From NCBI GenBank assembly GCA_027923505.1, contig BROI01000003.1, positions 372,001-436,000 on the forward strand: 64,000 nucleotides of DNA. Direction: 5' to 3'. The position numbers and the translations under genes were made by a program. The stretch is from Mayamaea pseudoterrestris (taxonomy: Eukaryota). The notes under the pieces were generated by a model. It was not told the origin of the DNA. It ran no database searches and saw nothing but the letters and a program-made list of their open reading frames with translations. Below, one piece after another: positions 1 through 64,000 of the stretch; position 1 is the stretch's first letter; each line of letters starts with the position of its first letter.

Positions 1-384
1 ATTCATACGCCCAGCGCTCGCCGCATCACTCTTTGCGGGACGCTGGATTACTTGCCTCCGGAAATGGTGGAGGGCCGCGAGCACGATGAGCGAGTCGATG
101 TTTGGGCTCTGGGTATCCTCCTGTACGAGTTCTTGGTCGGCAATCCTCCGTTTGAATCAAGCACGCACGGTGCCACGTATCGCCGCATTTCGTCCATTGA
201 CTTGCGCTTTCCTCGCAACATTCAGGAAGACGCACAGGACCTCATTCGTAAGCTGCTCGTCAAGGATCCGGCCAAGCGCATGCTCTTGTCCAAAATCCCT
301 GAACATCCGTGGATCAAGCGCGCGTTGACCAAGTCAAAGGCGACGCCAATGAGCCAACACAAACTAGCGAGCCGCGTTGTGTAA
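1..384 (+). CDS. Aurora-family Ser/Thr kinase, C-terminal part (5' truncated by window edge)
   Basis: Frame 1 from base 1 reads [22 protein letters not shown]...[25 protein letters not shown], which matches the Aurora activation-loop signature [16 protein letters not shown]. Stop TAA at 382-384. Confidence 0.9.
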
Positions 385-569
385 GGCCTATAGAAGAGGT
401 GTTGGAGCTATAAATACAAGATTTGAATAATAAACATGAATTAAAGATTAGTCATGGTAGCTTGTGTCTGAGCGGCATTTACGCTCCGTCGTGACGCTTC
501 CATTTTCCATTCGACAACGCAGTCCATTACCCAAACATAAAGCACCTCAAACCATTCATTTCCATTATT

Positions 570-2219
570 ATGTTTTCGCTACGTCCCATAGTCGCATCCA
601 TACTCTTGCGTCAAGGATTGGTGTCGGCCTTTGCGCCGCCGGCTCGTTCGTTCCGTCGACCATTGTTTGCACTCCACGCAGCTGCATCAACATCACCCGT
701 CCCCATGACACTGATCAGTGGCTTTCTTGGAACTGGCAAAACAACTGCACTCAAGCATTTGTTAGAAAATAAGGAGCAGCTCAAGATTGGCGTCATTGTC
801 AATGACTTGGCGTCTGTCAACATTGACAGTAAACTCATTGCCGGATCAGCCAAGGGCGACATGGTGGAGCTTCAGAATGGATGCGCCTGCTGCAGTTCGG
901 CGGATGAGCTCTTTGTGTCGGTCGAGCGACTGTTGGATGGAAGAGATTTGGATGCTGTCGTCGTGGAGTTGAGTGGAGTGGCGGATCCCATGGCGATCAA
1001 GAATAATTGGAAAATGGCTCCGCCGGCCATTCGAGAGATTGCTGATGTCGCTAGGGTTGTGACCATTGTGGATGCGAATACGTTTGGATCGGATTTCATG
1101 ACATGGGATCTTGCTGCTGAACGAAAGGATTGGGTTGATCCCGACGATGAATGCGCGGGAAGTCGAAAAGTGGCCGAGCTGCTCGCGGAGCAAGTGGAGG
1201 CTGCTGATTTGATTCTTGTCAACAAGGTGGATATGGCTACTGAAGAAGAAGCCAAGGTCGCCACTTCGGTCGCCAAGGCGCTGAATGACAAGGCTGATAT
1301 TCTACAAGTCGAGTTTGGCAAGGTGAGCCCCAGATCCATGATTAGCCTAAGCATGCCTGTGCCAATCGAACCTGCCCATGCCCACGACCACAAGCACGCT
1401 GACGAGGCCTGCAAGGACGCCGACTGCACCGATGCAACCCATTCGCACAATCATGATCATGCTTGCGCCGAGCCGGCATGTACCGATACATCGCACTCGC
1501 ACAGTCATGATCATGTTGCGTCGGACTGCGAGGACCCAGGGTGCACCGATACGTCCCACTCCCACACTCACAATCATCAATCAACAGCAATGGAAAATCT
1601 TGGAATCACTAGTTTTGTATACAAGGCTGACAAGCCATTTCACGCGAAACGCATCATGGACTTGCTGAGCAAGTGGCCAGTGCCCATCAAGGACACACTT
1701 GACTTGGGTCTCATTCAGGAAGCTCAATCGGATGGTTACTCTCTTGGTGGCGAGCATGTGGATGCTGATAGCCCTTTTCTTGGAGTCCTTCGCAGCAAGG
1801 GCTTTAGCTGGTTTGCTCCCTCCAAATGGAGTGGCGCAAATGACGATGCATGGAGGCACGAAACGGCCATGTACTGGAGTCATGCCGGCAAGCATTTTAG
1901 CATTTCGTCGGCTGGCAAGTGGTGGGCGACGGTACCAAAAGCACAAATCAAGGACTTGTTTGTGGACAACATGGATGAATACGAACGTATCTTAAGAGAC
2001 GACTTTGTATCGGAAGAATTTGGCGACAGACGACAAGAAATCGTATTCATTGGGACTGGAATCAACGAGGACAAGATTACGAAAGCCTTGAATGATTGTC
2101 TCCTTTGTGACAGCGAATTGACAACATACCGACAGAGGCTACAAAACTATATGAGCACTGTTTTTACTACTGGCGGCAGTAGTGGTCTCTTTGGCTCCGT
2201 GGATCATTTGGAGCAATAG
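570..2219 (+). CDS. COG0523/CobW-family (G3E) metal-chaperone GTPase with plastid-type presequence and His/Cys-rich insert
   Basis: Walker A GFLGTGKT, CxCC motif GCACC, ELSG, NKVD, and CobW_C motifs LRSKGFSW and FGDRRQEIVFIG. N-terminal hydrophobic stretch followed by VSA-FAP (ASAFAP-like). Confidence 0.92.
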   Translation: MFSLRPIVASILLRQGLVSAFAPPARSFRRPLFALHAAASTSPVPMTLISGFLGTGKTTALKHLLENKEQLKIGVIVNDLASVNIDSKLIAGSAKGDMVELQNGCACCSSADELFVSVERLLDGRDLDAVVVELSGVADPMAIKNNWKMAPPAIREIADVARVVTIVDANTFGSDFMTWDLAAERKDWVDPDDECAGSRKVAELLAEQVEAADLILVNKVDMATEEEAKVATSVAKALNDKADILQVEFGKVSPRSMISLSMPVPIEPAHAHDHKHADEACKDADCTDATHSHNHDHACAEPACTDTSHSHSHDHVASDCEDPGCTDTSHSHTHNHQSTAMENLGITSFVYKADKPFHAKRIMDLLSKWPVPIKDTLDLGLIQEAQSDGYSLGGEHVDADSPFLGVLRSKGFSWFAPSKWSGANDDAWRHETAMYWSHAGKHFSISSAGKWWATVPKAQIKDLFVDNMDEYERILRDDFVSEEFGDRRQEIVFIGTGINEDKITKALNDCLLCDSELTTYRQRLQNYMSTVFTTGGSSGLFGSVDHLEQ

Positions 2220-2261
2220 TTTATACAACGCAAAGCCTTACATTATAGCGAACTGTTAAAA

Positions 2262-4838
2262 TTAGGTTTGATTGTCACTGTGGTGTCGCTTACGTGCGTG
2301 CAAGCTTCTACGAACAATGCTCGGCAGACCTCCGATCTTACTGCTCTCACTCTCCGATACTTCAGCTTCGCCGGCTGACCATCGGCTAAATAGCTTTGTC
2401 AATGCTTGGTCCGGGTGTCCGTCCTCGGATGTAGTTTCCGTCACGCTGCCGCTAATGTCGGACCGATGCTTTCCAAAGAGACTCAAGTGCAAATCCAAAC
2501 CACGATGGGCACTATCGCCTCCCAGACTATGGTCGGACCTGCTTTTCGAAAAAGTCAATGAGCCTGAATCCGACTTTTGCCGGCGATGGCCAAACCCTCC
2601 GGAAAGTGAATTGGAATCGGAATAGTCGCTTATACCCGATGACGCACTACCGAATGACGATATTTTGTGAATAAAATTTTGCAGCCGGTGAGAATGGGAT
2701 GTGATTGGCGTCCCACTCAAAAATGGTAGCGAAGGAGGAGGTGGCGAATTGACACCGTCGTGCTCTCGCAGAGTATACTCCGCATCCATGGGAATCTCAA
2801 GGGCCGAATCCTCCAGAATAGACTGATGACAAGATGTTGTTGCAGATAAAGGTGTTTGCATCTCTGGTGAGCTCATGGAAGAAAAACTAGTGCCGCGGCT
2901 GAATCCTCCATCAAAGGAACCCGATCGACCAACTGACACGCGCTGCTTGACCGCTTTCAAGCCTTGCTGCAGTTGCTTCGTCGCCGATTTCAGTAAAGCA
3001 ACCGGCATGAGAGAAACAATACGGAATGCCTGTGGTTAAATTTAAATATGATGGTGAGAATTTTATCACTGCAGCCACACAAAAACACAATACCAGTTTT
3101 GACGTACCGATTGCAAATCGCGCTCCTCCACTCGTACAACCCTCGTATTGCTCTTTGCAAACTCGACACTGAGCTCTTGTACACGTTGCGCCCTAGCCAC
3201 TTGCAAAAAGGGATGCTTCAGACAATCTCCCACTCCAGCTCGCTTCTCAGGATCTTTTTCCAAGGTCATGTGCAGCAGCTCCAACAAATCGTCTGAAAAG
3301 TTGTTTCCATCATATGGCACTTCTCCTTTGGCAATAAGCTTCATCAGTTCGCCGGGATCTTCCGAGTAAAACGGCAGTTTCCCAGTCACAAATATATACA
3401 GGCATACTCCTGCGGCCCAAATGTCGGCAGCATATCCCGAAAAGGCGTGACAGCCAGCTCCAATCTTGCACATTTCCGGTGCGTAGAACGAAATGGTGCC
3501 TTCCGTTTTGGTCAAGATGCCATCATCTGCCATGTTCTCCATGCTCAAGGCTGATTCCGTGTCTTGTCGCGTCAACATGGTGGGCGACCAGTCGGCGGGC
3601 GGCTCAGCGGAAACGTCATTGTCATCGTCGTCATCACTTTCATCACCTTCATCGTCAAACATGTGACTGACGCCAAAGTCGCTGAGCTTGGCAATGCCGC
3701 GGGCATCCAGCAAAATGTTGGCCGGCTTCAAGTCGCGATGAATAATGTGATGCTGGTGAAGATAGGCTAGTCCGTGCAAAATGTCGCAAAAGTACAAAGC
3801 CGCGTGAAACTCATCAAAGTGACCATTGATCAAGCCATTTGCATCATCATCGTCTTCGCCCTGCGGTTGTCTGCTGCGTTCACCTGATAAACACAAACTC
3901 CTCCGCCGCCGAAACGTTCCATCATTCATATACGTCATGATTTCCCCCAGCGGCATGTATTCAATAACCATGTAAAGTAAATCACTATCCGGCGAATCAA
4001 TGGCTTCAAAGAAACGCACCAAGTTTGGATGCCGCAGCTTCTTCATCAAGGCAATCTCTCGTTCGACTTGCTGCAAGGCAGTCTTGTAGCAAACCCGACG
4101 GGTTTGTTGGTTGCGCTCCATGGTGCGAATGCGCTTGAGAATGCTCTTGTGAAAAATCTTGACGGCAACGAGACGCTCGTTGGGTGCTTGTGATATTTTT
4201 TGATGGTTGTCTTCTGCTTCGTCCATGGAGTGGTGTCGGCGTCTGCTGTACGCCGAGTCTTCCTTCTGCTGCTGCTGCTGCTGCTGCTTTCCGTACATGC
4301 GCTGCTCTTGCTGCGAAATTTTGAAAAAGTCGGCATCCAGGCCGCCGCCTGGATCAGATAGACTCTTGCGTCGTCCTTGTCGTTCGCTCACACTGCTCGT
4401 TGACCTGCTGCGAAAATGCTGCGGCGGCTGCTGCGTAGGCGATGCAGTAGATGGAGATGGAAACTGAAAGGAAACCTTTGGCGAAAGCTTTCGCGCAGGT
4501 CGGCAAGTCAGCGGTGACACTGGCCAAGCTTCCCCGCAGCGACGAGGTGCTGGAGACGACGATCGTTGTTGTAGCTGCACTCCTGCATGATGACTACTAT
4601 CCGGCGTCGTCGACAAGGAACCAGCATCATAATCAAATTCCGAAACACTCTCATCCTGCTGCCAAAGCAACTTGCGTCGCGCCAATCGAACCGTTCCAAA
4701 GGCGCCCTTGCCCAGCACGCCATTGACAAAGTAAAGGTTGGCAACCCTGAGTGGATTGCCTTGGTCGTCGAAAAGCTCGTCGCAGCCGTCGGAGTCTGCT
4801 GCGGCAACACCCATGTCGGAGTAACATTGATCTGACAT
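2262..4838 (-). CDS. CaMKK-like Ser/Thr protein kinase, 2 exons (4838-3108, 3029-2262)
   Basis: LGKGAFGTV, VAVK, REIALMKKLRHPNLV, HRDLKPAN, DFG and EGTISFYAPE motifs. A 78-nt intron 3107-3030 (GTACGT...CACAG) joins ORF 3066..4838 in phase 0 to the frame of ORF 2262..3008 (DLQS|AFRIVSLMPV). Confidence 0.85.
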
Positions 4839-5140
4839 TGTAATGTATCTGCATGTATCGGCTGGCTGCGCAGTGATTCGAGTATGATGGCTTTCGATTG
4901 TCGGTTTGCAGTTGTGGCGTCGCGGTTCGTGTTTCGCGTCGTGGATGCGCGAAGAAGTTCATCTCGGTCCGACATGAAAGCGGCACTGAAAAGCGTGACG
5001 AGCGAGCGGTTTCTCGGCAACGCAAAAAAGCACGGGGAAGATCTTCGTTGGATTTGCACAGCTCTTGCTATTAGTAAAGTACAGAAACAATCCCCTTTAT
5101 ACTAGCAAGCACTTTTATTAAAGCGGAATCAAGAGAAAAC

Positions 5141-6442
5141 ATGGATGTGGTGAGTGCGTGTGTCTGTCTGCATGGCAGATACTGAGGCTCATTGACGAGA
5201 ATTCTTCGACTGTTTGTCTGCTGTTGCTTTTCTTTTTCCTTGTTTCTATATGACTCATTTTGCTGTACTCTTGTAATCATCTAGAGCTCAATATTTGGAG
5301 CCTTGACGGGCGGTGGAAACATTTCCATGGAAATTCAGATTGATCCTCCGACATCTGCAACCCAACAACCAGTGCCATCCGTCGTGCTGGATCACCATCC
5401 GTCGTGGAAGTTGCACAAGAATCCGTTTTGGCGCGTGCAGCATCCAGGCGGATCCAAAGTACAACCTATCGGAGGCGCCGGAAGCAGCATGTATGGACAG
5501 CAGCAGCAACAACAATCATCATCACTATCATCCTTTTCTCAAAAGGAAATCATTTACGCCTTTGAACCAGGCCAAACCATTTCTGGCCGCGTCATCTTTC
5601 GATCACCACCTGGATCCAAGACTGTGGAACACCTTGGCATCAAGGTACAATTCATTGGCCGCATTGACATGAGCATGGGTATTCATGAAGGCAAGCCACA
5701 CTACGATTTCGTCAGTTTATCCAAGGAACTTGCTCCGCCCGGAACCTTGTACCAGCACGTGTTGCCATTCACCTTTCGAACGTCCATTTTGGAAGGTGAT
5801 CAAGTCTTTGAATCATACCGAGGACGCAACGTTTCGGTACGCTACCTTGTCAAGGTTCAAATGGACCGCAAGTTTTTGCCGCCACTTAAAAAGGAGCATG
5901 AAATTTGGATGCAAACGCTAGGGACGGAACCAACGCATCATGAAGCTATCAAAATGGAAGTTGGTATTGAAGACTGTTTGCATATTGAATTCGAGTATGA
6001 TCGGCGCATTTACCACTTGACGGATACGATTCGCGGCAAGATTCACTTTTTGCTGGTTCGCATCAAGATTAAACACATGGAACTGGCAGTCATTCGTCGC
6101 GAAACGAGTGGGGAAGGAGTGGCGGCGGCTGCGGCGGCGCAGGAAGGATCGCTGCCGCAACATGCGCAGTCGCCACAAACTGGCGGGGATGCGAGTAACA
6201 TTTTTACGGAAACGCAAACGCTGGTCAAGTATGAGATTATGGATGGCGCTCCTGTCAAGGGAGAAGTGATTCCAGTCAAGTTGTCGCTGCGAGGCATTCC
6301 GGCGGATCTCACGCCTACGTACACGGCTGTGAATAATCGATTCAGTGTGCGATACTTTTTGAATCTAGTTTTGGTGGATGAGGATGATCGGCGATACTTT
6401 AAGCAGCAAGAAATTATCTTGTGGCGGAAAGAACGAGGTTGA
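5141..6442 (+). CDS. VPS26: Retromer subunit VPS26, 2 exons (5141-5149, 5285-6442)
   Basis: EHLGIKVQFIG, ESYRGRNVSVRY, IKMEVGIEDCLHIEFEY, YEIMDGAPVKGEVIP and RRYFKQQEIILWR motifs. ATGGATGTG|gtgagt...ctag|AGCTCA supplies an in-frame ATG. Confidence 0.93.
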
Positions 6443-6505
6443 ACGTAATGTTCAAGCTTGCCGATATACTGTAACATGATACTGCCTTTTATTCATCGAT
6501 TAAGT

Positions 6506-8773
6506 TTAGCGTCCTAGCTTGCGATGCAACTTGGTGTAAAGCAATACGCAGCCAAGGCTAGCACTGATTGATAGTGCAAACGCAACCCTCTTCGCTAGCA
6601 GCAAGTTTCGTGTACGGCATTTTTTGTTCTCAAAGTAGTAAATGTCTGTCGCAGCCGATGAGGGACCACAGTCTCGAACGACTGCAAGCAAGTCGTAGCA
6701 TAAAGACTCATTGTCTGCTAGCGCATCGGGTAAATCGGATGCTATCAGTTTCAGTCCATCAATTGATTGTGGACATTTCCACGCGACACCTGTCAGAAAC
6801 TCGAGGGATGCGATAAAGCCTGGCAAGCATTGTAATTTTGCAGCGGCTTCGGTTCTCCAAGTGGCAAGACGGACATAAAGCTTGGTGTTTTCGTTGGTCC
6901 AGTTGACCTGTTTCTTTGCAGAACGTTGCAGCAGTGACACAAAAAGGGTATTCTTTGAGTGAGGCTCTTTGCCAAGCGAAAAGAACGCCTTGCACGCCTT
7001 TTGGCTCGCAGCAATTGTTTCCAGCAGTTGCGGATGCTTTCGTAAAGATTCGGCATTAGCAACAAACGGCTTTTCGGCCTTTCCTGGAATATTTTCTGGC
7101 GTCCAAAACATTTCATGGTGAGTGGAGGGAAGCGCAACATTCGGTGGTGCACTCTTTTCTGGCGTGAAGAAAAACAATTCACCAGTTTCGTGGTTACTAT
7201 TTATTGGTTCACCATCCAAAGAGGCACCATCTAGATCCTTATCGTGGCCATTGCTAGCGTCATGTACTTCTTCGTTGCCCACTTTGGACGAAGCTGCCTC
7301 ACTCTCGCCACTTCCTACCGACTGGTTGCCTTCGTTCCGTTTCGTTGGCGAGTTTGCAACAACTTTGCTTTTTATGCGTGAGAAAATTGATCGATTCTTT
7401 TTCTTGGGAGTTTCCTCGTCCGAGTCCAGTTCTCGGGCTTCTCCCTCGTCATCGTCGTCAGCAGCAGTCGCCAACTTCAAGGCCATTGACTCCATAGGTT
7501 CCTCGATCGGCATGCGCGCCTTATCCACAATGATCAAGTCTCGCATCATGATTCGACGTAGTGGCAACAAAAAGTGCACGTCATACCTTGCGTAATGAAT
7601 CATTTCGGCCGTCAATGGCCGAATTCTCCAGTCGCAAGCTTGATACATTTCCTTTAAGCGCTTGTAGCGATCAGCATTTCGTAATCCATAAAGCTGACAA
7701 ACGTCACCAAGCCCCTTGCCTGGCAATTTCAGTATTTTGGCAGCTTCATAGGTATCGAATGCATTTATTACAAAGCAGCCAAAGTTGCGATGCAGCGATG
7801 TCACGTCGAGACTGCCAATCGAGTGACCAACCTTGACAATGTTAGGATTTTCAAAGAGTGGCGCTAGTCCAGAAACATGTTCCCAAACTCCAGGAGCTAG
7901 CGTGTCAATGACAAAGTCAATGTCAAGATTATTGCAGGTAATTTGCAGAAGGCAACAAACTTGCGCGTGCTTGGACGGGTTGTGACACTCGAGGTCAAAG
8001 GCAATCTCGGTAGGCTCGGCTTGCTCCAGTTGCTGGATACAATCCTTCATCTTTTCGGCCGTGTCAACCAAGACTAAAGTATCATCATCAATGTGTGACG
8101 GCATGGCTGGAAGAGTAATTTGGCTCAAGTCATCAAGTTTAGTAGGATCAAACTCGATTGCATCGACATTATCGCGCAAGCATTCTTCCGGATGTGCTTG
8201 AAGGTGCGAAATATGTTGCTTGGCATCCCTTTCGACTGCAAGGAGCTTTGTGTCGCCTGGCTCATGGTTCCGACAAAACCAAGGCGAATACGTGTACATT
8301 TTGGCATGGTGGTGCTGCTGCCTCGTAGAATCTGAATCCGTGCTGGTCGCCATTGCCGATCTTGTTGACTCGTCTACTTGGAAAAAACCTTTTAAGCCAT
8401 CCGCATAGAGCGAAACAGCCATCATTCGCGAGTGACGCGAAGAACCAACACTGGCATGAAATAAATCAGCTTCGAGGCAGCATTCGTGAACCATTCTGCG
8501 TTGTTTGGACGAAATGTTGGGAAGCCCAAGAAAGGGTTGCTCCAGAACCTCTCGTGTCAATGCTGGCAAGATGACGCCCCCAATGATGCAAACATCTTCG
8601 TCGTCACAATCATTCAAAATATTCTTTCCATAGTAGCAAGCTACAGCTCCATCTCGGTAGTCTTTTAAGTAGCGAAGTAAGGCTTCCTTGTGATGATGCG
8701 ACCATGAGGCTGAAGGCTCGTCGCAGGCAGCCGATGAATGCTTCTTGCTCTTTCCGCGATACCGACGGCCCAT
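6506..8773 (-). CDS. RRP6-like DEDDy 3'-5' exonuclease with HRDC domain, N-terminal R3H-like motif and C-terminal hydrophobic tail
   Basis: ExoI IAFDLECHN, KVGH...DV, FDTYEAAKIL and DWRIRPLTAEMIHYARYDVHFL. HRDC-like RLATWRTEAAAKLQCLPGFI...AWKCP. Confidence 0.85.
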   Translation of the reverse strand: MGRRYRGKSKKHSSAACDEPSASWSHHHKEALLRYLKDYRDGAVACYYGKNILNDCDDEDVCIIGGVILPALTREVLEQPFLGLPNISSKQRRMVHECCLEADLFHASVGSSRHSRMMAVSLYADGLKGFFQVDESTRSAMATSTDSDSTRQQHHHAKMYTYSPWFCRNHEPGDTKLLAVERDAKQHISHLQAHPEECLRDNVDAIEFDPTKLDDLSQITLPAMPSHIDDDTLVLVDTAEKMKDCIQQLEQAEPTEIAFDLECHNPSKHAQVCCLLQITCNNLDIDFVIDTLAPGVWEHVSGLAPLFENPNIVKVGHSIGSLDVTSLHRNFGCFVINAFDTYEAAKILKLPGKGLGDVCQLYGLRNADRYKRLKEMYQACDWRIRPLTAEMIHYARYDVHFLLPLRRIMMRDLIIVDKARMPIEEPMESMALKLATAADDDDEGEARELDSDEETPKKKNRSIFSRIKSKVVANSPTKRNEGNQSVGSGESEAASSKVGNEEVHDASNGHDKDLDGASLDGEPINSNHETGELFFFTPEKSAPPNVALPSTHHEMFWTPENIPGKAEKPFVANAESLRKHPQLLETIAASQKACKAFFSLGKEPHSKNTLFVSLLQRSAKKQVNWTNENTKLYVRLATWRTEAAAKLQCLPGFIASLEFLTGVAWKCPQSIDGLKLIASDLPDALADNESLCYDLLAVVRDCGPSSAATDIYYFENKKCRTRNLLLAKRVAFALSISASLGCVLLYTKLHRKLGR

Positions 8774-9520
8774 GATTAGAATGTTGAAATTGAAGGAACT
8801 TAGAATCGAAGCTAGCTCGGATGTCGAGTATAGTTGGATACAGGAATATCTAGCGGCGACGACAGCAGTTATATTGCATCGGCCATTCGTCTCTCGTGAT
8901 GATCGAGATGCCTCGTCGCGTCGTCACAGCGAGTGTCTGAGTAGAACCGGTACGACGCCATTTATCTTCTTTACCAAGAACCAAGCAAAGCATGATCTGA
9001 TGGCTATTCATTGTGTGCTAATATTCTTGGTAAAAATTAAGAATGGTAATGAAGAAGCATTGCAAGAAATTAAAACTCTTGCATCTCCCACCCGCGCGTC
9101 ATCAACATGGAAAAACGGGCAAAAGTCTCTGAAAAGCAGTAATGCATTCTAGCGTCTACCCGATGTACGGGAGCGAGTGATTGAGGAGTGGGGGCTCGAT
9201 TATTGCCATGGTGCAAGTGGAGGAGACGCTTATAATGTGGGCCATCGTATGTTGTTCTCCCCTGCACGACGTAGGGTGATGCACTACTGCACTCCTAACT
9301 TGCGACTTGCTTCGAATCCCAGCTCCCAGCGACGACGAGTGCATAAAGCTATACAGACGAGGCAGTAGAAAAACAACATGATCATCTCGTTGGCAACAAG
9401 AGAAATAATCACATTATTTAACACTACTCTGTTTGCACGCATGCCTTCTGCCCTCGAATGTATAGCTCGCTCCATCGCTCATTCCTAATGCAACTTTTTC
9501 AATCCGTCTCCTTCAACCTA

Positions 9521-9895
9521 CTAGGCAATGGCGACTTCCCGATTGCGTAGAGACAGATTGCGCGTCGGACCGCATTGCGTGCCAGGTGTCACGACTGTAG
9601 CTGTAGCATTCTTGACGGTGCGGCGCTTCTTGACGGTCGCCGACGATGGCTGAACGTCTTGTTCCTCGTCTTGCTGCTCGTCTTCCTCTTCTTCCTCAGC
9701 TCTGTTTCGAGACCGACGGCAATGAATCTCCCACAGTTCCTCGCCAGCAGACATGGATCGCTCCTTCCTACTGCAACTGCCCTCTCCGTCGCGATCAAAA
9801 TCCTCCGGCGACGGCTGCTGGTAACGCGTCAAATGGACCAAGAACAACTCTTCACCCTTGGTTTTTGTCGGCTTGTCGACAATCTCCATGCTCAT
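9521..9895 (-). CDS. Hypothetical small acidic/basic low-complexity protein (about 124 aa)
   Basis: ORF from the ATG at 9895 with an acidic run (EEEEEDEQQDEE) and a basic KKRR patch. No family recognised. Confidence 0.4.
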   Translation of the reverse strand: MSMEIVDKPTKTKGEELFLVHLTRYQQPSPEDFDRDGEGSCSRKERSMSAGEELWEIHCRRSRNRAEEEEEDEQQDEEQDVQPSSATVKKRRTVKNATATVVTPGTQCGPTRNLSLRNREVAIA

Positions 9896-10184
9896 GTCTT
9901 GTCGTTCTGTATTGCGCAAGCGTTAACAGTTGGTCCTGCTTGAGCCAGAGCTCCTGCGATCTTGACGTTTGTGGCAAGGTGACAACCCATGACATCCACG
10001 AGAAACCGAAGCGTTCCCTGCGCGCGTGTCCGGCTTCTCATGTCTCGCGTCGCATCGTTACTCAAGGCTTCCGTCATCGACCCCTTTTCTTGACAGCATC
10101 CATGTGCAGAAGATACGCGCAAATCTTCAGCCTGCCGTATAATCATTTGAGCAAGTGATTGTAGTCAGCTTTCACTTGTCGAAA

Positions 10185-12949
10185 ATGCGCAGAAGGGAGA
10201 CAAATCATTTGTCCTTATCGACGCCAAAAAGAAGCTCGCGTATATTCGTCACATTCGTCGTTTTGTTCAAGTCGGCAGACGGCCTGCTTCAACCAGAGAC
10301 GCCCAGGCTTAGCAAGCGCCATGGACGTCAATTGTCTCTGCCACCTCTTTTCACCTCTAGCGACTTGAATCCTGCATCACGTACTTGGAGTCAAAAGCGT
10401 CCGTCGTTACAAACTACGGAGCTCATTCAGAGGACGACGCCTTCCATACCTCATGGAACGACTCTACCAGCAAGAGACAATTACCTAGGCCAACGAACGA
10501 TCAGCAATCCAATTATCAACGACAGCAGCTCAAAAGCAAAACCAGAGCGACGAAAACTAAAGACCAAAGCCATGCCGGTGACTGGGTACGATCCGCAAAC
10601 ACTCGAAAATCACTACGACCGACAACCATTCAAGGTCGGCTGGCGACTCAACTCGATTGGCTTTCCACTACTAGCATGGTACCTAGGCTTGATTACGGAT
10701 AAAGCACTTGGCATTGGAGAACGTGAAGACGTGCAACGCAAGCGCGGAGCGGAGCTTCGAAACCACTTGGTGCGGTCCAAAAGTGTTGCACTGATAAAGT
10801 CGGGGCAAGCATTGAGCCTTCGACCGGACCTTATTCGCAACAAGATTTGGGCGGAGGAACTTGGTAAACTAGTGGATGCCGTTGGATCATTCTCGGATGT
10901 CGAAGCTATGAGAATTATTCGAAAGGAACTTGTTGACGTTGCTGGTCGATTGGACGTGACGAAATCGAGTTGGAAGCCAAAGTCGAATCCAATTCTACCC
11001 AAGAGAGCAAGTCGACTGGAAAAAATAGTGGCGTATGATAATGTCTTGAGCTTGTTTGAGTTTTACAACAATGCGCAAGCCGTCGCATCTGCTTCCATTG
11101 GGCAGGTATACAAGGCCAGGATAAAACGAGGTCCACAGCTGGAGGCAGCCATTGGCAAGGATGCTGCCAACATTTGGGGCGGGAAGATGGTAGCAATCAA
11201 AGTCCAACGTCCAGACGTCGAAGAGTCGGCCGCACTAGACATGTATCTTCTTAGGAGAACGGCCTTGTGGTTGTCAAAAGTGAGAGGAGGCGATTTGACG
11301 CAGGTTGCGGATGCCTTTGGTATGCAATTGTTTGGCGAGCTTGACTACGTTCGCGAAGCCGACAATTGCGAGAGGTTTAGAGCGTTATACGACGACTGGA
11401 ACGACATCAAAGTGCCGTCGGCCTGCATTCCATTGACGAGAAGGCGAGTGCTTGTCATGGAGTGGATTGACGGCGAGAAGGGCCCATGGCCCGGGCAATC
11501 TGGCATTCAAATTGTCCGCACTGGTCTAAGGTGCTGCGTCGACCAGCTAATGACGACGGGACTCTTTCATGCCGATCCGCATAGGTGAGACATAGTATGG
11601 TTGATTAATTACGAGTGTGAAAGCTACTGCTTCTGTTGTCGTGCCACTAACGACTATTGGTACACAGGGGCAATCTCCTCAAGACACCAGACAACAAACT
11701 GGCTTTTATAGACTTCGGCATGATGGCCGATATTGACGAGGAAGAACGCTACGGACTCTTCGGGCTTGTGATCGGTCTTCAAAACAAGGATTTGCCCTTG
11801 GTCACGGAGAATTTACTAAAGGTAAGTAAATCGTGTTGATAGCCAAGCACGTTTTAACTTTTGCGCTAAACTAATACTCGCTGGCTTAATTCACAGCTTG
11901 GTTTTCTGAAAGACACGACGCAACTCGATCAGCTCATTCCCCGGCTACGACGGGCACTGATTGCGTCGACTGGCGGTACCGGCAGGGCGTCGGACGTTAA
12001 CTTTGCAACACTCCAGGCAGAACTCGACAGCATTACTCGCGAAAACATTCTCCAATTTTCAACTCCAGCATTCTTTACAATCATCATTCGCAGTTTGACT
12101 ATCTTGGAAGGTGTCGCCTTGAGCGTCGACAAGAACTTCAAGCTCGTTCGGGGAGCCTACCCGTACGTGCTGAGTCAATTGCTAAATCCTCAGGGAAGCG
12201 GCCGCACACCCGAAGCCCTTCGCAGGCTATTGATTCGACTACTCACTGTAAATGGCGACGAAAAGGAGATCGAGTGGGAGCGACTGCGTGACTTTTTGCT
12301 GTTGGCTCAAAAGGCGAGCAAAAGGTACGACCCATCGGCCATCGAGTCGGAAGCAAAGGGCGCACTTTCGCGCAAGTCAATTGAACTCTTGGGTCAATTC
12401 TTCATGTCCCGAACTGGACTATTTTTGAAAAAGCCGCTTGTGCACGAACTGGCCGAGTCGATTGATGGTCTGGCGAGCATTGGTGAGGCAAACTTGATGC
12501 GCCGGGGATTGCTCCCTGCCCTGCCTGGTATGAATGGACCAGTCAATGGGAAGCGCTTGGATGAGATTCGAGTCGTCTTAAATACCTTTCAGGAAGCGCT
12601 GCTAGTCGATTCAAGTGGTTCGTCTTCGGGCAAGGGCAAAGTTGATTCTGCGCCACGCATGGAAGCAATCATGGAACTTTTTCGAGAAGCGTCTTCCTTC
12701 CTCGCTGATCCAAAGTTTCGCGAAAACTCTGGCCCATTGTTGGAGGAGCTGCAGGTACATATTTTTTGGTGATATTATTTGATGACGGTGATGCCAATTC
12801 TTATGAGCTAGCTGACTAACTCACTGTAATTTCTCCCAAAGTCTGTCGCACAGAGTGTGGCCGTGGAAGTGTTGGAGATTCGCGGGTCACGAGCTGTACG
12901 CTCGATTTTGCGCGTCCCTCGAACTCTCAATGACGTGACGACAATTTAA
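10185..12949 (+). CDS. ABC1/UbiB-family atypical kinase (ABC1K), 4 exons (10185-11584, 11668-11821, 11897-12754, 12842-12949)
   Basis: IKSGQALSLRPD, ASASIGQVYKA, VAIKVQRP, ELDYVREA, VMEWIDG, FHADPH(R)GN and FIDFGMM motifs. Three GT-AG introns with CTAAC/CTAAT branch sites keep the frame. Confidence 0.88.
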
Positions 12950-13044
12950 ATGAAAAAATGAACAAGCAAACTTTTCACGCGACCAAAAACAAACTGATAC
13001 GTACAATCTCCGCTATAAAAAAGAGACTATAAAGTAAATTCACA

Positions 13045-13461
13045 CTACACAAATTTTGCGCTCGTCTTTTTCAATAGCTTGGCAATATCCTTAAGATTCT
13101 TCTTCTTTTGTTCCTTGGCATGCTTGCGCTTCGTTGACGTCGGAGCATGGATTGTGTTGGCTTGCGATGCCGACGTTCTTCCAAAGCTTGCTGGTAAATT
13201 GCTAATTTTTTGCCGCTTTGTAAACGTTTCTCGATTTGTTGAAGCAATTGTTCGATCCAGTGACAGTTTCGCAGATTGATTGCGCGCAGTGAGCTTGCGA
13301 TCCAATGTAAGGATTGACCGCACGTGTGCCTTGAAGATTGTTTCGTCGCTGCATGGCTTTTCGGGCTTTTGCTTTCGTTTCTTTAAAGATATTAGCTTTA
13401 TAGGTTCATCTGCTTGTGGTTCTGATGACTCCAAGAGTCGCTTGACAACGTCGGATGGCAT
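13045..13461 (-). CDS. Hypothetical lysine-rich protein (138 aa), possibly nuclear/nucleolar
   Basis: ATG-initiated ORF with KKRKQK and KRKHAKEQKKK basic clusters, lying between well-supported genes. Confidence 0.55.
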   Translation of the reverse strand: MPSDVVKRLLESSEPQADEPIKLISLKKRKQKPEKPCSDETIFKAHVRSILTLDRKLTARNQSAKLSLDRTIASTNRETFTKRQKISNLPASFGRTSASQANTIHAPTSTKRKHAKEQKKKNLKDIAKLLKKTSAKFV

Positions 13462-13873
13462 ATTTGGTTAGGAAATTGATGTTTGCATCGAGGAAGTGTG
13501 TTCGAGATGGAAGAAAAAGTGACGAACGGATGGTTGTGATGGTCATCGCAGCGGTACTCTGAATGTGTCACTCATGCGTTCGCTACAGCAGAAGTAGGTC
13601 GTTTGTCGCTAGCGATCTTGCGATATAAAACGCCAAGGAGTTGAAGTCGTCGCTGCCGACGATGGAGATGCCATGGCAAACATGCGTCCTCCTTAAAAGA
13701 ACGAGAGCGGATCAGTTGTTCATCAAAACATCTCAAAGCTGATAGATATTCGACGTTATCTAATAGTGCGATTTGTCCTTGAGTATATATCTCCTTGCTG
13801 CACTTCATTGGAAACAAGGGACAGGGACTACCAGCACTTGCGCACCCATACTGCTAGCTAGCTATTTTTCGTC

Positions 13874-16800
13874 ATGGCGTCCAATGGTCAGAGCGAGTCT
13901 GCTGCTACGAAGACGACCTATGAATCCATCATGGGTCTGTCGTCTTGTGACGGAAATAGTAATAATCAGCAATCTGCAGTTGCAGCCCTTTCGAATCGCC
14001 TGCAAACGTTTCGCAAGTGGCTCGTCAATGATGCCAAGGTGAGCATGAGCTCGGCCGTGTGCATTGTCAATGGCGAAGCCACGGATGGAACCAAAAATGC
14101 ACCAATGCTAGTGATTGATCGGCAAGCTACTGATATGCCCAATAATAATATCAAGAGTAGCAGCAGCAACAACAATTCGGAGCGCCGCATTGGAGTCATT
14201 GACTCCAATGGCGATCAAACCTTGTATGATCGCACCATGGGTTGCCAGGTACGAGTCGTGCGGGCCGTGGAAAAGGATGAAACGCTCATGAGCATGCCGA
14301 GAGGTGCTTTCGTGACACCCGACTTGGTGGCTTCCAGTGACGCTGGACGAGTTATTTTGGCGTGCAGTAAGCGAGCTGCGAGCACCATTGACAGTGACGA
14401 TGACAACAATAGTAACCATCAATCCGATGGATTCTGGGATGTCTTTGAAAATACGACAATTTGCGAGCAAAAGTACATGTCCAAAATTGTGAGAAACACT
14501 GGTCCGCAGCTGCTGGTCAAGATTCTGCAGGAGCGAAAAAAGGTGGAAATGCTTGCGACCAAGAGAGCGCAGGATCGCGCCTCTACACGGCTACATGGTG
14601 AGACGAACCAGCATAGTTATACGCTAGCTGAACCTGGAACAGTCTCGACGCGAGCTCCGCTGTTGGCCTTTATCATTCATCAGCGATTTGCCGACGAGGT
14701 GATACCGCCGGTGCAGTCGCCAGCGGACATTGTTGCAAAGCAGTTTGAGACTATCATGGATGCAGACGACGATAATGCTTTCAAAGCAGCGGAACAAATA
14801 CAAAAACCTCCAGAATCGCCTGATACATTTGCTCCATATGCACGTACACTTCCTTCCTCCGTCGGTGTCCCGCTGTGCTGGAAACGCAGCGAACTTGCCC
14901 TCCTTGCATCCAGCTTGCCTGGGCTGACCATGCTGCAGGAGGTTGCCGCGAGAACCATGCAGCTTGCCTCCGAGTACATGGCTCTCATGGAGGCTGGTGT
15001 ACTGGAGCGCTTTCCGGAAACCTTTCCGGAAGGACTGATTACATGGGATCGGTGGGTGTGGGCGGCGGCCACAGTGTCGGCAAGGTTTCTACCAGCTGCC
15101 ACGTACATTGATAGAAACGTTGATTGCTGCGCGTTTCGACCAGGGAATAAGCTGGAGTTTCAATCGCCGCCAGAGATTTGGAGCGAGCTTGGTGTTTTGA
15201 TTCCTCTTATGGACATGTTTAATCATGAAATTGAGGAGAATCAGGTGACTTGGCTGCCTCCTTCGGGAAGGGTCGATGACGATGAAGAAGATGGCGTTGT
15301 CGACACAGATGCCGAAACTGATACTGAAACATCTCACCTTGTGACTCACAAGCGGATCAAGAAAGGCAATGAATTATTTACATGCTACGGTTTGAATACG
15401 AATCATGACTTGATTATGCAGTATGGATTCGCTCAGCTGAGCAATCGTTCGGATCAAGTCAAGCTAGGCTGGGGTCTAGCCGACTCGGTCGGGTGCATTG
15501 ACGCCCCGTGCGACTATAAATTGCCCATTGATGACGAAAAACTGCTAACTTTCTGTGTCTTTGAAACCGCTAACGAGGAAGCTTGTCAGACATGGTGGTC
15601 AGATGATCGCATCGCATTGCTGGAGAAGGAAGCTTTCGCCGCTAGTGAGGACGGGTTCATGGAAAGCTTGAAAGGAGGAAAGAAGATGACTGCAATTGCC
15701 TATAGCGACGGGAGCTATCATCCCATCTTACTTTCTGCCCTAGTCGTGGCAACCATGCCAAAAGTGGATCTGCATCGACACGTGACGAATCAATGCGAAA
15801 AGCTAATCATGACAAAGCGCCATCAGGTGGTACTGCAGTGCTATCTGGTGCACCTGTTTTCTAAGAAATTGGAGAAATTGCTGCAGAACGTGAGCGCTGG
15901 ATTGAAGGACCATTTTGAAACCGGTAAGCTTTGGACGGGCGCTTCATGTGGTGGAATACGGTTTAAGGCAACGGAAGATGAAGACAGTCACATCGGATGG
16001 CAATCGTTTTTAGATTGCAATGCTTACACATCAACAATTGAAGTTGAAAACCATTACTACGCCATGGGCGTCGATAGTTGCGTACTGGCGTTACTCGATG
16101 GGCAGTTGCGCGCACTACAGATTTCTTTGGATGGAGTCAAGGACCAGGAAAAGTTTCAAAACAGTGTACTTGCCCAGCTTCTGGACCTCGGTTTCGAGCT
16201 GCAATCAGAAGTTCATGCGGTTAGCAGTAGCGAGAAGAAATCATCGCCGAAAAATCGAAAACGCAATCGTCAGAACAGAACACCAAACGGAATGTCTAAT
16301 AAGCTTAATTTCCCATCCTTGAAGCTTCATATCGGTAATTTGGCATTCTCCACCACTGTACCAGAACTGGCCGACTACTTTTCCCGGATATACGGCAGGG
16401 ATAATATCTTGGACGTCCACATTCCACTGGAGAAAGATACTAACCGATCGCGCGGTTTCGGATTTGTAACGCTTCCAGAGCCGCTTGCAAGCAAGATAGT
16501 TGACACGGAAGCGAAGCATGACCTGAATGGCCGCCTTTTGAAGCTCGCCAGAAGCAGCTCTGCCAGCGCCCCGGAATTGAATCGAGCAGGAAGGATTACG
16601 ACTCCCAACACTTCCAGCGACCGATGTACTGCGTGCGGGTACAGGCCCAAGTACTGCACTTGCAGACCCCCGTCTGCGATGGGGCCGCTAAACCCATACC
16701 CGAACCGTGGACCAGATCCATCTAGTCTTCCTCCGGAGAGCTACTATCGAGGCGAATTTGGATACCGGGACGCGCCGACATTGACCGGAGTGCCACGCAA

Positions 16801-17071
16801 TGATTTATACCATGACCAGGACCGATACGGCTCTGCCTATGATAGGCATGGCGGTGGCGGTCGATATGATGAATCGCTAGGGAGGCGAAGCAGAGACCGC
16901 GAGGTAGATGGCCGTCATGGCGGGCGTGTGAGATCGCGTTCGCCAAGAGACTGGTCCGATGGTTCCGCTAGACGAGGGGAGCATGATGCTGTTCGCGGCT
17001 TTCGAAATGGCGAACATGAAAGGCATGTCATTCGGAGCGATGATCGAGATCGAAAGAGGGGAAAGTACTAA
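13874..17071 (+). CDS. SET-domain (Rubisco-LSMT/SETD3-SETD6-like) methyltransferase fused to an RRM, Cys knuckle and RS/RD-rich tail
   Basis: APYARTLP...PLCW, LIPLMDMFNHE and ELFTCYG...NHDLIMQYGF (SET). LHIGNL and RGFGFVTL (RNP2/RNP1). CTACGYRPKYCTC, then RSRSPR. Single 1065-aa ORF. Confidence 0.85.
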   Translation: MASNGQSESAATKTTYESIMGLSSCDGNSNNQQSAVAALSNRLQTFRKWLVNDAKVSMSSAVCIVNGEATDGTKNAPMLVIDRQATDMPNNNIKSSSSNNNSERRIGVIDSNGDQTLYDRTMGCQVRVVRAVEKDETLMSMPRGAFVTPDLVASSDAGRVILACSKRAASTIDSDDDNNSNHQSDGFWDVFENTTICEQKYMSKIVRNTGPQLLVKILQERKKVEMLATKRAQDRASTRLHGETNQHSYTLAEPGTVSTRAPLLAFIIHQRFADEVIPPVQSPADIVAKQFETIMDADDDNAFKAAEQIQKPPESPDTFAPYARTLPSSVGVPLCWKRSELALLASSLPGLTMLQEVAARTMQLASEYMALMEAGVLERFPETFPEGLITWDRWVWAAATVSARFLPAATYIDRNVDCCAFRPGNKLEFQSPPEIWSELGVLIPLMDMFNHEIEENQVTWLPPSGRVDDDEEDGVVDTDAETDTETSHLVTHKRIKKGNELFTCYGLNTNHDLIMQYGFAQLSNRSDQVKLGWGLADSVGCIDAPCDYKLPIDDEKLLTFCVFETANEEACQTWWSDDRIALLEKEAFAASEDGFMESLKGGKKMTAIAYSDGSYHPILLSALVVATMPKVDLHRHVTNQCEKLIMTKRHQVVLQCYLVHLFSKKLEKLLQNVSAGLKDHFETGKLWTGASCGGIRFKATEDEDSHIGWQSFLDCNAYTSTIEVENHYYAMGVDSCVLALLDGQLRALQISLDGVKDQEKFQNSVLAQLLDLGFELQSEVHAVSSSEKKSSPKNRKRNRQNRTPNGMSNKLNFPSLKLHIGNLAFSTTVPELADYFSRIYGRDNILDVHIPLEKDTNRSRGFGFVTLPEPLASKIVDTEAKHDLNGRLLKLARSSSASAPELNRAGRITTPNTSSDRCTACGYRPKYCTCRPPSAMGPLNPYPNRGPDPSSLPPESYYRGEFGYRDAPTLTGVPRNDLYHDQDRYGSAYDRHGGGGRYDESLGRRSRDREVDGRHGGRVRSRSPRDWSDGSARRGEHDAVRGFRNGEHERHVIRSDDRDRKRGKY

Positions 17072-17315
17072 AACATGTCGCTGTTTATCGGATGGAGCTG
17101 CTGTGCAGGCAAAAATTGACAATCATATATCAAATAAAGTCACCACGACATTTTTGCATATATAGTGTACACTGGCGGTTGGCATTCTATATTTACAGTA
17201 TTAGTCAATAGACTTTTGTCGTCATCCTGTCGAAGCTATAGATACTATGCTCGAGAATTGTCGTAACGGTATTGATCGTTCACCACCCTGACCGCATAAT
17301 TTGTATCTCGACACC

Positions 17316-18848
17316 ATGGGATTATCTACAGCAGAGCGCAATCGACGCAAGCGGGAAAAGAAGAAGGAGCATCGAAAGGAAAGGCAACAGGAGGAAGAAC
17401 AAGAGAAATCATTGAAGGAAAAGGATATTCAAGATCAAAACGGCGACGATGACGATGTTGAAATTATTTACGTACCCGAGGACGTTCAAGTCCCTGAGGA
17501 ATTCGATGGAGTAAGACGTTTGCAGGAGCGCGCTGCCGCAGTGATAACCGACGATGAGCGGAACCCTCATGGTTCTGGAGATGTAGCTGCTAATGACAGC
17601 CATAGTGATGATGACGACGAGGAACACACAAGTTTAAGCAAACGCAAGCAGCGCGACTTACTTCGTCCGTCAGTGGCAGAACTTAAGCGACGTGTCAAGC
17701 GCCCTGACCTTGTGGAAGCGCATGATATTACCGCAGCCGATCCTGACTTTCTACTCGAGCTAAAATCTATTCCAGGAACGGTTCCAGTGCCTCGTCACTG
17801 GGGTAGAAAGCGCAAATACCTGCAGGGAAAGCGTGGCTACGAGAAGAAACCTTTTCAGCTACCAGACTTTATCGTCAAGACTGGCATTACGGAAGTCCGA
17901 GATGGTATTTTGCAGGAGGAAGCGAATAAGTCGATTAAGCAGAAGAACCGAGCGCGAGTGGCGCCCAAGCTCGGAGCTATCGATGTGGATTACAACTCGA
18001 TGCATGCCGCCTTTTTCAAGGAGCAAACTAAGCCAAAGAATTTGACAAAATTTGGAGATCTTTACTATGAGGGAAAGGAAATGGAAGTAGCGGTCAAGGG
18101 ATGCGCAGGTGGGCCGCTCAGCGAGAAGCTGAGGGAAGCGTTGGGCATGACTTCGGAAACGGATCCGCCTCCATGGCTACTCAACATGCAGCGTTATGGC
18201 CCACCGCCTAGCTATCCTGGACTCAAAATTCCCGGCTTGAATGCTCCTTTGCCGAATGCGCAGTGCCAGTATGGGTTTCATCCTGGTGGTTGGGGAAAGC
18301 CTCCTGTCGATGCTTATGGACGACCGCTTTACGGCGGCAATCCTTTTGATCCGCCTGGAAGTTCCACGCGCGATGACGGCTCAAATGGAAATTTGGTTAC
18401 AAGTGATGGCAAGACGATCAACAAAGTTGACTGGGGTGCTTTGCCAATGGGAGTCATGGAAGAGGAAGAGTCGGAAGAGGAAGACGAATCCAGCGGCGAA
18501 GAAATGGAGGAGTCGGACGAAGAGGAAGAACAAACCACCGATGGAGTTGAATCAGTGCTGCCACCGCCATCAGGTGTTGCTGCTCCTGTTGATCTTCGCA
18601 AGCAAGGTGGCGAAGAAACGCCCATGCTGCAAGGGCCGCCGAAGCAACTCTATCAGGTCATTGACGAAACGAAAGCTACCGGGCAAGCGGGTGCCATTTT
18701 CGCATCAGAAACAACATATGCCATACCTGGGAATGCTCCACCAGAAGGAGCGGAAAGTGTGTTATCGAAAGCAGTGCCCCAAGATAAATCGAAGCGCAAA
18801 AAGAAGACCGACGATGAGGACGAGCTCGGGAAGAATTTTAAATTTTAG
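17316..18848 (+). CDS. SF3B2: Splicing factor 3B subunit 2 (SAP145/Cus1)
   Basis: VAELKRRVKRPDLVE, VPVPRHWGRKRKYLQGKRG, FGDLYYEGKE and PSP domain PPPWLLNMQRYGPPPSYPGLKIPGLNAP; ends KNFKF. Confidence 0.95.
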   Translation: MGLSTAERNRRKREKKKEHRKERQQEEEQEKSLKEKDIQDQNGDDDDVEIIYVPEDVQVPEEFDGVRRLQERAAAVITDDERNPHGSGDVAANDSHSDDDDEEHTSLSKRKQRDLLRPSVAELKRRVKRPDLVEAHDITAADPDFLLELKSIPGTVPVPRHWGRKRKYLQGKRGYEKKPFQLPDFIVKTGITEVRDGILQEEANKSIKQKNRARVAPKLGAIDVDYNSMHAAFFKEQTKPKNLTKFGDLYYEGKEMEVAVKGCAGGPLSEKLREALGMTSETDPPPWLLNMQRYGPPPSYPGLKIPGLNAPLPNAQCQYGFHPGGWGKPPVDAYGRPLYGGNPFDPPGSSTRDDGSNGNLVTSDGKTINKVDWGALPMGVMEEEESEEEDESSGEEMEESDEEEEQTTDGVESVLPPPSGVAAPVDLRKQGGEETPMLQGPPKQLYQVIDETKATGQAGAIFASETTYAIPGNAPPEGAESVLSKAVPQDKSKRKKKTDDEDELGKNFKF

Positions 18849-18895
18849 GTACAAAAGCAAAGGATACCGCATTATGTTATAGCTTAGTTTGTTAT

Positions 18896-20358
18896 TTACA
18901 TCTTGACTCGCCTCTCTGACTCCTCCATCGATACTCGTTCAGGACCTCCAGCCCGGATTTCATGCTCCAATCGAAGAAAATCGTGGTGCAGAACTGCAGG
19001 CGTGAGACTACATGCCCAACACCACTTCGTCGTCCGGCAAATTGGGCCAGTTTGAGCCGACGATGCCAATAGTCCGCATCGGATACACAATGTCATCTCT
19101 TGGGGATGAATAAATGGACCAAAATCAAAAGAATAATCCTGCTGAGGCAAGGCAACCAAGGATTGTGCGTCCATCATATGTAAAAGAACCTTCGCGAGAG
19201 CCTTTTCCATTTCATCCGAAGCATTGCCCTTGGCACGCACAATAGCCAGTAGCCGTGACTTTATTGGCGAGCTGGGACTACTGCTTACTTCTTTACCAGT
19301 TGGCAAGCTAGAAGCGTACTTTTCCAAATGCCGTCTCAGAAAATGCCATCGATTTTTGCAACTATTGTCGCTGCGTCCCGGAACCAACCTGGATATTTCA
19401 ACCCACTTGGATCCAATCACCTTATACAAGCGACATATCAATGCATCCTCCATGGGCGTCCAATCTGTAACCTTCACCTTGGTATGCAAGTGATTGTAGT
19501 AGCGCTCGCGACATTGCTTTCCACTCCGATTCGGTACCAGGGCCGCCACATGCGCCCAGCGTACCGGCAGGGGCGCCTGAAAGACGGCACGCAGCAAGAG
19601 TTGATCCTCCGCTTCCGTCCAATGACGAGGAGCAGCCTTGTTCTGACTACCATTGGCGCCATGGCTACTATTCTTGAGCGTGGCAGCGATTGGTATGGGA
19701 CTCATGATAGGAAATTGGTGTCTCGTATTGTTCACATCCACGAGGACGGGCGGGTCACAAGGCGGGGAATGCCTTCGGGTGATATCGATCGCGGCAGGCA
19801 CGTACGTGTTGCTGTCCGTTTGCCCATGCCCGTGATGCGTCGAGGCATTGGACTGGTGGTTATTATCCATTGTCCAGGACGCATCATCCGTTGGCCAAAA
19901 TTCGTCAAACGAAATGACATTCTTTTGGGGTGAATCATAGCTTTGCTCACGTATTTGAGGTCGGCAGTGTCGATAATGAGCCGTGTACGCCTCGAATGGG
20001 GCCTTGTCGAGTGTCAACCACTCCTGCACCGTATGTTCAAACAATAGACAAAACTCTTGCGAATCATTGCGATAGGCAACCACCAATCCAAGATTCCATT
20101 TCTTGATCGACAGTCGATAGGCAGGAACAATTTTGCCAAGGATGCAGTTTCTACACAGCAAGGTTGGCCGCAATGAAGTCGCGTTACTACCGAGCCTGTG
20201 TTAGACCATGGAAAAGGACGAGTCAGCGCAAAATGCTCGGTGTAGATGATTGTTGACAAGCCTGCCGAATCATTGGCTACGATCACATACACGTTGTTGC
20301 TCTCGTCAAAGGTTTCAATCAATGGAGGATCTGACTGTGAGCACTTTCCACACTGCAT
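18896..20358 (-). CDS. R2R3-MYB transcription factor with N-terminal CxxC...CxxC and Tudor-like segment, 2 exons (20358-20291, 20195-18896)
   Basis: WTEAEDQLL...RSGKQCRERYYNHL and WTPMEDALI...GRSDNSCKNRW repeats. A 95-nt intron GTATGT...ACACAG gives MQCGKC...NNV|LGSNATSLRPTLLCRNC. Confidence 0.82.
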
Positions 20359-20824
20359 GGTTGGTGCATTATTTTTACGGCTGATCCAAAAAAGCTTGCA
20401 CTTCACAGTCAATGAAGGATCCTCCACGCTTCTTACTCATTAGAAAATGAGCGTCGGCCAAATGCCGTCTGCTCGCCACCATGCCACTTTGACCGTGGCG
20501 TTTGGCATCACGTTGCGCGTGGCGGGCCTCGATTCGCTTTCAGTAGACACTTCAATAGAGGTGCATTTGGACGGAGGCATGGACGAAACGCCGACGAGAT
20601 TCTTTTGGCGATATGTCGTAGAAGTACCGTTACGACTAATGACCGATCTCGTCGTCGGGCATTGTCCATCACAAAAGCTGGCGACGATGCATTGAGCTTA
20701 CTGTAACAACATCACTTACTCCATATACGAAATTAATCCACCTTGAGCATTCAAAGAATCGCCCTTCTATAATTCCCCTTTAGAGCCCATTGTCGCAGCA
20801 CTCCGTACCTCAAATAAGCCCGTC

Positions 20825-22410
20825 ATGCCTCCTCCGAGCCTACAAAATCTTTCGTCATCCGGCAGGCGCAAAAAGCTAAAGATGACGACAATCATTGGCT
20901 TGGCCATTGCCATTCCCTTGTCGGCAGCAGTTTTTGCCGTCTTGGCAAGCTTGAATCATCTTCATTCCAGCCACAAGACTGACGTTTCTTCGCTTTTGGC
21001 GAACCAAGTAAATCAGTATCAACAACCAAAAGAGGCCCCAATCAAACCTGCACCGCAAGACGAAATAACAACAACAATCAATGACGAATACAGTAGCATT
21101 GGACGAAACGTCAAGTACCACGTCATATTTTCCACTGGCTGCTCCATCTTTCAAGACTGGCAATCCTACATTTTCTTTTACTACGCGCTCAAGAACCAGC
21201 AACCAGGCATTGTCACGCGCATTGTTTCCGGCTGCGACGACGAGCAAAAATCCGAGCTACAAAAGGTCTTTGACGAGCAGATTGCCAGCATGGTGGACGA
21301 TGGACGCTTTCGAATTCACTTTACGCCAGACTACTCCAAAATCAAGCCCAGTGCAGGCTACTACAAGTATTTTAACAAGCCGTTCGGCGTGCATCATTGG
21401 CTGGAGCACGCACTTGGATTTCCAGACAAGGCTAGCAAGGAGGATCGAGATGCCATTGTCGTACTCATGGATCCTGATCAGATTATCATGAGGCCGTTTC
21501 GAAACAACGACTTTAGTAATACACATTGGCAGTTTATTGACAAGGGTGAACGCCCGCGCACCATGATTGACCATGGCAAGCCAATGGGCCAGCAGTACGG
21601 ATTCGGCTTGCAGTGGAAGAATCGAGTCGATCTGACCAACTATACCTTGTTCAACTTGACGGAGCCGTCGCCAGTCACGAAAATGAACTATCATGACGCG
21701 CACAAGGGTTACATGGTGGGACCACCGTATATTGCGACTGGGAACGACTTTTATAAAATTACAAGCAAGTGGACGCAGTTTGCCATTCCAGTGCATGATC
21801 AGGTAAGAATTAACGCAGGGCAGTGGGAAAAGATGGGCGGTAGTAATAGCAAGAGCACTCAAAACGGGCTGCGAAAAAGTACTAACACTTATTATTTCAA
21901 CAGTACGGACACTTGTTGGCAGAAATGTTTGCATACTGTTTAGCAGCTGCGCACTTGGAATTATCGCATCAGACGGCCGGAAGCTTCATGGTATCCGACA
22001 TTTACACAGGCAAGGACGAAGGCTGGCCCTACATTGACGTACTGACACGAAGCAACGCATGCCAACGATACAGTGACTATGATCCAAACCAACTTCCCAG
22101 CGTGTTGCATTTTTGTCAGCGATATGCACTCGGTGATTACTTCTTTGGCAAGTATCGCCTTCCCAAGAGCTTTCTCACTTGTGACGCACCCCTTTTGCTG
22201 GAACCACCACTTGACTTTCCAACAAAAACCAAAATTACTCGCTTCCCCGACGGAACGTCCAAGGAGTATGACGATGAACACACGATTCGAAGCGCCTTTA
22301 TGGTCTGCTACATGATTACCGCCATGAATGAAGCGGCCACGTTTTGGAAGCAACGGCACTGTGCAGATGGTACGGCGAACTTTTTGAAGGAGTTGAAATA
22401 CATCCATTGA
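20825..22410 (+). CDS. Type II membrane glycosyltransferase, peptidyl-serine alpha-galactosyltransferase/HPAT-like, 2 exons (20825-21802, 21904-22410)
   Basis: N-terminal TM segment, YHVIFSTGC..QDWQS, TRIVSGC, HFTPDY, NKPFG, DxD (DPD), GPPY and AEMFAY. Intron GTAAGA...CAACAG joins the two ORFs in frame. Confidence 0.8.
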
Positions 22411-22479
22411 GGTAGCTCCGACGGTCGAGCTCGTCAATCGTCGAGTGTCTTGATTCACGACGAGGCTATTACCTCACAT

Positions 22480-23706
22480 TCATAGCTGCTTGTGGAGGTA
22501 CAGCAAGGGAACGCCTTGCACAATGAAAATGCTGGACATACCGGCAGGTTCCAGGGGCGCCGGTCCCATTGGTGGCAGCTCCAGGCTGCTTTCCGATGAA
22601 ACGTTGCCTGTCGCTGGAGCAGGATTCGCCATTGTTAACTGCGAAGCTTGTATCTCTTGGGTAGCGCCATTGTCAGTATTACTAATTGCAAAATTTGTTT
22701 GTTTCGCTTGATCCAACGTTTGATAGTTTAGACTCTTTACATATAGCGCTTGACTCGACTGGCCCCGCTGTGGATGTGCGTCGCAGTGCAAGTGCATGGA
22801 TGAGCAAGTCCAGTGCTGCTTGGCAATGGTTTCGCAAACCGTGACGAGCAGCTTGGCGCAGCCACGTGATCGATAATGTGGCGATACTAGTAGATTGGTA
22901 ATCCAGCCTTGCAGCATTTTTTGCTCGCTTTTAAGATGATTTGATACTGTTTGTTGCGAGTTAAAGGTTGGGCTTGTCACGGAATGATAGGAACCAATGA
23001 GTCGCTTCAGCCATAGTGGTCTTGGAAAGGCCGGCGGATTGCGGTTTGGTATGACTGGCTGTCTACTGACTTCAATCATTCCAATTATTTCGGACATCTT
23101 CGCACGTTGACTCTCGCGTAACGCTGGCTCAGTATACGAAGAACACTCCAAAACTAGAACAACATGATCGTTGGGAATCTTCTTGGACTGGTCATGCTGC
23201 ACCTTGACGAAGAGTGAGGCTTCCACCAGAGGCCGCAGCGTCAAGTCGTCAAGGTAGTCGAGCACGACTGGTAGCGATAGTTGGGAAGCGCATGGCATTT
23301 CTCGTCGTCGTCCATATTCGTTGGAGCAAAGCTCCACGACGCTTTGAATGTCGGATGCTTGGAGGAGACGCAAGACGAGGTGTTGTTGCGGTTGTTCCGA
23401 ACCTTCAGCTTGGTATGCAAACGGCAGCGGGATGGTCAAGGGAAGGTGAAAATCGGGTTGCTTGACTTTATCATATGCAGACTGTGGAATTTTCCAAACA
23501 TTATTGTTCTTGTTGATTGCAGGTTTTGGCTTTGGAACGAGGTTGATGGGCTTGTGCTGCTGTTGCTGGGGCACCAACGCGACGGCTGGGAGAGTTACCA
23601 GTACCGTACAAAGTAAAATATAAAGAGTCATGAAAATTACTTGGCAGGGATTGCTACAGCATCGACCGGAACGCATTTCGCGTTGAAGCATCGGTGCCCA
23701 TCGCAT
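22480..23706 (-). CDS. GNAT-family N-acetyltransferase (start may be the ATG at 23631, giving a signal peptide)
   Basis: Acetyl-CoA motif A ITNLLVSPHYRSRGCAKLLV, plus MHLHC...ALY..LNY. Confidence 0.75.
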   Translation of the reverse strand: MRWAPMLQREMRSGRCCSNPCQVIFMTLYILLCTVLVTLPAVALVPQQQQHKPINLVPKPKPAINKNNNVWKIPQSAYDKVKQPDFHLPLTIPLPFAYQAEGSEQPQQHLVLRLLQASDIQSVVELCSNEYGRRREMPCASQLSLPVVLDYLDDLTLRPLVEASLFVKVQHDQSKKIPNDHVVLVLECSSYTEPALRESQRAKMSEIIGMIEVSRQPVIPNRNPPAFPRPLWLKRLIGSYHSVTSPTFNSQQTVSNHLKSEQKMLQGWITNLLVSPHYRSRGCAKLLVTVCETIAKQHWTCSSMHLHCDAHPQRGQSSQALYVKSLNYQTLDQAKQTNFAISNTDNGATQEIQASQLTMANPAPATGNVSSESSLELPPMGPAPLEPAGMSSIFIVQGVPLLYLHKQL

Positions 23707-23929
23707 GATGGTCAAGTGCGCAAAAGTGTGAACGAAATCGGCGTTTTCGTCCCTTGTCGGAGCGGTTTTAAAACTGGTCAAGGTTCACCTCGCACCGCGA
23801 CTCATGCGCCGCCGCAGCGACCATGGACCATAACACCCGTTGCCACAAGCACTGTCGCTGTGATCCACTGACGTATTCAAACTCCGCAGAACTGATTCTT
23901 TAACTAGCGCAATCACTGTGTCTTAAAGC

Positions 23930-25090
23930 ATGTCGTACTACGGAAACACGAACGCAGGTGGAGGTTTTTATGGCGGCAGCGGAGCAGGCTTTCAGCAACA
24001 GCAACCGTCCGATCAGGAGCCGTTCATTAACAGTACCTTTGATGGTCAGCAGCAGCAACAGCAATACGACAATTCCGGAGGCAGCTATTCGCAGCAGCAG
24101 CAGCAGCAGCCTGCATTCACGACGCAGCAATGGCAGCCTCATGCTGTGCCGCACCAGCCGCAACCAGGACTATCCATGCCAATGCAGCAGCAGCAACAAC
24201 CCGTTTCCTTTTGGACTCCGACAATGACGACTGCCACCATGGCAGCCGTCGCGGGCGGAAACACGGATGCCGCCTTGAATCTCGTGTCAAACGCCGGAAA
24301 GTCCTTTCTGCAGAGCAAAACGGCCAGCATGGTGCCCGGCGTCACCACAGGCATGCAGCTGCTGCGCACCTACTTTTGCGTGGACAATCGCTACGTGTTG
24401 CGCAAAATGAAAAAGATACTCTTTCCGTTCATGAGCAAGCAGTGGAACAGGGCTCTACTGAATGAAAGCAGTAGTAGTCAAATGCAGCAGCAGCAATACT
24501 CTGATAATCAGCAATTGCAGCAGCAACAAGTACTCTACTCGACGCCGCACTATTCCCTGCCCGTCCAGGATGAATCGGCTCCCGACTTGTACATTCCAGT
24601 CATGAGCTTGATCACCTACGTGCTTCTCTGCGCGCTGGCCCATGCCAATGCTGGACCGCTCGATCCAAAGGTGATTTCAAGCATGGGCAGCTGGTGCTTG
24701 GCGATGCAAGCGCTGGAAGTTTTGGCGGCGCGCGTTTGCTTGTACTTGCTGCTGCCGCATAGTCAGTCTCATGTTGTGGGAGCGACTGCAAACACGACAC
24801 TACCAGTACTTGACTTGTTTTGCTATACTGGATACAAGTATTTGAGTCTTTGCGTCAATTTGTTGGTGAGTTTGTGTTTGGGACGTGTGTTGAACGTCAT
24901 GGGCGGAAGCCGCGCCTACTACGCGGCCTTTGCGTATACCGCCACGGCAACTGCCTTTTTCATGCTCAAAACCATGGCCAACGCCATTCCGTTAGTTGGG
25001 GGACCAAAGCGGGAAGTCATGGTGCTGGCCTTTGCCGCCAGCCAGTTTGCCACCATGTGGATTGTTTCGATTGCCACAAAATTGTTGTAA
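23930..25090 (+). CDS. YIF1: YIF1 ER-Golgi transport membrane protein
   Basis: YFCVDNRYVLRKMKKILFPF, APDLYIPVMSLITYVLL and DLFCYTGYKY; Q-rich N-terminus. Confidence 0.92.
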   Translation: MSYYGNTNAGGGFYGGSGAGFQQQQPSDQEPFINSTFDGQQQQQQYDNSGGSYSQQQQQQPAFTTQQWQPHAVPHQPQPGLSMPMQQQQQPVSFWTPTMTTATMAAVAGGNTDAALNLVSNAGKSFLQSKTASMVPGVTTGMQLLRTYFCVDNRYVLRKMKKILFPFMSKQWNRALLNESSSSQMQQQQYSDNQQLQQQQVLYSTPHYSLPVQDESAPDLYIPVMSLITYVLLCALAHANAGPLDPKVISSMGSWCLAMQALEVLAARVCLYLLLPHSQSHVVGATANTTLPVLDLFCYTGYKYLSLCVNLLVSLCLGRVLNVMGGSRAYYAAFAYTATATAFFMLKTMANAIPLVGGPKREVMVLAFAASQFATMWIVSIATKLL

Positions 25091-25173
25091 GTGTTCTATT
25101 AATACGTCAGATAGCGTCTCGCAAATTAACAGAAGTTGAAAACGCTAGTTAGATAACGTTACAAGTACGCTTA

Positions 25174-26916
25174 CTATAAGGATATATCATCCTTGAGTTC
25201 CGCAGCAACAGTGGCAACGTCTCTGTCGCGAAGGGTGCGAGCATCTTCACGAGGAATGTACGCAATACCAGCCTTGGCAGCCATTTCACCTTCCATAAAG
25301 GTCATGCCTGCATCATCCGCTGTTGCCATTTCCTTGTCCTCCAAGTCTGGTCCTTTATCAAGGGCCAGAGCGTCGAGGAGCTCCTCAAGCTTGATCTGCT
25401 GATCATCTTCGTCGTCCTCATCCTCGTTCTCATCATTGTCCTCAACAATCGCCTTCTTGTCGCTCTTGTAAAGATTCACGTTCAATCGCATCTCCTTGTC
25501 TGCTTCAATCTCCTGCATAAAATCCTCCTCGTCCATATCGTCAGTCGGCACTTTACTACGCTTCTTGCCGCCATTTCCTTCGTCAGCCTGCTCAACAGCC
25601 AATCGCTGAAGCTTCCATGCGCGCTGCTTCGAGGGATTGGCTTCACCAGCGGCTGCAGCGCCATAAAGCTTACGGACGACAATGACATCCGGCAGCACGC
25701 CATCCGACTGCAACGACTCTACAGCTTCATCCACAAAACGCGTTTCAGTCAAGTCGTAGCCCAAGCAAACGTCACCCGACTTGCAAAGATAGCCAACATG
25801 CGAATGGGCATTGTTATACTGCTTGTCATTCACTCCCAAGTCCTCCTCGCGAGCGAGCGCCAGACTCGCCAACCGACTTCGTTGCTTGCGCGAGGCCTTG
25901 CGCTTGGACGCATTCTCTCGAATCATGATGGCTTCCTTGCCCAGCACCACGTAGCGCGTCATGCGCGACCGTGCCGCCGTAATGATTGGAACGAGTGGCT
26001 CGCGCCAAAATTGTTCCGACGACATGGACGCCACTTGACCCGTCAATGGGTCAATGAGGTGAATCAAGTTGGAAATGTTCTTGACCAAGACCAGTCTCGC
26101 AATGTTTCCCAAGGTGCGAGCAAGTTTGACTGGAAGATACACCAAGTCGTCCTTACAAAGAGGACAAATCTCAACGTAAGTGGTAAACTTGTAGTTGGCC
26201 GTGTTGCTCTTGTCATCCGTCGAAATGAGCTTCTTGCTCGTCTTGATCTTTACTGGACAAACCGACTCCAACCAGGAAATGAATCTCGCCGCCTTGCCCT
26301 TGTCGGGAAAGTAAAAGTCCATACCGTCTCGAAACGTTTCCACGTTGAGGCATCCTCGATGAGCTTCATTCTTGAGAATGAGCTGTTCCAAATACAGGAA
26401 GGTTCGCTTATGGCTGACGCGTTGACGAACCTGAACAAGTGACTTCCACGAACCTTGTCGAAAGGCAGACTGACACTCAATGCACTGCTGATTCCGAACA
26501 ATATACACGACAACGAACGATTGCTGCAGAATTGTTCCTTGCACCTGTCGTTGCACTGTCAGTCGCACCTTCAATCTCATCGAGTGAGGCTCCGTCCAGA
26601 TCCACGCCGCATCCACAAGACGAACGTCTTGATTCTTTCGCTTCAAGCCTGAGACATGATCCAAGCAGAGCGCCATGAGCTCTCGACTCTCGAGACCACA
26701 GGAAACCCACTTGCCCGCGTCCTTGTGCCAGCGCTGGCAGCCACGACACTGATGAAGCGTCGCTTCCGTGCTAATGCCCTTGGTAATGTCCGCCGAGCTT
26801 GCCAAGCAGGTGGCGCATGTGTTAATGGCATTTGGTGCTTGCATCGGAACTCCACATTCGCAGCAAAGGATTGACGCGTAAATCGGCGTTGCGATTTCCA
26901 TTTGAGCTGTCGCCAT
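25174..26916 (-). CDS. NMD3: 60S ribosomal export adaptor NMD3
   Basis: CCECG, CATC, CRGC, WIWTEPHSMRLKV, VQVRQRVSHKRTFLYLEQLILK and GMDFYF; acidic NES-type tail. Confidence 0.96.
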   Translation of the reverse strand: MATAQMEIATPIYASILCCECGVPMQAPNAINTCATCLASSADITKGISTEATLHQCRGCQRWHKDAGKWVSCGLESRELMALCLDHVSGLKRKNQDVRLVDAAWIWTEPHSMRLKVRLTVQRQVQGTILQQSFVVVYIVRNQQCIECQSAFRQGSWKSLVQVRQRVSHKRTFLYLEQLILKNEAHRGCLNVETFRDGMDFYFPDKGKAARFISWLESVCPVKIKTSKKLISTDDKSNTANYKFTTYVEICPLCKDDLVYLPVKLARTLGNIARLVLVKNISNLIHLIDPLTGQVASMSSEQFWREPLVPIITAARSRMTRYVVLGKEAIMIRENASKRKASRKQRSRLASLALAREEDLGVNDKQYNNAHSHVGYLCKSGDVCLGYDLTETRFVDEAVESLQSDGVLPDVIVVRKLYGAAAAGEANPSKQRAWKLQRLAVEQADEGNGGKKRSKVPTDDMDEEDFMQEIEADKEMRLNVNLYKSDKKAIVEDNDENEDEDDEDDQQIKLEELLDALALDKGPDLEDKEMATADDAGMTFMEGEMAAKAGIAYIPREDARTLRDRDVATVAAELKDDISL

Positions 26917-27292
26917 GTTGCTGGTTGCTAGCGGTAGTTGTTGAGTTGAATTGTTGGGTCAACAACAGTGGAAAAGGAGACTGATGCAAAGTTCCTCTAT
27001 ATAGCAGGACGTCAGCAAATGTTCCCTAAATAGTAAACAATGCTGCTTCTTGTTATACGCGTTTACAGAGCACAAGCTTGGTCGATCAAGATCAATGTCG
27101 TGGATTGTAGAATATGCTTGTCGCTTTTATTTCGAAATGAACCTGAAACGATCGGTGGCTGCCAACGCCTGTCGCACAGCAACCGAATAGGTCGTACCGT
27201 TATTATACATTTGGCTGGGCTACCATCAGCACAATTCAATGGTCAAGTACCTTAAGCAGATGAGGTTGTACTGTAGTTTCAACGTACTTTGG

Positions 27293-28441
27293 CTATTTAA
27301 AGGTATCCATACACTCAAAGCCACAACCCATATCGTCAAAGATGCAATCAGTCTTGCTGGCAGAAACCTTCTCACCTGACGATGTACATGGCAGCTTCAC
27401 TTTAGTAGCGCATACCAGATCCACTTGTCTCTTGAGTTCCTGAAACTTTGCGAGATTTCGTTGAAACTCTTCCGCTCCAAGTTGCTCAATTCGTAAATCC
27501 AGGGCATAGTTCGCCGCTTTGTGAAGAATCTCATCCCAGTACACGATTGCCTTCCATTCATCGCTGAATAGATACTCCTTCATGTTTGCACTCACAACAG
27601 TTTCTTGTATTAAAATACACTTGCCGCCGTTGGACCTTCCATCGTCATAGCCACCGCTGCTTTTGGCGCTCAAGTACATGACGTCAAAAGCCGACAGTCC
27701 AAGCAGCATTTGCAAGACAACAACAGACTCATCGAAGCGTTCCGCGACGCCAATAAAGTTATACTGCTTGAAAATTTCCTCTATAACGCGTGCAGGATCT
27801 TCAACATCTTTGTGAAATGCCAAGTATTTGAGTTGGAACAATGGCAAGTCGTTTCGCTTCGTTGTCAGGTAGGCAAAAACGTTTTCGTCCGATGGTTCCT
27901 GGTGTTTGCGCGATACGTGAAAATGAAAGTACTCGGACAGAGCTCTTGCCGTTGGATCTCGCACAATGCTCCATAGAATACTGCGGTGCTTGTCACGCAT
28001 GTCATAGTTCATTCGGTGTGTGACGCTATGCTGCACTCGATTCTTGCACAAGGTTTCATTGTTTCTCTGCGCCGCCGTATATGCAAGGCGAAGAGTCACA
28101 GACGCAGCTGTCGTTGACGCTGCTTTTGGTGTCTTGACGAACAATATACCAGTCGTTGCTTTTGACTTTTGCGTCGTCCACTTGTTCCAGGCATCATCGA
28201 GCGGCAGGCATGGAATCGGAGTTGATGCATTCCATTCTGGAAATTGCCCAATGTGGATTCCCAGTGCAACCAGCAGATCGTCTTGTTTGACTAATACCTG
28301 CGCGCTTGGTTCTTTTATTGTTGACTCGTTGGCAGTCTTTTGTTGATGTGAGGAGAGTTTGTTTCGTCGTACGAGATTGATGACCGCCAAGCTTCCTAGC
28401 AAAATGAACACCAGTCGCAAACGCCCCAAAAGCGAAGCCAT
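27293..28441 (-). CDS. Golgi-type sulfotransferase (galactose-3-O-sulfotransferase-like)
   Basis: N-terminal TM segment, 5'-PSB FVKTPKAASTT, 3'-PB IVRDPTARALSEYFH, and FIGVAERFDESVVVL. Confidence 0.85.
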   Translation of the reverse strand: MASLLGRLRLVFILLGSLAVINLVRRNKLSSHQQKTANESTIKEPSAQVLVKQDDLLVALGIHIGQFPEWNASTPIPCLPLDDAWNKWTTQKSKATTGILFVKTPKAASTTAASVTLRLAYTAAQRNNETLCKNRVQHSVTHRMNYDMRDKHRSILWSIVRDPTARALSEYFHFHVSRKHQEPSDENVFAYLTTKRNDLPLFQLKYLAFHKDVEDPARVIEEIFKQYNFIGVAERFDESVVVLQMLLGLSAFDVMYLSAKSSGGYDDGRSNGGKCILIQETVVSANMKEYLFSDEWKAIVYWDEILHKAANYALDLRIEQLGAEEFQRNLAKFQELKRQVDLVCATKVKLPCTSSGEKVSASKTDCIFDDMGCGFECMDTFK

Positions 28442-28815
28442 TTACATCGCAGAATTCATGTCTAAGGAACGCACGCTCATAATATTATCCTCTGATCTGA
28501 CCAGTTGCATCGAAAGCAATTTCAAAGAAGTAGTGCAAGATCGACGATACAAATTTGGCACGATCCGTTTTGCGGTGTCTGATCGTTACTCAGGTTCAGC
28601 AACTTAAACGTACAAGTACTGTACTCTATAGAGTCTCCACCACTGCAGCCATGTGGGCTATACGTAAAAGTTGATATCGATGATGAACTAAACTACAATC
28701 AATCTAGAGGCAAAGCTGTCATGGCGAGCTTATTTGCATGCCGGCTAGGATGTACGCCTGCATCTGGTGTTGCCCACGCACCGGACATTCACAGATAGCA
28801 TAAAATAAGAAAGCG

Positions 28816-29793
28816 CTATGATATTTCTGCACCCTCATTTGCACCGTTGTCTCGTTTCCTTTTGCGATCCGCCGCTTGCAGCGCCTCCGGCAGAACGCCC
28901 TTTCGCACCGCTGCTTCAATTTCCTCCAGCTCCTTGGCAGAAGATGCATTGGCCAACAGCTCTCGTATCTGATCCTTTTGTTCAGATGTATAACTGATAA
29001 TGACAGCCTTGGCGTCATCCAATGCCTCGCCAGGATCAAACGTTTTGGTGGACGTTTGCTTGGCTTCCTGCTGCACGTCCCCTTCCAAGGCGGCACCTGC
29101 GGCGCTACTCGCCAGTCGCTCGGCCCGATCGCGCTCCGAAGCTCTGACCTTTGTAAAGTCTAGCACTTTGAGAGTTGGTATGCGGTGTATCGTATAGAGT
29201 CGGTAGTGCTGCCGTCCTGAGCAAAGATCGCGGCGAGTTAGAAACGAGGATACGACGGCAACAACAAGAGCCGGAGCGAGCACGGGAATCCCTTCGCCTA
29301 GTGTGCGCTTCCAAGCTAATTCATGCAAACAAACTAGGAAATGCAAACCCAGAATCAGAAAATGGTTTGAAAAACTGAAATCTCGCTCGACAAATGCACA
29401 TTATAACTTACTTGTCACGGGGTTGTTAACTAGCGACAGTGATTCGAGCTTTTCACAAGCACTTGCAAGGCTAGCCACTTCAGCCAGCGATGAAATATTA
29501 TTGTCCGAAAGATTCAACGTTAACAGATTCGGAACATTCTTCTTCAGGTTTCTGCCATCTATTCCTTCAATCAAGTTTCCAGCGCAGTGCAGGTGCGCCA
29601 GTCGCTGCAGTTTGGGAAAATTCTCGAGTCGAAACAATCGATTGTTCGATAGATCGTAGGAATCAAACTCGTCCCGGGCCGCCCCCAAATTTTCCAGCAT
29701 TGGTATTCCAAGTTCGCGAAGGACTAGTTCGCGGTCTCCCACTGGGTTGGTTCGTTGCTCGACCTGTGACAAGAGTTCGGCTGTCAATCTCAT
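28816..29793 (-). CDS. SNRPA1: U2 snRNP A' (Lea1), 2 exons (29793-29412, 29216-28816)
   Basis: MRLTAELL...RELVLR, ENLGA, LRR units and NPVT|RRQHYRLYTIHRIPTLKVLDFTKV. 195-nt intron GTAAGT...CTCAG. Confidence 0.93.
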
Positions 29794-30187
29794 GCTGCAA
29801 GTGTGGTGATGCTTGAGTAATGCTACGGTTAATGAGGAGTTGGGATTTTCTCAGGAGTAATCCAGACGTCCCAAGTCACCGTCAAGCTAGTAGCTGTCCT
29901 CCAACACGAGAGCTAGCTCAGCTTTCGTCGCTTCGACGGAAGAGTTGTTTGGATCAGTCAATTTCGAAGCAAGCGGGATGTGATCATGGTTGCGGAGATG
30001 GCGCGCCCGCTCATAACCTGAGAAACCGCAGCGTTACTCAGCTGCGCGCCAGCCGACCTGTCAACCGTTTTGGCGGTTGGATTGCATCGACGAAACCCAA
30101 GCGCATAAACGCGCATGGACAGCGAGCAGCACATCATTGCAATAACGCTGTCACAATTGCAGCCGAAAACAGCTCGTTTGCTGCATC

Positions 30188-31899
30188 ATGGTGTTTGGAC
30201 TTGGCAACTTTCTCCCCAAGCCGAGTGGCGAGGAGACGAAGCTCGAAGCACGGTGAGTTTTCCTTTGCCTCGTCGTCATTTTCTTTGCCGTCGAATTGCC
30301 GACTCGGATCCTGCAATGGATCTTTTGTTACGGAATATGATCTGACACTTGCTTTCTCGGTTTTGCAGATCAAGCTTGAGATGGGCAGCCTTATTTCTTG
30401 GTGAACTTCGGGATGGATTGACCATGATCAATATGCAGAGCGCCTTCCTCATTGTGTCCAAGGTACGTGAATATCGCCGTCAAGCAAATTGATACTCAAC
30501 ATGAAACGCGACTAACTTTTTATTGCTCGCTCAACGCTATTAGAATTATACGGAGAAGCAAGCTGGCATTCTGTTTTTCGTCTTTGGCATGAGCCAGTTT
30601 CTCTTTCAAACCCCAGCTGGCTACTTGTATGACTACACGGAGCAAAAAGTACTTTGGCTGTCACTGGCAGCGATTGCCACTTCACTCTTGACAATCTGCA
30701 CGGCTGTTTTTGCAAAAGAATATGGAGCAAACATTGGATGGATGATTCTAATCAAGTTTTTGCAGGGAGCCGTCACTTCGTTTATTCCGCCTGGTTTGAA
30801 TTCCATTACGCAAGGCATTGTCGGAGCGCCCGGCATGACATCGCAAGTGTCTATCAACGAAATGATGAATCATCTTGGTACAGCAATCATCGTGTCGACG
30901 GGAGCAGTGCTTGGATACTTTATATATCAGAATCTTGGATGGATTTTCATTGTCAGTCCGATTGCTTGCGTTGGCGTGGTGTATTTTCTGTCGCGCATCA
31001 GTCCTCAAGACATTGATCACAATGAAGCGCGAGGATTGGTAGCGAACGACAAGACCATGATGGAGTATAATGCGTCACCTGCGTCCATTGCTGACGACTC
31101 GAGCATGCCGAGCTTCAACTTTGGCTTTTACAGCACGGCGGGTGGAAGCACCACTGGAATGCAAACGCAACCAAAGGCGGAAACGCCCTGGAAGGTTTTG
31201 CGAGACCCCATTTTGCTGACGTTTCTTGCAATTGTCTTTTTGTTTCACACGGCCAATGGAACAATATTGCCATTGGTCATGCAAACTCTAGCGATTGGAA
31301 GTGGACGCATCGGAATTTTGTTAAGCGGTCTCTGCATATTTGTTGCGCAAATATTCATGGTCATGTCGGCCAAGATTTGCGGAGAATACAGTGGGGTCTT
31401 TGGCCGCAAGACGCTCTTTCTCATTGGACTATTCATCGTTCCAGTGCGATGCTTGATTCTTGGATCCCTGCTGCACTTTCGCACAGCAAACTCTGGACCC
31501 TTTCTCGAGTTTCTCATTTTAGCGACGCAAGTGTTTGATGGTATTGGTGCAGGAACCTTTGGGACTATGTATATATTGGTAACGAGTGACATTAGTGGCG
31601 GCACCGGCCGATTCAGCATGACCTTGGGCATGACGACAGCCGCCATGTCCATTGGAGGTACCGTCAGTGGGTATTTGGGCGAAGCGCTAGCGCAGGATAT
31701 TGGATACAAGCAAGCCTTTTTCATCCTCATGGTCATGTCGCTCGTTCCGGCACTTTTGTATCTCTTCTTCATGCCCGAAACACTGCCTGCGCTTCAGCTG
31801 AAGCCGGACGACAAGTCGGTCAGGCGAATGGAGTCTGTGCGTGAAGATGTGGAGGAACTCTTTGAAAGAGTGGATGGCCCCTACAGGGAACTCGTATAA
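30188..31899 (+). CDS. Major facilitator superfamily transporter, 3 exons (30188-30252, 30369-30462, 30544-31899)
   Basis: About 12 hydrophobic segments, with loop motifs GYLYDYTEQK and GEYSGVFGRK. Introns GTGAGT...GCAG and GTACGT...TTAG extend ORF 30589 to MVFGLGNFLPK...RWAALFLGELRDGLTM. Confidence 0.85.
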
Positions 31900-32017
31900 T
31901 TGACTGTGAAGCCTGATACATATCCTACCCATTGTCGACGACCGACAATCATCCGTCTATAACTTATTACTCATCTATATTATATTAAAAACGCTTTATT
32001 CTGCACACTCTAATTAA

Positions 32018-32740
32018 TTAAAGCACAGAATCCTCGTCCGCATCTACCAATGGCCGGCGGCGAAAGCCGACAAACGAACCGGAAACAACTCGTCTCCTCC
32101 ACCACTCATCTGGTCTGTCGACCCCGTCCATTTGATCAGTGACTAACACACCATGCGACATTCGTCCTCCAGCACAGGCCTTTTTAGAACCAAAGGCATG
32201 GAATGCCAACCCATCGGACGACCAATACTGGCCATGCAGTCGACAATTTAGCCGAAATCGAATCTTCTTCAGCAGCTTCTCATTTCTTCTCGTCCATGGC
32301 AACAAACCAGCCCTCCTTGGAAGCTGTCGTTCGACGCGACTGTTGCTACAAAGAACGAGCTCGTCAAAATACCGATCAGTGGCGCAATATGGGTTTGGAA
32401 GTGCCTCCCATTTTCCGTGTATGGATGTCAAAATTGCGTTTAGATTGCTTCTCGCCAAAGAGGCTGTTTCGTTAACTTTAGGCTCCAAGCTAAAGGTACC
32501 ATTCGAAAACATGGATAGTCGACACGGGTACTCCTGAGGCAAGTCCCATTTAAAACGTGGCACTAACGTAGCAGGCGCGTGCGTCTTGATATGCGGAAAA
32601 ATGACCGTTTCATAATCGTCGCGACTGCACTTTAAAAGCAAATCCCATTCACCAATTGCCAGCTGGGAGGCTCGATGGACGCTCGGCGTCAATGCAGTAT
32701 TGGCAGCAGCGGCACATGATAGCAAGGCAAACAAACACAT
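32018..32740 (-). CDS. Hypothetical protein with hydrophobic N-terminus (possibly exon 2 of the upstream gene)
   Basis: 240-aa ORF; the frame stays open upstream to a TTTAG acceptor ending at 32819. Confidence 0.6.
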   Translation of the reverse strand: MCLFALLSCAAAANTALTPSVHRASQLAIGEWDLLLKCSRDDYETVIFPHIKTHAPATLVPRFKWDLPQEYPCRLSMFSNGTFSLEPKVNETASLARSNLNAILTSIHGKWEALPNPYCATDRYFDELVLCSNSRVERQLPRRAGLLPWTRRNEKLLKKIRFRLNCRLHGQYWSSDGLAFHAFGSKKACAGGRMSHGVLVTDQMDGVDRPDEWWRRRVVSGSFVGFRRRPLVDADEDSVL

Positions 32741-32860
32741 GAATTTAGTAAAGCCAAAGGAGGGGCCGGCTGATGATTTCGGGCTACTAGAAACGGAAAC
32801 TTTTGCTGCATTCTGCGGCTAAACGGAAGTAGAGATTGTGTTGAGATTGCGCGTCATTAG

Positions 32861-33631
32861 TCACCGCGCAGTAATGCAGCAAATGTGTCCATAAAACATA
32901 CTCACTGCACTCACATCTTCGCTTCTAGCTTGTCGAAACAAGTCGGCAAATGGAATCTTGTCAGGCAGCAGCATGTCGCCAGGAGGATTGGCATCTGCAT
33001 CAGCATCCATTCCTTCATTCGGATCATACGGATAGCACCACACAATCAATCGACGAGAAAGCTTGATAAGTTGCTGCATCCTCGCCTGTTTTTGTTTCAA
33101 AAGTTGTCCGTTTACTTTTGTTGTTTCATCCGCGTCGTCGTCATCCCGAAAGACAAGCGTCACTGGAGGTTTTCGCTTCGCGTCATCTTCCAATCGATAG
33201 GCAAGCTGTATCGATGTCCCAAACGCATAATAGATATCCTTTGCCTTCTTGTTAGCATTCTCTTGCTGTCGCACTAGCTCTGCAGCAAGTTGCTTCTTAC
33301 TCAGCTGCCGCTTTCGCTTGGTCTTTTGACTGCCTTGTTTTAGCTGTTGCTGCTTCATATTCGTTTCACCAACTTCAATAGGTATACCTCCTGGGCCAAG
33401 TACGGGTGGTAGCTTTTCTCCAGTCTGCTTGGCGAGTGAAACCTCAAGTTCACTCGCAAACATTCGAGGCAACACTGATGACTGCAAGAGCGTAAAGAAT
33501 TGGTTTGTGTAATCGGAATGATTCTGTTGGAACCATGTTAAATCTTGCCGTCGTACGTGGAAGAGAATTTCAGCAGAGTGATACGCGCCAACTCGAATTT
33601 CCAAATAGGTTCTTGGACCATTTAGCTTCAT
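32861..33631 (-). CDS. Hypothetical protein with basic NLS-like patch (possibly spliced at 32914 onto the next ORF)
   Basis: ATG at 33631 (MKLNGPRTYLEIRVG), KTKRKRQLSKK, and a GTGAGT donor at 32914. Confidence 0.6.
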   Translation of the reverse strand: MKLNGPRTYLEIRVGAYHSAEILFHVRRQDLTWFQQNHSDYTNQFFTLLQSSVLPRMFASELEVSLAKQTGEKLPPVLGPGGIPIEVGETNMKQQQLKQGSQKTKRKRQLSKKQLAAELVRQQENANKKAKDIYYAFGTSIQLAYRLEDDAKRKPPVTLVFRDDDDADETTKVNGQLLKQKQARMQQLIKLSRRLIVWCYPYDPNEGMDADADANPPGDMLLPDKIPFADLFRQARSEDVSAVSMFYGHICCITAR

Positions 33632-34102
33632 GATGAGGTACTGACAATGAAGCGGCGCTGATATATAATGCTTGGCAAGCAGCACCATGCTCCATCGTCC
33701 ATCGGCGGCTGTCGAAAGCGAAACTGAAACGTCGTGGCAAGTCGCATCGGTTTTAAGTCTGAGTCCCGCTGCGTCAATTATGCACGCTCGAATCTGCGGC
33801 AACGCTCGAGATTCGGATGAATGGCGCGGTCGAGCCTTTCATCCTAATCAACAAGCCGACGTTTTGGAATCATCCATTGCGCTGTGTCTTTGTTGTTACA
33901 ATTTAATCTATTGATCTTGCTGAGCAGGAAAATCTAGCTGCTCATTTGTGGAAGGAACCGTCGTGGCTGTTCGTGTCGGCGCTTGAAGCAACATCTTTCT
34001 CTTCTTCATGCAACTGCATTTCGAATTTCTTCTTCGCATCTAGCCGTTAACAATCTTGTTATTTGCAGCGGAGGAACAAATCATCTGACGACTAGGCGAA
34101 AC

Positions 34103-36022
34103 ATGCCGTCCGTTGAGACTTCTCAGATGGTGCAGGCTGATGATCCGGACGACCCGATTGCCACGAGAAACCTCAATTCACTCAATGCTGCCTACGAAAC
34201 GGCATCGGTATTGACGGCGAGCAATCCGCCCTTGGTTGGAAGTGGCGCCGTAAGCGTAGTTCCAGATTTGATGGAAGTCTACGAAAACATGACAAAGAGC
34301 AGTACGCCGCAGGATGTTGTTGGAGGGTCCTCGTCACAAACGAATGCCTCGAAACCGGATGAAACATCCTATGCAGGACCTTACTACACGAAGCAACAAC
34401 AAAATACACAGCACTTGCAGTGGATGCAGAACGGAGCAGCAATGGAATTCACAGTTCCTCCAATTCCAGAGGAAGCACTAGCAGCTTTGTCCGACCCTCC
34501 ACAACTGATTAATTCTACTTCAACTGCGACGGAGCTCGCAACTACATCGCCTACAACATCTTCAAACACTAGCTCTGCATCCGCCGTGACGGCTCGCCGC
34601 AGCAATAAGCGACCGCAAGCAAGCATAAGTAAAGATAGTGACACGAATAGCAACAGTAATGCTGCGTCGCCAGCAAATACTCAAAACGATTCCGAATCAG
34701 ACGAGACGGATAATGGTCGCAACTCGCGACGGAAAACCAAGTCCGACAAGGAAAAGAATGATGGACGATGGTCCAAGCGATTCACTTGGCCGGAGAATTT
34801 GCATCGAGACTTTTGTTCCGCTATTTTTGACGTTGGATTAAAGCATGCTAGTCCGACGCAAGTTATGGAATTCATGCCCAAGCATACGGATATTACTTCG
34901 GAGCGAATCAAGAGCCATTTACAAAAGTATCGGTTACATCGATCCAAAAACAAACAGGAATTCATGTCATCCTTTGATGCGACGCTGAAGAATTTGAAAC
35001 TGAATGGGATTGATCCGACTGTAAAGTCACTGGCTGGCGGCGAAATGGCAGCGTATTTGGCGTACTCGGAATGTACCGATCAAAAGGGTGGCAAGTTGAA
35101 CAGCAATAAACACACTAACGAAGAACCGAATCCAAAAGCAGCCGGCGCAGCCAAAGAAGACAAGAAATTAGCTGTCGCTGATCAGCCAATGCAAGGTTGC
35201 CTTATCATTCCTCGACTCAGCGAAGTCGAAAAGACATCGCCACTTGGAATGTCTCTTGGCTACTTGATGGGTCTCTTCTTTAGTCTCAAGCAACAGCTCA
35301 TGACGCAGCGTGCTGCCCAAGCCGGTCATGTACATTTCGCACCTTCGACAATGTCATTGCATCCACCGGCAATTACGGCACTGGAAGCGTTTGCCAAGCC
35401 TGGTACAATGACTACAACTGTCGGCATTAACTTTGACATGAAGGTCAAGGGACTTGGACAAGCATCTTTGACTCTGCCAGACGGAGCGACTGCGGCTCAG
35501 CGAAGCAATCTAGAGGAAAGCACGCTTATGAAACGCGAAATGGACAACCAGATGGCCTTTCAAAACAAAATGCGTGCATTGAAGCAACAGGAACTCAACA
35601 AATATCGGACAACATCATCCGAGTCAGAAACCGTGAGGCACCCTGCCGACGACCACCATCATCATGCAGGCGCAGACGATAGAAGTCACCACTTGCCGGA
35701 TCTTGCACCGCAACATCATTCACTGTCACACAACATGTCCCATTCTCATCCTCCACAACATTCACAATACCAGCACGATGGGCACCATCACTATTCAACG
35801 AATGATGCCTCCGTCGACTATCAGCAGCAACATCACCATCATCAACCTCACGACGACCCTGCGTCGGATCACTTCCACCAGGACGACCATAGTGATCATG
35901 ATGGTGGTAGCAGCGGCGGCGGCAGAACACGAGGCATGTCCCTGGGTGGGCAACACGACGACTTTTGGAATAACACCGACATGATGGACGACCAGCTTTT
36001 TGAGTTCTTATTGAATAATTAA
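34103..36022 (+). CDS. GARP/G2-like SHAQKYF-class MYB transcription factor (PHR1/PSR1-type DNA-binding domain) with His-rich tail
   Basis: RFTWPENLHRDFCSAIFDVG...SPTQVMEFM...IKSHLQKYR, a coiled-coil-like EMDNQMAFQNKMRALKQQE, and an acidic FW..DDQLFEFL end. Confidence 0.85.
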   Translation: MPSVETSQMVQADDPDDPIATRNLNSLNAAYETASVLTASNPPLVGSGAVSVVPDLMEVYENMTKSSTPQDVVGGSSSQTNASKPDETSYAGPYYTKQQQNTQHLQWMQNGAAMEFTVPPIPEEALAALSDPPQLINSTSTATELATTSPTTSSNTSSASAVTARRSNKRPQASISKDSDTNSNSNAASPANTQNDSESDETDNGRNSRRKTKSDKEKNDGRWSKRFTWPENLHRDFCSAIFDVGLKHASPTQVMEFMPKHTDITSERIKSHLQKYRLHRSKNKQEFMSSFDATLKNLKLNGIDPTVKSLAGGEMAAYLAYSECTDQKGGKLNSNKHTNEEPNPKAAGAAKEDKKLAVADQPMQGCLIIPRLSEVEKTSPLGMSLGYLMGLFFSLKQQLMTQRAAQAGHVHFAPSTMSLHPPAITALEAFAKPGTMTTTVGINFDMKVKGLGQASLTLPDGATAAQRSNLEESTLMKREMDNQMAFQNKMRALKQQELNKYRTTSSESETVRHPADDHHHHAGADDRSHHLPDLAPQHHSLSHNMSHSHPPQHSQYQHDGHHHYSTNDASVDYQQQHHHHQPHDDPASDHFHQDDHSDHDGGSSGGGRTRGMSLGGQHDDFWNNTDMMDDQLFEFLLNN

Positions 36023-36046
36023 CAAACAATTATTACTTTTCAATTC

Positions 36047-36997
36047 TTATATTTCATTAGCTATTCGACTGGAGACCGACAAGCACCAGGCAATGTCGCG
36101 CGGGGTGAAGCTTCGCGCCTGATTGGATCCCAGGACTATAATACGAGACTGTCCAGCCGGCAAGATCAACACAGCCTGCGTGTTGCTCGGAAGGTATGTA
36201 AACTCTATTCTGCCCGGCAAGTTTTGCAGCGTCGGTAGATACGTTTCTTGTTGCAGCGCAGCATTCATGTTGCATCGATCAATAATCGGAGTGCTGGAAG
36301 GAACTTGAATTTGCGTATCTATTGGTAGAACGCCTTTCAATGCCACAATCGACCATGATTGATCATCATTGTTATATTGCAAAAGCACTGCACTCATTGT
36401 CGGCGTCGCTGCAATGATCGCCGAAAGGCCCCATTCGATCGTTGCCTTCTCGTGGTTCGTCATGCGAGTCGCACCGTCAAGAAACGAAACGTCGTCCTGT
36501 AATGTCCCAATGAGTTCCACCTGTTCGGCCAATACTGTATCAACGTTGAGTTTTGAGACTCCATTCACCAATACGGATCCGCAGGCAAGCAGCGCCAGTA
36601 GATTGGACCTTGTCTCTTGCTCCAAGACGGCAGTTGACGTTTCCGGTTCGTCAAACGACGACGCAAACCATAATCGATTCACCAATAGTATCAGCACGCC
36701 AATGAGACCAAAGGCAATGGAACTCATGTCCGAAGTGATAAAGGAAAGAATGGAGTCTACTGGGTTTGTTGTCACTGAATCGTCGAAGGTGGCTGCTTCG
36801 GAGAAGCGCACGCGAGGTTCTTGGGGTGAAGTGCCATCATTGTCAGCATCGAAAGGCGACTGTCGAAGTTGATGGCTCGTTCGATCTATTTGCTTTTGAG
36901 TAGTAAAAGCATGTATATGACAGCTGCTCCAAAGTAGGATGCAAAAAAGCAGCAAGTAGTTTAAAAAACGAACGCACCGACGCGAAGGATCCGCCAT
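36047..36997 (-). CDS. CCB4: Cofactor assembly of complex C subunit B (CCB2/CCB4 family, CCB4-like), plastid-targeted
   Basis: Signal peptide followed by IHA-F, two TM segments, RSNLLALL and LPGRIEFTYLPSNTQAVLILP...VLGSNQARSFTPRDIAW. Confidence 0.78.
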   Translation of the reverse strand: MADPSRRCVRFLNYLLLFCILLWSSCHIHAFTTQKQIDRTSHQLRQSPFDADNDGTSPQEPRVRFSEAATFDDSVTTNPVDSILSFITSDMSSIAFGLIGVLILLVNRLWFASSFDEPETSTAVLEQETRSNLLALLACGSVLVNGVSKLNVDTVLAEQVELIGTLQDDVSFLDGATRMTNHEKATIEWGLSAIIAATPTMSAVLLQYNNDDQSWSIVALKGVLPIDTQIQVPSSTPIIDRCNMNAALQQETYLPTLQNLPGRIEFTYLPSNTQAVLILPAGQSRIIVLGSNQARSFTPRDIAWCLSVSSRIANEI

Positions 36998-37150
36998 GGT
37001 CGAATTGTGTGTCATTCGTCGCGCGCTCGATTTCACGTCGCACCATGACTCAGTCGTCGCAGCACGACCCAAAGTTCGCAGAACAAAAATCGAACCAACG
37101 TTTGACACAAAATTCGGCCGTCACCTCTATTCTTCTTCCTCACTCCGACC

Positions 37151-38770
37151 ATGATGGAGGAGCCGCTCCTGACTCGCATCCTTCGCGAAGACATTAATGA
37201 TCAAGACATCATGGATCATGTAGATCATGACGACGCGTTGACGAGACCACCTTCTTCGTTACCATCCACTGGCTCGTCTTCTGCTTCCGCCATTTTCAAC
37301 TTTACCAACGCCATGATTGGAGCAGGTTGCCTTGGACTGGGCAGCGCCATGGCCAAGTCGGGCGGCCTACTGAGTATTTTGACACTCGTCGTCTTTGCCT
37401 GGCTCTTCAAGCAGTCGCTGGATTTGTTGATTGCACTGAGTTTGCGCCATGACGCGCCAACGTATGAAGGACTGGCGCAACTCGCGCTGGGCCACTATGG
37501 AAGACTGGGACTCATGGCGAGCAAGTTTCTCTACTCGTTTGGATGTCTCGTGGCCTACGTCGTGGTTGTCAAGGATAATTTGGGACCGGCGTTGCAGAGT
37601 TTGTTGTTTGGAAATGAGGGAGACGGCAGCTACGATGATGACACGATTATGTCAACCATGCACGCAATGTTAAAGAACGACGTTGTGGTCACTTGGAGCG
37701 TTGGAGTATTGGTCATGCTTCCACTCTGCTTGCTTCGCGACATGACGCCGCTCGCAACCTTTAGTGTTGTTTCCGTGTTTGGAATGATTACGATTACAGC
37801 CATTGTCATTTACCTGTTTGCGTCACCAACAAGTTCGGAATCAATTCGCATGCCAGGGGTAGGAACACTCTACGAGCACTGGTTTGAGATACGTCCTGCC
37901 TACTTGGAATGCTTGGGAACCTTTGTGTTTACCTACGCGTCGCAGCATGTGGTTCACATGGCGTTTTCCTCGCTCAAGCCAGAGTTGCGCACGTTGGAGG
38001 AGTGGCAAACCATTTCCAAGTACGCCATTGGCTTGTCAGCCTTTGTCTCAACAACTGTTGGGGTCTTTGTCTACATGACATTTTGGGAGTCGACGGAGAG
38101 TGACATTTTTGACATGTATCCAAGCATACCCATTGTGAACTTGGCCAAGATGCTACTGTGCTTTACTTTACTTTTGACATTTCCACTTCCATTCTTTACA
38201 TGCCGAGAGCTGTTTTTGCTCTTCATCACGACGGCCGACAATGACGAAGAGGCTGATTTGCGACTCATTGAGACAACGCCAAGCACACACGACAATCCTG
38301 ATGATCCCTTGCTGGAGCTGGAGTCATGCTCGTTGGATGGCAGTGCTGGACATTTACCAGGCAGGACGAGGCATGTTCGCGTATCCTCGTTTCATGATTC
38401 CGCGATATCCAGACAGCTCTGCTTTGACGACGATGAGGACGAAATCTGGAGGTTTAGTGGGTGGAGGTCTCGTGTGTTTCGCTCGCCGATTCAAGACTTG
38501 CAGCTCAAGCTTCCTTATCATTTCATATGGACCATCACCATGTGGTTCATCGTCATTTATCTAGCCATTGCAGCTCCCAATTTGGGCGATGTATTGAATG
38601 TGGTCGGCTGCGCATCAGGCACAATGATTGCGTTTCTGTTTCCTGGTGCGATTGCATATCGGCTGGAAGGTTATAGCTGGAAAGCAGCCTTGATTTTTGG
38701 AACCGGTCTGGTGATTGCACCAGTAGGAACGTACTTCAGCGTTAAGAAACTTATTGAGGATTTGATATAG
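37151..38770 (+). CDS. Amino acid transporter (AAAP/SLC38-like)
   Basis: AIFNFTNAMIGAGCLGL, TYEGLAQLALG, LPLCLLRD, FTYASQH and TFPLPFFTCRE; about 11 TM segments; N-terminal EEPLL sorting-type motif. Confidence 0.9.
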   Translation: MMEEPLLTRILREDINDQDIMDHVDHDDALTRPPSSLPSTGSSSASAIFNFTNAMIGAGCLGLGSAMAKSGGLLSILTLVVFAWLFKQSLDLLIALSLRHDAPTYEGLAQLALGHYGRLGLMASKFLYSFGCLVAYVVVVKDNLGPALQSLLFGNEGDGSYDDDTIMSTMHAMLKNDVVVTWSVGVLVMLPLCLLRDMTPLATFSVVSVFGMITITAIVIYLFASPTSSESIRMPGVGTLYEHWFEIRPAYLECLGTFVFTYASQHVVHMAFSSLKPELRTLEEWQTISKYAIGLSAFVSTTVGVFVYMTFWESTESDIFDMYPSIPIVNLAKMLLCFTLLLTFPLPFFTCRELFLLFITTADNDEEADLRLIETTPSTHDNPDDPLLELESCSLDGSAGHLPGRTRHVRVSSFHDSAISRQLCFDDDEDEIWRFSGWRSRVFRSPIQDLQLKLPYHFIWTITMWFIVIYLAIAAPNLGDVLNVVGCASGTMIAFLFPGAIAYRLEGYSWKAALIFGTGLVIAPVGTYFSVKKLIEDLI

Positions 38771-39069
38771 CATACACATAGTTTCTGCTCCATTTACTTT
38801 AGTCTGTCGCAAGTTAGAATATTACACAAATTCGCTGCAGTTGGCATGATTGACTATCATTACATAGCTGAATGTTGATGTCCGATTGACATACTCCATA
38901 GTATTTAGTCACGCTTCCCGATGAATGACGTGGACTTTATCGTTTTCGTTTTCCTCGACCTGACGCCTGCCGACGATGACGATGGTTGCGTTCACCTTGA
39001 CAGCGACAACACCTTATCCTGATTCATTCTATCACAAGCGTCTCAACTGACAAGTTACACACATAAACG

Positions 39070-39473
39070 ATGAAGTCATCCTTGCGCCTTTCCTCAGCTA
39101 TCATGCTCCTCGCATGCCTCTGCGCCGCGACTGCGTTCACCAGCCCAAAGCTTCCAGTTATAGCGACGCGATCGAGAGTCTCACAGACCACACCTCCACT
39201 GTTCGGCTTTTTGGGTGACAAGGAGCGGGACGGCCTAACGCGAGACTCGGAGCCGGATCAGTTCTTTTCAACGTGAGTTTGTCAGCGCGGGGGGTCATCA
39301 GGCTCGACGTACGTTCGTGATGCTTAACTCACTAATTGTCTGTTCTTCTCATCGTTTATAGCAACACGGACAAGATGACTGACGCGGAAAAGCTACCCAT
39401 TGCCCTCGCAGGAATTGCCTTTATTACTGTTCCCTTTATCGCCGGGCTGATTGCTTTGTACGCTTCCAAATGA
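39070..39473 (+). CDS. Small plastid-targeted single-pass membrane protein, 2 exons (39070-39272, 39362-39473)
   Basis: Signal peptide plus ATA-F and a transit peptide. Intron GTGAGT...TATAG gives ...EPDQFFST|NTDKMTDAEKLPIALAGIAFITVPFIAGLIALYASK*. Confidence 0.75.
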
Positions 39474-40241
39474 ACAAGATATGGAAGATTTCCTGCAAGA
39501 CTCGCAGGTTGGCGCTGTTGCCTGTTGTGAATTCGAACACTGACTGAGAACTAAACCAAACTGAGAATGCCAAATAAATGCTATATCAAAGCGCTAACAA
39601 AATTTACCGGTAGTGAGTTTACTTTGTTGTCATACTTGCTCAATGGCCAACCAGTACGCCACTTTGTAGGTCCAGGCGCTAGTGATCTGCTGCTTGAGTT
39701 GGCACTATGCTGTATAAATAAACTAGGAGATCTTGCAGATATCTCATTCTTCGTTTGATAAATAAGAAAGCATCACACATACTGTGCTTGGATGTTGTAA
39801 GCGCTTGACATGCTGTTCTGAAAGGTGATACATAGCTAAGTTGATGGCGCGCCCGCGTGTCCAGAAATCGGACATGCTCATCGAATTTCGATCAGCAAAC
39901 TACGCCCCTCCGTGACGTGTTGATGTCCGCGCTTCGGACACTCCTTAGAGAACTCTCGGGAAGGCAAGCTAATCATGGATTATAGAGGCTATTACAAGCG
40001 GTCGCAGAGAAGTTCATTGCGGGTTCTGCGGTTCTTGGCTTCAATTGCCATGACGCGCCGGCCAATCGGAACGGAAGGTTCCATCCGGTTTGGACGAGTT
40101 CTTTGGCCAAAGCTGAGCGCCCTTCTTCCGCGTCGAAGACCTGCGTGCCCCTTGGAATAACTTACACAAATAATCGAATCGACTCAAGTCCTTCGAGTCG
40201 CCAAGTTGTTATTACTTTATTGACGATAGACTACCACCAAC

Positions 40242-41413
40242 ATGCCTCCATTCACAGAAGTCATGGGTTTGGACAATGAAAGCTTTAGCTCGGCGTTGAG
40301 CGTTAGCGGATCCGGCCACCTCCGACACAAGATATTTCCAGACCGAATGCTAAATTTCCAACAATTCGGCTCTATCGAAACCGACACTGAAGCTACAAGG
40401 GACTGCTACATAAAAGAGTTTGCCCTTGCGCTGCAACAACTAGAGGACCAAGTCGAGCACCTCCTGGAGACGCAGAGTGTGGACGAGTCAATCGCTTCCT
40501 CATCTCCAGTCAACGACGCGTGTGTCTACAGTCTACGTCACAAGATGCCTCATTTTCTGCAGAGAGCATCCTTACTCATTGATCAGCTCAAGAAGCAAAA
40601 GGTCAATGAGCTCGTGGTGGCGAAACTTCGCTGCAGCTTTGGCATGGCAGCTGCTGTCCAATTTTTGGACACGATCGAGTACGGTCTAGCTTGTCCAGCC
40701 CGAGAAATCATTGATGAGCGATTGTCCATGCTACTTGACGAGGTGGCTCGATTGACCGACAATGACCCGTATTTCAAGTTTCGCGTTTCCAACTGGGCCG
40801 CACCTTCGCTCAAGCTGGCCTTTGACTTGCCGGCAAGCAAACCAGCGACAGTTGACATTCGAAACAGCTTCCCCATTTCCGTCACGGTTGAACCAATTGT
40901 CACATACCCGGCGGAAGATTTGTACAGTATATATAAAGAGCTTTCCAAGCCTCGCATTTGTTCAGTGGAGATTGAGCAGTGCAAGCACACTCGTCTCGGG
41001 TTTGCCGAGGGCGCTGGCGTCATTGGAACGGCCTGCGTCAAGATTCGATTGACGCCCATGCATGGGCAAGGTTCATCAAACGACCTTCGTTCCTCTTCTT
41101 GGGGATCAAGGCACAGTCTTGACAAGATTGTCATCAAAGAGGCGAGGGTGTAAGTGCATCATCATTGTCGGATGGCATGATATCTGGCTCAATTTGTCAA
41201 TCGAAACTAACGCACGTCCCAATATGCATCTGCTTTCTTCTAAGCATTCAAGAGAACTCGTATCCGCCGAAACCTCGCACTGCAGTTGATCTTTACACGT
41301 CGGAGGGACACGGCGACCCGGGCGTTACCATTACACTTATCATCAAAACTTGCGAAACTGAGCATGGCGAATCACCCAAGCTAAGCATTGGCTTGTCTTT
41401 GGCCACGCTTTGA
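40242..41413 (+). CDS. Hypothetical protein, 2 exons (40242-41149, 41245-41413)
   Basis: The 303-aa ORF ends inside a GTAAGT donor. An ACTAAC branch site and TTCTAAG acceptor join it in frame to ...VIQENSYPPKPR...LATL*. Confidence 0.65.
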
Positions 41414-41831
41414 CTGAAAATGTGTCAGGCGCAGCTGTTGAAGAGATGATGTATATCTCTGCTCACCTGTACTTTCGCCCTTCCATGCATTGCCATCCGC
41501 TGTACATCCTATAGCCGTCACTACTGGTCGCAGCCTTACGTTAAGAGCGCTCACAGCCAAATCATCATTTAATATTTAGTTTCACTGCTACTTACCTAGC
41601 ACCATGTTGTATTTCATCTCCAGTTCTTTGCACTGCTAAATGAAAGGACCGAAAAAGTGTGTAGCGTTTGAGCGTGTGTTGGTGCGACAAATCTTGCTTT
41701 GATTGCCTCGCACACCGCGCAGCACGACTGCGTCGCCACCATGGGCGCGTATCTCACATTATTCTTAGCTTTGCAACGAGCAAGCCACCCTGCTTGTTAT
41801 TAGAGGCGTTTGACGAGTAATTCGATTAATC

Positions 41832-42839
41832 ATGCGCTTCAAGGCCAAGCTTGTTCCCGAGCAATTGTCGCTACTGAGCCAGCTCGTCGTGCCACTCGCT
41901 CGCATTGCTGGCTCCTCCACGGAAGGCTGGACGAAGAATGGCAGCGTCCTTTCCATTGACAACAATCATTTGCGTATTTGCGTCAAGGGAAGATCGAATG
42001 ATACAGAAGACATTCGATGCTTCGCGGAGCTTGTCACTAAGGATGGCATCTTTTTGGACTATCGCATCGAGAGTGCAGCTGAAAACAATGCCATTGTCAT
42101 GGAGGTGGATCTAGCACAGTTCAAGGTGGCACTTCAGTCCCTTGCCAGCGGCGGAGGAAAGTCATCGTCTGCAGATGCTAATGCAAATCACGCTCTTGAT
42201 TCATCGTTCATGTCGACCATTATCCATATCAAGCTCGCCAAACGAAACCAAATTCCGTGCCTCTGCTTTGATGCAATCACCCAAGGTTCGATTCATGTTT
42301 ACTATTCACTCCCTGTTCGTATTCTACGACCATCCGAAATGCAACATTACCAACCTCCGCCGATTAATGTAACTGCAAGCATGCTCCAGTTGCAACTGTT
42401 GCGCGACAAGCCGCTCAAACCCGTGCTGGAAGGCTTGCGGCCGCTCAGCAACACCGTCGTGCTGGAGGCAACGGCGCAGGGAGAATTGACCGTGACGGTC
42501 GATACGGATGGCGCCATGATTCGAGCTTTTTACAGTCAAATGCCAGTTTTGGAAACGGCGCATGCGCAGCAGCAATATGGTAATGAACAAGTTCCTTCAT
42601 CGGCGCAGCAGCAGCAACAAGGGTCGAATGCGACTCCAGCAATGGTTCGCGTCAAGCTTGATACCAAGAAACTAGTTGCATGCTTGCAGTGGCAGTGGTC
42701 CATGGTTTCGTCGGCTCGCATTTGCTTGCTGGAGAATGAAATGGTCATTCTGCATGTCCATCTTTATCCGCGGCAGGTTGGTCAATTATCGTATTACATT
42801 CCGGTCCAGTATCTCTCTGCTGAAGGATACGATGGATGA
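41832..42839 (+). CDS. HUS1: Checkpoint clamp (9-1-1) subunit HUS1
   Basis: MRFKAKL, IFLDYRIES..NNAIVMEV, IKLAKRNQIPCLCF, LPVRIL, A..QGELTV.V and LSYYIP match the Hus1 PCNA-like pattern. Confidence 0.85.
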   Translation: MRFKAKLVPEQLSLLSQLVVPLARIAGSSTEGWTKNGSVLSIDNNHLRICVKGRSNDTEDIRCFAELVTKDGIFLDYRIESAAENNAIVMEVDLAQFKVALQSLASGGGKSSSADANANHALDSSFMSTIIHIKLAKRNQIPCLCFDAITQGSIHVYYSLPVRILRPSEMQHYQPPPINVTASMLQLQLLRDKPLKPVLEGLRPLSNTVVLEATAQGELTVTVDTDGAMIRAFYSQMPVLETAHAQQQYGNEQVPSSAQQQQQGSNATPAMVRVKLDTKKLVACLQWQWSMVSSARICLLENEMVILHVHLYPRQVGQLSYYIPVQYLSAEGYDG

Positions 42840-42931
42840 ATCAATACACGAGTATATCGATTACATTTTACTTACAAAAATAATGGCTTGATTTTATTGA
42901 TTTGAAGTTCTACGTCAATATCGCTTCTATA

Positions 42932-44020
42932 TCATTTAGAATCATCATTACCGCTCAAGCCAGCTTTATATCCCATGCTCGCCAAATGCTTGGCCATTAA
43001 ATGGTCCTTGGCCAAAATAGGTTCATACTTTGCCGGTTGGTCGTCGCGACAACAGGTTGACAATGGACTCACCAAGGCGTTGCCATGCACGTTGCAAAAG
43101 TAGGCCATGGACTGTCGCTGACTGTAACTGCCGCCATTATCATCCTTGACAGCAATGACTCGGTGCAAGGTACTCTTCCATTCATCATTGGTCCATCGTT
43201 GCATCATGTCGCCAAGGTTAATGATGAATACATCATCGTCGCGCAGCACCGGGACGTCGATCCATTGCAAAGGTCCATCGCGTGACTTTGCTTGAACCTG
43301 CAAGCCTGGTCCATTGGTTCGAAGTATGGTCAATGCGCCATAGTCTGTATGCTCGCCAGCTCGAATGCGAAACGAAGTAGCGGCATGGTCGTCAACGTCG
43401 CCGTCAATGGCCGGGTAGTTGAGCGTCCGCAGAGCGGACCAATGCTTGTCTAAGTATGAATCGAAGAAATGTTGCGCCGGCAGTTCTAACGCGACTGCAA
43501 AGACGCGCATCAGAATTAATGCCAGCCTCTCCATTGCCTCGTAATAGGCAGTCATGGCTGGTTCAAAGTTACTTGGATGAGCAGGAAATCGCCGAGTTGG
43601 CATTCCAGAGCCTTCAGGCGGCCCCAGTGAAAACGTCTCCTTCGTGTCTGGACGATTCTCGTCTGAATCTTCGCTGCAACCCTCTTCGTATTGATCATGA
43701 CTTTGATGGCGCCTCCTTCCCTCGATTAAGCATTCCGAGTTTTCGTAGCCGTAAGGATATGTGGCTTCGTCATTCGTCTTGGAAGCGAGCTTGGTTTCCA
43801 GCGGCAAGTCGAAAAATGCTTTGGATATTGACCATGCTGCATCTATAGTCGTTTTTGGTATTCCATGATGTTTAATGGCAAAGAAACCAACATTGCGGCA
43901 GGCTTGGTCGACTTGCTTGGCCACCTTCGAACGGGCCGATTCTGTGAAACCGTTTGGTTCCGTCCATGACTGCACGTCTATGAGTGGAATGCTCTGGTGA
44001 ATATGCGAGGAAGAAGACAT
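42932..44020 (-). CDS. 2-oxoglutarate/Fe(II)-dependent dioxygenase (IPNS/DIOX_N type)
   Basis: IPLIDV, ACRNVGFFAIKHHGI, HTDYGALTIL, INLGDMMQRWTND..STLHRV and RQS. Confidence 0.92.
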   Translation of the reverse strand: MSSSSHIHQSIPLIDVQSWTEPNGFTESARSKVAKQVDQACRNVGFFAIKHHGIPKTTIDAAWSISKAFFDLPLETKLASKTNDEATYPYGYENSECLIEGRRRHQSHDQYEEGCSEDSDENRPDTKETFSLGPPEGSGMPTRRFPAHPSNFEPAMTAYYEAMERLALILMRVFAVALELPAQHFFDSYLDKHWSALRTLNYPAIDGDVDDHAATSFRIRAGEHTDYGALTILRTNGPGLQVQAKSRDGPLQWIDVPVLRDDDVFIINLGDMMQRWTNDEWKSTLHRVIAVKDDNGGSYSQRQSMAYFCNVHGNALVSPLSTCCRDDQPAKYEPILAKDHLMAKHLASMGYKAGLSGNDDSK

Positions 44021-44314
44021 TTTACAATACAGTAGCACCAAATAAAGCAAGCTAGAATAATCTGCGGCCGTGCAAGGAAGAGTGATTGCTGGAAAGCGCC
44101 ATGGTCGCAGTTGCACGAAAGTGTATATTATAGTGAAAGAGGTAATGACCGCTGCGACACCTTAACGGGGAGATAACCGCTGCGATACTTGAATGCGCCG
44201 CGCCGTCGCGGCGGAGATTTCGCGACGAGTCGTCACAATCCTGCCATCATCGCCACGTTCCAAGCGACAAGGAGTGACTACGCTTGCTTTTTACAACAAG
44301 AGATCGATTGACTC

Positions 44315-45574
44315 ATGGATGGCGAACAAGTTGCAGCAGATATGTTGGTCCCGCGACTCTTGGATCGACCCGAATTCCAGGCGATGATGCGACGTCGGCG
44401 AAATGGACGCCGTCGTCCGTTTCCACCTGTTCCGCCAGAATATTGGGAGTATTACTATGAACCAACTGTTCATCGAGAGTTTCCAGGAATCCTTCCTATT
44501 ATATATCAAGTCATCAAAATTGCGTCCCAGGCATTGGTCCTCTTGCTCATTTCATCCGCAACCTACTTGTTATTCTACCATTTTATCATGCCGACACATT
44601 TCGACGAGACGCTATACTTTGACTACACCCGAGCCTACAATTCAGCAATACACATGCAACCACCAAAGAGAATACGCAAAGAACAAACATGCAATTCGCC
44701 TTGGGCAGCCGTCGACCTCTTTGCCAAAAAGACTAGCTGGGAGGCTCAGTACGAACACGTTGATCCGTTGCCTCGCATTGCTTCCGGCCGTCGCCGACTC
44801 GTCTCAAACCAAGCGTACTTTGTCGAAACTAGGCTTCAGCTTCCACAATCACCAGTCAATGACAAAGTCGGCATGTTTGGAGTCGTGGTGGAACTGCGAG
44901 CGACGAATGGTACTTTGCTGGCCGTTTCGCGGCGGTCGACGCGACTTCCTCACGAGTCTGCGTGGATTAAAACGTTGGCCAATGGCTTTTGCATTGTACC
45001 GCTGCTTCTTGGTGCCGTGGACGAATCAAGGACTGTCACTGTGCCTTCGTATCGACAGTTTGTCGAGAGTCCAGAGCTGCCGCTGCAGCATGTCGTGGTG
45101 CGCATTGAAGTTCAAGCAGCCGCAGCAGCGTCACCAACACTGCTGCCGGAGATTGTTGGTGGCACAGTTCGCGTTGGAAAGGAGCTGAACGTTTTTCAAG
45201 AGCTGCTTAAAGTATGGTTCTATTCATGTTTTGCGATTGGGACGATGCTTATTGCATTCGCCTATCTAATGCAACTGCAAATCTTACATTTCATTTGGAC
45301 GCATGCACGGCAGCGTTATAGGCAGCCATCGGTGACTGATGAGGAGTTTGATTTCGACGTTTCGCTTAACTTTGAGGATGCAGAGCTCTTTCCGGAAGAT
45401 CATTATTCCAGAGACGCCGATAATAATTTTCGAGAAGCTACTGGTACCGCTGAGCAACCTCGCGGTCGTAGCGAAAGTTCATCGTCGTGGGAGGACCTAA
45501 CCGTTGATGCGCAAGCAAACACTGACGACGCGTCCTTTGCGACTCCACTTCAACCAGATGACAAATATTCATAA
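44315..45574 (+). CDS. Seipin (lipid-droplet biogenesis ER protein)
   Basis: Two TM helices flank a lumenal domain with LYFDY and LQLPQSPVNDKVGMFGV. Confidence 0.82.
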   Translation: MDGEQVAADMLVPRLLDRPEFQAMMRRRRNGRRRPFPPVPPEYWEYYYEPTVHREFPGILPIIYQVIKIASQALVLLLISSATYLLFYHFIMPTHFDETLYFDYTRAYNSAIHMQPPKRIRKEQTCNSPWAAVDLFAKKTSWEAQYEHVDPLPRIASGRRRLVSNQAYFVETRLQLPQSPVNDKVGMFGVVVELRATNGTLLAVSRRSTRLPHESAWIKTLANGFCIVPLLLGAVDESRTVTVPSYRQFVESPELPLQHVVVRIEVQAAAAASPTLLPEIVGGTVRVGKELNVFQELLKVWFYSCFAIGTMLIAFAYLMQLQILHFIWTHARQRYRQPSVTDEEFDFDVSLNFEDAELFPEDHYSRDADNNFREATGTAEQPRGRSESSSSWEDLTVDAQANTDDASFATPLQPDDKYS

Positions 45575-45614
45575 CTTTATTAATCTACTTACATACACAT
45601 CTTGTCATAATTCA

Positions 45615-47000
45615 TTACACGTCAATGGACATTTCCGATCGCTGTCGAGAAAGCTCGGCATATTTCTTCCAGTCCGACGTGAACACAATGGCACCATACA
45701 AGACTGCAAGAGCGAAGTAACCGATTGTCATGCCCCAGTACAAACCAGCCAAGTCGTCGCGCCAGTAGCTTGTGCAAAGAAACACTGCTGGGACTTGAAA
45801 GCCCCAGCTTGCGACAAAGCCCATCCAAAATACTTCCTTTGTTCTACCCATGGAGTAGGGAATCCGTTCAATAGCAACCGACAAATTCATCAAAACAAGC
45901 GTCAAGGTAAACGGCAGCCTTGCACTTTCAAAAAGCTCCAGAAAATCTTCGTCGCTGGAGAAAATGCGCCCGAACCATCGTATTTTCCAGTAAACCAAGC
46001 ACCCAATCACACTGAGGATGGCCGCCGACATGAAAACACCAACTTCACCGGCTTGCTGTGCCGCCGTATGATCCATGCTACCCAGTCGCTGGGTCATTTT
46101 GATAGAAGCTGCACTCGAAAGGGCGCTGACCATGATGAGGACAATCCACATGATGCGATAGGACGTGTTGAACACGGCCACTACATCCTCGCCAAGTTTG
46201 GCGGCAATGATACCCACGACACCAACTCTCCAAAAGTCACTTGCCGTTCCCAGTGCAGCTGGAACATAGAGCTCCATAAAGATTCGTATACGCTGCCATG
46301 TAATCTCTTGGTATTTCCAGCCATCCCAGCAAGCTTCATGGAGTCGTTGAAAATGAATGTAAACGAAGTAGAGAACAAAGAGCTGCACGTATGTGACAAG
46401 AGTTGTCACAATGGGGCAAGCGGGAAAGCCATATCCCTCAAAGCCGGATATTGGAATTCCAAGAACAAAAATGAGGCCCAAAACTAGGTTCAAAAGGAGC
46501 GCAATCGAAGATGCATTGACTTCGGGATGCATAATGCGCTGACTGGAAAAGAATTGCTGCAGCTGTTCCGTCATGTACCACGCAATAAAGACAAAAATCA
46601 CGACATGCGCAAGCACATAGTAGGAGACTTGCAGGTAAATTCCAGCAAGTTTTGGATTACCAGCGCCAATAGCCGCTCCACAAAGTAAGCCAAGTATTCT
46701 ACCTTGCAGTAACACGGCCGAACACATGGTCCAAAGATCGCTCAGCGCTGCCGCAGCCAAGGCTTCCGCCGAAACATGTCCCAGCAACGCCGTATCCGTC
46801 GTTTTCATACCGACCCAAGAAAGCATGGCGAGAAATATGGGAATGCCAAGGACGAAAGTGTCTTGCGCATCCTTCAAAATGGAATCTGGTGTTTCCATAA
46901 CAATGGCAGGAGCAGCAGCGTCGTCCACATTCTTGATGGGTTTGAGGAGTGGCTCGCCTTCGCGTCCTTGCGCTTGCAGCTCGGGATCACGCGTCGACAT
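45615..47000 (-). CDS. MATE-family efflux transporter (apparently lacking TM4)
   Basis: TDTALLGHV, GAAIGAGNP, YVPAALGTASDFW, QRLGSMD and GLYWGM; twofold MATE repeat. Confidence 0.85.
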   Translation of the reverse strand: MSTRDPELQAQGREGEPLLKPIKNVDDAAAPAIVMETPDSILKDAQDTFVLGIPIFLAMLSWVGMKTTDTALLGHVSAEALAAAALSDLWTMCSAVLLQGRILGLLCGAAIGAGNPKLAGIYLQVSYYVLAHVVIFVFIAWYMTEQLQQFFSSQRIMHPEVNASSIALLLNLVLGLIFVLGIPISGFEGYGFPACPIVTTLVTYVQLFVLYFVYIHFQRLHEACWDGWKYQEITWQRIRIFMELYVPAALGTASDFWRVGVVGIIAAKLGEDVVAVFNTSYRIMWIVLIMVSALSSAASIKMTQRLGSMDHTAAQQAGEVGVFMSAAILSVIGCLVYWKIRWFGRIFSSDEDFLELFESARLPFTLTLVLMNLSVAIERIPYSMGRTKEVFWMGFVASWGFQVPAVFLCTSYWRDDLAGLYWGMTIGYFALAVLYGAIVFTSDWKKYAELSRQRSEMSIDV

Positions 47001-47484
47001 CTTTCGACCTAGTGTCTAAGACCCGTAGCAGCTTTATTATGATACGGAAGGAAACAAGTCAGATGCGAGGCAGAAGCTGCATCTAATGGAAGCAAGTGTG
47101 ACCGAATCTTTCGTTTGGCACCTCGCGCGCCTCGTCGTCGTCGTGTTGATGTCGCGTTATAACCGGTACGATGCCGTCTGTCCATTAGCCCTTTTCAACA
47201 CGTGACAGTAAGAGAGAAAACTTGTTCGTGTCGCTCTGGTACACCTTACGTGGAAGGAAACGTGCGTTTCTTCTCCCACTGCAAATTCGACCATGAGATT
47301 CGATGGCCCATCACTTAACTGTCAAAGCAGCCGATAGCAACTCGTTCTCCAACATAAATCATATATAGCAAGCCGTTTATTAGCCCGCCTGTTTCCGAAC
47401 AATCTCAACTCATTACCTTTTCATCACTTGAAAAGCCGACCACTCTTGCTGCTCTGTGCTTGAACCTCAACTTTGAAACGGACG

Positions 47485-47524
47485 TTAATCACAAAGCAAT
47501 TCACTTAATCACAAAGCAATCCAC
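47485..47524 (+). repeat. 20-bp direct tandem duplication upstream of the PI4K start
   Basis: TTAATCACAAAGCAATTCAC followed by TTAATCACAAAGCAATCCAC (one mismatch). Confidence 0.85.
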
Positions 47525-47574
47525 TTGAACAAACAATATACTCTCATATCAGCAGCTGAAGTTACTTGCCCACC

Positions 47575-50409
47575 ATGTTCGACCTTACAACCTTTTTAGT
47601 GCGGTGGTTCTTTCTTTCCAGCCTTGCTCGAAATACGGTCGAGATTCAAACCATGCCGACGAATCAACACTTCTTCTACCAGCAACATGAACCACCAGAC
47701 GATTTTTGTCTTCCAAAGCAGGAACGAGAACTGATATGGCGAGACCAATGTTTAGGAGGCATACTCAACTACCCACCGGGCACGGGCCGATTGCTCATGA
47801 TTGATGCCATGCGAAACGAACTCGTGGAACGACTGTCACACTTGCTGACAGAGTCGGACCAAACGCTATCACAAATACGGCAGGCAGACACGCAACGAAG
47901 CGTGGCTGCGAAAAGTGATGTAATCGAAAAGGATGATCCTTATTCGGATGCGGATTCCGAAATACTTCGACACTTTGGCGAAGGTACTTCAGGCGATGAA
48001 AGGGCGGTCGACGCTCAAGACTCTGAGCGACGGACAGCCAAATTAATTGTATCACGGGGCGGCACTATCGTTGAAAATGATTACAGCGAGTCGTCCGGCT
48101 CCGAGACTGTTTCTGAAACAATGGTTGTTGAAACAGATACAATAACTGCTACAATACCGCCGCCACCGCCGCCGGTGCATTTGCAAACTAAAGTACAACA
48201 AGCTGTATGCTGTTCACGCGATATTCGGGACTATCTACCGCAATTGGTATCCGCAGTGCTAAAATCGCCCTCGTTGACTGTGCCCTACAATTCGCAGTTT
48301 GATCCAATACAACGACTACGAAAACTAATCATCAATCGGTGTAAATTGGATCCCAGTTGGGGCGTTGAGTTATGCTGGTTGCTGGAAGCCGAAGTGGGAC
48401 GGACTTGGAAGAAACTATTTGAACATCGACAACAGACGGGAAAAAGATTAATTATTGTCATGCCTTCTGACAAGGCGGTGGTACTGGCAAAGATTGGAAT
48501 GGAACGGAGAGAGGCATTTGACTTACTGCAAGATGCCGAACAAGCAACTGCTTTTGGATATCTTTATGTGGACCTTAGTGAGGAGATGGGGGAGCAACAT
48601 CGAATTGAAGATTGCGGCTCGCTCATTCCTCGCCTGCCCCAGAGTCTGAGCGTAAGGAGATGTCGTTACTTTGGTGATACGATGTTTTTCATTGATTGGT
48701 TGACGAAAGGTTCGCTAAAGCTGCGAGAATTACCGCAGGACCGGCGCTATATGGCTTTGCACGAAATCCTACATGAAATAAATCGGCGGTTACGAAGACG
48801 AATGGTGTCGAGCGCTGAAACGAGTTTAGACGTTGAGGATAATCTCAGTGCTTACGATGGGCCTCGTGTTGAAGACTTGAAGCCCGACATGTACCAAAAC
48901 TCTGTATATTTTCCACTTATACCTCAAACTGGCACATGGCCTGACGGTACTGAACAGTTTAATGGCGAGTTTAGGAAAAACAAGGGAACTCGGTCTGTAA
49001 AAGCCGTTCGTTGCCTTAACATCGTCGTATCAGAGGCACGGCTATTGGCTTCGCGCGATCGGTGCCCGTTTTTGATACAACTTGAGGTAGCCGATACAAA
49101 TTTGGAAAGCGGTGACGCGCGATTATATGCGTCAGACCCTGTTGGTCTTGGGTCTACCATGGTGGAAGCTTTGGGAATGGCGCCTGCAGCGTCATCGCCT
49201 ACGCAGCAGCAACAGCACAATTACCAGATCCCTTTTGAATTGCTTCATCGAGGAGGATGGCAACACCGAGGAATACCAGTACCAATAGATCATGGAAACA
49301 GTGATGGCATATATGCTGATCAATACGAAGAATATCCTTACGATTTTCGACAGCACGAGTACGAACAACTGCATCAGCAATTGCAATGGCAGCCACCGCC
49401 GCGCCAACACGGTCTCTTCCAGCGCAGCACAGTCTCGATGGGTGCCAATCTTCTTGATAGAGTTTTTGGGCAAGCTTGGGCAGAAAAATGTCGAGAGATT
49501 CGTGAATCTTCGCCTTATGGAAACGTTGCTGGCTGGAGACTTGCGTCATTCATCATCAAGGCTGGTGAGGATATACGACGAGAAGCGCTTGTCATGCAAA
49601 TAATAACAAAGCTTGTATCATGGTTTCAAGAAGAAATACCCGCAGAGCATCGCCCGTACATGCGGCCCTATACGATCATGTGCGTGGGTGGCGATGCCGG
49701 TTTGCTCGAATGTTTATCCGACACGAAGAGTGTCGACGAGGTCAAGAAGAAAGTCGACGGCTACACCAATCTACGAGATTACTTTGAGCGGGCATATGGG
49801 CCGCCAACTCGGGAACAGAGAGGATTTGGGCCGCCAAGCACTCCTCGTGCAGATGATTCTATCACTTTTGAGAAAGCACAAGATAACTTTCTCCGGTCCC
49901 TGGTAGGCTACAGTCTTGTTAGTTACATACTCCAAATCAAAGACCGCCACAACGCCAACATTCTTCTTGATCGAGAAGGACACATAATTCATATCGACTT
50001 CGGCTTCGTGCTTGGTGACACTCCAAAGATGGGCATGGTTCCACTTTTTAGAGAGAAGGCACCTTTTAAGCTGAGCCAAGAGTTTTGGGATGTCCTAGGA
50101 GGATGGCACATGACATCGGGGGGACTGGGCGTTCGATTTTGCAAAATGTTTGAACTTGCCTTTGAATGTGCGTCGGCGCATTCAGACGAGATAGCCACTC
50201 TCGTCGAAGCAACCGTCTTATCCCTCAACTCCAACCCTCAAAATGCAAATGAAGTTGCCAATGGAGTGCGAAAGCGCTTGACCATGCGCGGCCCACCGCG
50301 CTCTCGTGTCCAGGAACAATTTATCATGAGTCTCGTAAGCACAGCCCTGAATTGTTGGTCGACATCAACATACGACTGGGCACAGAAAACTATGAATGGC
50401 TACCTGTAA
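47575..50409 (+). CDS. Phosphatidylinositol 4-kinase (type III beta/PIK1-like)
   Basis: YLPQLVS, SRDRCPFLIQLEV, IRESSPYG...WRLASFIIKAGEDIRRE, QIKDRHNANILLD, HIDFGF and APFKL. Confidence 0.92.
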   Translation: MFDLTTFLVRWFFLSSLARNTVEIQTMPTNQHFFYQQHEPPDDFCLPKQERELIWRDQCLGGILNYPPGTGRLLMIDAMRNELVERLSHLLTESDQTLSQIRQADTQRSVAAKSDVIEKDDPYSDADSEILRHFGEGTSGDERAVDAQDSERRTAKLIVSRGGTIVENDYSESSGSETVSETMVVETDTITATIPPPPPPVHLQTKVQQAVCCSRDIRDYLPQLVSAVLKSPSLTVPYNSQFDPIQRLRKLIINRCKLDPSWGVELCWLLEAEVGRTWKKLFEHRQQTGKRLIIVMPSDKAVVLAKIGMERREAFDLLQDAEQATAFGYLYVDLSEEMGEQHRIEDCGSLIPRLPQSLSVRRCRYFGDTMFFIDWLTKGSLKLRELPQDRRYMALHEILHEINRRLRRRMVSSAETSLDVEDNLSAYDGPRVEDLKPDMYQNSVYFPLIPQTGTWPDGTEQFNGEFRKNKGTRSVKAVRCLNIVVSEARLLASRDRCPFLIQLEVADTNLESGDARLYASDPVGLGSTMVEALGMAPAASSPTQQQQHNYQIPFELLHRGGWQHRGIPVPIDHGNSDGIYADQYEEYPYDFRQHEYEQLHQQLQWQPPPRQHGLFQRSTVSMGANLLDRVFGQAWAEKCREIRESSPYGNVAGWRLASFIIKAGEDIRREALVMQIITKLVSWFQEEIPAEHRPYMRPYTIMCVGGDAGLLECLSDTKSVDEVKKKVDGYTNLRDYFERAYGPPTREQRGFGPPSTPRADDSITFEKAQDNFLRSLVGYSLVSYILQIKDRHNANILLDREGHIIHIDFGFVLGDTPKMGMVPLFREKAPFKLSQEFWDVLGGWHMTSGGLGVRFCKMFELAFECASAHSDEIATLVEATVLSLNSNPQNANEVANGVRKRLTMRGPPRSRVQEQFIMSLVSTALNCWSTSTYDWAQKTMNGYL

Positions 50410-50460
50410 CATTATCATAGAAGAATTATAGAAACCGTGCCATTAACTTTCTTATCACAT

Positions 50461-52320
50461 TTATGACTGTCTCCGCTCATCAATCGCGGCCAAGGCTTCA
50501 GTGACTGTTGACGCTCCGCTTGTACGAATTCGATGAATCTGCGAAAAGATATTCTCTCCAATAAAACGTGCCTTGTGGGCGAGGTGACAAGCAACTTCCA
50601 CAGCTGGTACAAGCATTAGTGTCTCGACTTTCTTCTTCTTGTCTCCGGCTTCGACAACATTTTTCTTCATATCTGGTGCGTCTCTTGCTATGTGCTGAAT
50701 CTGCTGGATGTCCATCTCGAATGTTCGCAGATCGACGCCTTGATGGTGCAGGAAAAATAGCATGCGCTGCACATGCGCGTCACCAGGACGATAATGACCA
50801 GAATGCGGATAGAGACGAGTAAGATAACCTTCATCGTCCGTAACAAATATACCAGCAGCGGCCACTGCCTTTCCACCAAAAAATGAGCTGTGATGAAAGC
50901 GTTGCTTTGACTTTCCTTGCACTGACGTAATTTTTTGGGCACCATACATAACATTGTCGCGCAGCACAAAGATCCATCCGTCTGGCCCAGTTTGCACTGG
51001 ATCGCCATCAACATCAAAGACTCTGCATCTACCTTGATCATCGGACGAGAAACTGAGAGCATAACCTTGCGTCGTTTCATCGTTGCTGATGTATAGCACC
51101 GTATCAGAATCGAGAGCACTGCGCGGACACTCCGAAAGATTCGGCAGAGGCTGACCAGCAGCTTCCCCTTTGCTATCCAGCCACTCAAAGAACATGTTGT
51201 ATGGGCAGCCGAGTGATTCCCAATGTCGGTAATACACTCGCAAATGCTTTCCATAACGGTGGTACTTGTCGCTCACCTCCAGCCAGGCCTTGCGGTGCAA
51301 CTGCGCATAGTTCCCCCGATCCGTCCCCCGCTTGACAATGTTTGGAGGGTTTGCTCGAATCCCCTTGTATACAAAATCTTGCTTAATCCCCTGGTCTGGA
51401 AGCTTGTCCATGAATCCTCGCTTCGTGGCGCTTCCGAACGGCCAAGCCGGTCGAGACTTTCGTCGAACCGCCAGATCTTTTAGTGGCGTTTGGACTTCAA
51501 AGGAAGTGGCTGGTAATGACTCGCCGCTACTTTGACCGCGCGACTGAACACAAACAATATTCTTGTGATTGGATTCGTCGTCAGAGTCATCGTCATGAAC
51601 GTCGTCTTCAATGATGCGTAGCTGGTCTTCCTCGTTGGGATGCATTTCACCGACGGCTTCGGCAAACTGCTTCGCCTCATTGATCCGTCTAGCAAATGAT
51701 TCCGTACGTCTGTGCAAAAGGTTTGATTCAGCTTCCTTGTCATGACTAGTCGCCAAGGTGAATTCACCCGACAAGGCACCCTTTTTGTATGTTTCGTCAC
51801 GCTCCCCATTCTCCAAAGTTGCTGCATCTTCGGAACGAGCAATAGTCTTATTGTTATCACGAGACGTCGGCGACTTGTAGTGCGAACGCTTGCTAATAAC
51901 GCTACCATTATGTTCAAAGCCATCGACGTCATAAATCAGCATTGTTTCAGAAGATTCAAATCGAGTCGAGTCCTGCTGGTCAACATTAAAATCATTGACT
52001 GCGAGCGCCTTATTCTCACGAACAGAAACTTGCAGCTCATAGGGACTGTCTAGACTATTCGACGTCGTGAAATGAATGCTATCGAGCAAATCTGCATCTT
52101 GAGGCCTCATTAGCAGCGAAACGTCGTGAACGGATGGTTCATGCTGATGGTGTCGAGTTGTCGTTCCATTCGAACAGTTTGGTTGTACTTGTTGCTGCTG
52201 CTGAGAATCTTCGTCGTGTTCTTCATCAAGAAGAAAGAATGATTCTTCTCGATGCATCTCGGACAATGGGGGCTCATGATACGAATCTAAAAGGCTCGAC
52301 GGATGGACCCGAGATTCCAT
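50461..52320 (-). CDS. IQM-family (plant calmodulin-binding IQM-like) protein
   Basis: WLEVSDKYHRYGKHL..YY, FFEWLD, WIFV, FHHSSFFGG.AVAAAG and PHSGHYRP. Confidence 0.82.
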   Translation of the reverse strand: MESRVHPSSLLDSYHEPPLSEMHREESFFLLDEEHDEDSQQQQQVQPNCSNGTTTRHHQHEPSVHDVSLLMRPQDADLLDSIHFTTSNSLDSPYELQVSVRENKALAVNDFNVDQQDSTRFESSETMLIYDVDGFEHNGSVISKRSHYKSPTSRDNNKTIARSEDAATLENGERDETYKKGALSGEFTLATSHDKEAESNLLHRRTESFARRINEAKQFAEAVGEMHPNEEDQLRIIEDDVHDDDSDDESNHKNIVCVQSRGQSSGESLPATSFEVQTPLKDLAVRRKSRPAWPFGSATKRGFMDKLPDQGIKQDFVYKGIRANPPNIVKRGTDRGNYAQLHRKAWLEVSDKYHRYGKHLRVYYRHWESLGCPYNMFFEWLDSKGEAAGQPLPNLSECPRSALDSDTVLYISNDETTQGYALSFSSDDQGRCRVFDVDGDPVQTGPDGWIFVLRDNVMYGAQKITSVQGKSKQRFHHSSFFGGKAVAAAGIFVTDDEGYLTRLYPHSGHYRPGDAHVQRMLFFLHHQGVDLRTFEMDIQQIQHIARDAPDMKKNVVEAGDKKKKVETLMLVPAVEVACHLAHKARFIGENIFSQIHRIRTSGASTVTEALAAIDERRQS

Positions 52321-52495
52321 GGCTGGGCCCGAGGCGGATGCAGCAAGTGAAATGCGCCTCGAGCGAATTTATGGAGGCACCACCAAAAGCGTGAGCTCGC
52401 GTCGCGCGGATAATGTCGGTCCGGTACTCACAAGGGTTCGGGTTTTCCGACGCGGATCGCTTTTCGTTCCACTCCTTCATTCATTTTGAGCCCCA

Positions 52496-53476
52496 ATGTT
52501 GCGTCGCTCCTGCCATGGCGCAGCTTGCTTTGTGTACCTCCTTTCAGCTCTTCCGTGCAGCAAGTGCTTGTCCATAGAAACTCGGCAATCGGTACTTTTA
52601 CCATGGATTTTTGACCAACCAGATGTTGGCACCGAGGATGATCAACGAGTGATTGGATTCGCCGAGGAACGACGAGATTCATCGGCCAACACCTTGCAAG
52701 TCAAAATTGAATGGAGCATGGATGGAGAAAACGATGAATCTCTCGTTCATCTTCCGTTTATTGATGACCCGGGAAGTTTGGGCAGTACATTATGGCCCAG
52801 TGGTATTGCTACGGCGATTCTCTGCATGTCGCCCACCATCAAAGAGTTTATGCAATCGCGATCGGTACTTGAACTCGGTTGCGGGCTAGGCTTGACAGGA
52901 TTGGCTGCATCTAAGCATTCTCCAAAGGTCTTACTGACGGATAATGACGAATCTGCGATACAGGCACTGCGAGCGACGGCGGAGGAGCATTACAAGTCGG
53001 CGGCCGACCATGCCATTGACGTTTCACTTTTGGACTGGCGCGACAAACACGTGGTCAAGGAGAAATTTCCTTGCATTGTTGCAACTGACGTCGCTTATTA
53101 CTACTACGTCTTGCGCCCATTGATGGATACCGTCCGAGCTCATTTGCAAGCAACGGATTCGTTCATGCTAACCGTCGGGCAGGGAAATCGAAACTCGCAA
53201 TGGGATTTGCACAACAATTTGCTCCATGGCTGCTACAATCAACTGACGGATCAGCACGAGGATCCATGGCCAGGGTCTACGCAAACGTTGCTGTACAAGC
53301 TGCAAATGAATGATTGGAAACGTGTCGGTGATAGCTCGGTTGCCGAGACGACTGACGGAGCTCTTCCGATTGCAGCGCTGCTGTATCAAACGGAGGGGCA
53401 TCGTTTGTCGCCGCTTACCAAGTGGGATCATGTTGCTTCGGCGGCAGATATTGCGGAAATGTCCAAGACGTTTTAA
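52496..53476 (+). CDS. Class I SAM-dependent protein lysine methyltransferase (METTL21/Methyltransf_16-like), with possible signal peptide
   Basis: GSTLWPSG, VLELGCGLGLTG, LLTD, LDW and IVATDVAY. Confidence 0.85.
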   Translation: MLRRSCHGAACFVYLLSALPCSKCLSIETRQSVLLPWIFDQPDVGTEDDQRVIGFAEERRDSSANTLQVKIEWSMDGENDESLVHLPFIDDPGSLGSTLWPSGIATAILCMSPTIKEFMQSRSVLELGCGLGLTGLAASKHSPKVLLTDNDESAIQALRATAEEHYKSAADHAIDVSLLDWRDKHVVKEKFPCIVATDVAYYYYVLRPLMDTVRAHLQATDSFMLTVGQGNRNSQWDLHNNLLHGCYNQLTDQHEDPWPGSTQTLLYKLQMNDWKRVGDSSVAETTDGALPIAALLYQTEGHRLSPLTKWDHVASAADIAEMSKTF

Positions 53477-54422
53477 CCTTTATCATCGTGTTCAAATTTG
53501 GCACCCATTTCGAGATGAACGTGATTTTTCAAAGCCTCCATTCAGTAAAGGGAACGTCGCAAATCGTTTTTGCAGCTGTCTTCGTCTGGCGGACGATTGC
53601 AACGTAACGATACTACCAGTGGTAGCGTCAATGTGTTTTATCGTCGGGTCAGTCGAACAGGGAGGCAAGTCTATTGCCATTGATAAGTGTAATGCCTGAT
53701 GGCTTGACCTTGGCTGTCGATAGTCATGACATTTACTGCCACCACGTCCGTGCCTTTTTTAAATTTCATTGCACACCTAAAATGTGCGTAAATAAGTTGA
53801 TGATAGCTAACGAATGAGAGATCGAGATTTCGAGCTCCGCTGCGGTCCCATGAAGTTTCAAGAGGGTTAATTACATTGCGCGCCAGCGACACAAACTTTC
53901 GGGTTCTTGACAGTTCGACAGAAGGTGCGAACGATCTACTATTGAGTAAACAGTAGTGGGCTATGCTCTTCTATCAAAGAAACAATGTCAACTCACCTCC
54001 GTCTCGATTTCATGTGCCTCCGATTCGCAACGTTTCCGCACGTAGAATCAGTACCGAAGCCGCCGTAGCCAACCTTCGATGGCCGGAGGCAACACACTCG
54101 GTGGTGCTTGTAGCGGAAGCTGTGGCGAGGAGCGTCGACTCTGTTATCGTCCTTGTTTCATTCATCTTCTTGATGCTTCACCAGTCACTCTTTGTGCATT
54201 GTAGCGACCCTTGCTTTGTTGATCCATTGGTTTGTCTTTGATCCAACGTTTGTACGTAAAAAGGGCTGAAAAAGGCGCGACGATTTGACCCAAAAATTTC
54301 ACGTGAGCTTCGCTTACTAAACTCTGTAAAGGAACGGTTTATGGTCGCTGACAGCTTGCATCGCTCTCCTTTAGCTTTGCTTTGCCTTATTGATCGATCA
54401 AGCCAATTGAATACGTCTCATC

Positions 54423-55649
54423 ATGTCTCTGCAAGCGCTTGACTCGAATGCCGCAGCATCGACTGCAGCACCAGCATCACCTCCCAGTCCAACCGAAGGT
54501 CAGATTGGATACAAGCTGCCACCCATTTGTCATGAGCAAAAATTGAAGGAAACCGCCATGACCGCCGAGGAATTGTCAAAGATGGCCTTTGAGGTGCCTG
54601 TCAAGATTGACGTTTCTATCCCGTTGAAGCATGGAGTTTGTCAGGGCCTTCCTATAATGTCGGCGGCGGTTCGCAACCATCACGAAGCCACTACGATTTC
54701 GTCATCCTCGTCAACGTGCAGTACTTCGGACGCGGAATGCAATCCCATGGTCTTGTCGCTGACGACCTGTGGAAATACTGCTGCGGCGGCAGGTGGAGCT
54801 GCAACACCTCCATCGACGGACCAACATAAACGTCTTGATCGCGATAAGCTGGATCAAATCAACGCCAAGGTTTCGCAGAGCAAGACGAGCCGGCAAGGTC
54901 GAAATACGCAGCGTTGGGTTCCGGCTGCCTCTGCTGCGGCAAGTGCGGTCGGCAGCGATCAGGAGGATTGCGCAGCGGAACACATTCGGCTTGTCACTGG
55001 GTGTGTACCTATTTTGAAGGGAGGCAAGATTTTGCTGGTTAGTGCAAGTCGAAAGGCGGAATGGATTTTACCAAAGGGCGGTTGGGAAATGGATGAAACC
55101 ATGGAGGAGTCTGCGATTCGAGAAGTTTTTGAAGAGGCGGGAGTGCTTGGTGTTCTCGGACCAAGGCTTTCCGATTTTCAGTACGAGACGCGCAAGTCTA
55201 AGAAGCGCAAACTAGATCAAGCCGAACAGTTGGAGAAGAAGCTCAAGAAGGCTGGAGAAGAGTCGTCTACGGATACGGACGAGCCAGTGGTCGCAAGCGT
55301 TGAGCCATCACCTGCTGCCGCAGTCGTTCTTGCCGCAATTGAAGCCGGCATGTCCGCTCCAATTTCCACGGAAGACATGTCTAGAATACGGAGTTTGTCT
55401 CAAGAGGTTGCTCCCAAGACTATTGATGAAACTGCATCATGTACATCCGGACACTCGTCGGCGTATTCGCAAGTACGCATGACACTCTTTCCCTTGTATG
55501 TCAATAAAGTTCTTCCTTCCTGGCCGGAGCAAGGTCGGTTTCGGATGGCTGTGGACATTGACACGGCCATTGAGATGCAAGCTTCGCGGCCAGAGTTCAA
55601 GGCTGCCTTGATGGAAGTCAAGGAGCGTGGTCTTCACCTCGCGTCGTAG
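54423..55649 (+). CDS. Nudix hydrolase, diphosphoinositol-polyphosphate phosphohydrolase (DIPP)-like
   Basis: GRNTQRW, RLVTGCVP, LLVSASRKAEWILPKGGWEMDETMEESAIREVFEEAG (Nudix box) and WPE..R.R. Confidence 0.87.
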   Translation: MSLQALDSNAAASTAAPASPPSPTEGQIGYKLPPICHEQKLKETAMTAEELSKMAFEVPVKIDVSIPLKHGVCQGLPIMSAAVRNHHEATTISSSSSTCSTSDAECNPMVLSLTTCGNTAAAAGGAATPPSTDQHKRLDRDKLDQINAKVSQSKTSRQGRNTQRWVPAASAAASAVGSDQEDCAAEHIRLVTGCVPILKGGKILLVSASRKAEWILPKGGWEMDETMEESAIREVFEEAGVLGVLGPRLSDFQYETRKSKKRKLDQAEQLEKKLKKAGEESSTDTDEPVVASVEPSPAAAVVLAAIEAGMSAPISTEDMSRIRSLSQEVAPKTIDETASCTSGHSSAYSQVRMTLFPLYVNKVLPSWPEQGRFRMAVDIDTAIEMQASRPEFKAALMEVKERGLHLAS

Positions 55650-55896
55650 CGAACCTCGACGCTTTCTCTGCATATGAACAATAAAAAGCGTTTTCTTTTT
55701 GTCAACATACAATACTATCTAAAGTTTAGATTTAACCAACCTAATTTAATCAACGGTAGTGGAGCTAACCATCAAATCACCGCATTTGTGCGAAATGCAC
55801 GAGGAACCGGTGCGACTTGTGAGCAAATTTCTATGCCGACGACCCACCATTTTCTCACTTGTAACAGTTGATAAAAGCACCAACAATAGTCATCAA

Positions 55897-56451
55897 ATGA
55901 GTTCCAAAGACGATGAACGATGTGACCAAAAGAAAGCATCACTAGAATCACAACAATTTATCACTTTCCCACATCTACATCCGGGCCATTGCTTCCTTTT
56001 ATCGAGCCTTCCGTTTTGCTACGGCGCCTATCGAACCTTTCACCGTCCTCTTGACGAAATTGTTCGGCCAGTGTTGCATGCACACAAGGTGCCCATCAAC
56101 TTGGTTGAATCGGCGGAAGAACCCATACGACGAGCCGTCGCTTCCGCAGTTGCAGCGCGCGCATTGAAAGTGTCGAGTTTGGCAAGCATTGGAGTGTTTG
56201 CAATTGCCAGCGCCATTGTCTTTTACGCGGCTGGATGGAACTCTTTCGACCATGCGATACGAAACGTGGAAGACTGGGCCCATGACAAGCGAAATGGTTT
56301 AGACAAGTGGCTAGGAGTAGGCAATCGTATCGATCGGAATCATCCGGAGGTGCAAGTGACAAAGAATATGACGTTTGATGAAGAAGTTGAATACATCAAC
56401 AAGACTTACATGCCGGATGAAGACTGGCAAGCTGAAGAAAAAGATATATAA
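55897..56451 (+). CDS. Hypothetical two-TM protein (loosely TMEM242/AIM11-like)
   Basis: Two hydrophobic segments; AARALKVSSLASIGVFAIASAIVFYAAG resembles the second helix of that family. Weak call. Confidence 0.55.
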   Translation: MSSKDDERCDQKKASLESQQFITFPHLHPGHCFLLSSLPFCYGAYRTFHRPLDEIVRPVLHAHKVPINLVESAEEPIRRAVASAVAARALKVSSLASIGVFAIASAIVFYAAGWNSFDHAIRNVEDWAHDKRNGLDKWLGVGNRIDRNHPEVQVTKNMTFDEEVEYINKTYMPDEDWQAEEKDI

Positions 56452-56469
56452 AATGTAGAGTCTATATTT

Positions 56470-57462
56470 TTACTGTTCAGATTTCAAGTTCAAATAGGTA
56501 GCCATTGTTTCTTCGGGTTCCCAGTTCACATTTATCCTGGTCAACCTTTTCAAAGGTAGCTGCTTTTGCTGCGCCATGCTTCGTGCCGGCACAATGTTTC
56601 TTAGTTGTCGCGTCGACATGACGCCCTCGTAGCCAGAGAGCATTGATGCCTTCTTGACTGCTCGTAGATTGGTCGGAACATCCTCGCGAATGCGCCATTC
56701 CAAGGGTCCGACAGGAACGGGCCCTTTGGGTCGAACGTCAACTACATAGGATAGCAAACTTTCAAGCTGACCCATATCATTGACTCGTTCCTTCACATGC
56801 CATTCGCCGTCAAACTCATTGAAGAAGAAACTGTCAGTGCACTTGAATGTAATTCGTCGCTCCTCCTGTCCTTGATTGGCGTTCAGTAACGCTTCCTGCA
56901 TGTCCATTGTGACGGATGCACCAAACTCGAAACCAATAATCTTCTGCGCTCCCTTTTGATATAATCGACAGTTATACTGTCCATCCCCAGGCTCACCGCT
57001 TGCTCTTGCTTGCAATATTTTCGACTCGACCAAGTTTGGAACATGCACGCTGAGTCGATCATAGTCGGTCAGTATGGCCCACACATCTTGGAGCGGCACT
57101 GGCACGACAATTTCACCGTAGATGCGCCGGCTGTTGGAGGATGTTCGCTCGATGCGGACCGCCACGAGTTCACACGAGTCTTGGTCCGTCGGTTCGGCCG
57201 TTTCCGTGCCTCCAAACCACCATACGTTGAGTGTTGTTGAGGATGCTGATGACGATGTCGTGCGTTGTTGTAGACGAGGTGAAGAAATTGGAACCGAGTA
57301 ACGTGACAGGTCTTGCTTATGTGACCTCTGTTGCTCAACCGATTGTCGTCGCGACGCCGACGGCGAGGTTGGAACGAAGCCGCTCGTGACACTGACTATG
57401 CAGAGAAGCATTACGAAAGGGGCGACGCGAAAGCAGTCCATATCTGATCGTTGTCTTCTCAT
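56470..57462 (-). CDS. Polyketide-cyclase/START (SRPBCC, COQ10-like) lipid-binding protein, plastid-type presequence
   Basis: VWAILTDYDRLSVHVPNLVES, FNEFDGEW, LSYVVDVRP and EDVPTNLRAV; signal peptide plus TSG-FVP. Confidence 0.85.
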   Translation of the reverse strand: MRRQRSDMDCFRVAPFVMLLCIVSVTSGFVPTSPSASRRQSVEQQRSHKQDLSRYSVPISSPRLQQRTTSSSASSTTLNVWWFGGTETAEPTDQDSCELVAVRIERTSSNSRRIYGEIVVPVPLQDVWAILTDYDRLSVHVPNLVESKILQARASGEPGDGQYNCRLYQKGAQKIIGFEFGASVTMDMQEALLNANQGQEERRITFKCTDSFFFNEFDGEWHVKERVNDMGQLESLLSYVVDVRPKGPVPVGPLEWRIREDVPTNLRAVKKASMLSGYEGVMSTRQLRNIVPARSMAQQKQLPLKRLTRINVNWEPEETMATYLNLKSEQ

Positions 57463-57797
57463 TGTTTTGTAATATTATGGCAGCTTTTGTGTCGGTAATG
57501 ACTCTGAGAGGCATCAGGTGCTGTCAAGCCGGAAGCATGGGGATTGAATCACTCGAAGTGGGGAAGAAGGGAGGTCAGCACGATCACAGAAGGTGGAAAG
57601 AAAGGAAGAAACCATCGGTCGTTGAGTGCAACGTCACTCCATTGACACTGAAACTCGGTAAGACACAGCCCGGTACACATACTTCAATTTGACTACAGTA
57701 CCAGTACCGTACCATACCATAGCAAGTGAAACGAGCCAATTGTACCATTCTGCCGAATACTAGCCCCAATGCATAGCCAGCAAAGAGTGGTTGAGAA

Positions 57798-59154
57798 CAA
57801 GTTCTGGTACAGAGGTTGCCTGAATTTCATGGCCCCAGGCTTGTCCACAACTGCCATAACCCACTCCAACAGCCAGAGAGGTATAAATTGATTGCTGGAA
57901 GTTGACAAACATTGTTTCATGATGTGGAAAGTGCAATGCATTCATCATTAGTCCATATAGTCTCCAAGTTCTGCCAGTAGGACCACCTGAATTTTGTTGC
58001 CCCAGGCTTGTCCACAGTTGGTGGCTGCCATGACCTACTCCAATGGCCCGAGAGGTATATCTTGATAGCTTGCAGTTGACAGGCATTGTTACATGATGAA
58101 GAAAGTGCAGTGCATTCATCACTAGTCCATGTGGTCTCCAAGTTCTGCGACAGGGACTGCCTGAATTATGTGTCCCCAGGCTTGTCCACAGTCGGCGACT
58201 ACCAAAACCCACTCCATTGGCCAGAGAGGTATATAATGATAGCTGGCAGTTAACAGGCATTGTATAACAATGTAAATGCATTCATCACTGGCCCATGTAG
58301 TCTCCAAGTTCTGCCAGTAGGACCACCTAAATTTTGTGGCCCCAGGCTTGTCCACAGTAGCTGGCTGCCATGACCCACTCCAATGGCCAGAGAGGTATAT
58401 ATTAAAAGATGGCAATTGACAGGCATTGTCTCATGATGTAAAATGTGCAATGCATTCATCACTGATCCATGCTGTCTCCAAATTCTGCCAGTAGGACCTT
58501 CCAGACTGTTGTGGCCCCAGGCTTGTCCACATTCGGTGGCTGCCACGACCCACTCCAATGGCCAGAGAGTGTCCCAAGGCTTGTCCTCAGTAGCTGGCCA
58601 CCATAACCCACTCCAACAGCCAGAGACGTGTCAATTGATAGCTGGCAGATGACAGGCATTGTTTCATGATGTCAAAAGTGCAATGCATTCATCAATAGCC
58701 CATGTAGTCTCCAAGTCCCATGCCAGAGATTGCCAGCATTTCATGTCCCCAGCTTTGTCAACAGTAGCTGGCTGCCATAACCCACTCCAACAGCCAGAGT
58801 GGTATCAATTGATAGCTGGCAGTTGTTAGGCATTGTTTCATGATGTCAAAAGTGCAATGCATTCATCAATAGCCCATGCAGTCTCCAAGTTCCATTACAG
58901 GGACTGCCAGTATTTCATGTCCCCAGGCTTGTCCACAGTACCTTGCTGCCATAATCCACTCCAACAGCCAGGGAGGTATCAATTGATAGCTGGCAGTTGA
59001 CAGGCATTGTTTCATGATGTCAAAAGTGCAATGCATTCATCACTGGCCCATGTTGTCTCCAACTTCTGTGACAGGGACTGCCAGAATCTCGTGTCCCCAG
59101 GCTTGTCCTCAGTAGCTGGCCGCCAAAATCCATTCCAACAGCCAGGGAAGTGTC
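57798..59154 (-). repeat. 174-bp tandem repeat, left arm (about 8 copies, reverse orientation, more diverged outward)
   Basis: The anchor GCATTC ends at 57943, 58117, 58283, 58457, 58690, 58864 and 59038 (spacing 174 except 166 and 233). It is the reverse complement of the right-arm unit. Confidence 0.95.
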
Positions 59155-59251
59155 TCAGAAGACTGCAATGTGACTGGTGAGAAGTTATCACCATTCTCAG
59201 CCCGCCAATGCCTTGATATTCAATTGTCCCTACAGCAAGCCATGTATACAC
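59155..59251. other. Unique spacer (about 97 bp) at the inversion point of the repeat array
   Basis: TCAGAAGACTGCAATG...CATGTATACAC does not align by eye to the unit apart from its last few bases. Boundaries are approximate (about 10 bp). Confidence 0.8.
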
Positions 59252-62200
59252 GCCTGGGGACACAAAATTCTGGCAGTCCCTGTCACAGAACTTGGAGACT
59301 ACATGGTTTAGTGATTAATGCATTACACTTTTGACATCATGAAGTAATGCCTGGGAGCTGCCAGCTATCAATTGACACCTCTCTGGCTGTTGGAGTGGGT
59401 TATGGTGGCCAGCTACTGAGGACAGGCCTTGGGACACGAAATGATAGCAGTCCCTGTCATGGAACTTGAAGACTGCATGGGCTAGTGATGAATGCATTGC
59501 ACTTTTGACATCATGAAACAATGCCTGTCAACTGCCCGCTATCAATCGACACCTCTCTGGCTGTTGGAGTGGGTTATGGCAGCCAGATACTGTGGACAAG
59601 CCTGGGGACATGAAATGCAGGCAGTCCCTGTCATGAGACTTGGAGACAAAATGGGCTAGTGATGAATGCATTGCACTTTTGCATCATGAAACAATGCTTG
59701 TCAACTGCCAGCTATCAATTGACACCTCTCTGGCTGTTAAACTGGGTTGGCAGCGAGCAACTGTGGACAAGCCTGGGGACATGAAATTCTGGCAGTCCCT
59801 GTCACAGAACTTGGAGACTACATGGGCTAGTGATGAATGCATTGCACTTTTGACATCATGAAACAATGCCTGTCAACTGCCAGCTATCAATTGACGCCTC
59901 TCTGGCTGTTGGAGTGGGTTATGGGAGTCAGCAACTAAGGACAAGCCTTGGGACACGAAATGATGGCAGTCCCTGCCATGGAACTTGGAGACTACATGGG
60001 CTATTGATGAATGCATTGCACTTTTGACATCATGAAACAATGCCTGTCAACTTCCAGCTATCAATTGACACCTCTCGGGCTGTTGGAGGTGGTTATGGCA
60101 GCTAGGTACTGTGGACAAGCCTGGGGACAAGAAATGCTGGCAGTCCCTGTCATGGAACTTGGAGACTACATGGGCTAGTGATGAATGCATTGCTCTTTTG
60201 ACATCATGAAACAATGCCTGTCAGCTGCCAGCTATCAATTGATACCACTCTGGCTGTTGGAGAGGGTTATGGCAGCCACCTACTGAGGACAAGCCTGGGG
60301 ACATGAAATGCTGGCAGTCCCTGTCACAGAACTTGGAGACTGCATGGGCTAGTGATGAATGCATTGCACTTTGACGTGATGAAACAATGCCTGTCAACTG
60401 CCAGCTATCAATTGACACCACTCTGGCTGTTGGAGTGGGTCATGGCAGCAAGCTACTGAGGACAAGCCTGGGGACATGAAATGCTGGCAGTCCCTGTCAC
60501 AGAACTTGGAGACTACATGGGCTATTGATGAATGCATTGCACTTTTGACATCATGAAACAATGCCTGTCAACTGCCAGCTATCAATTGACACATCTCTGG
60601 CTGTTGGAGTGGGTTATGGCAGCTAGCTATTGTGGACGAGCATGGGGAAATGAAATTCCGCCAGTCCCTGTCACAGAACTTGGAGACTGCATGGGCTAGT
60701 GATGAATGCATTGCACTTTGACATCATGAAACAATGCCTGTCAGCTGCCAGCTATTAATTGATACCACTCTGGCTGTTGGAGAGGGTTATGGCAGCCACC
60801 TACTGAGGACAAGCCTGGGGACATGAAATGCTGGCAGTCCCTGTCACAGAACTTGGAGACTGCATGGGCTTTTGATGAATGCATTGCACTTTGACATCAT
60901 GAAACAATGCCTGTCAGCTGCCAGCTATCAATTGATACCACTCTGGCTGTTGGAGAGGGTTATGGCAGCCACCTACTGAGGACAAGCCTGGGGACATGAA
61001 ATGCTGGCAGTCCCTGTCATGGAACTTGGAGACTACATGGGCTAGTGATGAATGCATTGCACTTTGACATGATGAAACAATGCCTGTCAACTGCCAGCTA
61101 TCAATTGACACCACTCTGGCTGTTGGAGTGGGTCATGGCAGCCAACTACTGAGGACAAGCCTGGGGACATGAAATTCTGGCAGTCCCTGTCACAGAACTT
61201 GGAGACTACATGGATGAATGATGAATGCATTGCACTTTTGACATCATGAAACAATGCTTGTCAACTGTCAGCAATCAATTGACACCTCTCTGGCTGTTGG
61301 AGTGGGTTATGGCAGCCAGCTACTGAGGACAAGCCTGGGGACATGAAATTCCGCCAGTCCCTGTCACAGAACTTGGAGACTGCATGGGCTATTGATGAAT
61401 GCATTGCACTTTTGACATCATGAAACAATGCCTGTCAGCTGCCAGCTATCAATTGATACCACTCTGGCTGTTGGAGAGGGTTATGGCAGCCAACTACTGA
61501 GGACAAGCCTGGGGACATGAAATGCTGGCAGTCCCTGTCACAGAACTTGGAGACTGCATGGGTGATTGATGAATGCATTGCATTTTTGACATCATGAAAC
61601 AATGCCTGTCAACTTCCAGCTATCAATTGATACCACTCTGGCTGTTGGAGTGGGTTATGGCAGCCAGCTACTGAGAACAAGCCTTGGGACATGAGATGCT
61701 GGCAGTCCCTGTCATGGAACTTGGAGACTACATGGGCTAGTGATGAATGCATTGCACTTTTGACATCATGAAACAATGCCTGTCAACTGCCAGCTATCAA
61801 TTGACACCTCTCTGGCTGTTGGACTGGGTTATGGCGGCCAGCTACTGTGGACAAGCCTAGGGACATGAAATGCTGGCAGTCCCTGTCATGGAACTTGGAG
61901 ACTGCATGGGCTAGTGATGAATGCATTGCACTTTTGACATCATGAAACAATGCCTGTCAACTGCCAGCTATCAATTGACACCTCTCTGGCTGTTGGACTG
62001 GGTTATGGCGGCCAGCAACTGAGGACAAGCCTGGGGACATGAAATGCTGGCAGTCCCTGTGACAGAACTTTGAGACTGCATGGGTTATTGATGAATGCAT
62101 TGCACTTTTGACATTATGAAACAATGCCTGTCAACTGCCAGCTATCTATTGATACCACTCTGGCTGTTGGAGTGGGTTATGGCAGCCAGCTACTGAGGAC

Positions 62201-64000
62201 CAGCCTGGGGACATGAAATGATGGCAGTCCCTGTCCTGGAACTTGAAGACTGCATGGGCTAGTGATGAATGCATTGCACTTTTGACATCATGAAACAATG
62301 CCTGTCAACTGCCAGCTATCAATTGACACCTCTCTGGCTGTTGGACTGGGTTATGGCGGCCAGCTACTGTGGACAAGCCTGGGGACATGAAATTCTGGCA
62401 GTCCCTGTCATGGAACTTGGAGACTACATGGGCTAGTGATGAATGCATTGCACTTTTGACATCATGAAACAATGCCTGTCAACTGCCAGCTATCAATTGA
62501 TACCACTCTGGCTGTTGGAGTGGGTTATGGCGGCCAGCAACTGAGGACAAGCCTGGGGACATGAAATGCTGGCAGTCCCTGTCACAGAATTTCGAGACTG
62601 CATGGGTTATTGATGAATGCATTGCACTTTTTACATTATGAAAAAATGCTTGTCAACTGCCAGCTATCTATTGATACCACTCTGGCTGTTGGAGTGGGTT
62701 ATGGCAGCCAGCTACTGAGGACCAGCCTGGGGACATGAAATGATGGCAGTCCCTGTCATGGAACTTGAAGACTGCATGGGCTAGTGATGAATGCATTGCA
62801 TTTTTGACATCATGAAACAATGCCTGTCATCTGCCAGCTATCAATTGATACCACTCTGGCTGTTGGAGTGGGTTATGGTGGCCAGCTACTGAGGACAAGC
62901 CTGGGGACATGAAATGCTGGCAGTCCCTGTCATGGAACATGAAGACTACATGGGCTAGTGATGAATGCTTTGCACTTTTGACATCATGAAACAATGCCTG
63001 ACAACTGCCAGCTATCAATTGATACCACTCTGGCTGTTGGAGTGGGTTATGGTGGCCAGCTACTGAGGACAAGCCTGGGGACATGAAATGCTGGCAGTCC
63101 CTGTCATGGAACTTGAAGACTCCATGGGCTAGTGATGAATGCATTGCAGTTTTGACATCATGAAACAATGCTTGTCAGCTGCCAGCTATCAGTTGACACC
63201 TCTCTGGCTGTTGGAGTGGGTTATGACAGCGAGCTACTGTGGGCAAGGCTGGGGACATGAAATTCCGGCAGTCCCTGTCACAGAACTTGGAGACTACATG
63301 GGCTATTGATGAATGCATTGCACTTTTGACATCATGAAACAATGCCTGTCAACTGCCAGCTATCAATTGATACCACTCTGGCTGTTGGAGTGGGTTATGG
63401 CAGCTAGCTATTGTGGACGAGCATGGGGAAATGAAATTCCGCCAGTCCCTGTCACAGAACTTGGAGACTGCATGGGCTAGTGATGAATGCATTGCACATT
63501 TGACATCATGAAACAATGCCTGTCAGCTGCCAGCTATCAATTGATACCACTCTGGCTGTTGGAGAGGGTTATGGCAGCGAGCTACTGTGGACAAGCCTGG
63601 GGACATGAAATTCTAGCAGTCCCTGTCACAGAACTTGGAGACCACATGGGCTAGTGATGAATGCATTGCACTTTTGACATCACGAATCAAAGCCCGTCAA
63701 CTGCCAGCTATCAATTGACACCTCTCTGGCTGTTGGAGTGGGTTATGGTGGCCAGCTACTGAGGACAAGCCTGGGGACATGAAATTCAGGCAGTCCTACT
63801 AGCAGAACTTGGAGACTACATGGGCTATTGATGAATGCATTGCACTTGTTACACCATTAAACAATCTTTGTCATCTGTCAGCAATCAATTTATACCTCTC
63901 TGGCCATTGGAGTGGGTCATGGCAGCCACCAACTGTGGACAAGCCTGGGGACACAAAACTCTGGCAGTCCCTGTTGCAGAACTTGGGGACTACATGGGCT
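59252..64000 (+). repeat. 174-bp tandem repeat, right arm (at least 27 copies, runs off window)
   Basis: The anchor GAATGC recurs at 59490, 59664, 59835, 60009, 60183 ... 63485, 63659, 63833 (171-174 bp spacing). Consensus: GAATGCATTGCACTTTTGACATCATGAAACAATGCCTGTCAACTGCCAGCTATCAATTGACACCTCTCTGGCTGTTGGAGTGGGTTATGGCAGCCAGCTACTGAGGACAAGCCTGGGGACATGAAATGCTGGCAGTCCCTGTCACAGAACTTGGAGACTACATGGGCTAGTGAT. Confidence 0.98.

Follow-up and report, generated by a model that had tools for sequence, protein, structure and literature searches.

The last part of the window (by which we mean the whole stretch of 64,000 nucleotides analysed here) is filled by a 174-bp repeat whose orientation switches once. Is this a single symmetric structure, such as a foldback element, or an inverted satellite? 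The original prediction had admitted both. Our analysis supports the inverted satellite and weakens the foldback element, on account of the register of the arms, the nature of the spacer, the low-copy junction, and the search for transposases. With a probability of about two in three, we regard the locus as methylated satellite DNA forming an interstitial island, with layers of different age and one old, low-copy, head-to-head repair junction.

A non-coding array with two unequal arms

The features of the locus, with units labelled L in the left arm and R in the right arm, are as follows.

57798-59154, minus strand: left arm, 1357 bp, 7.8 units
57798..58584, minus strand: outer left arm, edge subfamily (partial L09, L08-L05, and the deleted 58-bp L04)
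58527..58584, minus strand: unit L04, 58 bp, with a 116-bp deletion
58585..59154, minus strand: inner left arm, core units L03-L01 and a 48-bp partial unit (unit positions 127-174)
59150..59251, plus strand: centre, a fragment (about 100 bp) from another, abundant repeat family
59248-64000, plus strand: right arm, 27 full units and 62 bp, reaching the window end
59248..63764, plus strand: right arm core, 26 core-subfamily units
63765..64000, plus strand: visible part of the outer right arm, R27 and partial R28, edge subfamily
56470..57474, minus strand: nearest flanking gene, START/polyketide-cyclase-like domain (PF03364, E 3.5e-11)

Tandem-repeat analysis of the window recovered an array of 174-bp period, with 27.4 copies at 90% matches in the right arm; this count is a lower bound, and the array runs on beyond window position 64000. 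The left arm comprises seven near-full units, one 58-bp deleted unit, and two partial ends. The unit had been predicted to run leftward for about 8 copies and rightward for at least 27, which was borne out (7.8 and at least 27.4 units). The spacer of about 97 bp proposed between the arms needs correction: because these start at different points of the 174-bp unit, the unpaired centre is 141 nt long. Direct reading of the sequence places the deletion of L04 at a 5-bp microhomology (GACAC), where core-type DNA is fused to edge-type DNA.

On the left, the array stops within a truncated unit and shows no recognisable outer domain, and the adjoining flank (57400-57797) has no second match within the window. 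We considered this flank as a series of decayed 174-bp units and rejected the idea, since 311, 239, and 870 of 1000 shuffles score as well and nhmmer gives no match. There is no tandem of telomere hexamers anywhere in the window. No regular higher-order repeat was found among the units, whose mean distance stays at 0.074-0.096 for lags 1 to 16. The flanking PF03364 gene reads away from the array, with its first ATG about 335 bp off the array edge.

The monomers are arranged head to tail and are non-coding, as in a satellite. The longest stop-free frame of the right arm has 115 codons, the longest ORF of the left arm matches no Pfam family, and the sole Rfam match in the array (E 0.62) is below the cut-off, leaving none credible. 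Exact-motif scans gave 0 matches for the unit in metagenome, viral, and prokaryote genome contigs, and 0 for the spacer in metagenome contigs. The observed/expected ratio of CpG is 0.09-0.19 in the array vs 1.07 in positions 1-57700, and one column pair among the units reads CA in 20 and TG in 14, with no CG remaining. This depletion fits a methylated satellite, methylation being read here from composition. Repeats in diatoms are CG-methylated by DNMT5, according to published work (PMC9998398). The array likely acts as passive CG-methylated heterochromatin and not as a mobile or transcribed element.

The computed fold of 58900-59460 reaches -196 kcal/mol. This follows trivially from the inversion of the arms and is not evidence of function, and the hairpin would be stable, by this model, if the region were transcribed. 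Extrusion of a cruciform, which had also been suggested, is unlikely: set against the requirements of that process, a loop of 141 nt and an arm mismatch of 12% are unfavourable.

Edge and core units in the two arms

The idea of one symmetric structure came from variants shared by the two outer ends. The tracts exist: 63902-63940 matches 58010-58048 with 1 mismatch in 39, 63880-63900 matches 57876-57896 with 0 mismatches in 21, and a 14-mer at 63797 has two partners among the left units, with 1 mismatch to either of them. Their partners are scattered and not in register, as the matches are spread over different left units: the 39-mer matches three of them in all (1-3 mismatches) and the 21-mer matches a fourth. 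Facing unit pairs rank 26, 18, and 21 of 26, i.e. they are no closer than random pairs. The in-register likeness expected of the arms of one foldback element is thus absent from the visible part. Five perfect mirror tracts of at least 21 nt occur in L01-L03/R01-R03. What stands of the proposed mirroring is that variants are shared between the ends far above chance, and what falls is their positional correspondence.

This sharing follows unit subfamilies. Units L05-L08 are 16-21% off the core consensus, 16-20% off one another, and each bear 11-19 of 22 edge-diagnostic states. In contrast, L01-L03 have 0-1 of the 22 and are placed in the tree among the right-arm core units. At the other end, R27 has 10 of the 22 edge states and is placed with L05-L08 in the tree (support 100/97), and the partial R28 has edge states at 2 of the 13 diagnostic columns that it covers. 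Rare states of R27 are common to L05-L08 in 13 of 19 cases (binomial P about 9e-8 under a random-site model), and 7 of 11 transversions are shared between them. Distances are 9% between core units and 18-24% between edge and core units. The array thus has a homogeneous interior and divergent edges, with core units 3-9% off the consensus vs 16-21% for edge units. Within the core, R06-R25 include recent duplicates, up to 97.7% identical, and R01-R03 are more diverged. The variants common to both outer ends belong to an older subfamily retained at the edges.

The same pattern raises the question of a true mirror, produced by an inverted duplication (an incipient foldback), in which the far end of the array itself would have been copied in inverted form to give the left arm, the whole island having long terminal inverted repeats, mobile or not. 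The edge subfamily is indeed present at both outer ends in mirror orientation, and the far end lies beyond the window. We also searched contigs of three public runs (X1, X2, X3; two samples and two studies, one of which is possibly the source of the window), and two contigs of X1 have the 8-bp deletion of L06 and about 2 other letters in 39 (about 5%). They are consistent with a sequence nearer to the left arm existing elsewhere, perhaps at the right end beyond the window. However, such a contig may be a mere allele or paralogue, and the right-end units that are visible have no counterparts: R27 is 15-21% away from each of L05-L08 on the outer left, none of L01-L03 pairs preferentially with any of R01-R26, and there is no 58-bp unit ahead of R27. 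We therefore consider an inverted duplication rather improbable. The broader possibility of a giant inverted repeat built of satellite, with the far right mirroring the left arm unit for unit, be it a foldback-like element that arose from satellite DNA or a recurrent macro-dyad whose turning point is set by a dyad-bearing piece of a second satellite, ranks a little higher and is still unlikely.

A foreign repeat fragment at the orientation switch

The centre shares GTGTC (59150-59154) with the left arm and ACA (59248-59250) with the right arm; the fragment is joined to the arms via microhomologies of 3-6 bp. Within the window it has no second copy, and it had been described as a unique spacer. 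In the three public runs it turned out to be a fragment of a high-copy repeat. Contigs placed on 267 bases numbered 1177, 744, and 572 in X1, X2, and X3. Variant letters at 59184, 59194, and 59217 are found in 24-57 contigs of each run; the one at 59184 is common to 57 contigs in X1, 24 in X2, and 32 in X3. In all three runs, contigs bearing the centre have loose ends that extend past 59150 and 59251, and 10, 6, and 6 of them extend before 59150-59151 into one other sequence. Since dozens of variant contigs cover the spacer and run into other sequence, it is not unique. In X1 the summed contig depth is 4.4e4-2.6e5 over 59152-59241 and 2.1e5-5.5e5 over 59260-59340, in the 174-bp unit, values of the same order. 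The contigs of X1-X3 also include variants of the 174-bp unit missing from the window, which points to abundance beyond this locus; these readings of abundance are qualitative, as contig depth is not copy number and contigs drop detail.

The junctions themselves are far rarer. Among the 32 pieces listed of 2523, one contig per run spans the passage from spacer to right arm with 0 mismatches (depth 576, 11.5, and 20.7 in X1, X2, and X3), which in each run is about 0.1-0.2% of the depth summed over the spacer family; at this junction the contig of X1 reaches the required 31 letters, and those of X2 and X3 reach 30. None of the same 32 pieces bridges the left junction (59150-59154). At 59149, X1-X3 all include contigs with the same letter as the window. 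A fourth run, X4, has the exact letters of the window at a depth of about 3; it belongs to the same study as X1 and was therefore treated as possible carry-over and not as independent support. The evidence from public runs rests on X1-X3, and runs X5-X8 (shares 0.06-0.16) do not enter it.

An unbridged left junction could mean that two satellite loci were wrongly joined, or that a fold-back chimera was assembled, and inversions in satellites are a known assembly error, as noted in a study of Drosophila satellites (PMC5411766). Yet the arms are offset and identical at only 458 of 522 columns, a difference of 12% that makes a read-level chimera unlikely, and the exact contigs over the right junction as well as the shared letter at 59149 come from runs of two samples and two studies (one possibly the source of the window). 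Furthermore, the six units adjoining the centre are 8.0% off the consensus, whereas the remaining 23 core units are 5.2% off (Mann-Whitney P=6e-4); private substitutions number 4.5 in the former vs 1.2 in the latter. This excess of private changes is found on both sides of the junction, as expected of an old, real boundary. An artefact is the least probable of the readings that we weighed.

The remaining option within the original prediction is a non-autonomous foldback DNA transposon of the FB/Tetris/Rehavkus type, with terminal inverted repeats made of unequal tandem subrepeats and mobilised in trans. Drosophila FB is a foldback transposon of this kind, with inverted arms of tandem subrepeats. 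The locus has the corresponding form, with long inverted arms of unequal unit number (7.8 vs at least 27.4) around a non-coding middle. Against this, the arms lack register identity, the array stops on the left in a truncated unit whose flank is unmatched in the window (the right end lies outside it), the centre is a piece of another abundant repeat, and its junction appears low-copy, being spanned exactly by a single contig in each run, as judged from the 32 listed pieces out of 2523. A Pfam scan of 31 window ORFs gave no transposase family, in a set that leaves out two ORFs at 40230-42839, shadow frames, and ORFs under the length cut. The related element Tetris (PMC4079207) is a foldback form with arms of unequal tandem subrepeats which seeded a satellite, and it has a non-repeated outer flanking domain, target-site duplications of 8-10 bp, and dispersed copies; in the diatom array, arm-to-arm identity is no better than background. 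A foldback transposon is thus very unlikely.

The layered island with a repair junction would have arisen as follows. Unequal exchange and gene conversion would have homogenised the array interiors, leaving older units stranded at the edges. The orientation switch sits inside the younger, core subfamily, and a break may have occurred after this subfamily spread. Repair by microhomology-mediated joining or template switching would have fused two oppositely oriented array pieces via a foreign fragment. The junction would then have become an internal edge, where adjoining units ceased to be homogenised, while the middle of the long arm was still turned over. A simple local inversion would put the old subfamily beside the centre, and therefore the left arm must be assumed to come either from another layered array built of this family or from an inverted copy of the array end outside the window. 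Neither the second array nor the duplication partner is seen in the window, which counts against this reading.

Two other ideas on the centre were put aside. The spacer is not a decayed 174-bp unit, since 149 and 272 of 1000 shuffles (two strands) score as well and nhmmer gives no match. The centre also contains an imperfect dyad centred at 59184, with 12 of 15 pairs; as a cause of the inversion it was set aside because it is only modestly unusual (reached by 54 of 2000 shuffles and 16 of 565 genic tiles) and the flanks are not mirrored around it either. Taken by itself, the spacer folds no better than expected (z -0.7).

Comparison with known arrays

In Tribolium freemani, the satellites TfSat01 and TfSat03 form kilobase-sized inverted subarrays with unequal monomer numbers and truncated monomers at the switch (PMC12581902). 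The likeness of our two unequal inverted subarrays to TfSat01 arrays, together with a unit of nucleosome size, suggests that orientation switches may be built into the satellites of this diatom, possibly with a function and perhaps a centromeric one. However, the inversion segments of Tribolium are centromeric, have hundreds of conserved copies and, for TfSat01, no foreign insert, whereas the diatom junction has such an insert and appears low-copy (about 0.1-0.2% of the summed repeat depth, a weak test given that contigs drop detail). The centromere reading is also disfavoured by base composition: by the criterion of 10.1101/096016, there are 0 boxes of 100 bp with at most 32% GC in 57001-63000, and the lowest value across 57798-64000 is 37%. 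We hold such a macro-dyad to be quite improbable, although ahead of the foldback transposon.

Centromeres of Phaeodactylum tricornutum (10.1101/096016) and Fistulifera solaris (10.1101/2021.11.10.468027) are likewise gene-free and interstitial, but short, of low GC and without satellites, whereas the array is tandem and has about 48% GC. Our literature search found no description of satellite arrays or foldback elements in diatoms, although supplements could mention repeats. Given this and the lack of satellites in mapped diatom centromeres, the 174-bp family seems undescribed in the literature searched.

Within 6 kb, the locus would bring together old units retained at edges, foreign DNA captured during repair of a break, and units that ceased to be homogenised next to an inversion. 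Each of these principles is already known, from flies, beetles, and primates, and what the locus contributes is a further example and not a mechanism. It would gain weight if the right end beyond the window mirrored the left arm, or if CENH3 bound the array. Were the mirror or the macro-dyad reading true, it would be a satellite-based chromosome element of a diatom, of a kind not found in the literature searched.

The layered island has parallels in arrays of other lineages. The Responder (Rsp) satellite of Drosophila melanogaster has a homogenised centre, rarer variants at its ends in a mirrored arrangement, and a flip of orientation at a fragment of a foreign repeat (PMC5411766). Its units number about 1050, and the flip lies at a G5 Jockey fragment, compared with about 35 visible units and about 100 bp of a second, abundant repeat in the diatom. 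In human alpha satellite, older monomer clades flank a core that is younger and expanding, and clades from its two sides are intermingled in trees (PMC2729386); that array is of megabase scale and tied to an active centromere, whereas the two old layers of the diatom array are oppositely oriented.

Layout of the array and its two subfamilies

The 174-bp unit was recovered by Tandem Repeats Finder and BLAST on both sides of the centre, in agreement with the original count of about 8 copies leftward and at least 27 rightward, and no further copy of it was found elsewhere in the 64-kb window. Units are numbered outward from the centre (L00-L09 on the left, R01-R28 on the right).

Features of the inverted array
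59154..57798, minus strand: left arm, read outward, with a 48-bp partial unit, L01-L03 full, L04 of 58 bp, L05-L08 near-full, and L09 a 47-bp stub
59150..59251: centre (spacer)
59248..64000, plus strand: right arm, R01-R27, then 62 bp of R28 at the window end

The unpaired centre comes to 141 nt, as the two arms do not start at the same place in the unit. A tree of the 34 near-full units (excluding the partial L00, L04, L09, and R28) gave a core group of 29 (L01-L03 and R01-R26, mean distance 9%) and a second, edge group made of L05-L08 and R27, with support 100/97. R27 has 10 of the 22 edge-diagnostic states and the core units at most one each. R27 shows 19 differences seldom found in the core; L05-L08 also have 13 of them (P about 9e-8, from a random-site model that ignores mutation hot spots). 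Yet R27 differs by 15-21% from each of L05-L08, which is similar to the distances among those four units (16-20%).

The sharing of outer variants between the arms is therefore real, but the positional mirror that had been proposed for them is not seen in the visible arms. Of the tracts quoted in its favour, the 39-mer has its matches in L07, L05, and L04 (1, 2, and 3 mismatches), the 21-mer in L08, and the 14-mer in both L06 and L08. The facing pairs L01/R01, L02/R02, and L03/R03 rank 26th, 18th, and 21st of 26 in similarity. These scattered tracts and unfavoured facing pairs show that the visible arms did not come from a recent inverted duplication and that conversion between them does not keep them similar. 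The pattern matches an older subfamily left behind at the array edges, as described for Rsp (PMC5411766) and for alpha satellite layers (PMC2729386). A true giant mirror, or a recurrent macro-dyad architecture, seems improbable to us.

Several units have peculiarities. L04 (58527-58584) has lost 116 bp between two GACAC words and sits exactly at the core-to-edge change of the left arm; the change in the right arm (R26 to R27) is in phase and free of deletion. The core unit R12 (61155-61328), nearest neighbour of R27 (14.4%), shares with R27 and L08 a short stretch of letters that are elsewhere edge-type, possibly a gene-conversion tract. Near-duplicate pairs at lags 3, 4, and 16 (60462-63590; R17/R20, R07/R11, R09/R13, R08/R24, and R09/R25, 96-98%) suggest that blocks of units have duplicated, with no regular higher-order repeat.

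The centre and its junctions

We compared the region 59107-59373 with the contigs of four public sequencing runs (X1-X4), which represent at most three samples and two studies. The summed contig depth over 59152-59241 is 4.4e4-2.6e5 in X1, 7e2-1.1e4 in X2, and 2.5e3-3.0e4 in X3, which is of the same order as that of the 174-bp unit in these contigs, depth not being copy number. Contigs with alternative letters at 59184, 59194, and 59217 are numerous (57, 47, and 54 in X1; 24, 24, and 36 in X2; 32, 33, and 26 in X3). At least 10, 6, and 6 spacer-fitting contigs (X1, X2, and X3, respectively) continue before 59150-59151 into one other sequence, and others continue behind 59251 (at least 5 in X2 and at least 11 in X3). 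The high depth, the many variants, and the continuation into other sequence indicate that the centre, previously regarded as a unique spacer, belongs to a second abundant repeat, of which it is a fragment of ~100 bp. The fragment has no detectable relation to the 174-bp unit.

The spacer contains an imperfect dyad (centre 59184, 12 of 15 pairs), to which the letter usual in the family at 59194 would give back one further pair. One X2 contig steps back 53 bases inside spacer-type sequence (59202 to 59150), which may reflect an internal duplication or a tandem arrangement in this second family. The same runs contain an additional variant class of the 174-bp unit at place 59306 (14, 9, and 8 contigs in X1-X3). 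A short motif taken from the consensus of this class in X1 and X2 is absent from the window (0 matches), hence the 174-bp family has other subfamilies elsewhere.

The junction between spacer and right arm is crossed by one mismatch-free contig per run (X1 59155-59281, X2 59150-59277, X3 59159-59277); under a rule of 31 letters on each side only X1 qualifies, X2 and X3 reaching 30. One of the public runs may itself be the source of the window. These contigs have depths of 576, 11.5, and 20.7, or about 0.1-0.2% of the total for the spacer family; the X2 and X3 values fall within the range of the remaining single contigs listed (4-15 and 19-36). Among the 32 of 2523 pieces listed, and with depth giving no copy number, this suggests a junction of low copy number rather than a dispersed family. 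The left junction is unbridged among these 32 of 2523 pieces, and contigs carrying the window's own letter at 59149 are present in X1-X3. The offset between the arms, and their agreement at only 458 of 522 columns, make a read-level fold-back chimera unlikely.

Timing and origin of the orientation switch

Core-type sequence reaches the junctions on either side of the centre, which dates the switch to after the emergence of the core subfamily. Had the left part of the array simply been inverted, old units would lie beside the centre, and none is seen there. The six centre-adjacent units stand out from the other 23 core units by higher divergence (8.0% vs. 5.2%, P=6e-4) and a larger number of private changes (4.5 vs. 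1.2), while R06-R25 include near-duplicates such as R09/R25, 2.3% apart. Hence, the junction was in place before the most recent turnover and acts like an internal edge.

Two routes could have led to the switch. Two separately layered arrays, each broken in its core, may have fused, which would predict a reciprocal tail-to-tail junction elsewhere. Alternatively, an array end may have been copied in inverted orientation, and a close counterpart of L01-L09 would then be expected elsewhere, perhaps past 64000. One result speaks for keeping the inverted-copy route: X1 has two contigs with the 8-bp deletion specific to L06 (58186-58351; place 59324) but with about two other letters differing in 39, their consensus departing from L06 at 2 of 30 letters; they could represent the left-arm counterpart, a paralogue, or an allele. 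Microhomology-mediated repair and template switching leave short microhomologies and a captured foreign fragment. When the window is compared with contig loose ends, the spacer shares GTGTC with the left arm, an overlap that was probably six bases long ancestrally, and ACA with the right arm. A switch with such microhomologies and a foreign fragment may have arisen by either process.

Known systems, composition and setting

In its behaviour the locus resembles layered satellite arrays that switch orientation, such as Rsp of Drosophila (PMC5411766) and TfSat01 of Tribolium (PMC12581902). Relative to the Tetris criteria for foldback transposons (PMC4079207), the overall form agrees but the visible arms lack register identity. 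Hence, of the two classes first envisaged, the inverted satellite is favoured, as a layered one, and the foldback element is less likely. The feature is real and exemplifies an already known type of array. A literature search, largely outside subscription journals, returned no description of diatom satellite arrays or foldback transposons. The main text of a paper on M. pseudoterrestris (PMC9724779) mentions neither tandem, satellite, centromere, nor methylation, and the word diatom is absent from the accessible text of a centromere atlas preprint (10.64898/2026.09.17.752431). The array is without the low-GC signal of mapped diatom centromeres, as reported in 10.1101/096016 and 10.1101/2021.11.10.468027.

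The CpG observed/expected ratio is 0.09-0.19 in all parts of the repeat island, spacer included, and 1.07 in the genic part; one dinucleotide column is CA in 20 units and TG in 14. By its composition, this CpG loss fits long-term CG methylation, a mark of diatom repeats (PMC9998398). The island has no coding signal and no Rfam signal. A hypothetical transcript across the centre is predicted to fold and would have five perfect mirror tracts of at least 21 nt. The cruciform extrusion suggested earlier is unlikely given the 141-nt loop and 12% mismatch.

The array is interstitial and not at a contig end. Bases 1-57500 hold dense ordinary eukaryotic genes (GC ~49%), and the named relatives of one flanking protein are from pennate diatoms (~46-51% identity). 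Before and at the array edge (57451-57900), the CpG ratio falls to 0.69 and 0.49 in the 300-bp windows from 57451 and 57601, which may reflect methylation spreading toward the promoter of a START-domain gene or plain intergenic composition. A 635-aa ORF (50461-52368, minus strand) has no Pfam match; its C-terminal half may resemble plant IQM calmodulin-binding proteins. Directly upstream of a PI3/PI4-kinase gene, a 20-bp unit is repeated 2.1 times (47485-47526).
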